Shown here in pieces: positions 1 through 64,000 of a stretch of 64,000 bases of DNA; positions within the stretch are counted from its first letter, which is position 1; each line of letters opens with the position of its first letter. Under the pieces are notes generated by a model. That model was not told the origin of the DNA and made no database searches. It saw only the letters and a program-made list of their open reading frames with translations. The position numbers and the translations under genes are program-made. This stretch comes from an uncultured Methanomassiliicoccales archaeon (GTDB lineage: Archaea; Thermoplasmatota; Thermoplasmata; Methanomassiliicoccales; UBA472), in contig OY968769.1 in the NCBI GenBank assembly GCA_963695345.1, forward strand, positions 1,280,001-1,344,000. Reading direction: 5' to 3'.

Positions 1-773
1 GAGCTTATCCCCTTGTCGCCCAGGGCATCACTGGCCAGGACGGTGTTCTCATACTCAGCGGCGAGGAGGATACCGGCGCCGATCGAGTGGCCCTGTCTTC
101 TGTCCAGGGCCAACTTGACCGGGGAATGACCCACCAGTGCCTTCCTTGCCGTGGAGGACATGCGCTCCGCGATATGATCGGGCAGCTTCTGGGTGAAGCA
201 GGTTCCGGATATCTGGCGGAATCTCCCCCGCTCCTTCAGGTCCAAAGGCAGGATGCGTTCCCCCATGGCCATTCCCACGACCATCTCTCCCCCGCCCTGG
301 GGATAGAAACCTCTGGCGGGGGTCTTGACATCGATATCATAGCCCAGGCCGCGCAGCAGTGGGAAAAAGACCTGCTCCAGATAGTCGGACGGTGGGGACA
401 TCCGCACATTGGTCCCTCCGATAACGTCGAACTCGGTCCTCGCCCTGGTCCGGGCACATGCCAACATGCACGCCTGCAGAACCAACGTGATACTGCCCGC
501 GGTGCCCACGTCGAATCGGTAATCGCCCGCCTCCACCGTGCCCGGTTCGAACGTCAGCGACGTGGACCCGGCGCTTGCCCCATCCACCTTGGCGTTGCAT
601 ATCTCCGCCACCCCCCTGACCCCGGTGAGATGTTGCGGCGCGAGCCCTGGCCTGTCTCTCCTGGCCCGTATGTTCTCGAACCTGAATGAGCGCTTGGTCA
701 ACGCCGACAGCGCCAGCGCCGTCCGGAGCATCTGGCCGCCCCCTTCCCCTTCCGAACCGTCAATCTCTATCAT
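1..773 (-). CDS. rtcA: RNA 3'-terminal phosphate cyclase (3' end outside window)
   Basis: Not in the ORF track. Minus strand from ATG 773 reads MIEIDGSEGEGGGQMLRTALALSALT...RPGLAPQH, the RtcA N-terminal signature. TAATG overlap with the upstream ATPase stop. Confidence 0.93.
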   Translation of the reverse strand, partial: MIEIDGSEGEGGGQMLRTALALSALTKRSFRFENIRARRDRPGLAPQHLTGVRGVAEICNAKVDGASAGSTSLTFEPGTVEAGDYRFDVGTAGSITLVLQACMLACARTRARTEFDVIGGTNVRMSPPSDYLEQVFFPLLRGLGYDIDVKTPARGFYPQGGGEMVVGMAMGERILPLDLKERGRFRQISGTCFTQKLPDHIAERMSSTARKALVGHSPVKLALDRRQGHSIGAGILLAAEYENTVLASDALGDKGIS

Positions 774-3526
774 TACATCACCAGAGAGCCCTTTCGCCGA
801 GACACCACCTTCCATATCTCGTTTGCCACCAACGGCGTCAGGGCCATCGGGGCCAATATGGCCCATTCTTCCCACCCCAGCGGCGTGATGCGAAGCATGC
901 TGTTCAGTCCGGGAAGATAGACAATGACGATCTGGAGCCCGAATGAGATCAATACCGCGAGGATGAGCTTCTTGTTATCCAGTATCCCGGTCTGCATAAT
1001 TGTCCTTGTCGGTGATCGGGCGGAAAAGACATAAAACAGCTGTGCCAGGACGAGGGTGCAGAACGCCACCGTGCGTGCCCTCTGGACCGCCTCTGCGTGG
1101 GAGATGCCCAGGACCATGGTGGCGTCCAGGTACTCTAATTCAAAGGAGATGAGCGCCGCCGCTGCCATAACGGCACCTATCGCAAATATCCGGTAAGCGG
1201 CGCGACGTGTTATGGGCGGCTCCTTTGGGTCGATCGGAGGTCGTTCCATGACATCCTTGGGGGTCGGATCCACCCCCAGGGCGAGGGCCGGAAGACCGTC
1301 GGTGACCAGGTTCATCCATAGGATCTGGAACGGTAATAGGAACGGCAGCATCAAGGGGTCCAGGTAGATCAGGCTGGCGGCGAACATGGCGATGACCTCG
1401 GCGCTGTTGCAGGTCAGCAGGAAGTTCACGAACTTCCGGATATTCCCATAGACCCCTCGGCCCTCCTCGACCGCGTCGACTATCGAGGCGAAATTGTCGT
1501 CCACTAGTATCATCTGGGCGGATTCCTTGGCGACATCCGTTCCGGTGATCCCCATGGCGATGCCGATGTCGGCCTTCTTCAGGGCAGGAGCGTCGTTCAC
1601 GCCGTCCCCGGTCATGGCCACGACCTCGCCGTTCTTCTGGAGCGCCTCTACTATGCGCACCTTATGCTCCGGCGATACCCTGGCGAAGACGGATGCGTCG
1701 TGCACCCTCTCCGAGAGCTCCGCGTCGCCCATTACCTCCAATTCCGTTCCGGTGACCACAACGGCCTCATCGCAACTTCGCAAGCACATGTCCTTGGCGA
1801 TGGATGCGGCCGTTAGCGCATGGTCCCCGGTGATCATGATGACCTTGATGCCAGCCGTACGGCAGCGGGCCAATGCATCCACCGCCTCCTTCCTCGGGGC
1901 ATCGATCATGCCGACCAGGCCGATGAACGTGAAATCATGCTCGATCTCTTCGTTCAAGGGGATGTCCGTAACATCCCGACGGGCCAACGCCAGTATCCGG
2001 AGCGCACGCGATGCCATTTCGTCGGTGTGCTCAGCGAAGTTCGCCCTTGCCTTATGGTCCAAAATAATGGCAGAGCCATTCTCCATGATCCTGGAGCATA
2101 GCGGGATGACGCTTTCAGCGGCGCCTTTCATGTAAGCGATCCGCCGTCCGCCGATATCGTGTACCGTGGTCATCCGTTTCCGGTCCGAGTCGAACTGCAC
2201 CTCGAAGATGCGTGGATTGGCGGTCCTGACCGCGTCCGGTTCAAGTCCCGCCTTCTTGGCGGTAACGATCAAAGTGCCCTCGGTCGGGTCGCCCCTGATC
2301 TTCCAACGGTCGCCCTCCCTGAAGAGCTGGGAATCGTTGCACAGCGCTCCCGCGATCAAAAGCTCGAGGAGGTGGGGGTCTCCATCGGGCTGAATTTTCT
2401 CACCCGAGGACGAAAAAACGCCTACCGGCGCATATCCATCTCCAGAAACCTCGATCTCTTTCCCGGCGAACATCTCCGTGACGTTCATCTCTCCTTTGGT
2501 CAATGTGCCGGTCTTGTCCGTGCATATTACCGTGGTGCTTCCCAGCGACTCGACCGCCGGCAGGCGGCGCATCAGCGCCTGCTTCTTTGCCATGCGCTGC
2601 AGGCCCAGGGCCAGCGAGATGGTCACGATGGCCGGGAGACCTTCAGGGATAGCCGCCACTGCGAGGCTGACCGCGGTCAGGAACATCTCCTCGATAGCGA
2701 CCCCCTGCAGTATTCCGATGACGAAGATGAATACGCAGGCTCCGACGATCCCGACCCCTATCTGTTTTCCCATACGCTCCAATTTCTTCTGCAGAGGGCT
2801 TTCCTCATCCTCTCCCTGGACCATGCGGGCGATCCTTCCCAGCTCGGTCCCCATGCCGGTGGATACAACCACCGCCCTCCCCCGGCCGCTCAAAACGGTG
2901 CTCCCCGCCAGAACGATATTGACACGGTCGGAGACCAGCGTGGTCTCCGGAAGGATCGAGTTCTGGTCCTTGCTCACGGGAAGGGACTCTCCGGTGAGGG
3001 CTGCCTCGTTGGTCTTCAGATTAACAGAATCTACGAGGCGCGCATCGGCGCCTATCTTGTCTCCGGTCGCGAGCTGAATGAAGTCCCCAGGGACCAGATC
3101 CTCGGAAGGAACATCGACCTCTTTCCCTTCCCTTATGACGTTCGCGTGGGGCGATGCCAGGTCACGCAGGGCTTCGATGGTCTTCTCCGCCTGGTAGGTC
3201 TGGAAAAAACCGAGGACAGCATTCACTGACACGATGACTATTATGACGATCGTGTCGAGCCAGTCTTCGACCGAGCCATTCAGGAATGCAAGCAGGCCGG
3301 AGATCATCGCAGCCACTATCAGGACGAGGACCATCAGGTCCTTGAACTGATCCAGCAGTATGCGCCACGGTGAAATCGTACGTTGTTTCACCAATTTGTT
3401 CGGTCCAAACTCGATCAGGCGTTTGGCCGCCTCCTCGTTTGATAGACCGGCGTGAGAAGTGCCCAGACTAGACATGGCATCTTCCGCGCTCTTGGAGTGG
3501 TAATCGCCGCTCAAATCATCAGCCAC
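773..3526 (-). CDS. P-type cation-transporting ATPase (type IIA, Ca2+-like)
   Basis: TGES, PEGL, DKTGTLT and GDGVNDAP motifs, multiple TM helices. Start placed at GTG 3526 (ORF is open to 3595). Confidence 0.93.
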   Translation of the reverse strand: MADDLSGDYHSKSAEDAMSSLGTSHAGLSNEEAAKRLIEFGPNKLVKQRTISPWRILLDQFKDLMVLVLIVAAMISGLLAFLNGSVEDWLDTIVIIVIVSVNAVLGFFQTYQAEKTIEALRDLASPHANVIREGKEVDVPSEDLVPGDFIQLATGDKIGADARLVDSVNLKTNEAALTGESLPVSKDQNSILPETTLVSDRVNIVLAGSTVLSGRGRAVVVSTGMGTELGRIARMVQGEDEESPLQKKLERMGKQIGVGIVGACVFIFVIGILQGVAIEEMFLTAVSLAVAAIPEGLPAIVTISLALGLQRMAKKQALMRRLPAVESLGSTTVICTDKTGTLTKGEMNVTEMFAGKEIEVSGDGYAPVGVFSSSGEKIQPDGDPHLLELLIAGALCNDSQLFREGDRWKIRGDPTEGTLIVTAKKAGLEPDAVRTANPRIFEVQFDSDRKRMTTVHDIGGRRIAYMKGAAESVIPLCSRIMENGSAIILDHKARANFAEHTDEMASRALRILALARRDVTDIPLNEEIEHDFTFIGLVGMIDAPRKEAVDALARCRTAGIKVIMITGDHALTAASIAKDMCLRSCDEAVVVTGTELEVMGDAELSERVHDASVFARVSPEHKVRIVEALQKNGEVVAMTGDGVNDAPALKKADIGIAMGITGTDVAKESAQMILVDDNFASIVDAVEEGRGVYGNIRKFVNFLLTCNSAEVIAMFAASLIYLDPLMLPFLLPFQILWMNLVTDGLPALALGVDPTPKDVMERPPIDPKEPPITRRAAYRIFAIGAVMAAAALISFELEYLDATMVLGISHAEAVQRARTVAFCTLVLAQLFYVFSARSPTRTIMQTGILDNKKLILAVLISFGLQIVIVYLPGLNSMLRITPLGWEEWAILAPMALTPLVANEIWKVVSRRKGSLVM

Positions 3527-3836
3527 CGAAATGATTGTATCCGAACATGGATGATAATTTCGGTGAAATCCGAGGCAGAAGATACAGAGAATCATCGGAT
3601 GCGTGGCTCATCAGCTCATTGTCACTAACCGCCATAAGCTGGCGCAATAATCTTTTATATCTTTCAGTCCATTGAGATGGATAGGGATGCACTAGCCTGT
3701 ACTCTGAAGGAGTTATAGGTATATCTTAGAATCAGAAATGCTGACGGGCGATGCTCTGGACAATTGCGAATCGGCATTTGACCATCGGAGCATCAGCACC
3801 CTCGTTCTATGCTCGCATCTCTGGGCTGAGAGATAG

Positions 3837-5744
3837 ATGGTCGAAACAATGGAGATAATGTTCGAGGTGGGCATGATCATGCTCGTCTCCTTCATCGGCG
3901 CCGCTCTGGCCGCCAAGGCCAAACAGAGCGTTATCATAGGCTACATCATAGCCGGCGTTCTAATCGGCCCATTCATTCATTTCGACGTCTTCGGATTCCA
4001 ATACGACGGTCTGATGAAAGACGCGAGCTTCATCTCGTATCTTTCCACTCTTGGGTTGACATTGCTGATGTTCTTTGTTGGACTGGAGTTCAGCGTCAGC
4101 AAGCTGAAGAAAACGAAATCATCGGCCTTTCTCCTGGCGCTTATCAACACCGGGGTGGATTTCTTCCTTGGCATACTCATAGGCCTTGCCCTGGGCTGGC
4201 CCATCGTGGACACGATATTCCTGGCCGGCGTCATCGCCATGGGTTCCGCGGCCATTACCGGGCATTCGCTCATGGAACTGCAGAAGATGTCCAATCCGGA
4301 GACCGAGTTCCTTCTGGGTATGGTCGTGGTGGAGGACTTCCTCTCGATGATCCTGATGACCATTGCCGGTGGGCTGCTCTTCAAGAGCGGAGACAGCAAC
4401 CCGTTGACCCTGACCACGATGGTCATTGGCGTCCTGGCCTTCTATTCCTTTTTCATATTCCTGGCGCTGGTGGTCATCCCCAGATGCGCCAGGTACTTCG
4501 AAAGGATAAAGAGCGACGAGATGTTCGTTCTTTTCGCCCTCGGTCTGGTATTCCTTTCCTCGGCGATGGCCGAGGTCTCCGGTGTTCCAGCCATCATCGG
4601 GGCTTTTTTCTTGGGCATGGTATTCGCCGAGACCAAGATATCGGACCGGTTGAAGGACCGGATCAGTCCGTTCAAGGACGCATTGGTCGCCGTGTTCTTC
4701 ATATCGTTCGGTATGCTCATCGATCCAGGGATGTTCCCGACGGTCATCTGGATAGTGATAATAGCGGTTCCCTTGGTGATCCTGGGGGATCTGTTGGTCA
4801 CCGGTGCCTTGGCCTACTTCCTGGGGTTCTCCGGCAGGTCAGCCACGTTCATGGGGGCGTCGATGTGCGGAAGGGGTGCGGAATCGGTCATGTTCGCCTC
4901 GGTCGGGTCAGGCGCCGCCGGTTTGACCAGGGCTTCACAGCTCAACCCGTTCGCCGGGACGTTCTGTTTTGCCATGAGCATCCTTACGCCTGTGATGATG
5001 AAGGCCAGCGATTCGATCTACAGAGGCCTCCGGCGAGCCGTCCCAGGCTATGCCAAGTACAGCTCCTCATTGATGAACAGAACGATGAGCAAGGTGATCC
5101 TTCCATCCTCCCTGAAGCTTTTCCACCGGGGTAGAAAAATCGAGATCCTGCTGGCGGCCTACTTCATTGCCCTTGTCGGAATAATGGTCTCCGGTAACGA
5201 ACTAGCGCTCCTGATGTTCATTGTCGCTCTCGCCGTCTCGGGTTATGTCTACTATGTCATGGAGACGGAACTCCGTTCCATCATCAAGACCATCAGCTAT
5301 GACAATCTCGGGGTCAGGACCAGGGATCCGAAGCTGATCTCCAGCTTCATCAGCCTGTTCATATGCGGAAGCCTTCTGATGATCGCCTCCACCGCTTTCG
5401 TATTCAGACTGGAATGGTACTTGTGCTTGGTCATCTTCCTGGCGTACTTCTTGGGATCCCTGGGTCTGATGAGGAGGACGCACAGGCTTACCACCGATTC
5501 AATAACACTATCCCGGATCGAGCAACAGAAAGTGGAGAGGGAAGGGTTCCATTCCCAGAAGGCGGCCAAGAAGGAACACCCGGCAATGACCAGAGACCTC
5601 AGCTCCATCGAGGTGCCTCTGCCCAGGTTCGATGACGATATGAACTGGGATCCGCCAACCAAACCAGTGGAAAGGCACTCGGTCCGTCCCGACGAGGCAC
5701 AGAGGCGGGACGATCCGGACGACAGCAAATGGAGAAGGCTCTAA
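3837..5744 (+). CDS. Cation:proton antiporter, CPA2 family, with extra C-terminal TM segments
   Basis: GYIIAGVLIGP, LMFFVGLEFS, VEDF and IGAFFLG motifs typical of KefB/NapA-like proteins. Confidence 0.88.
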   Translation: MVETMEIMFEVGMIMLVSFIGAALAAKAKQSVIIGYIIAGVLIGPFIHFDVFGFQYDGLMKDASFISYLSTLGLTLLMFFVGLEFSVSKLKKTKSSAFLLALINTGVDFFLGILIGLALGWPIVDTIFLAGVIAMGSAAITGHSLMELQKMSNPETEFLLGMVVVEDFLSMILMTIAGGLLFKSGDSNPLTLTTMVIGVLAFYSFFIFLALVVIPRCARYFERIKSDEMFVLFALGLVFLSSAMAEVSGVPAIIGAFFLGMVFAETKISDRLKDRISPFKDALVAVFFISFGMLIDPGMFPTVIWIVIIAVPLVILGDLLVTGALAYFLGFSGRSATFMGASMCGRGAESVMFASVGSGAAGLTRASQLNPFAGTFCFAMSILTPVMMKASDSIYRGLRRAVPGYAKYSSSLMNRTMSKVILPSSLKLFHRGRKIEILLAAYFIALVGIMVSGNELALLMFIVALAVSGYVYYVMETELRSIIKTISYDNLGVRTRDPKLISSFISLFICGSLLMIASTAFVFRLEWYLCLVIFLAYFLGSLGLMRRTHRLTTDSITLSRIEQQKVEREGFHSQKAAKKEHPAMTRDLSSIEVPLPRFDDDMNWDPPTKPVERHSVRPDEAQRRDDPDDSKWRRL

Positions 5745-5813
5745 ACAGTGTCCGGCCTAGTTTATATCACCGCGAGGACCATCGTTCCCAATGACCCAAT
5801 GCACGGTGTTCTG

Positions 5814-6433
5814 ATGCGCATAGGGATCATTGCTTGCGATATCTGGAGGCGCGAGATAGATGCGGTGGTCGGCGACGATCCCAGCATAGTCCACAAGGAA
5901 TACCTGGAATTCGCGCTTCATATCGATTCGGCCAAGCTCAAGGCCACGGTCATCGAGAGGGTCAACTCTCTCGAGGGCAAGGTTGATGCGGTTTTCCTCG
6001 GGTACGCCACCTGTCAGTCGTTAAAAGGGGTCAAGGATGAGCTGAAAGTGCCGACGGTCATGTTGGATGCCGACGATGACATCGGGGCGCTGTTGACCCC
6101 GCAGCGGTACGCAACAGAGAAGCGGATGGTCACAGGAACATGGTTCAACACCTCCGGTTGGGCGGAAATGGGGTTGGAAGGGTGATAAGGGAGCTCCACC
6201 TTGATTCCACAATCGAATAGGGCTATGAGCCGTTGTACTTCGTGAAGATCCTCTTCGCCGGTTGCTCTAGATGCCTGTACATCGACACCGGGGTGGGGGA
6301 GAAGGAACATTTTCAGGGTCTTTCAGAGGAATTCTCCAACCAGCTGGGCCTTCGCCATGAGTGCACAAGTTGCACTTTGGAGGCTCTCGTCAAGGCTTGG
6401 GAGGAAACCAAGGCGATCGCATCAAGGCACTAG
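5814..6433 (+). pseudogene. DUF1638-like protein interrupted by a frameshift (~6181) and an in-frame TAG (6218-6220)
   Basis: IGIIAC...LH...FLGY.TC...GW pattern. The protein continues in another frame as VIRELHLDSTIE*GYEPLYFVKILF and joins ORF 6233-6433. Confidence 0.7.
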
Positions 6434-6484
6434 TGCGAAGGGCCCTGTACTGATCACCTCGATAATGTATTTCAACGAGGGTCT

Positions 6485-7954
6485 TTACTCCTTGGGAATG
6501 TCCTCTGCCGCTATGTCACAATCCATATCTCCCTTCTTCGGGCGAAGGACGATCGCACACAGAAGGCCGACCAGGGAAAGGACAGCCCCCACGATCCAAG
6601 TGGTCACGTATCCATCCTCTGTATAGAATGGACGGCCCATGATGATCTGGGTATAGTTCGACAGAATCACGACAGCCAGGACTGGCCCCACCGCACCGCC
6701 CACCACTCGAAACAGGGTGTTCATTCCAGACGCGACACCGAACTCGCTCTGCTTGCAGGTGACCACGACGAGGTTGATCATCGACACCATGCACAGCGCC
6801 ATTCCCGCTCCCGCGATGAAGATCGAGATCACGATCCCTACCCAGTCGGTGTGCATGAGGACCAGGGTGACAAATCCGAGGGACATTATCCCCAGGCCGG
6901 CGATCAATACCTTGTCTGCCCCTACCTTCTTCGAAAGGACGCCGCCCATCGGGCCGAAGATAAGTTGAGCGATCGCTGACGGGAACATGTAGAGCCCGAT
7001 AACGAAGGTATCAGATATTCCAAAGAAACCCCCGGCCGCCTTGGGCGTCTCCAGGAAGAATGGCAGCGTCTGGAACATAAGGAACATGCAGAAGCCGATG
7101 AAGATGGCCGTAACGCTAGCATCGAGGACCCCGCGGTTCTTGAACATGGAGAGACGGACTATGGGGTCAATGGTCTTCAGCTCCAGCTTGGTGAATGTGG
7201 CGAGCATGACCAAGGCGAGCACGAACAGACCCAGGACCAGCGGGCTGGTCCAACCCCATTCCTGTCCTTGGGTGAGGCCAAGCAGCAGCGAGAACACCCC
7301 GATCCCCATTGTCGTCGCCCCTGCCATGTCCAAGGACCCTCTCTTCACCACGATCGGGTCCTTGATCAGGAATACCGTGAGAATCGCCAGGGCGAAGAAG
7401 AAAGGGACCACGACGTGGAATGCATCATACCAGTGGCCGACCGAGGTTATGTATCCCCCACCGAGCAGACCGAGGGATATTCCCACCGAGAACATGGCGC
7501 TGACCGTCCCAATGGCGGTCGGTATCTTGTCCTTGGGGAAGGTGTCCCTTATTATCCCGAAGGCCAACGGGAACATGCCCATCCCTATGCCTTGAATGCC
7601 CCTGAAGAAGATCAGAACGAAGATCGAAGTCTCTCCGAACAGGGCCTTGGATATGTCCAGCGAGAACCCGCTGCCGATCAGTCCGACGATATAGATGCAC
7701 ATGACCCACAGCATGACCTTTTTCTTGCCATACATGTCACCGAGACGGCCAGCCAGGGGAGTGGCCACGGCGCCGATCAGCAGGTAGATGGATAGAACCC
7801 AGGATATCCATTGAAAGTTGTTGAAGTCCGCGCCTATGTACGGAAGGGCCGGCACGAGCATGATCTCGATGAACATCACCATCATCGCGACCGATGCCAA
7901 TATCACGAGGATCTTCCAATTACCGTCGGATTTTTCTGGTTCCTGAGGGCTCAT
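6485..7954 (-). CDS. MFS transporter, 14-TMS DHA2-like
   Basis: Motif A GRLGDMYGKK, RGIQGIG, about 14 hydrophobic segments. Confidence 0.9.
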   Translation of the reverse strand: MSPQEPEKSDGNWKILVILASVAMMVMFIEIMLVPALPYIGADFNNFQWISWVLSIYLLIGAVATPLAGRLGDMYGKKKVMLWVMCIYIVGLIGSGFSLDISKALFGETSIFVLIFFRGIQGIGMGMFPLAFGIIRDTFPKDKIPTAIGTVSAMFSVGISLGLLGGGYITSVGHWYDAFHVVVPFFFALAILTVFLIKDPIVVKRGSLDMAGATTMGIGVFSLLLGLTQGQEWGWTSPLVLGLFVLALVMLATFTKLELKTIDPIVRLSMFKNRGVLDASVTAIFIGFCMFLMFQTLPFFLETPKAAGGFFGISDTFVIGLYMFPSAIAQLIFGPMGGVLSKKVGADKVLIAGLGIMSLGFVTLVLMHTDWVGIVISIFIAGAGMALCMVSMINLVVVTCKQSEFGVASGMNTLFRVVGGAVGPVLAVVILSNYTQIIMGRPFYTEDGYVTTWIVGAVLSLVGLLCAIVLRPKKGDMDCDIAAEDIPKE

Positions 7955-8127
7955 CAAACTCACCCGATGGATCAATCAAGGGGCAATTCAGACCCTTGCC
8001 GATTTCATCTCCGAACGCGCCTGAGCTATATAATTCGAACGAAAATAATTGTGTCCTTCATAGTCTGGAACAAGACATGGTCATGGTTCGTTGAGGTTGC
8101 TGATCGTTGAGTAACTTCCTATTTCGC

Positions 8128-8421
8128 CTAAATATCGAGGCCGAAACCATTGACGAAGGCCTCCATGCGCTGGAACTCGGACAGGAAATGTTTGCCCTTA
8201 TCGGTTATCTCGTAGACCGTCTTCTCTCTTTCCTCAGACCGCTTCAGCAAGCCGCCCTCCTCCAGGTTTTGCAGGTACTTGGTCAATCGGTCGTGGGACA
8301 GGTTGGATTTGTAAAGGATGTGGGTGGTTATCGCCTTCTCCTCATCTTGGACCGCTTTGAGGATATCGGCGAAGATGCGGCCCTTCGATCGGTATTTTGC
8401 CTTTTCCAGCTCGTCCTTCAA
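8128..8421 (-). CDS. Archaeal winged-helix transcriptional regulator
   Basis: RSK.I..DIL...T.I.Y..NLS...YL..L...GL...Y.IT.KG..FL pattern. TTG start overlaps the upstream stop. Confidence 0.85.
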   Translation of the reverse strand: MKDELEKAKYRSKGRIFADILKAVQDEEKAITTHILYKSNLSHDRLTKYLQNLEEGGLLKRSEEREKTVYEITDKGKHFLSEFQRMEAFVNGFGLDI

Positions 8422-9047
8422 GCTATCCTCCCCAGCCTATAAAGGAAGACCGCCATCAGGGCGAAACCGAACATCTGCAGTCCTCTGGCCAATAGGTACA
8501 ATGAGTAGTCGTTAGAGCCGGATTCCAATAGGATCAGGATATGCGAGATCAGCACCAATATGAAGCTGAGGGTGACCAAACCGTGGCTCCTCCAGCTCCT
8601 TCCTTTCTCTGGCCACAGCTGAGCGGATATGATGAATCCGAGGAGAAGGATGATTATCAGTTCCAGCGGCGGAGAGTTGAACAGCACCAACGGGCCCATC
8701 GGAGCCGCGGCGAACCAACCCAGCTTTCGCCAGTATGTGTAGGTCAGGACAACGTAGGCCGCGATGCTGAGTCCATAGTAAAGTGCAAAACCACTCTGCG
8801 TCAGTGCACCCAATCCCACCGCCTGGTCGAAGGTCAGATGCTGGATCTCGGCATAGGACATCACCACCCCGCTGATGATGAACGCAATGGCCAAGAACAG
8901 AAAGGCCACGAAGATCCGATATAGGCTGCTTTCCTGGACCCACCGATAGCCCCTCCGGGCGTATAGTGCCACCGCTAACGCGATGATACCGGTGGCCAAC
9001 TGTATTGTTGCATCCAAAGGCATGAACCAGCGAGGTGGAGGTAACAT
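8418..9047 (-). CDS. Multi-pass membrane protein of unknown function (about 6-7 TM)
   Basis: Alternating hydrophobic helices. 4-nt overlap with the wHTH gene. Confidence 0.75.
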   Translation of the reverse strand: MLPPPRWFMPLDATIQLATGIIALAVALYARRGYRWVQESSLYRIFVAFLFLAIAFIISGVVMSYAEIQHLTFDQAVGLGALTQSGFALYYGLSIAAYVVLTYTYWRKLGWFAAAPMGPLVLFNSPPLELIIILLLGFIISAQLWPEKGRSWRSHGLVTLSFILVLISHILILLESGSNDYSLYLLARGLQMFGFALMAVFLYRLGRIA

Positions 9048-9165
9048 GGAGCTCCGTTATGCCAGTCCTGCAAAGGATATCAAGACTATGAATGATTCGT
9101 CCATACGATGCCTTCCGATTTGGGATATAGCCATACCCCCAATTCCCTCTCAGGAGGCCTGAAAG

Positions 9166-9738
9166 ATGAACAGGACAAAGATCGGAGTTACACTGGTGGT
9201 CTGTGCGATCCTAGCCAGCGGCCTGATGGCGGTAGGATTCGTTGCTACCAACGGGATAGCCACCGATGGAAGCAGCGATGCCTCGAGCACCGACAGCGGG
9301 ACCTCTACCCAAACCCTGAACGTGACCGTATATGCCAATGTTCAGGGGCAGCTGGTCCCCATCCAGGGAGCGAATGTGACCGTATACGAGGTCACAGTGA
9401 TCGAGAACGACACGGTCGAAACGATAACGATTGAGAAGATCGCCGTGAGCACGACAGGTGTGGGCGGTGTTGTGCAGATCGTCCTGCCGGAAGGGGATTA
9501 TACCCTTGTGGCAGACTACTACGGACTGCGCAGCGTCGGCATACTGAGCAACGACACCACTGAGAACATCTCCATGGTGCTGAATGCTGGAATGCGCGGG
9601 CACGGAGGCCACTCTGCCGGTTATTCCGGCGCAGCGACCTCGAACATGACCGCGGAGAACATGCTCGCCGATACCGGCGCCGTAACGGCGTCCGGGGATG
9701 CCACATTCACCGGGCGGGGAATGCCGAGGCGCCGCTAA
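9166..9738 (+). CDS. Secreted or membrane-anchored protein with a carboxypeptidase-regulatory-like beta-sandwich
   Basis: GGAGG SD, N-terminal hydrophobic segment, PIQGANVTV...T...G...LPEGDYTL..Y.G pattern. Confidence 0.75.
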   Translation: MNRTKIGVTLVVCAILASGLMAVGFVATNGIATDGSSDASSTDSGTSTQTLNVTVYANVQGQLVPIQGANVTVYEVTVIENDTVETITIEKIAVSTTGVGGVVQIVLPEGDYTLVADYYGLRSVGILSNDTTENISMVLNAGMRGHGGHSAGYSGAATSNMTAENMLADTGAVTASGDATFTGRGMPRRR

Positions 9739-9762
9739 GCGTTAGACACAGATCAAATGGTC

Positions 9763-9790
9763 AAACCCTTTCCCCCGTTATCTTTTCCAC
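9763..9790 (+). terminator. Pyrimidine-rich terminator with AAACCCTTT motif
   Basis: AAACCCTTTCCCCCGTTATCTTTTCC starting 25 nt after the stop. Confidence 0.5.
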
Positions 9791-10027
9791 CACCGTGTTA
9801 CAATTCTTCCTGTCCCGGAACTACGCGTTCTCTCCGGCGAACAAGGTGTTATTGTGAGGTGTGGGTTCCTCGTTTTTTATCCATTTGAACTCGTAGGTGC
9901 ATGGCCATCTCAAAGTAGGAACGATACCAGCAGATAGGCGGTGGTTCTTGAACGGGGGCGCAACAGTTCGACCTGTTCCCATTGCATGCTTCCAACGATC
10001 ATCGGTTATGCTGCAGTGGTCGGGTTA

Positions 10028-10060
10028 AGAAATAAAAAAAGAAATCGGGCTTTGCGCCCT
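10028..10060 (-). terminator. Hairpin plus U-tract terminator
   Basis: Minus strand GGGC-GCAAA-GCCC followed by ATTTCTTTTTTTATTTCT. Confidence 0.65.
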
Positions 10061-10091
10061 ATTTATGGTTTAAGCTGCACCGTTCCCGCGC

Positions 10092-11117
10092 TCACACGGT
10101 ATCCAGTATCGTAGCCCTCGGCGCCAGCCTGCTCAATCCTTTGATATTCCCCACGCCCGAGCATCCGTCGAAGGAGATGCTTGTTAGTTTCTTAGGGTTG
10201 AACAGGAAACCCACCGCATATTGCGGACCGATCGTTCCGTCGCCGTTAACGAAACCGGCAGGCTTCTGTCCATTATAGGATGCGACACAATTGGTGAACA
10301 GCACTCCAGACGCCGATGGGTAATACTCCATGTGGAAACCGGATTCCAGATTGTAGTTGGCCGTGCATCTGGTGAGCAGTATGTTCGAAACACTACCGCT
10401 TTCACACACATCGAACCCGGTCGCCCATTTGTTGAAACGGGTGGAATAGTATCCACAATAGTTGGCAGAGCAGTCGGTGAATTTGACATTTGCCTTCAGA
10501 CCGTTGCCCGTTAGTAAGAACCCGAATCCATCCACCCCTTCTGCGCGGCAGTATGTGAATGTCACACCAGTTATCTTGTAGGGGCTGAACGCGATCAAAC
10601 CAAAGGCATAGTCGTTACCGTGGCAACGGTAGGCGGTCACGTGATCGATCGTTATTGCGGAAACGTCCGAACGTGAGGCCAAGACCTCTATGCTGCCATA
10701 CCCTGTCATCCTGAATTTGCTGAACGTCACTCCATTCTTGTTATACACAACGAATTGCTCGGCGGCCGCAGATGCATCGTTGAAATTGAGCACAGTGCCT
10801 GTGGGTCCGTCACCGTCGCCGATCAGTTTGACGCCGGCGGCAGTGTAGATGGCCGTGCTTACGATATAGTTGCCCGCGGGCACATATGTGACCTTGTTCG
10901 CCTGGCCCATGGTCCAAGTAAGGGCCTTGCCGAAGTTAGTTCCGGTATAGACAACGGCACCGGTCGAGCTATAGACCTTCGAGCCGACGATCTTATAATT
11001 ATAGGTCGGGGCGGCCTCGGAGACCTGCAAGCTTACGGATAGCAATGAAATGACGATTACTATGGACCCTAGCATTATGCCATAGTTCTTCAGTCGGCGC
11101 TTGTCGAGGAATCTCAT
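10092..11117 (-). CDS. Secreted right-handed parallel beta-helix (pectate-lyase-like) protein
   Basis: Signal-like segment ending VSEAA, YVPAGNY...GVKLIGDG, repeated F..C.A.Y.G turns. Confidence 0.8.
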   Translation of the reverse strand: MRFLDKRRLKNYGIMLGSIVIVISLLSVSLQVSEAAPTYNYKIVGSKVYSSTGAVVYTGTNFGKALTWTMGQANKVTYVPAGNYIVSTAIYTAAGVKLIGDGDGPTGTVLNFNDASAAAEQFVVYNKNGVTFSKFRMTGYGSIEVLASRSDVSAITIDHVTAYRCHGNDYAFGLIAFSPYKITGVTFTYCRAEGVDGFGFLLTGNGLKANVKFTDCSANYCGYYSTRFNKWATGFDVCESGSVSNILLTRCTANYNLESGFHMEYYPSASGVLFTNCVASYNGQKPAGFVNGDGTIGPQYAVGFLFNPKKLTSISFDGCSGVGNIKGLSRLAPRATILDTV

Positions 11118-11871
11118 GCGAAACAACCTCTCGTTATTCCAGACCCAGCTCCCGTGTCGCCTTTTTTCATTGCCTGATCGCCGATCTTCCAGGCATTGTC
11201 CCTCGATTTGTTCGAGATACAATTTAAAACGGTAAGATCAACCGTCATTGTGGGTTCTACCGCTACCGGGAAGGCCATCGAAACGCCCTTTCCTTGCTTG
11301 TCATCTTTCCATGAATATCTCATTCTCATGCTTGTTCAGCTCCTCTATTTCGATACGTTGCACTAGTGCAGACTGAATTGAGACAGGTACCACAGCGATT
11401 GGATCTTTGTAGGCCATGCCTCATTTGTAGACGGCCGGAAGAAACGCCTATTGCGCATACAGCCTGAACATCTGGAATCAAAAATGGATCCTTAGATGTT
11501 ATTTTGCAACCTAGCCGACGGAGTTACCGTTCCGACGACAGTGCGAACAATGCTCCTGACCGGAGCTCTTCCGTTTTGCCCGCTCATGATTAGACAATTC
11601 CTTTATCGAATATAAACAAAATTATATAGAAAATACTAATCTTAATAACAACTGAATAGCATTTTGTTCTTGAAAATATGCTTTTTATCGATATTAATTT
11701 AACAAACGAAATGCCTAACTTTTTTTATACGTTCCTTTGCCCGAACCATTGATCGACCACAACCGAACCTCTAACTTTGTCACAACTGTGATAATGTGAG
11801 CCGCTGTCTGAGGTTATTTTCACGGACGGCGGAAGGATCGGCTTATTTGCTTCAATCGGATAAAATGAGAG

Positions 11872-11943
11872 TGCGGCCACCGGGATTCGAACCCGAGTTC
11901 GAAGCTTGGGAAGCTTCAGTCCTAACCACTAGACTATGGCCGC
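11872..11943 (-). tRNA. tRNA-Gly(CCC)
   Basis: GCGGCCA/TGGCCGC acceptor stem, anticodon arm GAAGC-TTCCCAA-GCTTC, TTCGAAT T-loop. No intron and no encoded CCA. Confidence 0.97.
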
Positions 11944-12059
11944 CTGTGCGCTACTGAATCCTGAACAATGTCTTAAATCTTTTCGGCCTGAGAAATAGCC
12001 AGCGTTTGCCGGAAGATGGCCCCAGTAGGGCCAAATGATTCGTTCGAGGAAATAAGCCA

Positions 12060-12335
12060 TCACTTCTGAGCGGCGGCCAGCAGGTTCTCCAGTTCGGTGA
12101 TGATACGATAGATGATGGTCCTGCCATGCATAGGTATGTTCGGGTCGTTCGCCAGATCATCCAGTTTTCCTATCGCTCCGGCCACCCGGACATCCAAGGC
12201 CACATTCTGTTCCAGCTTCGATTTTGCCTCGGTGGCCCCGCGCCTTATGTTCCGAGGGACCGATGTATCCTCGGCCAGCTGGTCCAGTACTTCCAAAATT
12301 TGACCCATCTTTTGCTTGACATCAACCACTACCAT
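12060..12335 (-). CDS. UPF0147 family protein
   Basis: D.SVPRNIRR.A...DPNIP.H.RT signature. Confidence 0.9.
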   Translation of the reverse strand: MVVVDVKQKMGQILEVLDQLAEDTSVPRNIRRGATEAKSKLEQNVALDVRVAGAIGKLDDLANDPNIPMHGRTIIYRIITELENLLAAAQK

Positions 12336-12371
12336 ATTAACACCTCTTGAGACTAATTTTCATCATGAAGC

Positions 12372-12713
12372 CTATCTGCTCGGCTCCTGTGCTTCAGATA
12401 TGATCTTTCCCCTTTCCTTGAAGGTCGTGACAACCATCAGCGTCTTCGTGTCCTTCACGCCATCGATGTTCGAGATCTCATCCACTAAGAACCGCTTAAG
12501 CTGATTGTAATTGTGGAATTTGGTCTTTACAACGATGTCAGTATCACCGGTGACCAGGAAGACATCTTCGACAAGTGCGTATGTGGCCACTTTCTCCGCG
12601 ATCGTATCGGCGGCCTTGGTGTCGACCTTGAGGTTAATAATCGCAGTAACCTGCTCCTCCCCGTAGTAAGAGGACATTACCGTATCAATCTCATTACCTT
12701 CCTTTTGTTGCAC
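12372..12713 (-). CDS. Stand-alone Lrp/AsnC ligand-binding (RAM) domain protein
   Basis: VEDVFLVTGDTDIVVK...I..I.GV..T.T pattern, no HTH. GGAGG SD upstream of the GTG. Confidence 0.85.
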   Translation of the reverse strand: MQQKEGNEIDTVMSSYYGEEQVTAIINLKVDTKAADTIAEKVATYALVEDVFLVTGDTDIVVKTKFHNYNQLKRFLVDEISNIDGVKDTKTLMVVTTFKERGKIISEAQEPSR

Positions 12714-12800
12714 CTGAACCCCTCCTTTTGGATGGAGCCCAAGTTATCCAGAAGCATCTGCCTCTAGAAGACCGTGGCCCGCTTTCTTGGCCTGGCACGC

Positions 12801-12968
12801 TCAGATGGAGGTCTCGAATTCCTCTTGAAGGTCGATGATGACCTGCTCGAGGACTTCCTCTAGGTTAGAACTTTGGTACTCCCTGAGGCCACCAAGGTCG
12901 CTTTGTACACGGGCAATGTAAGTATTATTGTTCTTAAGGAACTCGACGTTGCAAAGTGACTCTTCCAT
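12801..12968 (-). CDS. Small acidic hypothetical protein (55 aa)
   Basis: Below the ORF-track cutoff: MEESLCNVEFLKNNNTYIARVQSDLGGLREYQSSNLEEVLEQVIIDLQEEFETSI. GGGGTG SD-like sequence upstream. Confidence 0.7.
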   Translation of the reverse strand: MEESLCNVEFLKNNNTYIARVQSDLGGLREYQSSNLEEVLEQVIIDLQEEFETSI

Positions 12969-13192
12969 TTACGCACACCCCTAGCCAACAATCTGCGAGT
13001 GTTGATGACAACCACCAATAATAGGTCTATTACTTAATGCTTTGCGAGGTCTATCGATATATTACAAAACGTACCCAGATACACAAGTCAAATACCCTAA
13101 AAAGGTTACAATCATAAAAAATCGGCTTGTAATTAGCGATTTTTCAGTCAGCTCGACAATCGTCCCTCGTAATCTCATCACCATCATCAAGT

Positions 13193-13630
13193 CTATAGTG
13201 TCTTTTCCATGTAGAACGCATCCTCTCCCTTGGAATAATAGTCAGGAATGGTCCCCCGTATCCGGTAACCCTCCTTCAGGTAGAGGTTGACGGCCGCGAC
13301 ATTGGTGACGCGCACTTCCAGGGTGACAGTGGACGATTTCAATGTCCTTGCGTGGTATTCGATCTCCACCATCAGTCGGCGGGCAATTCCCTTTCCTCGG
13401 TTTCTATGCTCCACAGCCAGCGAGAGAACGCGGCTCTTGATGCCCGGTTCGGAATAGGTGGCGGAATAGCCCACCACGACCCCTTCGATCTCGCAGACCA
13501 AGGTCTCGAACTCCTCCTCATTCACGAACATCTCCAGGAGGTCTCTGCTGAATCTTTCTTCCCGGAAGGATTCCATTTCTATGCGCATCAGGTCGTCCAG
13601 GTCCTTCAGGTTCGCTTCTCTGATGTGCAT
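13193..13630 (-). CDS. rimI: RimI-like GNAT N-acetyltransferase
   Basis: LAV...RGKGIA, LEVRVTN.AA..LY...GY, YY..GEDA..M motifs. Confidence 0.9.
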   Translation of the reverse strand: MHIREANLKDLDDLMRIEMESFREERFSRDLLEMFVNEEEFETLVCEIEGVVVGYSATYSEPGIKSRVLSLAVEHRNRGKGIARRLMVEIEYHARTLKSSTVTLEVRVTNVAAVNLYLKEGYRIRGTIPDYYSKGEDAFYMEKTL

Positions 13631-13727
13631 GACGTTCCATCCTGACAACGAATATTAATAAGATGTGGCCAGGTCTACCGAAATCAAAAGATAGTAGAGT
13701 GCCATTTGTAACACCGGTGGGTATTCC

Positions 13728-15027
13728 ATGTGTTCCCCGGTGCCAATAAAACAACTACTGGACTCTCCGATTGCCGGGACAGAGACAGCCGTAAGGGGAT
13801 GGATATACCGGACCAGGAGCAGCGGCAAGATCGTCTTTGCCGTGGTAAGGGACTCAACCGGCATCATCCAGGTGACTGTCAAGAAAGGGGCCTTGCCGGA
13901 CGAGGATTTTGACCAGGCGGTCGCCTCCGCCATCGAATCATCGGTTATCATCAAGGGGATGCTGGCAGAGGACAAGCGAGCCCCTGGCGGATATGAGATC
14001 AGGGCCACCGGGTTCAGAACGGTCGGGCCATCCCAACCTTTCCCCATCACCGAGTACCAGAGCGAGGAGCTCCTGCTGGACAACCGGCACCTGTGGATTA
14101 GGTCCCGGGAACAGAACGCGGTCATGAAGATCAAGGGGAGCGCCATGAAAGGGGCCCGCGAATGGCTGGACGACCAGGGCTTCACCGAGGTCACGCCGCC
14201 GATCTTCACCCAGAACGCCTGCGAGGGCGGGGTCACCTTATTCAAATTGAAGTACTTCGACCGAGAGGCATATCTGAGCCAGAGCGCCCAGATGTACCTG
14301 GAGGCGCTCATCTATTCTCTGGAGAAGGTCTATTCCATCACTCCCTCCTTCCGCGCTGAGAAATCCCGGACCACCAGACATCTGACCGAATACTGGCATC
14401 TCGAGCTCGAGGAGGCCTGGACGGACAATGCCGGGAACATGAAGATCCAGGAAGAGCTGGTGTCGGCGATGATAGCCAAGATCGTGGAGGAGAGGAAGGA
14501 CGACCTGAAGCTGGTCGGAAGGGACATCGAGCAGCTCAGGAAGATCGTTCCCCCGTTCAACCGGGTCACCTACGCCGAGACCATCGAGAGGCTGAAACAG
14601 AAGGATTTCAAGATCGAGTGGGGTCAAGACCTGGGGGCTGCCGGAGGAAAGGGCGGTGACGGCCGATGAGTCCCTGCCCACCTTCATCACCAACTTCCCC
14701 AAGGAATGCAAGGCGTTCTACATGAAGGAGGACCCGGACGACCCGCGCACATACAAGTGCGCGGACCTGCTGGCCCCAGAAGGGTACGGGGAGATCATCG
14801 GAGGATCGGAAAGGGAGACGGACCTGGCAAAGATAATGGAACGGCTGGAGTCCCAGTGCGTTCCGGTGGATTCGTACCGATGGTACCTGGACCTCAGGAA
14901 ATACGGCTCCGTGCCGCATTCCGGGTTCGGGCTCGGGGTGGAGCGCATAGTGCGCTGGGTGTGCAAGCTGGAACACATCCGGGACGCCATCCCCTTCCCC
15001 CGCACGGTCTCCCGTGTCTATCCCTGA
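13728..15027 (+). CDS. asnS: Asparagine--tRNA ligase (one frameshift near 14643)
   Basis: OB-fold, YLSQSAQ.YLEA, FRAEKSRT.RHLTEYW, YGSVPHSGFGLGVER. Split over ORFs 13728-14669 and 14656-15027. Confidence 0.93.
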
Positions 15028-16076
15028 GCCAGTTTCTTGGCCAGGTGAATATACAGCTGGACCGCTTCATCCAGCTGGGTCATCTCCACGAACTCGTCGG
15101 CGGTGTGGGCCACGTCGGTGTCGCCCGGTCCGCAGATCAGTATGTTGGGATTGACCTTGGCATAGACCGCAGCCTCCGTTGCGTAGGGCACCGCCATCGG
15201 TTCCTGCCTCAGATAGGCGGTCGCCACCTTTACCAAGGCCGATTCCGGATCGGTCCCGAACGCCGGGAACTCATGGAGCAGGGTAAGATCGCAATCCTCG
15301 CCTTTCAGTGTCGCCATGATCGAAGCGAATACCTCATGGGCGTTCATCGACGCGGGAAAGCGCACATCCAGATCGACTTCGCATTCGTCCGGTATGACAT
15401 TGTACATGTCACCGCCCTTGATGGTGGTGGCGTTCATGGTCAGGCCTTCGGCCGCCTCCCGGCCCTCCGCGTTGAGCGCCCCCAGTTTATCCAGCAACCG
15501 TGACATGGTCATTATGCCGTTCTCCCCCAGCCATGGCATGCTGGCATGGCAGGCCTTGCCGTAGGCTTTCAACCCGACCCTTGCCACCCCCTTCTCCTTG
15601 TACACCGGGCGCATGTTGGTCGGTTCGCCTATGACTATGGCCCGGGCGTTCTTGGCGCCATGGGTGCGTATGAGCGCGTTCGCCCCGGTCATCATATCCT
15701 CTTCGTCAGTGGTGAATAGGAGATAGCAGTCCAGGTCGTCGGCCATGAGCGCCTTGGCCGCATGCAGCATGGCCGCGCATCCGCCCTTCATATCCGCCGA
15801 TCCCCGGCCGAACACCTTGCCGTCCGACATCTCGCCCTGGTCCTTCGTCCAGCGGTCCCCGATCGGTACCGTGTCCAGATGTCCGGACAGGGCCACTCCT
15901 CGGAAACCGTTGTAGGCGCACAGCGCTGGGCAGCGTTTGTCCCCGACTATGTCCACCTCCATGCCAAGATCCTTGAGCCAGTCGGACGCATACTTGACTA
16001 TCTCGTCCTTGTTCTCCCTTCCCTCGCTCCCGATCAGGATCATATCGATAAGTGTCTCAACGACGCCTTCTGCCAA
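15018..16076 (-). CDS. M20 family metallo-hydrolase (ArgE/DapE-like)
   Basis: GHLDTVP, GRGSADMKG, DEE, GEPT, AH..DE motifs. Confidence 0.9.
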   Translation of the reverse strand: MAEGVVETLIDMILIGSEGRENKDEIVKYASDWLKDLGMEVDIVGDKRCPALCAYNGFRGVALSGHLDTVPIGDRWTKDQGEMSDGKVFGRGSADMKGGCAAMLHAAKALMADDLDCYLLFTTDEEDMMTGANALIRTHGAKNARAIVIGEPTNMRPVYKEKGVARVGLKAYGKACHASMPWLGENGIMTMSRLLDKLGALNAEGREAAEGLTMNATTIKGGDMYNVIPDECEVDLDVRFPASMNAHEVFASIMATLKGEDCDLTLLHEFPAFGTDPESALVKVATAYLRQEPMAVPYATEAAVYAKVNPNILICGPGDTDVAHTADEFVEMTQLDEAVQLYIHLAKKLAQG

Positions 16077-16080
16077 ATGC

Positions 16081-17263
16081 TCACTTCCTTACGAACGGCG
16101 GAATTACCACATGTACGGGCACCTGCATATCTCTTATGGCGACAATAAGGTCGGTGCCGGGCGTGGTAAGCTCCGGCAATACGTAGCCGAGAGCAATTCC
16201 TTTCTTCAGACAAGGAGACAGCGTCCCGCTGGTGATATGGCCGATTTCCTTGCCGTCCTTCAGCAGGACGTATCCGTGCCTGGGAATGCCGCGGCCGTCG
16301 AGGACCAGCGCAACCAGGCGCGGAAGGGACATGCCAGCATCTCTGACGCAAGGCTTCCCTTCCGATAAACTCGTGTTCCCACTTGACCGCCCATGCCGGG
16401 CCGGTCTGAACCGTGCTCTGGCTCCCATCGAAGTCCGTCCCGGAGAGCAAATAGCCCATCTCCAGCCTCAAGCTGTCCCTCGCACCCAGCCCGGCCGGGA
16501 CCAAGCCGCTCCTCCCGCCGACGCTGATGATGAGGTTCCAGACCGCCATTGCGACCCGGGAATCGCACAGCACCTCGAACCCGTCCTCCCCGGTGTATCC
16601 AGTGCGGGATAGCATGACCCTGCTCCCCAACGGGCCGCCTGGCCAGACCCCGGCTGTGTCCGGGTCCTTACCGACCTCCCCGTCCGACAGCGGCGATGGC
16701 CGCAACCCGGTGACGATATCCCCCGGTTGGCCATCGATCTCAAGGGACGTCATTACAAAATGGAACCGTTTGATCGTAGAGAGGTCAAGGCCGGTGAGTC
16801 TCTGCATCAGGGCTGTTGCTTCCGGCCCCTGGACGGCAAAGCAGGCGATTTCCTCCGTCACGTCCAGCACTTCCTGTCCCGTCCGTTTTCCCTGGATCCA
16901 TCGGAGCACGGTCCCGGTCATCGAGGCGTTGGGGACCATCAGGTAGCCGTCCTCAGCGATGCGATAGACGATCGTGTCGTCGATTATCTTCCCATCATCG
17001 TTGAGGATATGGCCGTAGATGCCTTTTCCCACTTCCATTCCTGCCGGGTCGTTGGTGATCAGCCGACCGATCAGCAAACCCGCTCCTTCACCGCGGATGA
17101 CGATGTCCCCCATGTGGGAAACGTCGAAGATCCCGGCGCTCCTGCGCACGCTGATGTGCTCGTTGGCTATACCAGTGTACTGCAGCGGCATCTCCCATCC
17201 TCCGAAGTCGATCATCCGCGCCCCGGACGAGACATGCCAGTCATACAAAGGGGTCCTCTTCAT
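16081..17263 (-). CDS. gcvT: Glycine cleavage aminomethyltransferase T (one frameshift near 16345)
   Basis: F.GWEMP..Y, FDVSHMG, RTGYTGEDGFE, GLGARDSLRLE. The C-terminus GIPRHGY...TSGT.SP is in a second frame. Confidence 0.92.
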
Positions 17264-17305
17264 GACCTGAAGAAGCTACTCGCGTGTAGAATACGTTTGC
17301 CCCGG

Positions 17306-18472
17306 TCACTCGGTGGTGAGCATCTTTTCCAGCATTTCCTTCAGGACCTTGGTCGGCACGTCCGGGATGGAGATGTAGGTCGTCCTTCCCCCGGCCGCGT
17401 CACCCGAGACCTTGGTCTGCACAATGCCTTCGTTGGCTATGCCTTGGATGTAGGCCCAGAACTGGGTGTGGGCGCGGGGCTTCTCCCCATATTCCTCCGC
17501 CACCACTTTGTACACCTTTTCGGCGTCGCCGGTGGTGACGTAGGCTTCGTCCCGCATCGCCCGGGCGACAGCCAGAAGCACTATCTTGCGCTGCCGGTCG
17601 AGCTGGTCCACCTTGCTCTCCGTGACAATGGAATAGGTCAGTGCCTTGGCGGCACGGACGTGCTCCGGGGCGACAGCCGGGGCGATCTCTTCCTCGGCCA
17701 TCATGCCGGCCCGGTCCAGGAGTTCAATGGCGAAACGGGCGTCGCCCCATTCCGAGGCGATGTCCGCGACCAGGTCGATCGAGTCCCGCCTGACCATACC
17801 CTGATGGAACGCCAGTTCCACTCTGTTGGCGACTATATCGCGCAGTTCCTCGGCATTGTATCTGTCGAACTGGATCGCATTGGCCCGGCGAAACGTGGAA
17901 AAGGCCGCCGGGTCCAGGAGGTCCAGCACATACTTCTGCGAGACCAGGATCAATGAGAGGGACGGTCTTGCCCCGACCGTCTCCTCGTCGAACCGGGAAA
18001 GCTGATAGATCAGGTCGCTGGCCCCCTTCCGGATCAGGATGTCTGCCTCATCAAGCACCACCACCAGGTGCATCTTGTTCTTTTCCAGGTGCTTCCGGAT
18101 GGCCCGCAGCATCTCCGCGATGCTGAATCCCCGATCGGGGTAATGCTCATCGAAATGGGTAACCAGACGTTGCAGCACCGCGCTCTCTGAATTGCGTTGC
18201 CGGCAATTTATGATGATATAGTCTATGACCCGCCCCTGCTCCCCCGCCTGCCGCTTCAGATCGATGCAGAACCTCTTCGATGTGGCTGTCTTCCCGGTAC
18301 CTACGTTGCCGATGAGGAACGCCGTCTGGGACATGGCCCCTTCCAGCACCGGGCGGAAGATCATCCACAATTTGTCCAGCTGCCGTTCCCTGTGCACCAG
18401 TTTCTCTGGCACATAGTCGAAGGATAATTTCGATTCGTCCTTGAACAGCTTACGGGGGGCGACCTGTCTCAA
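17306..18472 (-). CDS. cdc6: Cdc6/Orc1 replication initiator AAA+ ATPase
   Basis: DYVPEKL.HRE, Walker A GNVGTGKT, Walker B VVLDEAD, GDARFAI, C-terminal wHTH. TTG start overlaps the upstream TGA. Confidence 0.93.
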   Translation of the reverse strand: MRQVAPRKLFKDESKLSFDYVPEKLVHRERQLDKLWMIFRPVLEGAMSQTAFLIGNVGTGKTATSKRFCIDLKRQAGEQGRVIDYIIINCRQRNSESAVLQRLVTHFDEHYPDRGFSIAEMLRAIRKHLEKNKMHLVVVLDEADILIRKGASDLIYQLSRFDEETVGARPSLSLILVSQKYVLDLLDPAAFSTFRRANAIQFDRYNAEELRDIVANRVELAFHQGMVRRDSIDLVADIASEWGDARFAIELLDRAGMMAEEEIAPAVAPEHVRAAKALTYSIVTESKVDQLDRQRKIVLLAVARAMRDEAYVTTGDAEKVYKVVAEEYGEKPRAHTQFWAYIQGIANEGIVQTKVSGDAAGGRTTYISIPDVPTKVLKEMLEKMLTTE

Positions 18473-19437
18473 TTTCCACTCCTCTTTATCCTGATGAAAC
18501 CGGAGCATGGGGTTATCTCGACCCCGTTCTGTTCTACCTGGTCGGCGAACAGGTTCACCCCCAGCGAATCTGAGGCCATGTGGCCGGAGATGATGATGTT
18601 GACGTGGTTCTTCCTGGCCTCTTCGATGTGGCTTTCCGGGACATGCATGCAAATGACCGTGCCGACACCTGCTTGGGCCAGCTTCTCATAGACATCCTTC
18701 GGGTAGGCGGTGCCCCCGCACATCTTGACCGATATCTTGCCCGCGTGCCGCGACCTGTCCCCCACCCACACCTCCGGTGGGTTGTTGTGGCTGATGGCGT
18801 ATCTCATCTCGGGAAGGGCTGACAGGATCCTGAGGACATCATCGACCCGTTCCGGCCTCTTCTCCTCTATCAAGTCCTGCATGAAACGCTGGACCAGTAT
18901 GTCAGTGGGCTGGTGCACGCACATCAGCGGCATGTCCAGCAGCCGGGCCGCGTCGACCTCCTGCTCGTGGTTGCTGGAAGCGATGGCGTTGTGCACCTCG
19001 CGGATGCGTGGAGAGACTATGTCCTCGGCGATGTTGATGGAGATGCCGGCCTGCCGCATCAGCGTCTCCTGGACGTGCATGACCTCGTAGAAATTTGCAT
19101 GGGCGTACCCGCGCGGGTGGTGGCCGATCACCGCGTCGATCCGTTTGCCCTTCTCCCGCAGGCGGTCGGCGAGCACCACCTCTCCGGTCCCGATGTCTAT
19201 GCCCCAGAGGACACCCTTCACCTCGGTCGCAGGGTCCCCGTGGAGGAGGCGCGAATCAGCATAGGGATTCCACAGCTGATCCCTGTCGAACAGTTCCTGG
19301 TCCTCCTGCTCCATCTTCCGGTAGCGGTCACCGACCCGCTTCAGCTCGACCTCTATCTCCTCTTTCGTTCGCAGATCGGCGTCCATCCCCATCTGGACCG
19401 CAAGCTTGTAGATGTCGATGAGCTTCATTTCAACCAT
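18469..19437 (-). CDS. NIF3/NGG1-interacting-factor-like metal-binding protein
   Basis: NPYADSR, GID, HHP, H...D and GH.ASDS.G.N metal-ligand motifs. Confidence 0.75.
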   Translation of the reverse strand: MVEMKLIDIYKLAVQMGMDADLRTKEEIEVELKRVGDRYRKMEQEDQELFDRDQLWNPYADSRLLHGDPATEVKGVLWGIDIGTGEVVLADRLREKGKRIDAVIGHHPRGYAHANFYEVMHVQETLMRQAGISINIAEDIVSPRIREVHNAIASSNHEQEVDAARLLDMPLMCVHQPTDILVQRFMQDLIEEKRPERVDDVLRILSALPEMRYAISHNNPPEVWVGDRSRHAGKISVKMCGGTAYPKDVYEKLAQAGVGTVICMHVPESHIEEARKNHVNIIISGHMASDSLGVNLFADQVEQNGVEITPCSGFIRIKRSGN

Positions 19438-19554
19438 TCAATGAAAATGTGTATGCATTAGAAATAGGTTGTTAGAATTCGGCACCGGATTTGATATCCT
19501 CAGCGATCGGATGTCTGCCATCGGACGTCGATGCCGTGCGATTCATTGAGCGAT

Positions 19555-19591
19555 AAAAAACGGATGAAAGGGATTTGGGGGCTTTCGCCCC
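19555..19591 (-). terminator. Terminator of the rpl1-rpl10-rpl12 operon
   Basis: Minus strand GGGGC-GAAA-GCCCC hairpin, then AAATCCCTTTC...TTTTTT. Confidence 0.65.
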
Positions 19592-19626
19592 GAGGTTTGA
19601 AAGCGCCTCTGAGGCACCGAGTTCGT

Positions 19627-19926
19627 TTAACCGAACAGGGCGGAGAGACCGGCTGCGGCCTCTTCCTCAGTGACTGCCGGCTCTTCCGGCTTCTCTTCCT
19701 TCTTTGCCGGGGCAGCTGCTGCTGGAGCGGCTGCGGCCGGGGCTGCGGCGATCATCGCCGAGGCGATTGCCTCGTCGATGTTGACGCCCTCGAGGGATGC
19801 GGTCAAGGCCTTGACCTTGGCTGCGTCCGCCTCGATTCCCGCGCCCTTTAGGACTGCGGAAACGCCTTCCTCTGAGATCGACTTTCCTGCTGCGTGAAGC
19901 ACCAATGCGCTGTATATGTATTCCAT
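19627..19926 (-). CDS. rpl12: 50S ribosomal protein P1 (L12)
   Basis: [11 protein letters not shown]..., Ala/Pro linker, GLSALFG end. Confidence 0.97.
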
Positions 19927-19945
19927 TTTTCTTACCTCCTTGTTC

Positions 19946-20806
19946 TTACTTCTTTTCGTGTTTCTCGGAGAGCGCTGAAACGGCTAGCATTTCGGCGTTC
20001 GCCTTTGCCAAGAGTATCTTGATGTTGTCCTTGGTCGGTATGACGGCCTTTACGCTGACTGCCATCGCTTCTCTGTACGCCTTGGCGAACAGCGGGACGA
20101 CGGTCTGCGGGGTCACATACGCGATCTTCATGCTCAAGGCCATGGCTTGCCTTGAACCCATTGACAGCATCGAGCTGTAGTAGTCTTCTGGGATGTTCAG
20201 GACGTCCCTTCCGTAGAGAACTCCACCTTCGAACGCGGCTACGAGGTTAAGGCCGACAGTCATCGGCATTATCTCGAGCTTCGGTAGGATCTTGGAGATC
20301 TCTTCAGAGATGGCATCTCCCTTCTTGACCAGGACCTTGTCCTTCTTGATGACGATCTTTCCGCCTTCGATACCGGCGGGGATGCCTGCCTTCTGCAGTT
20401 CACCGACGATCGGGCCTGGCTTGAACGGGGTGTCCCCCGCCTTGACCAGGATGTCCTCGGGCGCGATGTCACCTGGCTTTGCCGGGGCCGCGCTCTTGGT
20501 CGACTCCATCTCACGGAATAGCCTGAATGGGTTGACATCGGTGGTGACCACGGCGCACTGGGAGCTGACAGACTCTAGGAGTTTCTCCAGCCCCGGCCGG
20601 TCCTTGGCCGCTTCCTCGATCGCTATGTCGATCAAGTTGTTCCTCGACATCATGATGGACGCCTTTGCCCTGAGTCCCTGCCTCATAAGCTGAAGCTGGG
20701 CGGACGGTATGCCGTGTACGTCGACGATGGCGACCACTTTCTTGCTGGTCATCGCATTCGTCAGTTCCTGGACTTTTTCCTTCTTCCAAGCTGCGACGTG
20801 TGCCAT
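19946..20806 (-). CDS. rpl10: 50S ribosomal protein uL10 (P0)
   Basis: [18 protein letters not shown] motifs, operon position. Confidence 0.96.
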
Positions 20807-20818
20807 AATCGACCCTCC

Positions 20819-21459
20819 TCAGATGAGCCTCTCTGCAGGGCCCATGGTCGTCTTGATGTAAGCCGACCGGATGTTCATCGTTCCCTTTTCCAGTTTGACC
20901 GCTGATCCTCTTGATTATGAGGTCGATGTTGTCAGCGATCTGCTCCGGAGTCATATCAGTCGTACCTACCGGGACGTGGAACGTCATTTTGTCCTTGCTT
21001 CTGATGGCGACGGACTTCCTCAGGTTATCCACCATCGACTTCGGGTCGGCGCCTGGGGCGATTGGCCTCGGCATCTTACCCCGGGGAGCGAGCACGATAC
21101 CCAATCTCTTACCGACGGTCGGCATCAATGGCGCTTCGCAGACGAAGAAATCGTGCTGCTGCGGCAACCTTCTTTGCCTCCCTCTTGTTGTCGGCGAGGG
21201 TTCCCAGCTCCTCTGGGGTGACGACCTTGTCGGCGACGTTCTTGGCCTTCTGGGCAAGTTCGCCACCGCCGATGATGCAGACCCGGACAGCCCTACCCCT
21301 ACCATGAGGCAAGATGATATCTTCCTGTATCCTGTTCTTCGGGATAGAAAGATCCACATCCTTCAGGTTTATCGATAGGTCGACCGTCTCTCTAAAATTG
21401 CGCTTCGGAGATTTCTCCAGCGCCTTCTTGACGGCCGTAAGTGTTGTCTTCTCTGCCAA
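20819..21459 (-). CDS. rpl1: 50S ribosomal protein uL1 (two frameshifts, ~21160 and ~20900)
   Basis: KRNF.ETVDL, LAPRGKMP and KTTMGP lie in three successive frame segments. Confidence 0.93.
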
Positions 21460-21470
21460 TGCGATTCCTC

Positions 21471-21501
21471 CTGTAGTATTAACGAGTTGCCTCTCCTACA
21501 G
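21471..21501 (-). promoter_or_regulatory. L1-binding autoregulatory mRNA leader
   Basis: CUGUAG-GA-GAG-GCAA-CUC-GUUAAUA-CUACAG: two helices with an asymmetric GA / GUUAAUA loop, abutting the GGAGG SD of rpl1. Confidence 0.75.
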
Positions 21502-21529
21502 AGTGGTAGGCCCCTTAATGGACCTACCG

Positions 21530-21537
21530 TTTATAAA
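21530..21537 (-). promoter_or_regulatory. TATA box of an internal rpl1 promoter
   Basis: TTTATAAA in the rpl11-rpl1 gap, about 30 nt upstream of the leader structure. Confidence 0.6.
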
Positions 21538-21560
21538 TTTTATGTAAGGGACGGGGTTGT

Positions 21561-22040
21561 TCAGGCCGCGAATTTCGCGTCCCACTTGCCCTCGTCGATC
21601 TCCCTCAGGATGTCCTTCGGCTCCTTGCCCTCGACGGTGATACCGCACGAGACGCAGGTTCCGATGACCTCCTTGGCACGGTGCTTCTGGTCCTTGCCCA
21701 TGAGGGAGTCCTTCTTCATCTCGCGATACCTTGACCGCCTGCTCCATGGTGATGTCGCCGACCTTGGTCGCGTTCGGCGCGCCCGATCCCTTCTCCACGC
21801 CCAGTCTCCTTGAACAGGAGCGCGGATGTTGGAGGGGTACCGACCTTGATCTCGAAGGTCTTGTTGGCCGTCGATGATGATCTTGACCGGGACCTTCATT
21901 CCCGCGAAGGCCTTGGTCTTCTCGTTGATCTTCTGCACTACCTGGACGACGTTGATCCCAGTCGGGCCCAGCGCTGGGCCGAGCGGCTGACCGGGTGTGG
22001 CCTTGCCACCGTCTACTAGCACTTCAATAGTTTCTGGCAT
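21561..22040 (-). CDS. rpl11: 50S ribosomal protein uL11 (three mutually compensating indels)
   Basis: GGKATPG.PLGPALG and GTC.S.G motifs. The middle (TFEIKVGTPPTSALL, KGSG.PN) is read in other frames. Confidence 0.93.
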   Translation of the reverse strand: MPETIEVLVDGGKATPGQPLGPALGPTGINVVQVVQKINEKTKAFAGMKVPVKIIIDGQQDLRDQGRYPSNIRAPVQGDWAWRRDRARRTRPRSATSPWSRRSRYREMKKDSLMGKDQKHRAKEVIGTCVSCGITVEGKEPKDILREIDEGKWDAKFAA

Positions 22041-22045
22041 TATAC

Positions 22046-22919
22046 TCACTTCTCCTTCTCGAGAACTCTCACGTGGTCGCCTCTAACGGTGACCGGAATC
22101 GGAACGGTCGCCTCGAACAGCTCGACGGTGATCTCTTCCTTGCTCTCATCGATCTTCTGGACCCTGGCCTTCTCGCCCTTGAACGGACCGGCGACCAGTT
22201 CGACCACGTCACCCTCCATGATCCCGGAAACCAGCGGCTTCGGGGTCAGGAAGTGCTCGATCTCGTTGAAGCTCGTCTCGCCTTCCACCAGGCCCTTGGC
22301 CTTGCGGACGCCGCGGACGGTCTCCCTCACTAGGTCGGTGTTCATTGCTTCCATGAAGACGTAACCATCTAACTTGCCCGGGGCAAGGATGGCGAAAATA
22401 CCGGTGTTGCCGGCACCTATCTTGGCCTTGCTGGAGACGCCGTCTGCGACGTTCCTTTCATGGCCGATCGAGGTCTTAAGGACCAGGATCGACTGTCTGG
22501 CGGTAGCGCTGAACTCTTTGGTCGCGCATACCTGGTCTCCAAGGCAGACCTCCAACTCGATGGTCACCTTATCGTTATAACGGGCACCTTTGGGCGCCTC
22601 GACGATGAGCTTGAGATCTTTCGGGCGCGGTCCGTCCAGATTGAACTCGGCCTGAGGTGAGCCAGCAGCCTGGCTCTCCCATAGGTGCGCGCCAGTGGCG
22701 TCGGTGATCTTGATCTCCCATTCCGGCGCACCCTCTTCCAGGGTGATCATTGACGCGTAGAACGACCTTCTTCTTGCCGCTGTCATTGCTCTTGACCTGT
22801 AGCGGCCAGGTCGTGACGGATCCCGCAGCCATGACGCTGGGGGCATTATCTCCGCTAAGGGAGATAGAACCGGCGCCCTGCGTCTGGGGCATTAGTGTCT
22901 GGTTATCTTCATCAGTCAT
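22046..22919 (-). CDS. spt5: Transcription elongation factor Spt5/NusG with an N-terminal extra domain (frameshift ~22750)
   Basis: NGN domain (KTSIGHE, GYVF.EA) and KOW domain (GDVVELVAGPFKGEKARV), preceded by about 140 extra aa. Confidence 0.9.
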
Positions 22920-22947
22920 ACGATATACCCCGGCAATGAAACGGACA

Positions 22948-23172
22948 TTAGCCGAACAGCCCCGGCAAGTACTTCCATATTAAGTATATTGCGAAGCCCA
23001 CCCCGCCGATGAGCATGATACCTAGGCCGGTGATCATGACGGTCTTGACGTACTCATCGGGAGTGGGCTTGCGGGCCATCTTGATGACTCGGCCGTACTT
23101 GCCCTTGCCGATCTTCTTGACCCTATCTTCGATAGTCTCTTGGACTTCCCAGGATTTCTCGACGATGTCCAT
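22948..23172 (-). CDS. secE: Protein translocase SecE/Sec61 gamma
   Basis: YGRVIKMARKPT.DEY followed by one TM helix. Confidence 0.95.
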   Translation of the reverse strand: MDIVEKSWEVQETIEDRVKKIGKGKYGRVIKMARKPTPDEYVKTVMITGLGIMLIGGVGFAIYLIWKYLPGLFG

Positions 23173-23238
23173 TTTTAAGCACTCTTGAAGAGGGGTCTAT
23201 TAGTTTTCTCTAGATAATCCTTTCCTCACGCATCTGCA

Positions 23239-24353
23239 TCATTTGATGAAATCTACGTTCATCGCCTTTACAGACTTCGATTCCTTCGGACCGAGGATGT
23301 TCTTGGACTTGACGCCGGTGATGACCACCATCACCCGGACGCGGTTCTCCAAGGCTGGATCGACCGACGCACCCCAGATGATCCGGGCATTGGGAGAGAC
23401 CTTGGCCTGTATCAGCTCGGCCACCTTCTGGGCGTCGCCGATGGTCATGTCCTCTCCGCCGGTGACGTTCACCAGCACTCCGTTGGCCCCGGAGATGTCG
23501 ACGTCGATGAGCGGTGAGTTGATGGCCTCGTCGACCGCGTCCTCGACCCGGTCGTCCTCCTCGCCCTCTCCCATGCCGATCATGGCGACGCCTCCGCCCT
23601 TCATGATGGTGCGCAGGTCGTTGAAGTCGAGGTTGACCAGTCCTGGCTTGGTGATCAGCTCGGTGATGCCCTTTATGGCCCGCATCAGGACCTCATCGGC
23701 CACCTTGAACGCCTGGTTGAGCGAGTACCGGGGCACCAGCTCGATGAGCTTGTCGTTCGGGATGACGATCACCGTGTCGGCGACCGCCCTCATCCTCTCC
23801 AGTCCCCATTCGGCGTTCTCCGCCCGGATGGTTCCCTCGGCCTTGAACGGGGAGGTGACTATCGCTATCGTCAGCGCTCCCATGTCCTTGGCCAGCTGTG
23901 CGACGTAAGGGGCGGAACCGGTACCGGTGCCTCCACCCAAGCCCGGCGGTGACGAATACGATGTCCGCTCCCTGGAGGGCCTTCCTCAGCTCCTCCTCCG
24001 CCTCCCTGGCCGCCTCCTCTCCAACCTGGGGCAATGCTCCGGCGCCCAAGTCCGCGGGTGCTCCTCCGGCCCAACAGGATCTTCTTGTGCGCCCGGGTCA
24101 CCAGCAGGTGCTGGGCGTCGGTGTTGGCCGCATAAAGGTCGGCATCCTTGATGTTCGACGCGTAGAGCCGGTCGATGGTGTTCGACCCACCGCCTCCGCA
24201 GCCGATGATCTTGATGTTGGTCCTCAGGCCCATGAGGATCTTCGTCAGTTCCTCATCCTCTTGAGAGGTGGATTTTCCAGTCTGCGTCTGAACTGGCTCT
24301 GCTGCACCTGCAGGTCCTGCACGGGTAAGGGCGTCGGTGATGAACGATTTCAA
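23239..24353 (-). CDS. ftsZ: Cell division protein FtsZ, paralog A (two frameshifts, ~24050 and ~23940)
   Basis: [28 protein letters not shown]. Occupies the conserved ftsZ1 position upstream of secE-spt5. Confidence 0.92.
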
Positions 24354-24563
24354 GGTAAGTTCCTCCTCGTTGTGACCATGACTGCATCGCTGGCAATGTG
24401 ATGGTTAATGTCGTTAGTGGCTTGGGGTGTATAAAACATTTCGGTGATGATTTGGATAAAATTGGATTTTCCCTCATTTTCGATCGCTCGTCCACTCCCC
24501 TATCTGGATAGGCTATTGTTTCAGAGTCAGGTCGATCAATTATTTCGGATTATTTGACCATTG

Positions 24564-24647
24564 ATGTAAAGTAATATTTACTAAAAGAAATAATACATTA
24601 CAATAAGTATATGTAATAATATCATTATGTACATATATACATTACAT
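24564..24647. promoter_or_regulatory. AT-rich array of TGTAA...TTACA operator-like repeats
   Basis: GTAAA-N6-TTTAC at 24566-24581, ATACATTACA at 24593 and 24637, ATGTAAT...ATTACAT inverted repeat at 24611-24647. Confidence 0.6.
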
Positions 24648-24679
24648 CATCGATTAGTATTGTCCCTGAGTGAATTCAT

Positions 24680-24882
24680 ATGAAGAACAATCTTCGAGTA
24701 TATCGGGCTTGACGAACATGACCCAGGCCGAGCTTGCCGAGAAGATCGGCGTGAGCAGGCAGACGATCATCTGTATTGAGAACGAGAGGTTCGACCCTTC
24801 ACTGGAGCTCGCTTTCAAGATATCGCGGTTCTTCAAGGTCAGGATAGAGGACGTCTTCCTGTTCGATCTAAAGGAGAAGTAA
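24680..24882 (+). CDS. XRE-family HTH regulator (one-base deletion near 24709)
   Basis: MKNNLRVYRA joined to (L)TNMTQAELAEKIGVSRQTII.IE...FDPSLELAFKI. Confidence 0.88.
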
Positions 24883-24920
24883 TAGAAGAATAGGAAAGGG
24901 TTTGCGACCGGGTTCGGAGC

Positions 24921-26054
24921 TCACTTAATGAAGTCGACGTCTGAGCCCTTGAGCTTCGCCTGCTCGTTGGACTTGCCGAGTATCTGCTTGGAGTGCACGC
25001 CCGCGATGACGACCATCACCCGGATCTTGTGCTCCAGTGCCGGGTCCACGCCCGCACCCCAGATGATCCGGGCATTGGGACTGACCCTCTTCTGCACTTC
25101 CTCCGCCACCTTCTGGGCGTCGCCGATGGTCATGTCCGGTCCGCCTACGACGTTCACCAGGACTCCGTTAGCGGTGCTGATGTCGACCTCGAGCAGAGGG
25201 GAGTTGAGGGCCATCTGGATGGCTTCCAGTGCCCTGTCCTCCACATGACCGGTGGATTCTCCCATGCCGATCATGGCCACGCCGGCGCCCTTCATGATGG
25301 TGCGCAGGTCGTTGAAATCGAGGTTGACGAGTCCTGGCTTGGTGATCAGTTCGGTGATCCCCTTGATCGCCCTGGTCAGGACCTCGTCCGCCACTTTGAA
25401 GGCTTGGTTAAGGGAAAGTCTGGGGTAGAGCTCCAACAGCTTGTCGTTCGGGATGACGATGACGGTATCCGCGGAGTTCCTGAGCCTCTCCAGGCCCCAC
25501 TCGGCGTTCTCCATCCTCATCTTGCCCTCGCCCTTGAACGGAGTGGTGGTAACCGCGATGGTCAACGCGCCCGCATCCTTGGCGATCCCGGCCACGACTG
25601 CCGCGGCGCCGGTTCCGGTGCCGCCGCCCATTCCCGCGGTCACGAAGACGATGTTCGCATCCTGTACCGCCTTGCGTATCTCCTGTTCGGCCTCTTGGGC
25701 CGCTTGCTCTCCTGCCTGCGGCAATGCCCCTGCACCTAATCCGCGGGTGCTTCTCCTTCCGAGGAGGATCTTGTGCTGGGCCCTGACCATCAGCAAGTGC
25801 TGCGCGTCCGTGTTCGCCGCATATGTCTCGGCCCCGACGATCTGCTCGTCGTAGATCCGGTTGATGGTGTTGGAACCGCCCCCTCCGACACCGATGATCT
25901 TAATGTTGGTCCTCAGCGTTTGCAGAATCGCTATGAGTTCCGCGTCCGCATCGTCTGCCTGTTTGAAGGCCGGCTGAGCCGCCGGCGCCTGCTCGAACTT
26001 CGGCATAGGCGCGTCGTCCCTGGCCAGTGCATCCTCAACTAATGATTTCAACAT
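24921..26054 (-). CDS. ftsZ: Cell division protein FtsZ, paralog B (intact)
   Basis: [37 protein letters not shown] tail. Confidence 0.96.
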
Positions 26055-26252
26055 CCCATTTCCCTTCCTGATAGCCCGAAGTGACCACTAATATTGATCC
26101 CCATATGCTGACGGATTATAAAAATCATATCGGGGTTTTACTTGCCAGGCGAAAAGAATGAACGCGGTCGGATTGCCGATTAATGGGATCGGCCTATCCG
26201 ACGAGAAAAAATAATCATCTGACGGCATTTGACCAAGCAATGGTCGAGCATA

Positions 26253-26530
26253 ATGAATGTACGGGCGGAAGCAATATTCAAGGGTAAGGTCCAGGGGGTC
26301 CATTTCCGCGATTACACCCGAAGGTTCGCCCACAAGAAGGCGTGTCAACGGGTGGGTCAAGAACCTACCCAACGGCACGGTCGAGGCGGTTTTCGAAGGG
26401 GAGAAGGAGGACATCGAGGAGGTGATCCGAATGCTCAGGGATGAGCACCCCTATCGCCCGTGTGGATGCCATAGATCGACCGTTATGGACAGAATACCAA
26501 GGTCGGTATGGCGGATTCGAGATCCGTTAG
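26253..26530 (+). CDS. acyP: Acylphosphatase (frameshifted)
   Basis: GKVQGV.FR, GWVKNL.NG.VE and FEIR* in successive frames. Confidence 0.88.
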
Positions 26531-27441
26531 TTCTCAAGCCTTTCCAGGTCTATCCCGTAGACCTTCTTCGGATTGTCCTTGTTGACCTTCCAGACGGCCT
26601 CGATCAATTCCGATGTGGCGATGCCGGACTGGACGATGCCCTTGATCCTTTTCGGAACGGTATCGACGGGCAGGACAGCTCCCGGGCGGGTCGGCTCGTC
26701 CATGAAATCCGTCTCGAGGAAGAAACGGCTTCCTTTGCCAAATGCTTCTTGGACGTTACCCCTTGATGCCAGGACAGAGGCCATCAGTCCCCGGTTCTCC
26801 TCCTCGAGCACCAATGGAGGCGAGTAGTGTTTTACCACCTTTCCCCTATCAAGACCGACGGAATCTGCCATACGTCCAAGGTCTTCCATGGTCTCCGGGG
26901 TGGCCGTCTCCGCGTGGATGACGATGGGGCACCCCGCTTCCCTGGCCAGGGACATGCCGTAGCGCAGGATATCGTTGGAAGCCTCCATAATCTCGGGCGG
27001 TACCTCAAAATGAGGCCTGCCGACCTCGCCAATGGCTATTGCCTTTCCCTCCCGTACGAGCCGGGCAGCCGATTCCATGCCTTCTTTCATCATCTGAATG
27101 GCCGGTCCGAGGCCATGGTTCTTGGCAAGGTCGATGAGCAGGACCGGGTAAGGACCAAGAGTTACGAAGACACCCACATGCGATTCCCGATTGCAGCGGT
27201 CAGCGGTTTCCATCGTGATCTGGTATGAGCGCTCGAAATCAGCTCCGCAGGTTATCTGCAGTTCGTCATAGGGCATGTGGCTCAGAATCGCGTGAGTGCC
27301 TCCCGCCTTCTCGAACTCCTTGATCGCCTCGACGTTGCGGCCCTTAGGCTGCAGGTGCAAGTGATTGTCCATGATAGGGAAGTCGATTTTCACAGTGACC
27401 GCGTCCTCAGGCCGAGCGTTTTCGATATCATGCCCACGCAC
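26527..27441 (-). CDS. TatD-family metal-dependent hydrolase (archaeal)
   Basis: DNHLH, IGEVGRPH, HAE, VKHY, ETDF.D motifs. Confidence 0.88.
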   Translation of the reverse strand: MRGHDIENARPEDAVTVKIDFPIMDNHLHLQPKGRNVEAIKEFEKAGGTHAILSHMPYDELQITCGADFERSYQITMETADRCNRESHVGVFVTLGPYPVLLIDLAKNHGLGPAIQMMKEGMESAARLVREGKAIAIGEVGRPHFEVPPEIMEASNDILRYGMSLAREAGCPIVIHAETATPETMEDLGRMADSVGLDRGKVVKHYSPPLVLEEENRGLMASVLASRGNVQEAFGKGSRFFLETDFMDEPTRPGAVLPVDTVPKRIKGIVQSGIATSELIEAVWKVNKDNPKKVYGIDLERLEN

Positions 27442-27629
27442 CCTCCAACGACCTGCGGCCTTTTAGCATCTACGCAGATGATCGTTCGGCAGGTCCAAGG
27501 ACGCTACAGAAAATTTCGAAGATGACACTGCTACATCGGAATATTTGAGGATGTTGCCCCGATCATGTCATTGTTCAAAATATTACTATGTATATTGACA
27601 AAGGTCTGGTCTGCCTCGTCATTATTCTT

Positions 27630-27715
27630 GTCAGACGCTATTTGATTCGCTAACTTTTAAATATTCTCAAGTGAATCATCCAATTTGTCAGACGTTTTAG
27701 CAAAAAGCGTCAGAC
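27630..27715 (+). promoter_or_regulatory. Three GTCAGAC boxes flanking the TATA box of the RHH-ftsZ operon
   Basis: GTCAGAC at 27630, 27687 and 27709, with TTTTAAATA at about 27655-27663. Confidence 0.65.
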
Positions 27716-27740
27716 AAATCAACGGAACAAGAGTTGTGTC

Positions 27741-28052
27741 ATGGTCGACAGCGAACGGATCACGGTCAGGATTCCTGCTGAAAAGCTACAAGCATTACAG
27801 GCACTGGTGGACAACGGCAAATTCCCGACCATCTCCGATGCGATAAGGGCGGCGATCGAAACGTTCGTCGAAACGCATACAACGCCCGATTACATCGGAA
27901 GGGTGACCGTAGAGCTTCCGAAGACCAAGATAGTTGAACTGGAGGCGCTCGTCAAGGACGGGGACTCGGTCTCAATAGACGACGCCATCAGGAATGCTGT
28001 CAGGGAATATGTCAGAATGCGCCTGGAGAAGGCGGTCAGCGAGTTGAAGTGA
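27741..28052 (+). CDS. Tandem ribbon-helix-helix regulator, CdrS-like
   Basis: Two RHH units (ERITVRIP...SDAIRAAI and RVTVELP...DDAIRNAV) directly upstream of ftsZ. Confidence 0.8.
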   Translation: MVDSERITVRIPAEKLQALQALVDNGKFPTISDAIRAAIETFVETHTTPDYIGRVTVELPKTKIVELEALVKDGDSVSIDDAIRNAVREYVRMRLEKAVSELK

Positions 28053-28079
28053 AGACGCGCTTTCCGTGAGGTAATCAAG

Positions 28080-29099
28080 ATGGGGATTGGCTCGGGATGG
28101 AAAGATCAGTCAGGCATCGACGCTCCTGATCTGAAGATACTCGTCATAGGATGTGGCGGCGGTGGATGCAACAGCATCACCAGGCTGAATCGGATCGGCC
28201 TAGAGTCAGCCATGACGATAGCGATCAACACCGACCAACGCAGTCTGAAGGACACAAAATGCGACAATCGTGTTCTCATCGGGGCCAACTTCACCCATGG
28301 TCTAGGCGCGGGAGGTCTTCCAGAGGTGGGGGAACAATGCGCTCGTAATTGCGCCAACCTGTTCTGCGAGATGTTCAACGATGTCGATCTAACGTTCATC
28401 ATCACTGGCATGGGAGGCGGTACCGGTACCGGGGCGGCCCCGGTCATTGCGGAGTTCGCCCAGAAGGCCGGTTCCATAGTCATTTCGATAGCCACGATGC
28501 CTTTCAAGATCGAGTCCGGTACCAGGCGACGGAACGCCCTGTTAGGGCTTAACCGGCTCAATGAGTATTCGAACACAGTGCTCGTCCTAGACAACAATCG
28601 CCTGATGCAGATGGTGGACAACCTGCCGATGAACCAGGCGCTGGGCGTGATGGACGCCCTCGTCTCCGAGCTGATCAAGGGACTGGTGGACGCCCTGACC
28701 AAGCCGTCGTTGATCAATCTCGATTTCGCCGACCTGCGGACCATAATAAAACATGGGGGCATATCGACCCTACTCTACGCGGAGAACGCCGACCCCGAGG
28801 GCGTCGTCCGCGACGCGGTGCAGAATCCATTGCTGGATGTGGATATCAAGGGCGGCACCGGTGCGCTGATCCACATCTCCGGGGGCAGCAACCTGACCCT
28901 CAGGCGGGTGCATCGCATCGTGGAGGGGCTGACACAAAACCTCGATGTGGACGCCAACGTGAAGTTCGGCGTCAGGACCGTGGATGACGATAACGAGACG
29001 ATAAGGCTGATAGCCCTGGTCACAGGCATATCCGACCTCCCTCCGGCCGCCGGACCCATCGATGACATCAATGTCGTGATAGGCAAATATCGGCGCTGA
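28080..29099 (+). CDS. ftsZ: Cell division protein FtsZ, paralog C (divergent, FtsZ2-like)
   Basis: [33 protein letters not shown]. Confidence 0.9.
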   Translation: MGIGSGWKDQSGIDAPDLKILVIGCGGGGCNSITRLNRIGLESAMTIAINTDQRSLKDTKCDNRVLIGANFTHGLGAGGLPEVGEQCARNCANLFCEMFNDVDLTFIITGMGGGTGTGAAPVIAEFAQKAGSIVISIATMPFKIESGTRRRNALLGLNRLNEYSNTVLVLDNNRLMQMVDNLPMNQALGVMDALVSELIKGLVDALTKPSLINLDFADLRTIIKHGGISTLLYAENADPEGVVRDAVQNPLLDVDIKGGTGALIHISGGSNLTLRRVHRIVEGLTQNLDVDANVKFGVRTVDDDNETIRLIALVTGISDLPPAAGPIDDINVVIGKYRR

Positions 29100-29113
29100 A
29101 GTCACTTTTCCCT

Positions 29114-29824
29114 TTATTTTTTCTCAAGCTTCCTGATCTTCTTGGACGCGTCACCGATGACGCCCATTATGGTATGGAACTCCCAGCTGGTGGGGATCGC
29201 CCGCCCCATCATGCGCCTGAACATGATGCTGGTCTTTTGCTTGCGGTGATCTGGATAGTCGACCGCGTCGAGCAGAGAGTCAAAGAACTGGTAGAACCTG
29301 TCCTTTTCCATCTCGGTCGCCTTCTTCGGGTTGCTCGGCTTGCCATGGCTTGCGAAGATCTCGTACATGACGATGGTGGCCGCGTGGGAAAGGTTGAGGA
29401 TAGGGTACTCCTCGTTCGAGGGTATGTTGACCAGGATGTCGCAACGGGTCAGCTGTTCCTGGGTAAGTCCGATGTCCTCGCGGCCGAAGACCAGCGCCAC
29501 CTCGTCCTCCTGGTCCTTGATCCTATCGGCCAGTTCCCTGGGCGTGATCGGTATGCGTATGAAATGCTTGTCCCCGTAGGTGATTATTCCGCTGGTTCCG
29601 ACGACGAGGAAGCAGCCTGATATCGCCTCCTCGAAGCTGGAAACGGTCGTCGCCGCCTTGAGGATGTAGTTGCCGTGCTTGGCCCGTTTGAACGCCTCCT
29701 CGGTCATTTCGCACGGGTTCACCATGAACAGGTGTTCGAAACCGAAATTGCCCATCGACCTGGCCACCGCTCCCACGTTGCCATCGGTCTGGGGCTCCAC
29801 CAGGACGATCCTGAAGCTGGTCAT
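29114..29824 (-). CDS. trmJ: SPOUT tRNA methyltransferase, TrmJ/LasT family
   Basis: VLVEP...GNVG..AR.M.NFG, FGRE..GL, YP.LNLSHA. Confidence 0.9.
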   Translation of the reverse strand: MTSFRIVLVEPQTDGNVGAVARSMGNFGFEHLFMVNPCEMTEEAFKRAKHGNYILKAATTVSSFEEAISGCFLVVGTSGIITYGDKHFIRIPITPRELADRIKDQEDEVALVFGREDIGLTQEQLTRCDILVNIPSNEEYPILNLSHAATIVMYEIFASHGKPSNPKKATEMEKDRFYQFFDSLLDAVDYPDHRKQKTSIMFRRMMGRAIPTSWEFHTIMGVIGDASKKIRKLEKK

Positions 29825-29887
29825 TTTCTATCCTTCTCGGTAGCGAATCAACCCTGGGTATAATTGTTTTCTGGAAAGGACCGCTGC

Positions 29888-30895
29888 CTAGTCAAGACGC
29901 CCCAGTTTCCTGAGCACGGCCAACGATCTCAGAGTGACCCATTGGCTCGGTGCACCCTGTTTTTCGATATTGGTCAGAAGCCTTCCGGCGTAGCTCCGCT
30001 CGTTCCTCCATTTGCCATCGGGCATGCGTTTGGAGAGTACCAGTTCGATGGCGTCCTCCATCCTTTCATCCCGGTATCCCAGGTCGGTGAGCACCTCGAG
30101 CATCTCCAGGACGTCCGTGTCCCACAAGAGGGGAAATCCCAGGTTGGTCCACCCTTTCTTGGCTATCTCATCTGGCGCGTGGCTCCTCTTATAGAGTCTG
30201 TGTTTGAGAAGGTGCTCTGCTCCCTCCGAGACAACTTTATCCAGGGCTGGTGACCATTCCTCCCTGGGGATTGCCGAAATGGCCTTGAGGTCCTTGACGA
30301 CCCCCATGTGGCAGGTATGTCTTCCCCAGCAATTCTTCCTGGTGTATGGCCAGCCCTTCGGTGCCGGGCCCTCGTTGTCATCGAAACGCTGGTATCTCGC
30401 TATCCATTCGAGGCCGGCCCGGACCCGGGCATCGTCCTTCATTCCGAATCGCACCATGGACCAGACGAGGTTGCCCGTCAGGCAAGGCAGGATGCTGTCG
30501 CCGGTGCTTCCTTCGGCATTCCCTTGATACCCGAATCCGCCGCTCTCGTGCTGGGACCAGTTCAAGAGGAATTCGGACGCCGCCCTGATCCTCCCATCAC
30601 TTCCGTCGGCACCGAGCTGGGCCAGGAGAATGAAGTTCCAGACGGTGCCCTTGTATTTTGCACCGATATAGAATTGCTCCTCTTGGCCCCAGAACCCTCC
30701 CGGCTCTTGTGAGGCAAGGATCTTCGAAATCGGTCCCGACCTCATCGCCTCATTGAGGGCGCAAGATACCTCCTTAACCGATTGAGGGTAACCAGCCAGC
30801 TTCGTCATGGCGGCTAGCCTAACCGAGGGATCGCCGGATGATAGAAGCCAGTCGACGATCTCCTGATCAGCTTTTTCGACTCCCTGGGACATCAC
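29888..30895 (-). CDS. Prenyltransferase/squalene-oxidase-repeat (alpha-alpha toroid) protein
   Basis: Repeated Q...G.W and Q..SGGF motifs, KR..DGKW, W.TLR.L. Confidence 0.7.
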   Translation of the reverse strand: MMSQGVEKADQEIVDWLLSSGDPSVRLAAMTKLAGYPQSVKEVSCALNEAMRSGPISKILASQEPGGFWGQEEQFYIGAKYKGTVWNFILLAQLGADGSDGRIRAASEFLLNWSQHESGGFGYQGNAEGSTGDSILPCLTGNLVWSMVRFGMKDDARVRAGLEWIARYQRFDDNEGPAPKGWPYTRKNCWGRHTCHMGVVKDLKAISAIPREEWSPALDKVVSEGAEHLLKHRLYKRSHAPDEIAKKGWTNLGFPLLWDTDVLEMLEVLTDLGYRDERMEDAIELVLSKRMPDGKWRNERSYAGRLLTNIEKQGAPSQWVTLRSLAVLRKLGRLD

Positions 30896-30971
30896 TGCAA
30901 CGATTGACGAGTTCCCTAATTAATGCTGCTGAGCGTTAACCATAACTATCAGTTGGAGAGATAACCATGGT

Positions 30972-31773
30972 ATGGTCTGGCATGCAGCCGTCATGATCGC
31001 CTACGACGGGCGCGAGTTCACCGGGTCCCAGAGGCAGCCGGACAAGAGGACGGTGGAGGACGAGTGCATCCGGGCTTTGAAGAAGATACATGCCATCGAC
31101 TCGGTCGAAGATTCACGGTTCAGGGTCGCCAGCCGGACGGACCGCGGGGTTTCCGCGCTATGCAATGTGATCGTTTTCGAGACCGGCTTCAGGCCGGACC
31201 TGCTTTTGCAGGCGTTGAACGCTGCATCCGAGACGGTCTACTTCTACGCCTATGCCGAAGTTGGGTCGGATTTCTCCCCCCGTAGAGCAAAGCAACGTTG
31301 GTATCGTTATTTCCTTGCATTCGAGGATGGCATGGACCTTGACCTCATGGACCAAGCCGCCCAGGAGCTTCGTTGGAAGGCACGACTTCCGTAGGTTCTG
31401 CAAGGCCGAGGGTAAGGGTTCGGAGAAGACCATAGATTCGATCGTGCTGACCCGTTTGGGGGACATGGTCGTGATCGACATCAAAGGGCGCGAGTTCCTT
31501 CGCAACATGGTCAGACGTGTTGTGGCTGCACTATCCTCCGTTTCGGAAGGGAGTTCGACCTTAGAGGACGTGATGGAAGCTCTGCAAGGCCGCGAGGTGT
31601 CATTCGGACTCGCCCCGCCTGAAGGATTGATACTCATGCAGATCGACTACGGAATACAATTTATTGAGATGTGCCCCCCCACGCTTGAGCGTAAGACCCG
31701 TGGGAAAAGGGCTGAAAAAATGATCGAGCTCCTCTTCTACGATTCTCTTTCGGCCAGATGTGGATTGGATTAA
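30972..31773 (+). CDS. truA: tRNA pseudouridine(38-40) synthase (frameshift ~31365)
   Basis: YDG..F.G.Q.QP and SRTD.GV.A, then G.HDF, FLRNMVR and APP.GL in a second frame. Confidence 0.92.
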
Positions 31774-31834
31774 TCATCCAGCATATAGATTTCTGGTATA
31801 TTAGTATTTAAGTTTAACTGTAGCATGCTCCGAA

Positions 31835-31955
31835 TCCCTTCAAATAGGCCCTCCGCAGTCCGTGATTTAGGCTGAAGGAAGCAGCCTAGTAGGTCTTTGG
31901 AGAAGGACCATGGGGAAACACGACGCCGGGACGGAGCGAAAACTCCGTCCCGCAT
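31835..31955 (+). ncRNA. Candidate structured small RNA
   Basis: TATTTAAG upstream, a three-way junction and a perfect 10-bp hairpin in the truA-kinase gap. No family recognised and strand uncertain. Confidence 0.3.
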
Positions 31956-31994
31956 GATATCCGCTTTTTAATGTGGACCGCGTTATTGCCGCTC

Positions 31995-32523
31995 GTGAAG
32001 TTGGCTCTGACAGGTACTCCGGGAACAGGCAAGTCCACCATCGCCAATATTCTGGCGTCCAGAGGGCTCAAGGTCATTGAGCTTGGGGACCTGGCCAAAG
32101 AAAAGAAATTGTTGGAGAGGTTCGATCGAAGGCGCGGCACCCATGAGGTGGACGTCAGGAAACTGGACCTGGCAGTGGATCAGACAGACACCACTGGGAC
32201 GACGATATTGGTGGGGCACCTGTCACATCTCATCTCTTCGGACATGATAATCGTCCTGCGATGCCGCCCGTCGGTGCTTGGCCGAGCGGCTAAGGTCCCG
32301 CGGCTATCCGGAGAAGAAGATGGCGGAGAACGCAGAAGCCGAGGCCTTGGACGTCATTCTGGTGGAGTCCGTGGAGACTGGCCGGGAGGTATACGAGATC
32401 GATACCACCGCCATTTCGGCGGAAGCGGCGGCTGACGCCGTCGTCATGATACTGGCCGGAGAAAAGGAGAAGTACGCCATCGGAAATATCGACTGGAGCG
32501 AGGAGGCATTGAACTGGTCCTAG
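31995..32523 (+). CDS. Archaeal AK6/Fap7-type nucleoside monophosphate kinase (frameshift ~32280)
   Basis: TGTPGTGKST, HLSH, RL..RGY...K..EN..AE. Confidence 0.9.
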
Positions 32524-33154
32524 ATTCTAAGCGCGGCAAGGTGGAATTCATTCTCACCCCGATAGCGAAATCGCTGACCCGGTTCTCACCCAACTTCATC
32601 TCCGGGATGTCCCTCGTCGTAGCGATCTTCGCGGCGCTGGCCACTTTCTACAGTCCGGAGCATTGGCAGATCCTGCTGCCAATGGTCACGGTCCTCGTCC
32701 TGGTTTCCGGGCTGTTCGATGCCCTCGACGGCAAGGTGGCCCGGCTAACCGGCAAGACCTCGAAGCGGGGGGATTTCCTGGACCATGTCCTTGACCGTTA
32801 CGCGGACGTGCTGATGATCGGGGCCGTGGCCGTCAGTGCCTGGTGCAATCCCTATCTGGGGATGGCGGCGATAATCGGAGTCCTGCTCACCAGTTACATG
32901 GGGACCCAAGCCCAGGCGGTAGGCGCGGGGAGGAGATACTCTGGCCTCCTGGGCCGGGCGGACCGGATAGTACTGTCTCTGACATCCCCCTGGTGCAGTT
33001 GGTGATCATGTCGTGAACGGGGATGGATGGCTGACGTTCGGGTCCATACGCCTGTCCGCCTTCGAGACTGATGATGCTGTGGTTCGCGGTGGTCGGTAAC
33101 CTTACCGCCATCCAGCGGGCCTGGGGCACCTGGAAGGAACTAGAGGGAAAATGA
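32514..33154 (+). CDS. CDP-alcohol phosphatidyltransferase (frameshifted near the C-terminus, possible CTG start)
   Basis: D.LDG.VAR.....S..G..LD...DR..D signature. Ends GNLTAIQRAWGTWKELEGK*. Confidence 0.88.
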
Positions 33155-34238
33155 TCATTTCTTGGGCGCTTCTTCCTTCCCCTTCTCAGGCGGTTTCACC
33201 TCGGTCTTGCTCCTCTTCATGTCGATGGTCTTGAACCGGTAATAGTTAAGCGGGTGCCGGATCTTTCCTGAGCGGCACATCGCGTCCTGATCGACGCAGA
33301 TGCCGTTGGTCCTCATGGTGGAGCATTCCGGGCAGGAATACTTCTTGCCCATGCCGTCCCCGGTTATGTGCCTGACCTGGTATTCGGTCATCTTGTTGTC
33401 GAAGTCCGGTGACGTATAGAAGGTCCTGATGATCTGGTCGGTCGGCATGCCGATATAGTTCAGGAATGTGACCATGGCGAAACGCCCGGCGTGGGGCATG
33501 TTCTTGCCTGCCTGGGCCTGCGATACCAGCGCCTTCATGCAAGGAGGGAAGTTCACGATCCGCACCTCCCCGAACTCGTTCCCCTTGTACTTGCTGCGTA
33601 TCTCCTCGACCTGGGCGGAGACCTCGCCCACCTCTTCTCTGAAAGCCTCTATGATGGCCTCGGTCACGGGCAGCGGCAGCTCGTGCTCGATCTTTTCATC
33701 CAGGGCCTGCTCCAGAACCCTGGAGAACTTGACCTTGGACAGGGAGATGTAACCCTTCTTGACCTCTTGGTTCACCAGTTTCCATTCCTTACCGCGGATG
33801 CCGGAAGTGTACCTCAGGAAATCGCAGAAATGCATCGACGGCAGCTCGCCATCAAGTTGTGCACGAAACCCCCAGATCGGCGGCCACCTCCATCTGCAGG
33901 TACACATCCTCGGTGTGAAAGCCTCTCGGCCAAGGTCTTGGCCTCGCCCATGGCGTATCGTCCTGATCAGGAAATCATCGCCCACGCTGGAGACGATCAT
34001 CCTTGCCACCGGATAGGAGAGGAGCTCGGCCAGGAACATCTTCCTCCGTGCTCGGTCGAGTTGGTCTGGATCTTTGTGTCGTTCAACGCGTCCAAGACCC
34101 GTCTTCCGACCCCTTCTCCTCGCCTCCGGATACGCAGCTTTGGCTCATCAGGTCCTCCAGGGAGACCCTCATGCTCCTGACGAATCTCAGAAGCCCCCTT
34201 GACAAAAGGGTATCGGGCCAAGGAACTTCGTCATCCAT
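33155..34238 (-). CDS. priL: DNA primase large subunit (several N-terminal frameshifts)
   Basis: LARYPF N-terminus, FPPCM, H.GRF, YQVRHI, C..C...C Fe-S ligands, HPL.YY. Confidence 0.9.
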
Positions 34239-34305
34239 CGGGTGATTGTGAGCGGCATCCCGATATTTATGGGCATTCCGTCAATGCAGCCGAACGGTCG
34301 TGCTG

Positions 34306-35922
34306 TCAAACTGAGAAGTCCAACATCTCCGCCAGGGTCTCCCCCACCGAGCGATCGTCCATCGAAGCGATGAATTCCTCCTTGGACCGGTAGGGACGAT
34401 GGACGAGGATGTTCGCCGCCCGCTTCTTGCCGACGAAGGGGAGCGAGGCTATCGCCGCGAGCGAACATTTGTTGATCCGGAGCGGGTGCTCCACGGCCGT
34501 CAGGCTCCGGTAGCCGTGACCGCTCACCACCGCGTCGACGAACTTGCCCAGTTCGATAGGATAGGAAAAACCCACCAGCAGAGGATAGGTACCGATCTGG
34601 CGGCCGAAGGTGGTCTTACCCTCGTTCATCTCGGTGTACACCCGGCGAAGGACGGTCCCCAGCGGCGCGACCCGTTCCAGCATCGGCCGGTCAATGGTCT
34701 CCCGGACCTTCTGCTTGAATTTGACGAACTCGGAATGGGAAACGCCCTGGTCGAAGGCCCGCCGGATGCCGATGACCTGCCGGATGTTGATGCGGCGGAC
34801 CAGGAGGCCCCTTCCAAGCACGGAGCTGAGGAAATCATAGTCCAACTGCAGGGTCTTCTTCGTCTCACCGTCCAGACCGATGATGAAGTTCAGACCCGGC
34901 AGCACCGCGGGTAGGCCAGTCGGTCCACGTTCCCGGCCGATCTGATTGATCAGCTCGATAGCCTGCATCACCTGATCCGCTGAGGCGTTCAGGTTGTTCG
35001 CGGAAACGACCGCCGGATCGGCGCTCTCCATGCCCAATGCCAGGACGTTTCCGCTCGTACAGTGGCGCACTATGCTTCGGAGTATCTGCCCCGACTCTTC
35101 CGGATGCGCCGCGATGACGGCGGGATTGGCATTGTCCAGGTGGAGCAGGTCCACCCCGAGCGAGGCCACTCCGGACAACAGTTCTTCGATCGCTTCCGGA
35201 TCTGGCCGGGGGGTCTCCGTCCCGTCTAGATGCGCGTGATATGAAATGAAGCAGGTTTGCGCCCCAAGGCGGAAATTGCGTACCCCCAGGTCATGCAGTC
35301 TCTTGCATTCGGCTACGATGTCCTGCGGTTCCCGGCAGACCGGGACGCCTTTTAGCGGTTCCACGCAGAAGGAGCAGCCACCGCTCTTGTATCTCACACA
35401 CCCGCGATAGGTCTCGATCTCGGCAACCAACGGCTGGGGGAAATCCCGATGTTTGGTGACGATGTCCGCCCCTATCATGAGCCACCGGTTCCACTCCTCG
35501 ACCGTTCTCCATCGATTTGTTGGGACGCCGCCATCGATAAAGTCGAACAGGCAGCTCGCGGGGTCACGCGTGGCGATGATGTCGAAAAGACCGGAGGTCT
35601 CGATGTCCTTCTCCATCGTCAGAGGCCCTCCGAGGATCTTGATGCCGCCCATCAAAGGCAGGAATCTCTCGACCTCCCGCCTTGATGCCGGGGAAGCCCT
35701 GATGTACCTGCCGGGGACGGCGCTCCCCGTAAGGAAGATCACGACATCTGCCTTCTCTGCAAGCCTTCCTTGCCGCAGATCATCGATGGTGCGGTAGCTG
35801 GCTTCCGCACCGGCGTCCTTCGCCGCACCATAGGCTGCCCTTACCAGCGGATGGATATAGGGAGGTACTCCAAGTGATCCCGGCTCATCGATGTATCCAT
35901 CGATCACTGCGACAAGCGTCAT
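34306..35922 (-). CDS. Radical SAM protein with TRAM and C-terminal helix-hairpin-helix domains
   Basis: DGY.DEP..LGVPPY, ETYRGC-X7-CSFC, GRQ.GTYP, LPFVGKKRA. Confidence 0.88.
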   Translation of the reverse strand: MTLVAVIDGYIDEPGSLGVPPYIHPLVRAAYGAAKDAGAEASYRTIDDLRQGRLAEKADVVIFLTGSAVPGRYIRASPASRREVERFLPLMGGIKILGGPLTMEKDIETSGLFDIIATRDPASCLFDFIDGGVPTNRWRTVEEWNRWLMIGADIVTKHRDFPQPLVAEIETYRGCVRYKSGGCSFCVEPLKGVPVCREPQDIVAECKRLHDLGVRNFRLGAQTCFISYHAHLDGTETPRPDPEAIEELLSGVASLGVDLLHLDNANPAVIAAHPEESGQILRSIVRHCTSGNVLALGMESADPAVVSANNLNASADQVMQAIELINQIGRERGPTGLPAVLPGLNFIIGLDGETKKTLQLDYDFLSSVLGRGLLVRRINIRQVIGIRRAFDQGVSHSEFVKFKQKVRETIDRPMLERVAPLGTVLRRVYTEMNEGKTTFGRQIGTYPLLVGFSYPIELGKFVDAVVSGHGYRSLTAVEHPLRINKCSLAAIASLPFVGKKRAANILVHRPYRSKEEFIASMDDRSVGETLAEMLDFSV

Positions 35923-36025
35923 GCTAGAGCGGCACTCCAAAATAAATAAAATAAGCCTGCTGCCCTTGCAGCCAGGCGGTCTAGGTATGCAACGATAATA
36001 TTCAAAGTCGTTTCTTGGGTCAGCC

Positions 36026-36292
36026 TCAGATGAGGCCGACCTCCACCGTCTCAACGTTCTGGATGCCTTCTACTGAGCGGTAGACTTCTTCCAGCTTCTC
36101 GATCAAGCCCCCGGAGTCCAGCATGATCGTGGTTACTTCGAGCATGCTCAATCCAAAGGCGAGCGGCTTGACCTCGGACCGGACGACCTTGACGCCTTCT
36201 GGGACGATGGTCGGGATCTTCTTCGAGAGCCCCTCTAGGTCGTAGTCGGTTGAATCTGGCATTAGGTGATGAACGGCGGCGACCTGTCCCAT
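36026..36292 (-). CDS. ef1b: Elongation factor 1-beta
   Basis: MG.V....MP.S, PLAFGL..L motifs. Confidence 0.92.
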   Translation of the reverse strand: MGQVAAVHHLMPDSTDYDLEGLSKKIPTIVPEGVKVVRSEVKPLAFGLSMLEVTTIMLDSGGLIEKLEEVYRSVEGIQNVETVEVGLI

Positions 36293-36303
36293 TGTGAACA
36301 CCC

Positions 36304-36471
36304 TTAAGGTCCGGTGAACCCGCACTTGTCACACTTGTACTTAACACTCTGGTCGCGGCAGTTGGAGCATCTCCCGATCTCGGTGACACCGCACTGGGGG
36401 CACTTGAAGAAGGTGATACCCTTTCCGACCAATCTCTTGCCGCATGAACTGCAGACTTTCTCATTCTCCAT
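36304..36471 (-). CDS. Small Zn-ribbon protein (DUF1610-like, 55 aa)
   Basis: Below the ORF-track cutoff: [14 protein letters not shown]...FKCPQCG...RCSNCR...[11 protein letters not shown], four CxxC motifs, in the usual position upstream of EF-1beta. Confidence 0.9.
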
Positions 36472-36713
36472 AGCAATCGCTCGTGCGAGATTAGACTTCT
36501 TGTATAAATATATAAGGGGGTTCCGAAGACCGCAAATAATCCTTTAGAACATCGCAAACAAATATGTTCTCATCTGAGATTACGGAAATGATAGTATATC
36601 GATACATGACAGGTTGATGACCTCTCCAATAATCTCCGTGTCCTTGAGTTGAAGAGAAAGATTAAATAACGGCACCGGATTCTCTCGGCTCTGCACGCCG
36701 GCATACCTACCAA

Positions 36714-36846
36714 GGGCCTGTAGCTCAGCTAGGTAGGACGTTTGGTCACAAGCGTCCCTAGAAAGAGCAGCTGGCTTTTAACCAGCTGGCCAAGGGTTCG
36801 AATCATCCACGGTAACTCCGTGATGTCGAAAATCCCTTCAGGCCCG
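36714..36846 (+). tRNA. tRNA-Lys(UUU) with two non-canonical introns
   Basis: Removing 36735-36763 and 36803-36832 gives GGGCCTG TA GCTC AGCTAGGTA GAGC A GCTGG CTTTTAA CCAGC TGGCC AAGGG TTCGAAT CCCTT CAGGCCC G. Confidence 0.9.
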
Positions 36847-36978
36847 CTTGCGTAGGCAAAGAAACGACATGGGAGATCGAAAAGTGAACATCCGTTTCGA
36901 GAGATTCCGATGCATTTTTATAAGGCCGCTACTTAGTATGAAAGAAGGTCCGGGCTTAATTTCGTCGAGGTGATAGCT

Positions 36979-37242
36979 ATGGTCGACACTGTACAGTTTA
37001 ACGTCTTAGAGCACGACCTCGTGCCAGAGCATTATTTGTTATCGGACGAGGATACGAAGAAGGTACTGGCCTCTTTGAGGATCCAGAAAGACCAGTTGCC
37101 AAAGATCCGAAAGGGCGACGCCTGCATCAGGCTTCTGGAGAACATTGAAGGCCCTATCACCGAGGGTAGAGTGGTCAAGATTGTGCGCCGGAGCGCGACC
37201 GCTGAGACCACCGTTGCCTATCGCTTAGTTGTCAGAGGGTGA
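36979..37242 (+). CDS. rpoH: RNA polymerase subunit H (Rpo5)
   Basis: H.LVPEH, QLPKI...[11 protein letters not shown]....YR.V. Confidence 0.96.
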
Positions 37243-40200
37243 ATTCGTTGCGTGACCTAGTCGAACTCTATTTCAAAGAAAGAAGCATAGTGAATCATCA
37301 CATCTCCAGCTTTGACGACTTCTTGTCGACGTTGGACAATCCGAACAGCAGGATGCAGAAGATCGTCGACAACCTGCGTGTTTCCGCCGAGGACCTGGAC
37401 AGAGGGTTCATAAGGCTCGACCCGGACAAGACCGACGGCCGGATCGTGGAGATCCGCGTCGGTAGGAAGCGGGACGAGAAGACCGGGAACATCGACAACC
37501 AGTCGCGCCCGACCATACATGTCGGATTGCCGGTCGTCCGTGAGGCGAACGGTTACGTCCATGATCTCACCCCCATGGAGGCCAGACTAAGGAACCTGAA
37601 CTATCTGGCCCCCGTTTATCTGGATTTCACCGTCGTCGAGGACGGGATAGAGAAGGAACCGGAAAGGGTCCACATCGGTGACCTGCCGGTCATGGTCAAG
37701 TCGAAGAAATGCACCCTCTACAAGGAGAACATGGAGCAGGAGAGGGAGATCAACGACCATGAGTATAGCCAACGCCTGATGAAGGCCGGCGAGGACCCGA
37801 TGGACCCGGGCGGATACTTCATCATCGGCGGAACGGAGAGGGTATTGATCACCCTCGAGGACCTGGCCCCGAACAGGGTCATGGTCGAGTACAACGAGCG
37901 GTATGGCACCAAGCTCGAGGTCGCCAAGGTGTTCTCGCAGAGGGAAGGCCACCGGGCGCTCACCCTGGTCGAGAAGAAGCGGGACGGCATGCTCATGGTC
38001 ACGGTACCAGCAGCCTCCGGACAGATCCCGCTGGTCGCCCTGATGAAGGCGCTAGGAATGAAGACGGACGAGGAGATATTCGAAGCCGTCGCGTCCATGC
38101 CTGAGATGCATAACATCGTTTACGCTAACATCGAGGAATGCCAGGACAAGAAGCTGTTCCCGCCGAACGGAATTTTCACCCCGGACGACGCGAACCTGTA
38201 CCTGGAACGCAAGTTCGCCACCGGTCAGGCGAAGGAATACCGTCTGAAGAAGGTCGAGTCGATCATCGACCGGTCCCTGCTGCCCCACTTGGGCGATACC
38301 AAGGACGACCGGATGAAGAAGGCCATCTTCCTCGGAAGGATCGCCAGGTCCGTGCTCGAACTCTATCTGGAGAAGCGCGGTGAGGACGACAAGGACCACT
38401 ACGCCAACAAGAGGCTGAAGCTGTCCGGTGACCTCATGGAGGACCTGTTCCGGGTGGCGTTCACCAACCTCATGAAGGACCTGAAGTACCAGCTGGAACG
38501 CTCGTATGCCAGGAAGAAGGACCTGAGGATCGCCAGCGCGATCCGTCCGGACCTGCTGACGCACCGTTTGCTGCACGCTCTGGCCACCGGCAACTGGGTC
38601 GGCGGAAGGGCAGGCGTATCGCAGCTGCTGGACCGCACGTCCAACATGTCCACCGCCTCTCACCTGAGGCGCGTTACCTCTTCGCTTACCCGGTCCCAGC
38701 CTCACTTCGAGGCGCGTGACCTGCACCCGACCCAATGGGGCCGATTGTGCCCCAGCGAGACGCCGGAAGGTCAGAACTGCGGACTGGTGAAGAATGCCGC
38801 GCTGATCATCGATGTCTCGGAAGGCTTCCGCGAGGAGGATGTCGCCTACCTGCTGAAGGACCTCGGGGTCAAGGAGGTCAAGGGGCAGAAGAGCGGCACC
38901 CGCGTCTATGTCAACGGCGATTTGAAAGGTGTCTCGGAGAAGGCCAAAGAGCTCATCGCCGAGATGCGTCACCGCCGGCGCAGCGGTCTGCTCTCCCACG
39001 AGATCAACATCCGCTTCGACCACGAGATGGACGAGGTCATCATCAACTGCGACGAAGGCCGTCTCAGAAGGCCGCTGCTGGTCGTGAACGACGGCAAACT
39101 GGCCCTGACCCGCAAGAACATCGAGGACATCCGCGAGGGCAAGAGCAAGTGGTCCGACCTGATACGCGAGGGCGTTCTGGAATGGATCGATGCCGAGGAA
39201 GAGGAGGACGCCTTCATATGCGTCGACCCCTTCGAGGTACCGGAAAGATGCGACAAGTGCTCCCGTGCCCTGTCCCCCATTGACGTCGACTGGATGAACC
39301 CAGGTACGACCGACAAGCAGGCCAACCTGAAGTGCAAGCACTGCAACCAGATCATATCCGGAAAGCTGCTTATGCAGAAGGACCACACCCACATGGAAGT
39401 GGACCCGATGGTCATTCTCGGTGTCTGCGCCGGCCTGGTCCCGTATCCGGAACACAACTCCTCTCCACGTGTCACCATGGGAGCAGGTATGTCGAAGCAG
39501 TCCCTGGGATTGGCTTCCAGCAACTACCGGAAGAGGCCAGACACCCGCGGGCACGTGATGCACTACCCGCAGAAGCCGATGGTGCAGACCAAGACCATGG
39601 AGTTCGTGGCGTTCAACGAGAGGCCGGCTGGCCAGAACTTTGTCGTCGCGATCCTTTCCTACCACGGCTACAACATGGAAGATGCGCTTATCCTGAACCG
39701 CGCCAGTGTCGAGCGCGGCCTGGGACGTTCCTCGTTCATGAGGACGTACAGGGCGGAAGAGCGCCGCTACCCCGGCGGACAGGAGGACCACTTCGAGATC
39801 CCGCCGCCCGATGTCAGGGGAGCGAGACAGGACCTATCATACAGCAATCTGGGAGAGGACGGGCTGATCAGCCCGGAGACCTCCGTCACCGGCGGCGACG
39901 TGCTGATCGGTAAGACCTCACCGCCGAGGTTCCTGGAAGAGGAGACCGACTTCCTCACGCCCCAGAAGAGGCGCGAGACCTCCATAACCTGCCGTGCGGG
40001 AGAGACTGGATGGGTCGACTCGGTCATGCTGACGGAGTCTGAGAACGGTTCCCGCCTGGTCAAGATCCGCGTCCGTGACGAGAGGATACCGGAACTGGGA
40101 GACAAGTTCGCCTCCAGGCATGGGCAGAAGGGAGTTATCGGACTCATTGCGCCGCCGGAGGACCTGCCGTTCACAACCGACGGCATAATACCGGACCTGG

Positions 40201-40838
40201 TCATCAACCCGCACGCTATCCCGTCCCGTATGACCGTCGCCCACATCCTGGAGATGGTCGGAGGGAAGGTCGGCTCCATGGAGTCGAGGCTCATCGACGG
40301 CACTCCTTTCTCCGGTGAGAGGGAGGACGCTATCCGCGAGTCGCTGGTGCGCAACGGGTTCATGCATTCTGGCAGGGAGGTCATGTATGACGGCCTCACC
40401 GGTCAGATGATCGGTGCGGACATCTTCATCGGGGTCATCTACTACCAGAAACTGCACCACATGGTGTCGGGTAAGATGCACGTCCGGTCAAGGGGACCGG
40501 TCCAGATACTTACCAGGCAACCGACCGAGGGCCGTTCCAGGCAAGGTGGTCTGAGGTTCGGTGAGATGGAAAGGGACTGTCTCATCGGCCACGGAGCCGC
40601 GATGGTCATCAAGGACCGTCTGCTGGACGAGTCCGACGGAACGTTCCAATACGTCTGCGGGAACGGTAACTGCGGCCACATGGCCATGCTCGACCGGCGC
40701 GGCTCGCTGCGGTGCCCGGTGTGCGGAAACAACACCAACGTGCACTTGGTCCAGACCTCATACGCGTTCAAGTTGCTCCTGGATGAGCTGCTGTCGCTTG
40801 GGGTCGCTATGCGTCTTCAACTGGAGGACTTGCGATGA
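37239..40838 (+). CDS. rpoB: RNA polymerase subunit B (Rpo2, unsplit)
   Basis: [33 protein letters not shown]. Confidence 0.98.
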
Positions 40839-43612
40839 TGCGAGGGGTATCAAAGAGGATAGGTTCGATCAAGTTCAGCTGCCTCTCTCCTGATGAGATC
40901 AGGAAGATGTCGGCCACAAAGATCATCACCGCCGATACGTACGATGACGACGGGTTCCCGATCGACATGGGTCTGATGGACCCGCACTTGGGCGTCATCG
41001 AACCCGGTCTCCGGTGCAAGACCTGCGGCCACAAGGTCGACGAATGTCCCGGTCACTTCGGCAATATCGATCTGGCCATGCCGGTGGTGCACGTCGGTTT
41101 CATGAAGGAGATCAAGAAACTGCTGCAGTCCACCTGCCGTTCCTGCGGCCGCCTGCTGCTCACCGAGGAGCAGGCCAAGGAGTACCGTGAGACCATGGAG
41201 CAGGTCGAGGAGCTGGGAGGCGACTCGATGGATGTCCGCCTGGTTTCGAAGGACACGGCTAAGGATGCCGCTTCCAGACAGGTCTGCCCGCACTGCGCCG
41301 CAGAGCAGCTGAAGATCACCCTGGACAAGCCGACCACCTTCCGCGAGGACGGCCACAAGCTGACCCCGAAGGAGGTCCGGGAGCGTCTGGAAAGGATCCC
41401 GGACGCCGACCTGGTCCCGCTGGGCATAGACCCCGCGTCCTGCCGTCCGGAATGGATGGTGCTCACCGCCCTGCCGGTCCCGCCGGTCACGGTCCGTCCG
41501 TCCATCACCTTGGAGTCCGGAGACCGGTCCGAGGATGACCTGACGCACAAACTGGTCGATGTCCTGAGGATCAACCAGCGTCTGCGTGAGAACCGTGACG
41601 CCGGCGCGCCCCAGCTGATAGTCGAGGACCTGTGGGAGCTGCTGCAGTACCACATCACCACCTATTTTGACAACCAGACGTCCGGTATCCCGCCCGCAAG
41701 GCACCGGTCCGGCCGTCCGCTGAAGACCCTGGTCCAGAGGCTGAAAGGCAAGGAAGGAAGGTTCCGTTCCAACCTGTCAGGTAAGCGTGTCAACTTCTCC
41801 GCCCGTACCGTCATCTCGCCAGACCCGGCGTTGTCGATCAACGAGGTCGGAGTGCCAACGGAGGCGGCCAGAGAGCTGACGCTGCCGGTCCACGCGACCG
41901 CTGCCAACCTCCAGGTGTTGAAGGACATGGTCAAGCGCGGACCGACGCCCCATTCCGACCACTACCTGCCCGGTGTCAACTACGTCATCCGGCCGGATGG
42001 CAGAAGGATAAGGGTCACCGACAAGAACGCGGAGACGGTGTCAGAGACGGTCGAGATCAACTTCGTCATCGAGAGGCATCTGATGGACGGCGATATCGTG
42101 CTCTTCAACCGGCAACCATCGCTGCACAGGATGTCCATGATGGCGCACACCGTCCGGGTCATGCCGGGCAAGACCTTCAGGCTGAACCTGTGCGTCTGCC
42201 CTCCCTACAACGCTGATTTCGATGGTGACGAGATGAACATGCACGTGCTGCAGTCCGAGGAGGCTCGGGCCGAGGCGACGATCCTGATGAAGGTGCAGGA
42301 GCACATCCTGTCGCCCAGGTTCGGCGGGCCGGTCATCGGCGCCATCCACGACCACATCACCGGGACCTACATGCTCACCCACAATAACCCGGTGTTCAAC
42401 AAGAGCCAGACACTGATCATCACCTCCAGGCTGAAGGGGAACGACCTTCCCCCGCCGCTGATCAAGGACGGAAAGGAGTTCTGGACCGGGAAGATGATCT
42501 TCTCCTCCATCCTGCCCAAGGACATGCGCGTGGTGTTCAAGTCCTCCATCTGCGAGAAGTGCACGCAGTGCAAGAAGGACAAGTGCGAGAACGACGCCTA
42601 CGTGAGGATCAAGGACGGAAAGCTTCTGACCGGCACGATCGATGAGAAGGCCATCGGATCGATGAAGGGAAAGATCCTGGACAAGATCGCGCGTGACTAC
42701 GGATCGAACTACTCGCGGGAGTTCCTGGACAGCGTTACCAAGATCGCCATCGGCGCCATCATGGTCAAGGGGTTCTCCACCGGCATCGACGACGAGGACA
42801 TCCCGAAGGAATCCCAACTCCAGATCCAGGACATGCTCCAGAACGCATCGGATAAGGTCGACCAGCTGGTCACCGCCTACCGCAAGGGCGAGCTGGAACA
42901 GATGCCCGGACGATCCATGGAGGAGACCCTGGAGGTCGAGGCCATGAAGGAGCTGGGACGAGCGAGAGATGAAGCCGGTCGGATCGCAGGAGACCAGCTA
43001 GGTCTGGAGAACGCCGCGGTTCAGATGGCCAAGTCCGGAGCCAGGGGTTCCATGCTTAACCTTTCCCAGATGGCCGGGTGCATCGGGCAGCAGGCAGTCA
43101 GAGGAGAGAGGCTGTCCAGAGGATACTGGAACAGGACCTTGCCTCACTTCCGCCAGGGTGACCTGGGTGCGAAGGCCAAGGGATTCGTGACCAACTCCTA
43201 CAAGTCCGGGCTGACCCCGACCGAGTTCTTCTTCCACTCCATGGGAGGTCGGGAAGGACTGGTCGATACCGCCGTCCGTACCAGCCGATCTGGTTACATG
43301 CAGAGGCGGCTTATCAACGCCCTGGAGGACCTGAAGCTCAAGCAGGACCACACCGTCCGGAACACGGCCGACAGCATCATCCAGTTCGAGTATGGGGAGG
43401 ACGGGATCGACCCGTGCCGCGGCGTCGGCGGGGAAGCGATCGACATCGACGACGTACTCCTGGAAGTGCTCGGTGACGAAGCTGAACTATTGCAGCGCAT
43501 CGAGGACAAGAAGGTCGGCACCTACGGTACCGTCGAGAAGGACCTGATGGAGCTCTCCGAAGAGGAAGAGGAATCAGAGGAAGTCGAGTTCGAGGGCGGA
43601 GGTGAAGAGTAA
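40835..43612 (+). CDS. rpoA1: RNA polymerase subunit A' (Rpo1N)
   Basis: [11 protein letters not shown] catalytic motif, Zn sites. Confidence 0.98.
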
Positions 43613-45066
43613 TGGCACGCAAGGACACGATCAACGCGCTCCGCCGCCGCAAGATAGCAGACGACGTCGCCGATAAGATAACCACCAAGTTCGCCTCCAT
43701 CGGAGAAGTGGAGAGCGCCACCAAGGAGGACCTGCTCGCAGCCGGTCTGGCCAAGGATGAGGTTGTCGACGTACTGGAGAAGTTGAACGCTCAGAAGTCG
43801 AAGCGCACCCCGGTGCGCAAGACCATCCGAAAGGCGGCCGAGCCGGAGTCCACCGCCAAGAAGTTCGACATCAGCATCCCGGACAAGCAGCGGAAGCCGA
43901 GCACCTTCGAGAAGCACCTGGACGACACCTGCAAGAAGCTCAACCTCAAGCTGTCGAAGAAGGTCATCCATGACCTGGCCGACAGGATCGACGGCATCGG
44001 CGTCCCTCAGGCCAAGATCGAGAAGATCCTCAAGCGGGCGGCCGAGAGATACTCGGACCATATGATGGACCCGAACGAGTCGGCCGGAATATTGGCGGCC
44101 CAGTCCATCGGTGAACCGGGAACACAGATGACCATGCGTACGTTCCACTACGCAGGAGTCGCGGAAATCAACGTTACCTTGGGTCTCCCGAGGCTGATCG
44201 AGATCGTGGATGCCAGGCGCATTCCCTCGACCCCCATGATGGCCATCTACATCGAGCCGAAGTTCCGGAACGATGTCGATGAGGTCAGGCGGATCGCTTC
44301 CGAGATAGAAACGACCAAGGTGCTGGACATCGCGACCATCGAACCCGACAGCAACAATATGAGGGTGGTCGTCCGTCCGGACGCCCGGAAGATGGAAAAG
44401 AAAGGGCTCACCCTGGAGCTGATCCACGAAAGGCTGAGCAAGATACGCGGTCTGAAGGGCAAGATAGAGATCGCCGATGACACCATCGTCCTCTCGTCGG
44501 AGGAGCCGTCCTTCAAGAAACTGCAGAACATCATCGATGTGGTGAAGGATTCCAAGATCCAGGGGATCGAGGGGATCCATCGCGCGATCATCCGGAAGGA
44601 GAAGGCGAATGACGAGTACGTGATCTACACCGAGGGCTCCAACCTGCAGAAGGTCCTGGAGAAGGACCGTGTGGACAAGAAGAGGACCTCGACGAACTCC
44701 ATCCAGGAGATCTACGAGGTGCTCGGCGTCGAAGCGGCGCGCAACTCGATCATCGACGAGGCGTCCAAGACCTTGGATGAGCAGGGTCTGACCGTCGACA
44801 TAAGGCACATCATGCTGGTCTCGGACCTGATGACGAACGACGGGGATGTGAAGGCAATCGGCCGTCACGGTATCTCCGGCCGCAAGTCTAGCGTCCTGGC
44901 CAGGGCAGCGTTCGAAATCACCGCGGCGCACCTGTTGCACGCGGCGTTGACCGGAGAGGTGGATCACCTAGACGGCGTTGCAGAAAACATTATAGTAGGG
45001 CAGCCGGTTACTCTCGGCACCGGAGCCGTCAACCTGGTATATGCACCTAATCGTAGGGGGCAGTAA
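43612..45066 (+). CDS. rpoA2: RNA polymerase subunit A'' (Rpo1C) with N-terminal extension
   Basis: [24 protein letters not shown]. Confidence 0.97.
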
Positions 45067-45068
45067 AA

Positions 45069-45350
45069 ATGATTGATTTGGGAAGAGCCTTAAAGACCGC
45101 AATAACCACTGGCAAGGTGGTATTCGGTGTACAGCAAGCAGAGAAAGCAGTAAAGAGCGGAGAGGCTAAGCTACTGGTCGTTTCAAATAACTGCCCTAGC
45201 GAGTTCCTCATGTCGAAGACCCACGGCATCCCGGTCCACGTGTACGAAGGTACCAACATGGACCTCGGAGCCCTGGCAGGAAAACCATTCTCGGTTTCGG
45301 CAATCGCGATAATCGATAAGGGCGCGTCTAATATTCTTTCGTTGGGATGA
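45069..45350 (+). CDS. rpl30e: 50S ribosomal protein eL30
   Basis: TGKVVFG, LG...GKPF, I.D.G.S.IL. Confidence 0.96.
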   Translation: MIDLGRALKTAITTGKVVFGVQQAEKAVKSGEAKLLVVSNNCPSEFLMSKTHGIPVHVYEGTNMDLGALAGKPFSVSAIAIIDKGASNILSLG

Positions 45351-45351
45351 T

Positions 45352-45777
45352 ATGGCAGAGATCACTTTCACCGAGGAGACGCTCAGGTACATCGCCCTGT
45401 TCGAGTCGGTAACCAGGACCCATGTGAAGGATTGTCTGGAGACAGAGGACAAGCTGGTCTTCGTCGTCGATCCCGGCCAGGCAAACCGGGCCGTGGGCAA
45501 GGCCGGCGAGAACGTGATCCGGCTCAAGAACACCACCGGAAAGAACATCCAGGTGGTCGAGTACTCGGACGACCCGGAGACGTTCATCAAGAACGTGTTC
45601 TACAACTACAATGTCCAGGGTGTGGTCATCGAGAACCGCGGCAACATCGTGCACGCGACGGTTACGGTCGACCCGAAGGTCAAGGGACGCGCAATCGGCA
45701 AGAACGGGCGCAACCTGAAGATCGCCAGGGACATCGTGAACCGGCACCACAACGTGCAAAGCATCAGCGTTGCCTGA
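45352..45777 (+). CDS. nusA: Archaeal NusA (two KH domains)
   Basis: AVGK.GEN and AIGKNG.N KH loops, operon position. Confidence 0.95.
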   Translation: MAEITFTEETLRYIALFESVTRTHVKDCLETEDKLVFVVDPGQANRAVGKAGENVIRLKNTTGKNIQVVEYSDDPETFIKNVFYNYNVQGVVIENRGNIVHATVTVDPKVKGRAIGKNGRNLKIARDIVNRHHNVQSISVA

Positions 45778-45785
45778 TCTGTTCG

Positions 45786-45816
45786 AAACCCCTTTTTCCG
45801 ATTTTTCATTTTATTA
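45786..45816 (+). terminator. Terminator of the rpo operon
   Basis: AAACCCCTTTTTCCGATTTTTCATTTTATT. Confidence 0.7.
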
Positions 45817-45820
45817 TCGG

Positions 45821-46885
45821 TCAGCGCAGCGGCCGCCGTTCGACCTCGAGCCGGTCCGCCGTCGGGTATACTTCGATGATGTAGCATTCCATGTCAAGCT
45901 CTGGATACAGCTCCTCGAGTATCCATGGCGCCACCTCGAGCCGGTTCTTCTCCGCATCGGCCTTCATCATTGTGAGCGGGACGTCGTACTCGGACCGCAG
46001 TCGCTCCGCCAGCGCCTCCGGGTCCGGGGTCTGGACGATACCTTTGATCAGCAATCCCTCATCGGTGACCAGGTCATGTTCTTCCGCCACGCGGCGGGCC
46101 CGCCGCTTGATCCGGTTCCGCAGCTGGACCACATCTTTGAAGCTGGATGAACAGAAATGGACCGTCACCCGGCGCTCCTTCCTCATCAGTTTCTTGGCCA
46201 TGGCGGAACTGCCCTTCACCGCGCTGGAGACGTCATCGATGATGTCGTGGCCCCTCTCCTTCATGGCCTCGGCGTTGGTCGCAGAGAACTCCAGCTCGTT
46301 CAGGTTGACGAAGTCCAGGCCGTTCCGGTCGGCGAAATCGATGAGGCACTCCAGCCCTCTCTCCTCTCCCGGGATGGCCGGTACCTCGAATCCCACAGGG
46401 ATGCCGAGATCCTCGATCGCTTCCGCGATCCGCAACGAATCAAGACATTCCCAGGTCTCCACCTGGGGGTGTATCCTGAGCTCATCCAGTCCTGACCTGA
46501 CCAAGGCCCTGAACTTATCTCCATCGACGGTGGAGGTGTAAAGGTGGATGTGATGGCCGGGACCAAATTCCGTCTTCAGCATTTCGATGTAGTGCAGCGT
46601 CCGGTCCATTACGTCCAGCGGATCGCCGCCGGTGATGCCCGTACCCTCCGCGGCAATGCTCCGGGCCTCATCAAGAATGTCCGAGTCAGCAAAGACCTGT
46701 CTCTCATTGGCGAAGACCAGGTCCTTCCCCTTCTTCTTCTCAGAAAGGGGGCAGTAGTAGCAGTGCATCCGGCACCTTCCGGTCACCAGCAGGACCATCT
46801 TAGCGCCCTTCCGGCACTGTAGGCAACCGGTTGGAAGCGCGCCGGCATAGCATGATCCCGCCTGCATTCGCCTGATCTGAACCAT
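45821..46885 (-). CDS. Uncharacterised archaeal radical SAM protein
   Basis: GC..C..GAK, TG.CRMHCYYC, GITGGDP, LDELR.HP. Confidence 0.88.
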   Translation of the reverse strand: MVQIRRMQAGSCYAGALPTGCLQCRKGAKMVLLVTGRCRMHCYYCPLSEKKKGKDLVFANERQVFADSDILDEARSIAAEGTGITGGDPLDVMDRTLHYIEMLKTEFGPGHHIHLYTSTVDGDKFRALVRSGLDELRIHPQVETWECLDSLRIAEAIEDLGIPVGFEVPAIPGEERGLECLIDFADRNGLDFVNLNELEFSATNAEAMKERGHDIIDDVSSAVKGSSAMAKKLMRKERRVTVHFCSSSFKDVVQLRNRIKRRARRVAEEHDLVTDEGLLIKGIVQTPDPEALAERLRSEYDVPLTMMKADAEKNRLEVAPWILEELYPELDMECYIIEVYPTADRLEVERRPLR

Positions 46886-46977
46886 CGGGCTTCGGACGCC
46901 GACCGGACTAATAAAAACTTCCCTGACAGGCGCAAAAGATACTAAGGGAACAGCCATTCCCGTCCCAGGCGATAACG

Positions 46978-47628
46978 ATGCGTAAAAGGTCAAGGCTCAT
47001 TCTGGCATTGGACGAGACAGACGAGCGTAAGGCTATGGAAGTGGCTGACGCCGTAGGCGACCTGGTCGATGCCATTAAGATCAATTGGCCCCTGGTCCTC
47101 TCCACGTCTCCCGAGATCATCACCAGGCTGTCGCGTTCATCGGAGGTGGTCTGCGATTTCAAGGTGGCGGACATACCGAACACCAACAGGCTCATTGTTG
47201 CCGAGGCGGTCAGGCGCGGCGCCTCCGGCGTGATCGTTCACGCCTTCACCGGGAGCGATTCGGTCACGGCCGCAGTGGAGGCCGCCGATGGCAAGGACAT
47301 CTATGTGGTGACGGAGATGAGCCACCCCGGTGGAATGGAGTTCACCGCACCGGCGGCCGAGAGGCTGGCCAAAATAGCCGTTGAATGCGGCGCCTCCGGC
47401 GTCATCGCGCCCGCCACCAGGCCGGAAAGGGTCAAGGCCATAAGGCAGACGATCGGCCCGAACCTTTCCATCCTGTCGCCCGGCGTAGGTGCCCAGGGCG
47501 GGTCCGCAACGAAGGCCCTCGAGATGGGTGCGGACTACGTTATCGTGGGTCGGGCTATCTATGGCGACCCGGATCCCCGAGGGGCGGCGAGCCGATACAT
47601 CGAGGAAATCAAACACCTGAGAAATTAG
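46978..47628 (+). CDS. pyrF: Orotidine-5'-phosphate decarboxylase
   Basis: ILALD, DFKVADIPNT, SPGVGAQGG, IVGRAI. Confidence 0.96.
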   Translation: MRKRSRLILALDETDERKAMEVADAVGDLVDAIKINWPLVLSTSPEIITRLSRSSEVVCDFKVADIPNTNRLIVAEAVRRGASGVIVHAFTGSDSVTAAVEAADGKDIYVVTEMSHPGGMEFTAPAAERLAKIAVECGASGVIAPATRPERVKAIRQTIGPNLSILSPGVGAQGGSATKALEMGADYVIVGRAIYGDPDPRGAASRYIEEIKHLRN

Positions 47629-47746
47629 CGCCGCGAGAGGGTCAGTATTGTCCTATCCAGACAATCGGGACAAATGCCTAATAATTGGACTAAGGTTTTA
47701 ATAGCTCGTTCTGCATCAACTGCTAGTTTTCCTCAGGAGAATATAG

Positions 47747-50700
47747 ATGGCATCATCAGAGGAAGGGTCGAAAAGCCCTGCCGAGAAGAAGCGTTCCGCA
47801 GGAAATTCCAGACTGAATTCGAAATTCTCGAATACCTGGCTGGGAAGACACTGGCAGACGGCGCTCATCATCGTGCTAATTGTATTCCTGGCCTTTTTCG
47901 TCAGGACTTACTTTGGATACTCGACCTCGGTTGACAATGGTTTCCTTGTCTCCGGCGGTTCTGACTCGTACTATCACGAGCGCGTTATCGACAACGTGGC
48001 GAATACCGGTGAGCACATCGTGCGGGATAACATGCTCAACTACCCGTACGGGGTCAGGAACGAAAGGCCTCCACTGTATGATTGGTCGGTCGCGGTGGCC
48101 GGTATGTTCCTGCAAACGGTGACAGGTATTTCCTTGACCGATGGACTCGGCTTTGCACTGGTGTTCTCAACGGCCGTCTGGGGAGCCTTGACGACAATTC
48201 CGGTCTATCTCCTCACCCGGGCAGCCTTCGGGAAGAAGCCAGCGATACTGGCGGCACTCCTGTTCGCGCTGATGGCGGGCAACATTGAACGTTCGATATT
48301 CTCAAACGCTGATCACGATTCCATGGTATTGTTCTTCGTGGTCTTTGCCTTCTATTTCCTGCTTCGTGCGCTCCAGACCATGAAGGGCGATAGATGGGTC
48401 AGCAAATGGAGCAAGTTCTCCGAGGTCAAGAGCGGATTGAAGTCGTTCGGATCCCAAAATGTAGGTTCCATGCTCTATGCCGCGCTGGCAGGAGTGTGCG
48501 TAGCGCTCGTGGCGATGATATGGACCGGCTACACCTATGTCCTCATCATCGTACTGGTGTACCTCATCGTTCAACTGATGATCGACCGGTTCCGGAACGC
48601 CGATTCCCTTGGCATCGTGATGTCCATCGGGATAATGTTCACCGTGGCCTTCCTGGTCATGGCGCCGCTGTACATCCAAATGAACTATGTCCAGACCTGG
48701 CTAGACACTCCAGTGGAGCTGTTCCTGGTCGCGGTCATAGCAGGAATGATATTCGTGGTCACCCGGGACTATCCCTGGACCATTACGCTTCCGGTCATCG
48801 CGCTGATATCGATCATCGCGCTGGTCGCGTTCTATCTCATATCTCCCAACTTCTTCAACGCCATAGTATCCGGTCAGGGATACCTGGTGAAGAGCAAACT
48901 GTATTCGACCATATCCGAAGCGACGGCGCCGGCGTTCTCTACGCTGGCATTGTCATTCGGTGCGGTGACGTTCTGGCTGGCCCTGTTCGGTGTCGGATAT
49001 GCGGCCGTCAAGATCCCGAAGAACCTGACCCCTTTCCTGGTCTTCCTGGTCGTATGGACGGCCGTGTCGATCTACATGGCCTCCTCTGCGGGGAGGTTCG
49101 TTTTCAACGCCACACCCGCCTTCGCGGTAATGGCTGGCTGGATCCTGATGCTGATCATCGAACGGGCTCAGTTCAGTGAGTTCTATAAAGCGATGGCAGG
49201 GTCGCAGGGAAGCTTCCTGCGCAGCCTGCGGAAATCGATCAAGTTCCGCCACTTGTTCGTGTTCCTGGTGGTGCTCGGGCTGGTAGTCCTGCCGAACGCC
49301 TGGACGGCACTCGATGCGGGCATACCGAACCAGTCAAAGAAGGCGTATGACAAGCAGATCTACAACACCGTGCCGGACTTCCTCAAGCCGTCGACATACG
49401 ACGTCAAGAATGGAACATACTGGTATCTAGGGGCGTTCTCCTATGATCTGCCCTTGCCGACGACGTACTATCCATCGGCATGGTCCTGGTTCAATGAAAG
49501 GGACAGCAATATCGCCAATCCGCTGGAAAGGCCTGCTTACCTATCATGGTGGGATTATGGATTCGAGGCCATCCAGGTTGGGGGACATCCAACGGTGGCA
49601 GATAACTTCCAGAACGGATATCAGATGGCGGGATCGTTCCTGATGGTCTCGAACGAGACCGGAGCGATCGCGCTTATGGTGGCCAGGATAATCGAGAAGG
49701 TTCGCCTGGACAACAGCACCGACGTGTCCGTCGCGACCGTCGCACTGCTTCAGAAATATGGTGTCAACTACAACGAGATGTACCATATCCTGGCCCGGCC
49801 GTCTGACTATATCAACGTGGTCAAGAACAACCCTGCCATCTATGGCCCCTACGATACCGAGCTCTCCGCTACCAACGCATGGTACGCGGCTGCCCGGGTC
49901 GAGCTGTCCAAGATCGGCGAGAGCAAGCTGGTATCGCTATACCACGACCTCCGGGGCGTGTCCGGATACAACATCGGATACTTTGCCGTGGACAGTCGGC
50001 TGTTCCCGTTCTCGGCTACCAGTCAGAACATCTTCTATGCCCCGGCAAAACTGGCGGACCAGAAGATAGACCCGCTGTCGAACGCGCCATCGGACTACTA
50101 CACCATAACCGCCGTTGACCAGTATGGTACAGAGTATGCTCTGGCCGACGTGACATCGTCGATGACGATAGTCAGCTACGCGATCCACTACACGGCGTTG
50201 TTCTACCAGACGATGCTGTACCGGGCTTTCATGGGCTACGGGCCCTATGACGTCGGTCTAACAAGCGATGGTATACCGGGAATCAGCGGAAGTCTCATCT
50301 ATTACCCGCCAATGCAGGGCTGGAACCTGAGCCACTTCAGGATGGTCTACCGTACGGCTTACTACAATCCGTACGCCGACTACAGCAACCATACCGACGC
50401 CTGGGTGGCCATCAATTACACCCAGGGCCAGGAATACCAGGTATTGATAAACGCCGGCAAGATGAACGGTACGGTGGACCTGTCCGCCGGTGGGCTGTAC
50501 AGCGCGGTCGTATTCCTCCAGTACTATGACGGAGTGACCATATCCGGTACCGCCCTCTCGCAGAACGGGGAGCCCATGGCGAACGTTTACGTGACCGCCC
50601 TGGACGACAACCGGGATTCGACATACTTCCCCTACGGGATACCCCATCAAACGGTCAAGACCGACGCCAACGGGAATTACAGTGTAATCGCCCCGTTCGG

Positions 50701-53700
50701 CAACACCACCATAGCCTACAGCTATGGCACGCTGGACAGCGTAACCCAACTGGCCACGGTCATAACCACCAAATCGTACCAGATCAGCTACGCGGAGGCC
50801 ATGGGGGCGACAGGGGCCGGGGACAGCCAAACGGTGATCAATGGCAATATCACCCTGAACGCTGCAAGCCTCTCGGGCAAAGTGTACTGGGACAGGGACG
50901 GAGACTCGGTGTTCGATATCGGGACCGATATCCTGATCACCGGTGCCACCGTGGTGCTGGAGAACAAGACCACTGGCTACTATAAGAGTCAGGTAAGCAC
51001 GGCGACCGGCTATTCGTTCCTCGGCCTGCCTCCGGCGACGGTCAACATGTATGCCATATATCAGGGCCATATCATCGGCAACGTATCTGTTGACCTGAAC
51101 CCGAAGAACGGTAACATCTCAAAGGACCTGGCCATCAAACCGGCCCAGATCAAAGGGGTCATCATGCTGACCTCTGGCGATGTCGCTCAGAACGTCCAAC
51201 TTCAATTGAAGGACCTGACTTCGTCCCGGTTGATCAACACCACCACAAGCGCCGCCGGGCAGTTCACCTATGACCTGCTCTTCTCCGGCAACTACACGTT
51301 GAGCTCGGCCAGCCCCTTGATGAGCCTAGGAGAGCAGACCTACAGCCTGACCGCCGGCGAGACGCTCAACAAGGCGTTGACGATAACCTCGGCGATGACG
51401 GTGAGCGGACACCTGTCCAACAACGGGAACGCCGTACCGTACGCGCAGATCGAGATCATGAACGGCAAGAGACAGATGTGGACACAGGCCAACGCCAACG
51501 GGGACTATTCGATCACCGTGCCGCAGGACAATTACACTGTGTACGCGTTCGCGACCGTTCAAGGGGTCCAATTGGTCGCACTTTCCAACGTGACCGGTTC
51601 CTCCGGCTCGGTGACCAAGGACCTGGCGATGACGGAAGCGACCGCGACCGGTCTGCAGGTGACCTCGACCGACCTGAGCGGTGTTCAGTTCGTCATCAGG
51701 TCAAAGTCGATCCCGGCGGAGGTATATGCCATAACCAACGCGACCGGCGGTGCGACGGTATTGCTACCGTCGGGAACCTATTCGGTCTACGCATACAAGA
51801 GCACCACTTCGGTCTATTGGGCCGACCTGACCCTTCCAGCAACCGGTGTTCAGAACATCGCTCTGGAAAATGCCGTGACGCTCTCCGGTAAGGTATGGTT
51901 CGATGCCAATTTCGACGGGGCCATGGGCTCGGCGGAAGGGGTCGGCAACGCCACCATCACGGTCTCGAACCAGGCTGGTGACCAGGTAACGTTCTATACC
52001 AGCAGCACCGGGGCCTACAGCGTGCCTCTGGTGAGCAACGGGACATACACCCTGACCGAGTCGTTGATCAACTATGAGACATACCGGATCACGTACACCG
52101 ACTTCAACACCTCCACGGTCAACAACATCAAGCTCGTCCCCACGAACCGCACCGTCTCAATGACAGTGACGTCCAATGGCGGAGCTCCGGCAAAGCCAGT
52201 GACCGTAACGCTGACCGCTGTCGGAAAAGGCGCGGTCACGATCAAGGGAGTGACCTCGGCCGCCGGTGAGCTGACGTTGAGCGTCCGTCCCGGACAGTAC
52301 AATATCACGGTCAATGAGAACGTGACCTCAGACAGCAACGACCAGTTCCAGCTGCGGGCGGGCACGGTCCCGCTTACGGTGGGCATCGGCCAGAACGCCA
52401 CATCATTGAACCTGCCTATCGTGGAACGGTTCCTGGTGACGGGCGTCTCCGCCAGCGGGCCGACCACATTGACGTTCACCGGCAGTGACGTCAGGACCCA
52501 GGCCATCGGCGCCGGGGCTGGATACAGCGTGTATCTCATGTCCGGTGTTTATGGCGTCTATGCCGATGTCAACGCCACCGGCGGCCATCTGGCATTGTTC
52601 AATACCACTACCATCGCTGGACCGACCGCCTACGATGTGGTGGCCTCCCCGGCCATCCTTGTGCAGGTGCAGGTCCAGTATGCTGGAAGGCAATTGAACG
52701 CCAGCGCCCCGATATCCTTCAGTTCACCCAATGGGGCGACGTTCAACACCACCACCAACGCCACTGGTTATCTCGGCGTCTACATGCCCTCCGGTCAGCT
52801 GACCGTCAATGTGGACCTGCATACGCTCGGATCGATCAGCGGATCGGACCGTTACCTGCGGTACACCAATGTTACCACGGTCAACTTGGGGACGGTCACC
52901 TTCCCGTTGAACCTGGACACAGTCCGGAGCTTCGATAACAGTACCGTGACCGGTACCATGATCGCCACCGGCGGATCAGCCGCCGCGGGGACGATAAGCT
53001 TCGCGCCGGATTCGCCTACCGCGATGTGGTCCAATTACACCTCCGCCACCGGGGCCATCGCGGTACCGCTCGCACCTGGCACATACAATGTGTATGCCAA
53101 CGGCGGAGCCAACGGGGTGTTCCTGGGCAAGGTTGTCGTAGCCAGCTACCTGAACCAGACGGTCAACGTCCAATTGGTGCCCGGGGTTACGTTCTACGGA
53201 ACGACCTCGATAGGGACCACACCGGTACAGGCCAACCTGGCCCTCTCCTCGGTCGGCAACATGACGGCAAGCTCTGCGGCGGATGGAACGTTCTCCATAG
53301 TATTGCCGGCAGGCAATTACGCCGTGAACGCCTCGACCAGATTGGTCGAGAAAGGGGCCAACATACTATACTTCAAGACCTTCGCCCAGACTCTATCGGC
53401 GGACACGATGTCCAACATCGTTCTGGAACGTTTCAGCACTCGCAGCGTCAAGGTGTATTGGGACCCATCGCAGAAGGCCACCCTGAATGCCAACCAGACC
53501 GCGGTGTACAACATAACGGTGACCAACACCGGAGACCTGGCTGACACATACAACCTGGCCGCCTCGCTGTCCGGTTGGAACGTGACGCTGTCCCAGCAGA
53601 ACGTCAGCCTCGACTTCGGCGCAGCCGGGATAGCCACCATCCAGATGTCGATAACGCCGTCAAAGACGGTCAAGGTCACCCAGAACTCGATAACCTTCAC

Positions 53701-54289
53701 CGCCACCTCCACGAACGACGCATCCGTGGTGGCGAGCACTCAGGCCAATGCCACGATCGTGCCCCGGTTCGAGGTCAACGCGACGCTGGCCCAGGTCTAT
53801 GCGAACGACGGGACGAACTATCGGTATCAGATCAAGATAAACAACAACGGCAACATCGACGATACCTACTTGATAACCGTGGCCAACAAGGCCCTGCTAG
53901 CATCGCAGGGATGGAACGTCTCCCTGAAGAGCACCGGCAGCTATGTCGACCAGGTCAACGTGACCGTCACCAGCCAGAGCTTCAAGTACATCGAGTTCTC
54001 GATGCTGCCCAACGCGACCTTCCTCGTCCCGGAACTGAACCTGAGCGCGAACATCCTCATCCAGTCGGCGGGTAACGACAGCACGTCATACAACTACGTG
54101 TTCTCGCCGGAGCTGCCGAAGATCAGTATCCCGAGCGGCGGCCTGGTCGTGTCCGGCAGCAAGACGTCACCCTCCCAGGCGACGCTGCCTCTGGAAACCA
54201 CAATACTCTTGGCATTGGTGATGGTGCTGTTCGTGCTCCTCATCTACCTTTCCGTAAAGAAGGGGGTGTTCACACGAAGAAAGCGCTGA
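47747..54289 (+). CDS. aglB: Oligosaccharyltransferase AglB (STT3) fused to a long Ig/carboxypeptidase-regulatory repeat region and a C-terminal TM anchor
   Basis: DSYYH, DHD, TISE, WWDYG and DNFQ motifs, about 13 N-terminal TM helices, about 1250 aa of beta-sandwich repeats. Confidence 0.9.
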   Translation: MASSEEGSKSPAEKKRSAGNSRLNSKFSNTWLGRHWQTALIIVLIVFLAFFVRTYFGYSTSVDNGFLVSGGSDSYYHERVIDNVANTGEHIVRDNMLNYPYGVRNERPPLYDWSVAVAGMFLQTVTGISLTDGLGFALVFSTAVWGALTTIPVYLLTRAAFGKKPAILAALLFALMAGNIERSIFSNADHDSMVLFFVVFAFYFLLRALQTMKGDRWVSKWSKFSEVKSGLKSFGSQNVGSMLYAALAGVCVALVAMIWTGYTYVLIIVLVYLIVQLMIDRFRNADSLGIVMSIGIMFTVAFLVMAPLYIQMNYVQTWLDTPVELFLVAVIAGMIFVVTRDYPWTITLPVIALISIIALVAFYLISPNFFNAIVSGQGYLVKSKLYSTISEATAPAFSTLALSFGAVTFWLALFGVGYAAVKIPKNLTPFLVFLVVWTAVSIYMASSAGRFVFNATPAFAVMAGWILMLIIERAQFSEFYKAMAGSQGSFLRSLRKSIKFRHLFVFLVVLGLVVLPNAWTALDAGIPNQSKKAYDKQIYNTVPDFLKPSTYDVKNGTYWYLGAFSYDLPLPTTYYPSAWSWFNERDSNIANPLERPAYLSWWDYGFEAIQVGGHPTVADNFQNGYQMAGSFLMVSNETGAIALMVARIIEKVRLDNSTDVSVATVALLQKYGVNYNEMYHILARPSDYINVVKNNPAIYGPYDTELSATNAWYAAARVELSKIGESKLVSLYHDLRGVSGYNIGYFAVDSRLFPFSATSQNIFYAPAKLADQKIDPLSNAPSDYYTITAVDQYGTEYALADVTSSMTIVSYAIHYTALFYQTMLYRAFMGYGPYDVGLTSDGIPGISGSLIYYPPMQGWNLSHFRMVYRTAYYNPYADYSNHTDAWVAINYTQGQEYQVLINAGKMNGTVDLSAGGLYSAVVFLQYYDGVTISGTALSQNGEPMANVYVTALDDNRDSTYFPYGIPHQTVKTDANGNYSVIAPFGNTTIAYSYGTLDSVTQLATVITTKSYQISYAEAMGATGAGDSQTVINGNITLNAASLSGKVYWDRDGDSVFDIGTDILITGATVVLENKTTGYYKSQVSTATGYSFLGLPPATVNMYAIYQGHIIGNVSVDLNPKNGNISKDLAIKPAQIKGVIMLTSGDVAQNVQLQLKDLTSSRLINTTTSAAGQFTYDLLFSGNYTLSSASPLMSLGEQTYSLTAGETLNKALTITSAMTVSGHLSNNGNAVPYAQIEIMNGKRQMWTQANANGDYSITVPQDNYTVYAFATVQGVQLVALSNVTGSSGSVTKDLAMTEATATGLQVTSTDLSGVQFVIRSKSIPAEVYAITNATGGATVLLPSGTYSVYAYKSTTSVYWADLTLPATGVQNIALENAVTLSGKVWFDANFDGAMGSAEGVGNATITVSNQAGDQVTFYTSSTGAYSVPLVSNGTYTLTESLINYETYRITYTDFNTSTVNNIKLVPTNRTVSMTVTSNGGAPAKPVTVTLTAVGKGAVTIKGVTSAAGELTLSVRPGQYNITVNENVTSDSNDQFQLRAGTVPLTVGIGQNATSLNLPIVERFLVTGVSASGPTTLTFTGSDVRTQAIGAGAGYSVYLMSGVYGVYADVNATGGHLALFNTTTIAGPTAYDVVASPAILVQVQVQYAGRQLNASAPISFSSPNGATFNTTTNATGYLGVYMPSGQLTVNVDLHTLGSISGSDRYLRYTNVTTVNLGTVTFPLNLDTVRSFDNSTVTGTMIATGGSAAAGTISFAPDSPTAMWSNYTSATGAIAVPLAPGTYNVYANGGANGVFLGKVVVASYLNQTVNVQLVPGVTFYGTTSIGTTPVQANLALSSVGNMTASSAADGTFSIVLPAGNYAVNASTRLVEKGANILYFKTFAQTLSADTMSNIVLERFSTRSVKVYWDPSQKATLNANQTAVYNITVTNTGDLADTYNLAASLSGWNVTLSQQNVSLDFGAAGIATIQMSITPSKTVKVTQNSITFTATSTNDASVVASTQANATIVPRFEVNATLAQVYANDGTNYRYQIKINNNGNIDDTYLITVANKALLASQGWNVSLKSTGSYVDQVNVTVTSQSFKYIEFSMLPNATFLVPELNLSANILIQSAGNDSTSYNYVFSPELPKISIPSGGLVVSGSKTSPSQATLPLETTILLALVMVLFVLLIYLSVKKGVFTRRKR

Positions 54290-55065
54290 TCTCGTTGACA
54301 ATGGTAATGTGCATGATCGTGGCCTCGGTATTCGTGATGCCGGTCAAGGCCGCCGACGATTCAACGCTGCAGGCCTCGATAGACGGGCCTTCGGTGGTCA
54401 GCCTCGGAGACGTGACCCAGTATACGATCTCCATCGCCGGCGGACCGGCCGGAACATCGAATGGGACCTATTCGTACAAGGTCACGATGACCGGTTTTGC
54501 CGCCAATAACGCGACGCTGATCCCGGGATCGGCCAGTTCGACGACCGGTATCTTCAAGCTCAACCTTACCACGCCCATTGTGCTTGGTGACCTGACGATA
54601 TCGCTCAACGCCACTTCGACCAATCCCGACGGCACCACCTCCTCCACGGTGAAGACCATCACGGTGAAGGTGATCAATCCGGTCGTGTTCACGGTGAACA
54701 TCAAGAACACCGGGAACATGACAGTCACCAACATTCCGGTGTACTTCTATGTGGACTATTCGGAGAGCAACAAGAACCCGGTCCACGTGGCCAACGTGAC
54801 TATCTCGGCACTGTCGACGAAGAAGGTAGTGTATAACTGGACGACGACCAGCCTGGGCGCGGGGTCGCATGAGCTCAAGGTGGAGATCGATCCGAACGCC
54901 ACCTTCGTGCTGTTCGATATCGGCGGCACGGTCCAGACGAGCACCTTCTACTACAATCAGGCCGATTTCGGTACGACGAACGCGCTACTCTACGTGGCCC
55001 TGGTGGTATTGCTCGTCGCGGTCTACCTGGTCTATCGCAGGCCGATACCGCGTAAGAAGAAGTGA
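54274..55065 (+). CDS. Membrane-anchored Ig/CARDB-domain surface protein (start uncertain)
   Basis: Signal peptide ending VKA, V.IKNTG...V.FYVD...W...G.H.L.V.IDP pattern, C-terminal TM plus RKKK. The first canonical start is TTG 54295; ACG 54274 is proposed. Confidence 0.8.
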   Translation, partial: TKKALISLTMVMCMIVASVFVMPVKAADDSTLQASIDGPSVVSLGDVTQYTISIAGGPAGTSNGTYSYKVTMTGFAANNATLIPGSASSTTGIFKLNLTTPIVLGDLTISLNATSTNPDGTTSSTVKTITVKVINPVVFTVNIKNTGNMTVTNIPVYFYVDYSESNKNPVHVANVTISALSTKKVVYNWTTTSLGAGSHELKVEIDPNATFVLFDIGGTVQTSTFYYNQADFGTTNALLYVALVVLLVAVYLVYRRPIPRKKK

Positions 55066-55093
55066 AAACCGTTTCCCATTTCCATTTTTTTCT
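55066..55093 (+). terminator. Terminator of the aglB operon
   Basis: AAACCGTTTCCCATTTCCATTTTTTTCT. Confidence 0.65.
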
Positions 55094-55115
55094 ATCGTCT
55101 GTCCAGCAGCAACGG

Positions 55116-55742
55116 CTATTTTGATTGCAGTACCTTATCCAGGCTGGCCAGCTTGATCTCCAGGCGTCTCATGCTGACCGCCACCGCCACCTCTCCCCGG
55201 GTCTTCTCCAGGACGGACCGGGCGATGTCCTGCTTTCTGCGTATGGAAACGATCGCGTCGGGGTAATCGAACTTCATGAGGATGAGGAACATCTCCTCCA
55301 TCATCTCCAGGTATCGGACGGCGTCATCGTTGCGCCCTTCCCGGAGCGCCTCCAGGGCAAACCTTCTCAGCTCACCGATGGCGTCCGCGAAGCCCATCAG
55401 GTATGCGGTCACCGGTATGTCCAGTTCGTCCGGTTCCGGCAGGTCCAATCCCTTGGTTATCGTCAGAACGATCGCCGCTTCGGCCACCTCCTGGAGGGCG
55501 TCCTGCACGATACCCGAGTGCCAGATATCCGGATGTTCGTTCAGCAGCGATTTCAGCCGCTGCGACTCGTCCATCGTCTCTGCCATAAGGCTCTCCACGT
55601 CCTCCTTCTTGTGGATGCCGTGTACCACTCCCGATGCCAGCCTGGTCGTCGCCCTCGATGACTTGATGGCGATCTCCCTGACGGTGTCCTTCTCGTCAAG
55701 CCTCTCCTGTATCTTGGCGACGATCTCATCCAGGTTGCTCAT
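55116..55742 (-). CDS. Translin family RNA-binding protein
   Basis: D..RE.AIK.SR, QE..EA, YL.G.AD.IGELRR, RRKQD.AR. Confidence 0.88.
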   Translation of the reverse strand: MSNLDEIVAKIQERLDEKDTVREIAIKSSRATTRLASGVVHGIHKKEDVESLMAETMDESQRLKSLLNEHPDIWHSGIVQDALQEVAEAAIVLTITKGLDLPEPDELDIPVTAYLMGFADAIGELRRFALEALREGRNDDAVRYLEMMEEMFLILMKFDYPDAIVSIRRKQDIARSVLEKTRGEVAVAVSMRRLEIKLASLDKVLQSK

Positions 55743-55770
55743 GGATGAACCCTATGATTTGCTCCGTTAT

Positions 55771-57093
55771 TTATCTTCTCAGGGAATCCATATGTTCCTT
55801 CCGGCTCTGGACGACATCCTTCTTGCCGATATCATGCCTGACATAGATGGCCTCGCCCTTTACGAACCGGAGGGCCCTCTCGCACGCCTGTTCCGCTTTC
55901 TCCAAGGTGTCGTCCACCCCGACGACCCCGACGGCGCGCGAAGAGGTTGTCAGGATGCTGCCGTCGACGTCATCCACCATCGCGTAGTACAGTCGGGCCC
56001 CTTCTCTCTCGATCGCCGCCTCGTCAACCGTTATCGGGAGTCCCGCCTTCGATTCCATTCCGTAGCCCTGCGGGACCACGTACTTGCAGACGGTGGCCTT
56101 CTCCTGGAAGTCCACCTTGACCTTGCCCAGGTGGCCGTCGGCGATGCCCTGGCAGACACTGGTGAAATCAGATGATAGGACGGTGAGGACGTTCATCGCC
56201 TCAGGGTCCCCGAACCGGGCGTTGTATTCAATGACCTTGGGCCCTTCCCTGGTCAGCATGAACTGGGAATAAAGCACACCCTTGTAGGGGCAGCCCTCCA
56301 GGCGCATTGCTTCGATCATCCTCTTGACGATCTGCACCGCCTTCTCATACTCATCCCTATGAACGAACGGCAACAGATGGTCGGCGTCCGAGTAGGATCC
56401 CATTCCGCCGGTATTGGGCCCCTCATCGCCCTCGAACGCCCTCTTGTGGTCCTGGACCAGAGGCATGGGGGCGATATCCCGACCATCGCAGAACGACTGA
56501 AGGGTGAATTCCTCGCCGACGGCCTTCTCTTCCAGGACCACACCGGCACCCCCGATGTGCTTCTCGAAGATCTCGTCTATGTAGTCGCAGACATCCGCCT
56601 TGGTCCTCAGGTGTTCGCCTTGGACCTTCACACCCTTTCCTCCGGTGAGGCCAATGGGCTTGACCGCGACCTCCATGCTCATGTCTTTGACAAAGGCCTT
56701 TGCCTCTTTCGCCTCATCGAAAGAATGGAAATCGAGGTTCCCGGGAACCCGGTGCCTCTGCATGACCTCCCTGGCGAAGCTCTTGGAGGTCTCGATCCGG
56801 GCTGCTGACCGGGTCGGCCCGACGCAACGGACCCCGTTCGATTCCAGCAGGTCCACCAGTCCAACCTCCAGAGGCGCCTCCGGCCCGATGACCGCCAGCT
56901 CTATATGGGAACGTACAGCGTAATCCGCTATCCTTTGCGTGTCGGTCTCCTTTACCAGGAGCGTGTCCTTGCTGGATCTGGCGATCCCTGGATTGCGGTT
57001 CCTCATGGCTGAAAATATCTCAGAACCGCCCCTCTCGAGCGCCTTGACGATGGCGTGCTCCCTGCCGCCCCCTCCTACCACTAGGATTCTCAT
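55771..57093 (-). CDS. purD: Phosphoribosylamine--glycine ligase
   Basis: GGGGREHA, IGPE.PL, QDHKR...GPNTGGMG, NARFGDPE. Confidence 0.96.
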   Translation of the reverse strand: MRILVVGGGGREHAIVKALERGGSEIFSAMRNRNPGIARSSKDTLLVKETDTQRIADYAVRSHIELAVIGPEAPLEVGLVDLLESNGVRCVGPTRSAARIETSKSFAREVMQRHRVPGNLDFHSFDEAKEAKAFVKDMSMEVAVKPIGLTGGKGVKVQGEHLRTKADVCDYIDEIFEKHIGGAGVVLEEKAVGEEFTLQSFCDGRDIAPMPLVQDHKRAFEGDEGPNTGGMGSYSDADHLLPFVHRDEYEKAVQIVKRMIEAMRLEGCPYKGVLYSQFMLTREGPKVIEYNARFGDPEAMNVLTVLSSDFTSVCQGIADGHLGKVKVDFQEKATVCKYVVPQGYGMESKAGLPITVDEAAIEREGARLYYAMVDDVDGSILTTSSRAVGVVGVDDTLEKAEQACERALRFVKGEAIYVRHDIGKKDVVQSRKEHMDSLRR

Positions 57094-57187
57094 TTCGGAT
57101 CGGTCAGGACAATGGACATCGCCTAATAAAAAGGATGTTGGGCGAGGAGGCAACCCCGGCCCACATCGACGAAGGCCAGCCTACCGA

Positions 57188-57844
57188 TCATTTGGAGATG
57201 CCGATCGCCTTCATGACCGATTCTATGCCTTCCCCGGTCTTGACGCTGGTCAGGTAGAGGGTCTTATTGTTTGTGATCTTGGAATAATCCGACCTCAAGA
57301 CCTCCACATCGACCTCCATATACCCCGCCAGGTCGACCTTGTTCAGGACCGCTACGTCGGACGAGGTGAAGATCATCGGATGCTTCCTCACCATGTCGTC
57401 TCCTTCCGTGACAGATATCACCACCATCCGAACGTCCGTCCCCAACGGGAAATCGGCCGGGCAGACCAGGTTTCCCACGTTTTCGATGAAAATGAAACCG
57501 ATACCGTCCAGGTCCATCTTATCTAGAGTACGCTCGATCAGGTTGGACTCAAGATGACACTCCTTTCCGGTGTTGACGTTGTAGGCATCTATACCTGCCT
57601 CTTTGAATCGTTTGTAATCATCCTCGCCGGTCACGTCTCCCGCGATGACCGCCACACCTATCCCCGTCTGCTTCAGATGGGTGGCCATCTTGATGATCAT
57701 GGCCGTCTTTCCAGAACCGATCGAACCCATGACGTCTACGGACCGGATTCCCTTCGCGACCAGCCTTTCATGGTTGTGCTCTGCCAGGTGGACATTCTCC
57801 GCTAGCACGTCATGCTCCATGCCGATGCTCTTTATCTTGTGCAC
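57188..57844 (-). CDS. hypB: Hydrogenase nickel-incorporation GTPase
   Basis: GSGKT, ECHL, ENVGNLVCPA.F.LG, NK.DL. Confidence 0.95.
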   Translation of the reverse strand: MHKIKSIGMEHDVLAENVHLAEHNHERLVAKGIRSVDVMGSIGSGKTAMIIKMATHLKQTGIGVAVIAGDVTGEDDYKRFKEAGIDAYNVNTGKECHLESNLIERTLDKMDLDGIGFIFIENVGNLVCPADFPLGTDVRMVVISVTEGDDMVRKHPMIFTSSDVAVLNKVDLAGYMEVDVEVLRSDYSKITNNKTLYLTSVKTGEGIESVMKAIGISK

Positions 57845-58082
57845 GGACCGTAGATGAATAATCTTGTCTTAACGGTTGTCATTCATGACCTCAACATCAC
57901 GCAAGGCAGGCCGGTCCTTTCAGCGTTATCAAAAATTATAATCATAATTCAGTATTCAATTTTCGATTTCGACAGCTGGGCCAGCAAATATTCAGAATGA
58001 AAATCATTAATTCATTTCTTCGAATTTATGAGCATATCCTTATAAGAACAAATTTTGTTGATTTGATAATTAATCAGGAGGA

Positions 58083-61000
58083 ATGGGCACGTATTCACCG
58101 GAAGATAGCTCTAATCAGTTGATACTAGGACCACTCGCCAGGCGAAAAGGATTCCTCATGGTAGGGGCCCTTTTGATCGTCTGCGCGTTCGCGCTACTTT
58201 TAAGCGCCTCAGGCGCCAACGCGACGACATATGTTTACCAGGACATCTCCACAGACACCACCTGGAACGAGGCTGGTTCGCCGTATGTCGTGAACGATAC
58301 GATCACAGTTCAGAGCGGGGCCACCCTAACGGTGGGTCCGAACGTCAATGTGAGGGTCGACGCCGGCCGTCAAATATTGATCGATGGCTCACTGAGGGCC
58401 AACGGCGAGGCTGCCCGGATGATCAACTTCACCGCCAACAGCACCACCTGGAACGGAATGGTCTCTGGGGCCAACTCCCTCATCAGCCTTAACTATGTCA
58501 AGTTCAACAACGCGACTGGAATGACCGTCCAGAACACCGGTGTCTTCACCAACTCGATGTTCAGGGACCTGTCATCCAACGCAATACTATTCTCCATCAT
58601 TCACAAGAGCGGTAACCTGACGGTAACCGGATGTGACTTCAGACAGGTATCCGTCAATGATATCCTGGTTCAGGTCTCGGCCTGGTCGAACGCCACCACC
58701 ACCCGAACCACATCCGTCCCCATCGTGATCGCCAACAACAATTTCGCGCTGGGACTGACCGGAACAGCGGTCCGTATCGAAGAGACCGTCAACCCCGTGC
58801 AAAGCGGTGTGGCCGTGCTCAACAGCGCGATCAGCGTCAACAACAACCGGTTCAACATAGGAACGCACCAGGCTATATCGGTCGAGCGAACCGTGGTCTC
58901 ATACGACAACGCCACCGCAACGTTGAACGGCGCTTTGACGTTCAACTTCAATACCTTCACCAGCGGGAACGCGATCAGCGTTGTCAACTCGGCAACCGCC
59001 CTTGATCTTCCCAGCCTACGCTTCAACCATGACAACTCGGTCAACATCAACAGCGGAGTAACCGTCTCCAACAACGACCTGAGGAATGTCATAGGAAATG
59101 GGTTCAGCGACAGCTCCACCCTGGTGACCTTTGGGCAGAAGACCTCGACAATGACCAACCCGATCAGGGTCACGGGAAACAACTTCACTACCTCCATTGA
59201 CGCGATCATTGCTCAGAAGACCGCGGTAGCCTACGAGAACGGCACTGCGGTCTTTGCCAGCGACATCACCGTCGACCATAACCGGATGATAAGCGTCGAG
59301 AATGGCATCATCGTGGGCAAGTCACTTCTGGCGGTCGGCGACTTCAATGGCAGGATCACCTACACGGGTGCGGAAACAATCAGCAACAACACCGTCACCC
59401 TGGGAACGGGCGTATTCTTCGTAAGCAACCTTGCGGAATCATCGTCAGGGTACGGAATAGTCAGCATGAGCGGGGCCAAAGTGGTATCGGACAACACGAT
59501 CGCCAACATCGGCAGCGGGATGACCATCTCGGTGAGCGAATCGGCATCGACCTCGGACCACTCATCGACCACCTTGACAATTCCCGTGGCCGTAGTCAGG
59601 AACAACGTCAGCGTTGCTTCGGGATTGATCGCTTCCGGTTCTTACTCGGCTGCCTCTGATCTATCGCACTTGACCATTCTAGGCGATGTCCGTGTATTGA
59701 ACAACATCGGTTCCCAGCTTTCGAGCAGTGGCATTACCTTATTGATCAACGGGCTGGCGGCCGTGGACGATGGAAATATCACCGTCACCGGTTCAATGAC
59801 CGTTTCGGACAACAAACTGCACATAGCCTCTGGACCTGGAATAACCTTCGAGATGCATGCGACCGGTCAGAACAATGGCAAGACACATATCACGATGCCG
59901 ATAGAGATATCCGGCAACAACATCGACTGTGTCGGATCCAACGCTGTCAGGGTGATCGTTACGCTGAACACCCTGAACAACGCCTTGATCGCTGAAACCG
60001 GCGCTGTCACCATCGATTCAAACCTGGTGACTCGTGCAGCCAATGGGTTCACCATCAGCAGGCAGGTTACTGCCGGCAGCAAGACCAACTCCTCCGTTTC
60101 CGTGGTCAGCGATGTGACCATCATCAACAACGTGATGAACAATCTGACCGGCAACTGCATGTCCCTGACGGACGCGGTCGCCGCCAACGGACACAAGGAG
60201 CTTGTCTTCAACAGCACGGTCACCGTGACCGGCAATGTCGTGCATAAGGCGACCGGAAGAATGCTGGACATCTCCAGGCAAGGCTTGAGGTCGTACGACA
60301 GCGCAAAGCTGACCTTCACTGGCTCGATAACCGTGTCCAATAACCTGGCAGTGGTGTGCGGGGAATCGATCCGGTTGAATCTGGCATATGAGTCGAACAA
60401 CCTGTCCACCCTCTCCGTCACCGGTGACCTGACCGTGACCAACAACCAAGGTCTGGACATAAGCCATAATGGAATAGAGGTCTACCAGGATTCAAGATCG
60501 AAGGGCAACTCCACCATGTCGGTGGTCGGCAATATCATGGTTAGCGACAATGTCTTGGAGATCGGTAACCTAGAGGCGATAACCCTTCAGAACTACCTAG
60601 TAACAAGTGACAACTCGACCGGGACAATGGTCGGGTCGGTCAATGTGCTAAGGAACAGTGCGGTCATCGAAAATTCCAGCGCTCTCAGCGCCCTGGTCCG
60701 GGTCATCGCCTCCGATAATTCGGATGCTCTTATGGCTGGAGACCTGGTCGTCTCAAACAACACCATGACCTACTATGGAAACAACGATGGATACTTCGTT
60801 GATGTCTATGTCTATGCGTCCGTAACGCAGACCAAGAAGGTCGCGACCGCGACCTACAATGGCGACATGGTCGTTACAGACAACAAGGCGACCGTTACTG
60901 GAATCAACGCATATCGTGATGTCTACTACGTCTATTTCGATGTACAGGCGAAGGTCGAAATCACCGGTCCGCACGGGAACGCCTGGGCGAACGCCACCGC

Positions 61001-63749
61001 GGCCAATGTGAAGGTGCTGCGCAACATAGCGATAATGAACGGAGCGATGGCAGTTGGCCTGAGGTACGATCCGGATCTGATATCCCAGGCAATTAACGGT
61101 GGTACGTCAACGGTCACCGTCGGCACGCAGCTGGTCGCCAACAATGAAGTGACCGCAACAGGCGATGACTTCTACGGGCTGTACTATTACGGCGACAACC
61201 TGTACTCGATCAGCAACATTGGAAATGCGACCGTAGTATCTGGATCCATCAGCATCCGGGACAACACGGTGGGCATGAAGGGCAATAACAGCATCGGTCT
61301 GTACGTCCGTAACGACGTTGACAACATCGAGGCTGTCGCACACTCCCACTGGCTAGCCTCGTTCAAGCTGGTCGATGGATTGAACATCATCAGGAACTCC
61401 CTGGTGATGAAGGGCTCGGAGAACTTCGGAATACTCGTTGAGAACGACGGGCAAACCCTCGATGTGATAGTGGATGATATGGACGGCGATGCGTTCCTGC
61501 AGTATGAGATGACCATATCAAACAACGTCCTGACCATGTCTGGCCCTAACAATGTCGGCATCGATCTGACGGACTACATCCGCTACTTCTCATACAACAA
61601 CGGTAACGTTGTCATGAAGGCGGATGTTATGATATCGAACAACAACGTGAAGATGAACAGCGACACCGGCGAGGGCATACTGCTGAGCGCGCCGTTAAAT
61701 GTCGATGTGACCTCATTCAACGGTGTGGCGACGATATCGGCAAAGGTCTCGGTAATCAACAACATCGTCACCCGCGGCGGCATCGGAATACACGTTGACG
61801 GTACTGGACAGGGAGATGTCTACATCACCAGCAACAAGGTGACTGGAACCTACAACATCTCGGTCCTGATCGAGGGCGCCAACGCGATAGTGGAGAACAA
61901 CATAATCACCGAGAACGCCGGTAATGGAATAGTCCTGCAGAACAACCTGGCTTCCACCTACCTGGTGATCGGGAACAACACCATTACCCACAACGGCGGA
62001 ATAGGCCTGTGGGTGCTGGAGAGCAACGGGGTCGCCGTCTTTAATGGCATATTCGAAGAGAACATGAATGGCGGAATAATCGTACCCAGCGATGGTGTGG
62101 TGGCTCCGTCCGATTCCCTGACGCTTGCCTTATCGTCCGGCAGCCAGGTCAAGTGGCTGGTCAGCACCGCAACGACCGTGAAGGGCAACGACGTGGAACT
62201 CTTCGGGGATGTGGAGATCACCCGCTACGGTATATTGACACTGGACTCGGTGGACAGCTTCACCATCGGAGCCGCCGACACCGGGGTCACCCAGTTGATG
62301 GTAGACTTCGGAGGTTCCTTGATCGTAAGGAACTCCAACATGTACTCCGACAACGGCAAGGGGCTGTTCCTGGTCTACGGCAAACTGCAGATGACCAGCT
62401 CGATCGTGAGCGATTGGTCCGAGATATACCTGGGCAACACGTCGACCGCGTCGATCACCGCCTGTACTATCCAGTATAACGACCGGAACGGAATATTCAT
62501 CGACGGGGCGAACCCGACCATATCCTCGACGACGATCCTCGCGAACGGAATGGACGGGATATTCGTCAACGACGGGTCCCAGCCGATCATCAAGAGCTGC
62601 GTGATCATGCAGAACGAGCGCGGGATATACGCCAGGAGCTCTTACCTGGACAATGTGGTCGACAACATATTCGTGTTGAACAGTGTGGCCGGACTGTACG
62701 CCGAGGACGTGGTGGGCAGGATCCACGCCAACATATTCCTGTTGGACAAGAACGAGATATTCCTGTACAACTGCGTCGTCTCGGTCGAGGACAATGAGAT
62801 CGGATATGCCCGCATCGTCGATGATGTGGCCAAGTACTCTGTTCTGCTGTCCCTGGTCCTCAGCTACCTGGATACATCCAGCCTAACTGAGGAGGGTCTC
62901 AGCTCGGGCGACCTGATGGCCACCTATGGCCTCTCGGACCTGCTCCTGCCGATGCTCCTCGAGCACGTGGGTATGTACGCCATCAACTCGGATGTCACAG
63001 CGAAGGACAACACCTACGGAATGCTGAGCTACGCGGTGTATGCGGAGAACTCGACCGTATCGTTCAGCGACACCGTGAAGGAGAACGCCATCGTCCTCCA
63101 GTGGCTCAACCATAACCTGGACTCCCGGAACATCACGGTACCGACGTTCGTGTACAACGGCATATACCTGATCAACTCGAAGTTGACCATGAGCGGGGCC
63201 AGTATCCAGTGCAGGAACGACGCGGTGTTCCTGGACGATTCCAGTGCCCTCATAACCAAGTCGGCGCTGAACGCGTCAAGGTTCGACATCTACTCGGTGC
63301 ATGAGAGCAGCGTCAACATCAGCGCCACCTCCATGGACGGTAAGCTGAAGATCGAGGATGGCGGCCTGATGACCTGGTTTAACCAGTTCACCGTCATCGT
63401 CAAGAACTCCGACGGCAAACTGGTCTCGGGAGCGCCGGTGACCGTCGTGGACGGGAACGGCAAGCTGATCTCCAGCGGCGTGACCGACAGCAACGGTCAG
63501 TATCTGGCCGACGTGACCGGATGGACCCAGGATGAGTATGGCAGGCACGCCGTCTCCTCTCCGTACTGGGTGAACGCCACGGTGGACGGCAAGGTCGTCT
63601 CGCAGACCGCCGACGGAAGCCAGGCCCAGACCGTGTCGGCCCAGGCCCAGAGGAGCACGATCGACGCGATCATGCTGCCGATGCTCCTGATAGTCGCCCT
63701 GATCGTCGTGGTCGTGGTGATAATGGTGGTCCTGCGCAGCCGCAAGTAG
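58083..63749 (+). CDS. Large surface-anchored right-handed beta-helix (adhesin-like) protein
   Basis: GGAGG SD, signal peptide, T.W...GSPY.V...TV..G.TL N-cap, long I.V.NN repeat run, C-terminal beta-sandwich, TM helix and RSRK tail. Confidence 0.88.
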   Translation: MGTYSPEDSSNQLILGPLARRKGFLMVGALLIVCAFALLLSASGANATTYVYQDISTDTTWNEAGSPYVVNDTITVQSGATLTVGPNVNVRVDAGRQILIDGSLRANGEAARMINFTANSTTWNGMVSGANSLISLNYVKFNNATGMTVQNTGVFTNSMFRDLSSNAILFSIIHKSGNLTVTGCDFRQVSVNDILVQVSAWSNATTTRTTSVPIVIANNNFALGLTGTAVRIEETVNPVQSGVAVLNSAISVNNNRFNIGTHQAISVERTVVSYDNATATLNGALTFNFNTFTSGNAISVVNSATALDLPSLRFNHDNSVNINSGVTVSNNDLRNVIGNGFSDSSTLVTFGQKTSTMTNPIRVTGNNFTTSIDAIIAQKTAVAYENGTAVFASDITVDHNRMISVENGIIVGKSLLAVGDFNGRITYTGAETISNNTVTLGTGVFFVSNLAESSSGYGIVSMSGAKVVSDNTIANIGSGMTISVSESASTSDHSSTTLTIPVAVVRNNVSVASGLIASGSYSAASDLSHLTILGDVRVLNNIGSQLSSSGITLLINGLAAVDDGNITVTGSMTVSDNKLHIASGPGITFEMHATGQNNGKTHITMPIEISGNNIDCVGSNAVRVIVTLNTLNNALIAETGAVTIDSNLVTRAANGFTISRQVTAGSKTNSSVSVVSDVTIINNVMNNLTGNCMSLTDAVAANGHKELVFNSTVTVTGNVVHKATGRMLDISRQGLRSYDSAKLTFTGSITVSNNLAVVCGESIRLNLAYESNNLSTLSVTGDLTVTNNQGLDISHNGIEVYQDSRSKGNSTMSVVGNIMVSDNVLEIGNLEAITLQNYLVTSDNSTGTMVGSVNVLRNSAVIENSSALSALVRVIASDNSDALMAGDLVVSNNTMTYYGNNDGYFVDVYVYASVTQTKKVATATYNGDMVVTDNKATVTGINAYRDVYYVYFDVQAKVEITGPHGNAWANATAANVKVLRNIAIMNGAMAVGLRYDPDLISQAINGGTSTVTVGTQLVANNEVTATGDDFYGLYYYGDNLYSISNIGNATVVSGSISIRDNTVGMKGNNSIGLYVRNDVDNIEAVAHSHWLASFKLVDGLNIIRNSLVMKGSENFGILVENDGQTLDVIVDDMDGDAFLQYEMTISNNVLTMSGPNNVGIDLTDYIRYFSYNNGNVVMKADVMISNNNVKMNSDTGEGILLSAPLNVDVTSFNGVATISAKVSVINNIVTRGGIGIHVDGTGQGDVYITSNKVTGTYNISVLIEGANAIVENNIITENAGNGIVLQNNLASTYLVIGNNTITHNGGIGLWVLESNGVAVFNGIFEENMNGGIIVPSDGVVAPSDSLTLALSSGSQVKWLVSTATTVKGNDVELFGDVEITRYGILTLDSVDSFTIGAADTGVTQLMVDFGGSLIVRNSNMYSDNGKGLFLVYGKLQMTSSIVSDWSEIYLGNTSTASITACTIQYNDRNGIFIDGANPTISSTTILANGMDGIFVNDGSQPIIKSCVIMQNERGIYARSSYLDNVVDNIFVLNSVAGLYAEDVVGRIHANIFLLDKNEIFLYNCVVSVEDNEIGYARIVDDVAKYSVLLSLVLSYLDTSSLTEEGLSSGDLMATYGLSDLLLPMLLEHVGMYAINSDVTAKDNTYGMLSYAVYAENSTVSFSDTVKENAIVLQWLNHNLDSRNITVPTFVYNGIYLINSKLTMSGASIQCRNDAVFLDDSSALITKSALNASRFDIYSVHESSVNISATSMDGKLKIEDGGLMTWFNQFTVIVKNSDGKLVSGAPVTVVDGNGKLISSGVTDSNGQYLADVTGWTQDEYGRHAVSSPYWVNATVDGKVVSQTADGSQAQTVSAQAQRSTIDAIMLPMLLIVALIVVVVVIMVVLRSRK

Positions 63750-63756
63750 TGACGCC

Positions 63757-63796
63757 AAACACCTTTTCCAACCCTTTTCCGTTTTTTCCTTTTTTT
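63757..63796 (+). terminator. Pyrimidine-rich terminator
   Basis: AAACACCTTTTCCAACCCTTTTCCGTTTTTTCCTTTTTTT. Confidence 0.7.
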
Positions 63797-63858
63797 ACCT
63801 CGGCGAAGCTCGCAAAATGATTAAGTGGCGAACGCGCATTCTACGCCAGGTGCATCAG

Positions 63859-64000
63859 ATGGGTTATTCTCAAAGACTCCTTGACGTTCTCCGTTCGCTC
63901 AACGCCGAGGAAGGCGATACCGTCCTGGTCCATGATACCGGCCGGGAGTACCGGGGCATTCTAATGCCCCATCACGAGTTCAGCGACCCGGAAGTGGTCG
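63859..64000 (+). CDS. gatD: Glu-tRNA(Gln) amidotransferase subunit D (5' fragment)
   Basis: MGYSQRL...EEGD.V.V......Y.GILMPHHEFS, matching the GatD N-terminal domain. Confidence 0.8.
   Translation, partial: MGYSQRLLDVLRSLNAEEGDTVLVHDTGREYRGILMPHHEFSDPEVV

Follow-up and report, generated by a model that had tools for sequence, protein, structure and literature searches.

A tRNA-Lys(UUU) gene with two predicted relaxed BHB introns in a Methanomassiliicoccales archaeon whose EndA appears to be of the alpha'2 type

In the accepted picture, as given in the accessible portions of PMC5829648, PMC3239211 and PMC4033280, relaxed non-canonical tRNA introns go together with loop-bearing EndAs, namely (alpha-beta)2 enzymes with CSL, epsilon2 enzymes with ASL and alpha4 enzymes with L3. 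The alpha4 and alpha'2 EndAs are said, in the parts of PMC3239211 and PMC5829648 at hand, to require a strict 3-4-3 hBHBh' motif. The same three sources, within those portions, agree with the background given in the initial annotation of the present locus, namely that homomeric euryarchaeal EndAs favour strict BHB. Among Euryarchaeota, multi-intron tRNAs are listed in the accessible part of PMC4033280 only for M. kandleri and M. thermautotrophicus. The Methanopyrus kandleri pre-tRNA-Glu(UUC) carries a relaxed HBh' intron at 20b/21 in addition to a canonical intron, and the alpha'2 enzyme of A. fulgidus gave no clear release of this relaxed D-loop intron in the experiments described in the available text (PMC5829648). 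In the literature searched, we found no publication on the tRNA introns of Methanomassiliicoccales; GtRNAdb and the supplementary tables of tRNAscan-SE 2.0 may list such genes.

We analysed a 64,000-nt stretch of DNA (the window) whose host is a Methanomassiliicoccales archaeon. Positions 36714–36846 contain what is, as far as our screens show, the only Lys(UUU) gene of this genome. Taken together, the evidence makes it very probable that this is a functional tRNA-Lys(UUU) gene with two BHB introns cut by an alpha'2 EndA, and that the arrangement is ancestral. In the proposed mechanism, the gene would be transcribed as a 133-nt precursor with two protein-spliced archaeal BHB introns, one in the D-loop at 20/21 and one in the T-loop at 59/60. 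At each intron, a 4-bp central helix would form between four loop bases of the exon and four bases of the intron, and the two 3-nt sites flanking this helix would each be cut after the second base. All four cuts would be made by the genome's single two-repeat alpha'2 EndA, and the three exons would then be joined by RtcB. The junctions, motif geometry, conservation, covariation and enzyme inventory on which this mechanism draws are established in the sections below.

Layout of the gene and its spliced product

All features lie on the forward strand, and the exons were delimited by sequence and by the cloverleaf. Exon 1 (36714–36734) comprises the 5' strands of the acceptor stem and D-stem and the D-loop to position 20, and its D-loop, AGCTAGGTA, is identical to that of the intron-less orthologs L043–L045. 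Exon 2 (36764–36802) comprises the 3' strand of the D-stem, the anticodon arm, the variable loop, the 5' strand of the T-stem and the T-loop to position 59; it has the anticodon loop CTTTTAA with anticodon TTT, and its counterpart in the uninterrupted genes of family f7 matches it. Exon 3 (36833–36846) holds T60, the 3' strands of the T-stem and acceptor stem and the discriminator G (36846), and CCA is not encoded. The cloverleaf needs the removal of both intron 1 (36735–36763, 29 nt, between tRNA positions 20 and 21) and intron 2 (36803–36832, 30 nt, between positions 59 and 60). With both removed in silico, the resulting 74-mer is called tRNA-Lys(ttt) by ARAGORN and its 7/4/5/5-bp stems are all paired; removal of intron 1 alone gives no ARAGORN call, and removal of intron 2 alone gives a false Val call. 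The initial annotation had read the locus as a tRNA-Lys(UUU) with two introns at non-canonical positions (20/21 and 59/60), and this reading is borne out by the perfect 74-nt cloverleaf obtained after splicing in silico; its coordinates and sequence details also stand, apart from one stem count in intron 2. No 37/38 intron is present in the gene, as had been stated. The minimum free energy of the pre-tRNA is -63.5 kcal/mol, versus -38.4 +/- 4.0 in 300 mononucleotide shuffles (z = -6.2). The gene lies upstream of rpoH, as the initial annotation had placed it: the product of 36970–37239 matches Pfam RNA_pol_Rpb5_C.

The central 4-bp helix of motif 1 is formed by CTAG in the D-loop exon (36729–36732) and CTAG in the intron (36758–36761), and the AAA site (36762–36764) follows directly. 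The bulges of intron 1 are GT^A and AA^A (^, predicted cut) and its inner stem is GGACG/CGTCC; at the 3' site, AAA lies opposite A36727 and G36728 in a 3x2 internal loop. In motif 2, TTCG of the T-loop exon (36797–36800) pairs with CGAA (36827–36830), and both bulges are AA^T, with a strict 3-nt bulge at the 3' site and a 3x1 loop at the 5' site, which is opposite T36826. The inner stem of intron 2 consists of CATC/GATG and ACGG/CCGT with one C bulged. The first of these helices had been described correctly, and the second had been given as CACGG/CCGTG, a form in which G36822 is counted twice. Both introns follow the BHB scheme of two 3-nt sites with a 4-bp helix between them and cuts after the second base, and each combines one strict 3-nt bulge with one relaxed site at 3-4-3 spacing. 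Neither has the strict hBHBh' form, and the motifs are relaxed BHB. In the minimum-free-energy fold for this genome, A88 pairs with U113, which lengthens the helix to 5 bp and leaves the 5' site of intron 2 with a bulge of 2 nt, a point against the proposed reading. The minimum-free-energy fold also has another register for motif 1, with a 5-bp helix CTAGG/CCTAG and a bulge TAG; this register was rejected because cuts made there by the same rule would fail to reproduce the intron-less orthologs.

Across the 2.56 Mb of the genome, ARAGORN with introns, the Rfam tRNA model and our BHB-splice screens detected no further Lys(UUU) gene; an intact copy elsewhere was part of what the initial annotation had said would refute it. 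The Rfam model, run on the whole genome, scores only 18.3 bits at this locus and otherwise returns Lys(CUU). The unspliced gene is missed by ARAGORN and by Rfam at the gathering score, and for these two finders the expectation that standard annotation may miss the gene proved correct. AAA codons are in use, making up 128 of the 689 Lys codons in ORFs of at least 300 codons in the window. For the BHB screens, motifs were enumerated and 749,370 single-spliced candidates from the whole genome were passed to ARAGORN; a pair-spliced screen of 117,521 candidates was confined to the 15% of the genome that lies beyond ORFs of at least 150 codons, and among these candidates 36714–36846 is the only new locus that yields a tRNA. 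The sensitivity of the pair-spliced screen is limited, since only 34 of the 41 known tRNAs lie wholly within that 15%, and the screens as a whole are not exhaustive, as Ile(GAU) and Ser(UGA) escaped them.

The BHB search also found the Arg(UCU) tRNA of the same genome in addition to finding Lys(UUU) again, and these are the only two tRNAs in which the screens found non-canonical intron sites. The Arg(UCU) gene has a strict BHB intron at 59/60 plus a canonical intron, and when spliced in silico becomes a 78-nt tRNA-Arg(tct). No gene for Ile(GAU), Ser(UGA) or tRNA-Pyl turned up in the BHB screens, and an anticodon-arm regex scan for them returned noise only. The remaining new BHB loci (e.g. 904508–904709 and 2300609–2300740) were rejected by eye as coding-sequence-like or as variants of known tRNAs. 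A 19-nt Ser-like match at 505644 was set aside as no tRNA-like sequence follows it, and about 12 isolated T-arm-like 11–15-mers gave no tRNA after local exhaustive splicing.

Contigs from four metatranscriptome runs cover the locus in its unspliced form only (one, for example, spans 36710–37212), and no joint at either intron occurs in them. These contigs are neutral with regard to splicing, because such libraries rarely capture mature tRNA and may include DNA. One contig (X17, record 6) has exon 2 flanked by other tRNA-like sequence and was assigned to an intron-less tRNA of another organism. We would like to note that one short RNA contig begins at 36763, adjoining the 3' site of intron 1; the end of a contig does not reveal the end of an RNA, and we draw nothing from this start.

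Conservation, covariation and age of the introns

Comparison with the tRNA-Lys genes of relatives, a check proposed in the initial annotation, found both introns at the same sites in 36 genomes, which represent six of the seven families sampled in Methanomassiliicoccales. All 36 intron-bearing genes fit a single scheme of exons, helices and bulges, with 3-4-3 spacing kept throughout. In the seventh family, f7, the gene has no introns in L043–L045, and its D- and T-loops are those of the predicted spliced product, with exactly the predicted junctions, GCTCAGCTAGGTAGAGC and GGTTCGAATCC; only the assigned cuts reproduce the sequence of these intron-less orthologs. Intron-less tRNA-Lys(UUU) genes of 74 nt are found in L043–L045 and also in L079 (family f24) and L080 (family f19), although the D- and T-loops of the last two are close variants of the predicted product and not identical to it as in L043–L045. 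Among the matches listed in an order-wide BLAST search, 83 of 86 genomes of families f1–f6 match contiguously through intron 1, and 56 of 64 genomes of f7 match with alignments confined to exon 2 or the 5' end; the intron-less state of f7 was read and confirmed in three genomes (L043–L045).

The 36 genes comprise homologs among which 33 distinct sequences were used for site and covariation analysis. All 33 have a 3x2 internal loop at the 3' site of intron 1, and the interior of this intron folds end to end in every one of them. In intron 2, a strict 5' site occurs in a single sequence (1/33); the site is a 3x1 loop in 16/33 and carries further mismatches in the rest. The relaxation of each motif on one side, which the initial annotation had described, is seen throughout the distinct homologs, apart from the one strict site. 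Across these sequences, 94.9% of cells are paired, compared to 88.5% in shuffles, a level that none of 500 shuffles attains. Covariation scores 0.209 versus 0.095 in shuffles (0/500) and at most 0.077 when the partners are slid. Changes on both sides occur at 16 pairs, including three of the three variable pairs of the inner stem of intron 1 and six of the eight pairs of that of intron 2, and the central helix of motif 2 shows UA to UG in 8/33 sequences. In deeper relatives, the central helix of motif 1 takes the forms CTAG/CTAG, CCAG/CTGG, GTAG/CTAC and ATAG/CTAT; that of motif 2 occurs as TTCG/CGAA and, in family f13, as TCCG/CGGA. Exon sequences do not vary, and at the level of the order, the class and the phylum the helices of the introns are preserved by compensatory changes.

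A covariance model detected one, two or three introns in tRNA-Lys(UUU) genes from across the class and from further classes of this phylum. Within a class sample of 24 genomes read from 20 families, introns at 20/21 and 59/60 were found in 12, at 20/21, 37/38 and 59/60 in six, at 20/21 and 37/38 in one, at 20/21 only in one and at 59/60 only in two, and two genomes had no intron. In other classes of the phylum, 10/10 tRNA-Lys(UUU) genes read carry at least one of these introns; these genes cannot show the intron-less state, since they were picked at E <= 1e-16, a threshold that excludes intron-less genes. The two-intron arrangement appears from this distribution to be ancestral to much of the phylum and to have been lost repeatedly, and not to be a recent insertion.

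Two simpler accounts of the locus can be weighed against this evidence. The initial annotation had offered recent intron gain in this lineage as one of its explanations, which we now consider highly improbable: the same sites and flanking helices recur in six families of the order, introns are present in 22 of the 24 class genomes read (most of the families in that sample) as well as in other classes, and the interiors of the introns have diverged by compensatory changes. Nothing was found in favour of recent gain; the two introns are short and similar in size. A decayed, non-functional tRNA gene, in which two insertions are never removed, would agree with the solely unspliced sequence in the RNA-library contigs, but it is hard to reconcile with this being the only Lys(UUU) gene found in a genome that uses AAA codons, or with invariant exons and compensatory intron changes that reach across the phylum, and we give it a negligible chance.

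The splicing endonuclease and the relaxed sites

The genome contains a single EndA ORF (G000:C1:1264534–1265550, G000 being this genome) with an N-C-N-C layout, and the EndA (about 350–383 aa) consists of two Pfam tRNA_int_endo_N and two tRNA_int_endo domains. No second EndA gene was found. Typing of EndA, which the initial annotation had proposed as a check, gave a two-repeat alpha'2 enzyme without a CSL insert, and to judge by sequence the protein would belong to this two-repeat, homodimeric class. Tyr, His and Lys are the catalytic residues of EndA. Only repeat 2 retains this pattern, its Y..H..K lining up with that of the solved chains; in repeat 1 the corresponding position lacks a His (TNLWVLAV versus HSEYLVHAV). 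The 10-residue insert of the A. pernix alpha chain (3p1z_B) has no counterpart at the aligned place; repeat 2 measures 167 residues versus 168 in the M. jannaschii chain, and compared to the chains of M. jannaschii and A. fulgidus the enzyme has no additional loop. The enzyme would accordingly not be placed among those of broad specificity, that is (alpha-beta)2 with CSL/L1, epsilon2 with ASL/L2 or L3-bearing alpha4. Over the whole length, the best solved relative is 5x89 (E = 1.2e-39, residues 30–368), the M. kandleri enzyme with alpha and beta fused, rather than the A. fulgidus enzyme. An RtcB ligase is encoded at 2337987–2339294 (601.5 bits).

We infer that the predicted sites are cut in vivo, and that the alpha'2 EndA accepts a site opposed by one or two unpaired bases (3x2 in intron 1 and mostly 3x1 in intron 2). 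The published requirement of alpha'2 enzymes for a strict motif speaks against this, given the relaxed site in each motif and an EndA that has no CSL insert. One way in which this could come about is that an ordinary, strict-type alpha'2 EndA simply tolerates one or two opposing unpaired bases, so that no conflict exists with the rule of enzyme and motif co-evolution. Such tolerance is consistent with the 3-4-3 spacing of all 36 homologs parsed, with the one site of each intron that is always a strict bulge, with an EndA lacking any extra loop and with the similar EndA kept in the intron-less family f7. It sits less well with relaxed sites that are conserved as relaxed (intron 1 in 33/33, intron 2 strict in 1/33), with the failure, in the accessible part of PMC5829648, of the A. 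fulgidus alpha'2 enzyme to release clearly a relaxed D-loop intron at nearly the same position, and with the absence of the 20/21 intron from 5/5 genomes checked in lineages with a degenerate repeat 1; we hold its chances to be close to even, though slightly below. The initial annotation had inferred a broader EndA, and it may instead be that this alpha'2 EndA is truly broader without CSL, ASL or L3 loops, possibly by way of a complete, beta-like first repeat that lets relaxed motifs persist. The whole-length match to the M. kandleri enzyme speaks for this, as does the C-terminal domain of repeat 1, which is complete in this genome (70.4 bits) and scores 50.9–77.4 bits in 8/8 genomes with the 20/21 intron. 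The same domain scores only 12.1–19.8 bits or is absent in G281, G239, G162, G183 and G208, and the 20/21 intron is missing in all five of these genomes with a degenerate repeat 1 (G208 retains only a strict 59/60 intron); the f24 enzyme carries deletions that affect repeat 1 as well as the N-domain of the second repeat. However, family f7 has an intact repeat 1 (42.0–61.1 bits) and no introns, the association comes from 16 genomes that are few and related, with perhaps only two independent losses, G208 is 64% complete with its EndA at a contig end, and the M. kandleri enzyme is itself reported to be inefficient on relaxed motifs, in the portion of PMC5829648 at hand. We therefore treat a truly broader enzyme as possible and somewhat doubtful.

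A further proposal, which we put forward as speculative and rather unlikely, is that the Thermoplasmatota alpha'2 EndAs with a complete beta-like repeat 1 form a distinct group that cuts relaxed BHB motifs loop-free, and that the 20/21 intron pre-dates the radiation of the phylum and was lost where the repeat degenerated, as in Thermoplasmatales-like lineages. If true, such a loop-free, broad alpha'2 group would contradict the principle that broad specificity comes from a specific loop, and it would make available a natural series of enzymes and substrates for mapping what sets EndA specificity.

Comparison with known multi-intron tRNAs

Annotation by ARAGORN or at Rfam thresholds will report this genome and many of its relatives as being without tRNA-Lys(UUU). 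Genes that escape simple tRNA finders are also known from Thermoproteales and other Crenarchaeota, where non-canonical BHB introns number up to three per tRNA, according to the available parts of PMC4033280 and PMC8450103. Those organisms have an (alpha-beta)2 EndA with CSL and many such tRNAs (same partial sources), whereas our screens found two here. The T-loop insertion point 59/60 is shared with ARMAN-2, in which the motif is relaxed in one case; the ARMAN-2 EndA is, in the partial account at hand, a three-unit epsilon2 enzyme with a specificity loop, and the EndA of this genome appears to be an alpha'2 enzyme without one.

In M. kandleri, too, a euryarchaeal tRNA with several introns has a relaxed one in the D-loop, nearly where it lies here, and the (alpha-beta)2 EndA of that species, like the enzyme described here, has no CSL or ASL loop. 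The differences, as far as the accessible text of PMC5829648 goes, are that the EndA here appears to be one two-repeat polypeptide and there consists of two subunits, that the second intron lies here in the T-loop and there at 37/38, and that the arrangement is conserved here across the phylum and described there for one species. With the alpha'2 enzymes of A. fulgidus (2gjw, 1r0v) and T. acidophilum (2ohc), the EndA of this genome shares the single-chain, two-repeat build, and the second repeat aligns well. Unlike in those enzymes, the C-terminal domain of its repeat 1 is complete; the match to the T. acidophilum chain is limited to query residues 297–382, and the Thermoplasmatales-like relative G281 has an EndA with deletions.

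Throughout a whole phylum, a lineage with what appears to be a loop-less alpha'2 enzyme has retained two relaxed introns at non-canonical positions in a tRNA that is essential and single-copy, and either alpha'2 EndAs are more tolerant than assumed or this clade reached breadth by another route. The two-intron tRNA-Lys(UUU) belongs to a known kind of multi-intron archaeal tRNA, and its interest lies in the mismatch with the type of enzyme.

A two-intron tRNA-Lys(UUU) gene upstream of rpoH

Positions 36714-36846 (+) of the window almost certainly hold a genuine two-intron tRNA-Lys(UUU) gene. On re-reading the sequence, the layout and sequence were found to be as the initial annotation described: exon 1 (36714-36734), a 29-nt intron 1 (36735-36763) at tRNA position 20/21 in the D-loop, exon 2 (36764-36802), a 30-nt intron 2 (36803-36832) at position 59/60 in the T-loop, and exon 3 (36833-36846), all on the forward strand. 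The perfect cloverleaf claimed after splicing was obtained in silico, where joining the three exons by script yielded a flawless 74-nt tRNA-Lys(ttt) call from ARAGORN; excising intron 1 alone gave no tRNA call, and excising intron 2 alone gave a false Val call. The anticodon loop CTTTTAA is unbroken, so the gene has no intron at the canonical 37/38 site, as had been stated. Intron 2 likewise has its inner stem, but G36822 had been placed in two stems, and the correct pairing is CATC/GATG, one bulged C, and ACGG/CCGT. The precursor folds at -63.5 kcal/mol, versus -38.4 +/- 4.0 kcal/mol in 300 mononucleotide shuffles (z = -6.2). The warning that standard annotation may miss the gene was borne out for ARAGORN and for Rfam at its gathering score, both of which made a single tRNA call in the window, the tRNA-Gly(CCC) at 11871-11943. 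tRNAscan-SE 2.0 may well detect two-intron genes of this kind.

The source genome is a single contig of 2,561,992 bp with 56% G+C, of which the window takes up positions 1280001-1344000. An intact tRNA-Lys(UUU) elsewhere, which the initial annotation had named as evidence against its reading, was not found with ARAGORN, with the Rfam tRNA model, or in non-exhaustive bulge-helix-bulge (BHB) splice screens. With introns allowed, ARAGORN called a Lys(CUU) at contig positions 1000810-1000887 and no Lys(UUU) across the whole genome. The Rfam tRNA model gave 39 matches above cut-off genome-wide and scored the two-intron locus at only 18.3 bits (E = 0.5). In a SPLITS-like screen, 4-bp helices with 3-nt sites and short flanking helices were enumerated and excised, and the products were passed to ARAGORN. 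Pair-spliced candidates (117,521) were drawn from the 15% of the genome that is not covered by ORFs of at least 150 codons, a portion that wholly contains only 34 of the 41 known tRNAs, and the Lys(UUU) locus was the sole new two-intron tRNA among them. The single-spliced screen, with 749,370 candidates genome-wide, returned tRNA-Arg(UCU) as its sole convincing new gene. AAA accounts for 128 of the 689 Lys codons in window ORFs of at least 300 codons and for 6 of 66 in an rpoB-like ORF; since standard wobble rules require a UUU-anticodon tRNA for the reading of AAA, such a tRNA is needed.

The placement of the gene upstream of rpoH agrees with the match of the product of 36970-37239 to Pfam RNA_pol_Rpb5_C (RpoH), and the ORF that follows rpoH is the unsplit, 1199-aa rpoB-like gene. 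After the tRNA, toward rpoH (window 36846-36900), a stretch of 20-40 nt (GCTTG.GTAGG ... ACATGGGAG) is kept throughout family f1 of the order (loci L008-L038). It contains no ORF, because an in-frame stop follows, and may be a processing signal or rpoH leader. Upstream on the opposite strand, 34306-36054 (-) encodes a 582-aa ORF that matches Radical_SAM weakly (30.8 bits) and helix-hairpin-helix at its C terminus. Six RNA-library runs contained part of the stretch, and in the four examined, as contigs, the unspliced precursor was covered, with one contig running on into rpoH and neither intron spanned by a joint. Mature tRNA is rarely represented in libraries of this kind, which may also carry DNA, so the contigs neither show nor contradict splicing.

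Conservation, fold, and age of the introns

When 41 related genomes from seven sampled families of Methanomassiliicoccales (f1-f7) were searched by BLAST with the locus, nearly the whole precursor matched, introns included, at 95-99% identity within the genus and 76-85% in families f1 and f3-f5; the match ends past the T-loop in f2 and f6, and in f7 the two exon matches abut. The sequences read from 36 genomes of f1-f6 (33 distinct) all fit one scheme of exons, helices, and sites, which runs acceptor, D-stem, AG, 4-bp helix, GT(A or T), intron interior, 4-bp helix, A(A or G)A in its 5' part and T-stem, TTCG, A(A or G)N, interior, YSRA, ANT, T-stem in its 3' part. Three f7 genomes carry an uninterrupted 74-nt tRNA-Lys(UUU) whose D-loop (AGCTAGGTA) and T-loop (TTCGAAT) are the exact product of the predicted cuts, so that the junctions are established without recourse to the BHB rule. 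Across a larger sample of 151 genomes of the order, 83 of 86 from f1-f6 matched in one unbroken stretch from position 1 through intron 1, the three unmatched f1 genomes being 81-93% complete. Matches were also found in 56 of 64 f7 genomes, confined to exon 2 or to the 5' end among the matches listed, which leave out 11 of those in f7.

The 33 distinct sequences (alignment A1) were scored against a specified structure comprising the tRNA stems, both central helices, and both inner stems. Cells were paired in 94.9% of cases, versus 88.5% in shuffles (0 of 500 reaching the observed value) and 30-50% with slid partners; 16 pairs changed on both sides, versus 10.2 in shuffles; and the covariation score was 0.209, versus 0.095 in shuffles (0 of 500) and at most 0.077 with slid partners. 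The shuffle control overstates significance because the sequences are related; the slid-partner control, in which relatedness is retained, agrees with it. Double changes occur in all three variable pairs of the intron 1 inner stem and in six of eight pairs of the intron 2 inner stem. Within the order, the central helix CTAG/CTAG is invariant, and the other varies from U-A to U-G in 8 of 33 sequences.

The interior of intron 1 is paired end to end in all 33 distinct sequences, which makes its 5' site (GT|A) a true 3-nt bulge; its 3' site (AA|A) always lies opposite A14 and G15 of the D-loop, with the D-stem closing the resulting 3x2 internal loop. In intron 2, the central helix and the T-stem flank a true bulge at the 3' site (AA|T). 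The 5' site forms a true bulge in one sequence, a 3x1 loop in 16, and a loop with one or two more unpaired or mismatched positions in the other 16. In the minimum-free-energy fold of the source-genome sequence, U113 pairs with A88 to give a 5-bp helix and a 2-nt bulge at this site. Both motifs are thus consistently half strict and half relaxed, that is, with one site facing unpaired bases, as had been proposed.

A covariance model built from the alignment (R1) matched 150 of 151 genomes of the class at E <= 0.001, a tally that takes in one unpublished genome (G238) with its sequence unread, and full-length matches spanned 74 nt to 233 nt. Among 24 class genomes read, from 20 families, 12 have introns at 20/21 and 59/60, six at 20/21, 37/38, and 59/60, one at 20/21 and 37/38, one at 20/21 only, two at 59/60 only, and two (f24 and f19) have none. 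At the phylum level, 41 of 151 genomes matched at E <= 1e-16, a cut-off that leaves out intron-less genes (scoring around 1e-14), and several families had no match at that cut-off (e.g., 0/9, 0/9, 0/9, and 0/15). Ten of the 11 loci read outside the class are tRNA-Lys(UUU), with introns at 20/21 only (n=3), 59/60 only (n=3), 20/21 and 37/38 (n=2), or all three sites (n=2); the remaining one resembles Arg(UCU) and has an intron in its T-loop. Variants of the central helices were CCAG/CTGG in f21 and f8, GTAG/CTAC in f16, ATAG/CTAT in f54, and, in the T-loop, TCCG/CGGA in f13. Judged from sequence, each of these deeper variants pairs a change in the exon loop with a compensatory one in the intron. 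Their occurrence, together with the spread of the introns across the class and phylum, argues that the introns are old, selected for a BHB-like fold, and repeatedly lost. The two-intron arrangement is ancient; the recent intron gain suggested initially is contradicted by the presence of the same introns in f1-f6, and of one or both of them in 22 of 24 class genomes and in other classes.

In the two f13 genomes (G156 and G168; loci L066 and L067), the T-loop reads TCCGAAT, with C in place of the near-universal U55, and the intron strand becomes CGGA to match. If spliced as predicted, these genes would yield a mature tRNA without U55.

Other tRNA genes of the source genome

Outside the window, tRNA-Arg(UCU) (contig positions 1705441-1705575, +) also has two introns, a canonical 26-nt one at 37/38 and a 31-nt one at 59/60 (1705528-1705558). 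The latter is a strict hBHBh' motif, with both sites true bulges, and has the TTCG/CGAA helix and AAT/AAT bulges seen in the Lys gene. Spliced in silico, the gene gives a 78-nt tRNA-Arg(tct); Rfam scores the locus at only 19.6 bits. tRNA-Trp(CCA) (1705751-1705925, +) contains an intron of about 99 nt with box C/D-like motifs (GTGATGA ... CTGA), presumably akin to the guide-RNA intron of euryarchaeal tRNA-Trp. A Trp(CCA) call by ARAGORN at 2430787-2430884 (+) was rejected, as the BHB rule and discriminator assign it to tRNA-Arg(CCG). Its 23-nt 37/38 intron has an A.C mismatch in the central helix beside the 5' bulge, another imperfect motif for the splicing endonuclease (EndA) of this genome to handle. 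ARAGORN gave the wrong identity to further intron-containing tRNAs as well: the one at 1462723 is Val(GAC), the one at 1718806 Ser(GGA), and those at 1691675 and 1079266 are CAT tRNAs. ARAGORN, the Rfam tRNA model, and the BHB-splice screens all failed to locate a gene for tRNA-Ile(GAU), tRNA-Ser(UGA), or tRNA-Pyl; these genes may be more heavily disrupted or atypical. Orphan 3' parts of tRNA-Leu(TAG) and tRNA-Leu(CAG), at 99081-99133 and 1490907-1490962, are 96-98% identical copies, each 0.6-2.5 kb downstream of the intact gene, and look like attachment-site duplications from integrated elements.

The probable splicing enzyme and known systems

The source genome has one EndA gene (contig positions 1264534-1265550, outside the window), all other matches in that genome being weak and below threshold. 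Its single ORF contains two tRNA_int_endo_N and two tRNA_int_endo domains, and thus has the layout of an alpha'2 enzyme (a two-repeat single chain). The best solved relative is the M. kandleri fused alpha-beta enzyme 5x89 (E = 1.2e-39, residues 30-368), the A. fulgidus alpha'2 enzyme is also among the best, and T. acidophilum 2ohc matches over the last domain only. RtcB is present at 601.5 bits, and the two introns would be removed by the alpha'2 EndA and the exons joined by this ligase. The A. pernix alpha chain has a 10-residue insert in the catalytic repeat, at what we take to be the place of the crenarchaea-specific loop; the insert is absent here, and the catalytic repeat is nearly equal in length to the M. 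jannaschii chain (167 vs 168 residues), so no described specificity loop is apparent.

In the parts of the literature available to us, alpha4 and alpha'2 enzymes are described as cleaving strict motifs only, and broad specificity accompanies CSL, ASL, or L3 loops (PMC5829648, PMC3239211, PMC4033280). According to PMC5829648, the relaxed D-loop intron at 20b/21 in pre-tRNA-Glu of M. kandleri was not clearly released by the A. fulgidus EndA and was released only slowly by the loop-less M. kandleri enzyme. Ordinary tolerance of relaxed sites by alpha'2 EndA has slightly less than an even chance of accounting for the introns described here, and a real broadening of specificity in the lineage is possible, if less likely. 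We compared EndA loci (L001, L086, and L088-L090) and took the Pfam score of the repeat-1 C-terminal domain in 16 genomes. It was 50.9-77.4 bits in eight carriers of the 20/21 intron, 42.0-61.1 bits in three intron-less f7 genomes, 19.8 bits in f19, 13.2 bits in f25, and 12.1 bits in f15 (one genome each), and the domain was not detected in two f24 genomes, whose EndA shows deletions in the alignment. All five genomes with a degenerate or undetected domain are without the 20/21 intron, as read from sequence in f24 G281, f19, and f15, from a 74-nt span in f24 G239, and as inferred in f25 G183 from a weak R1 score (best E = 1.4e-13, no match at 1e-16); the f15 genome has a strict 59/60 intron only. 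The link between repeat-1 integrity and the 20/21 intron is a weak lead, the 16 genomes being few and related and one 64% complete.

Introns at 20/21-like and 59/60 sites, relaxed motifs, and tRNAs with as many as three introns are already known, with Thermoproteales, M. kandleri, and ARMAN-2 as hosts of such introns or motifs, per the portions seen of PMC4033280, PMC5829648, PMC3239211, and PMC8450103. The 2014 review table lists only M. kandleri and M. thermautotrophicus as euryarchaea with multi-intron tRNAs (PMC4033280, seen in part). Among the literature matches for Methanomassiliicoccales, the available text of a comparative genomics paper (PMC4153887) mentions a group II intron as its only intron, and that of PMC9071458, PMC3239211, and PMC5829648 holds no mention of non-canonical tRNA introns of this kind in Thermoplasmata. 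A literature search, with GtRNAdb and paper supplements outside its scope and sources seen in part, found no published report of such introns in Methanomassiliicoccales, Thermoplasmatota, or any alpha'2 lineage. What is of real interest is that an essential, single-copy tRNA of a loop-less alpha'2 lineage keeps non-canonical introns with relaxed motifs.
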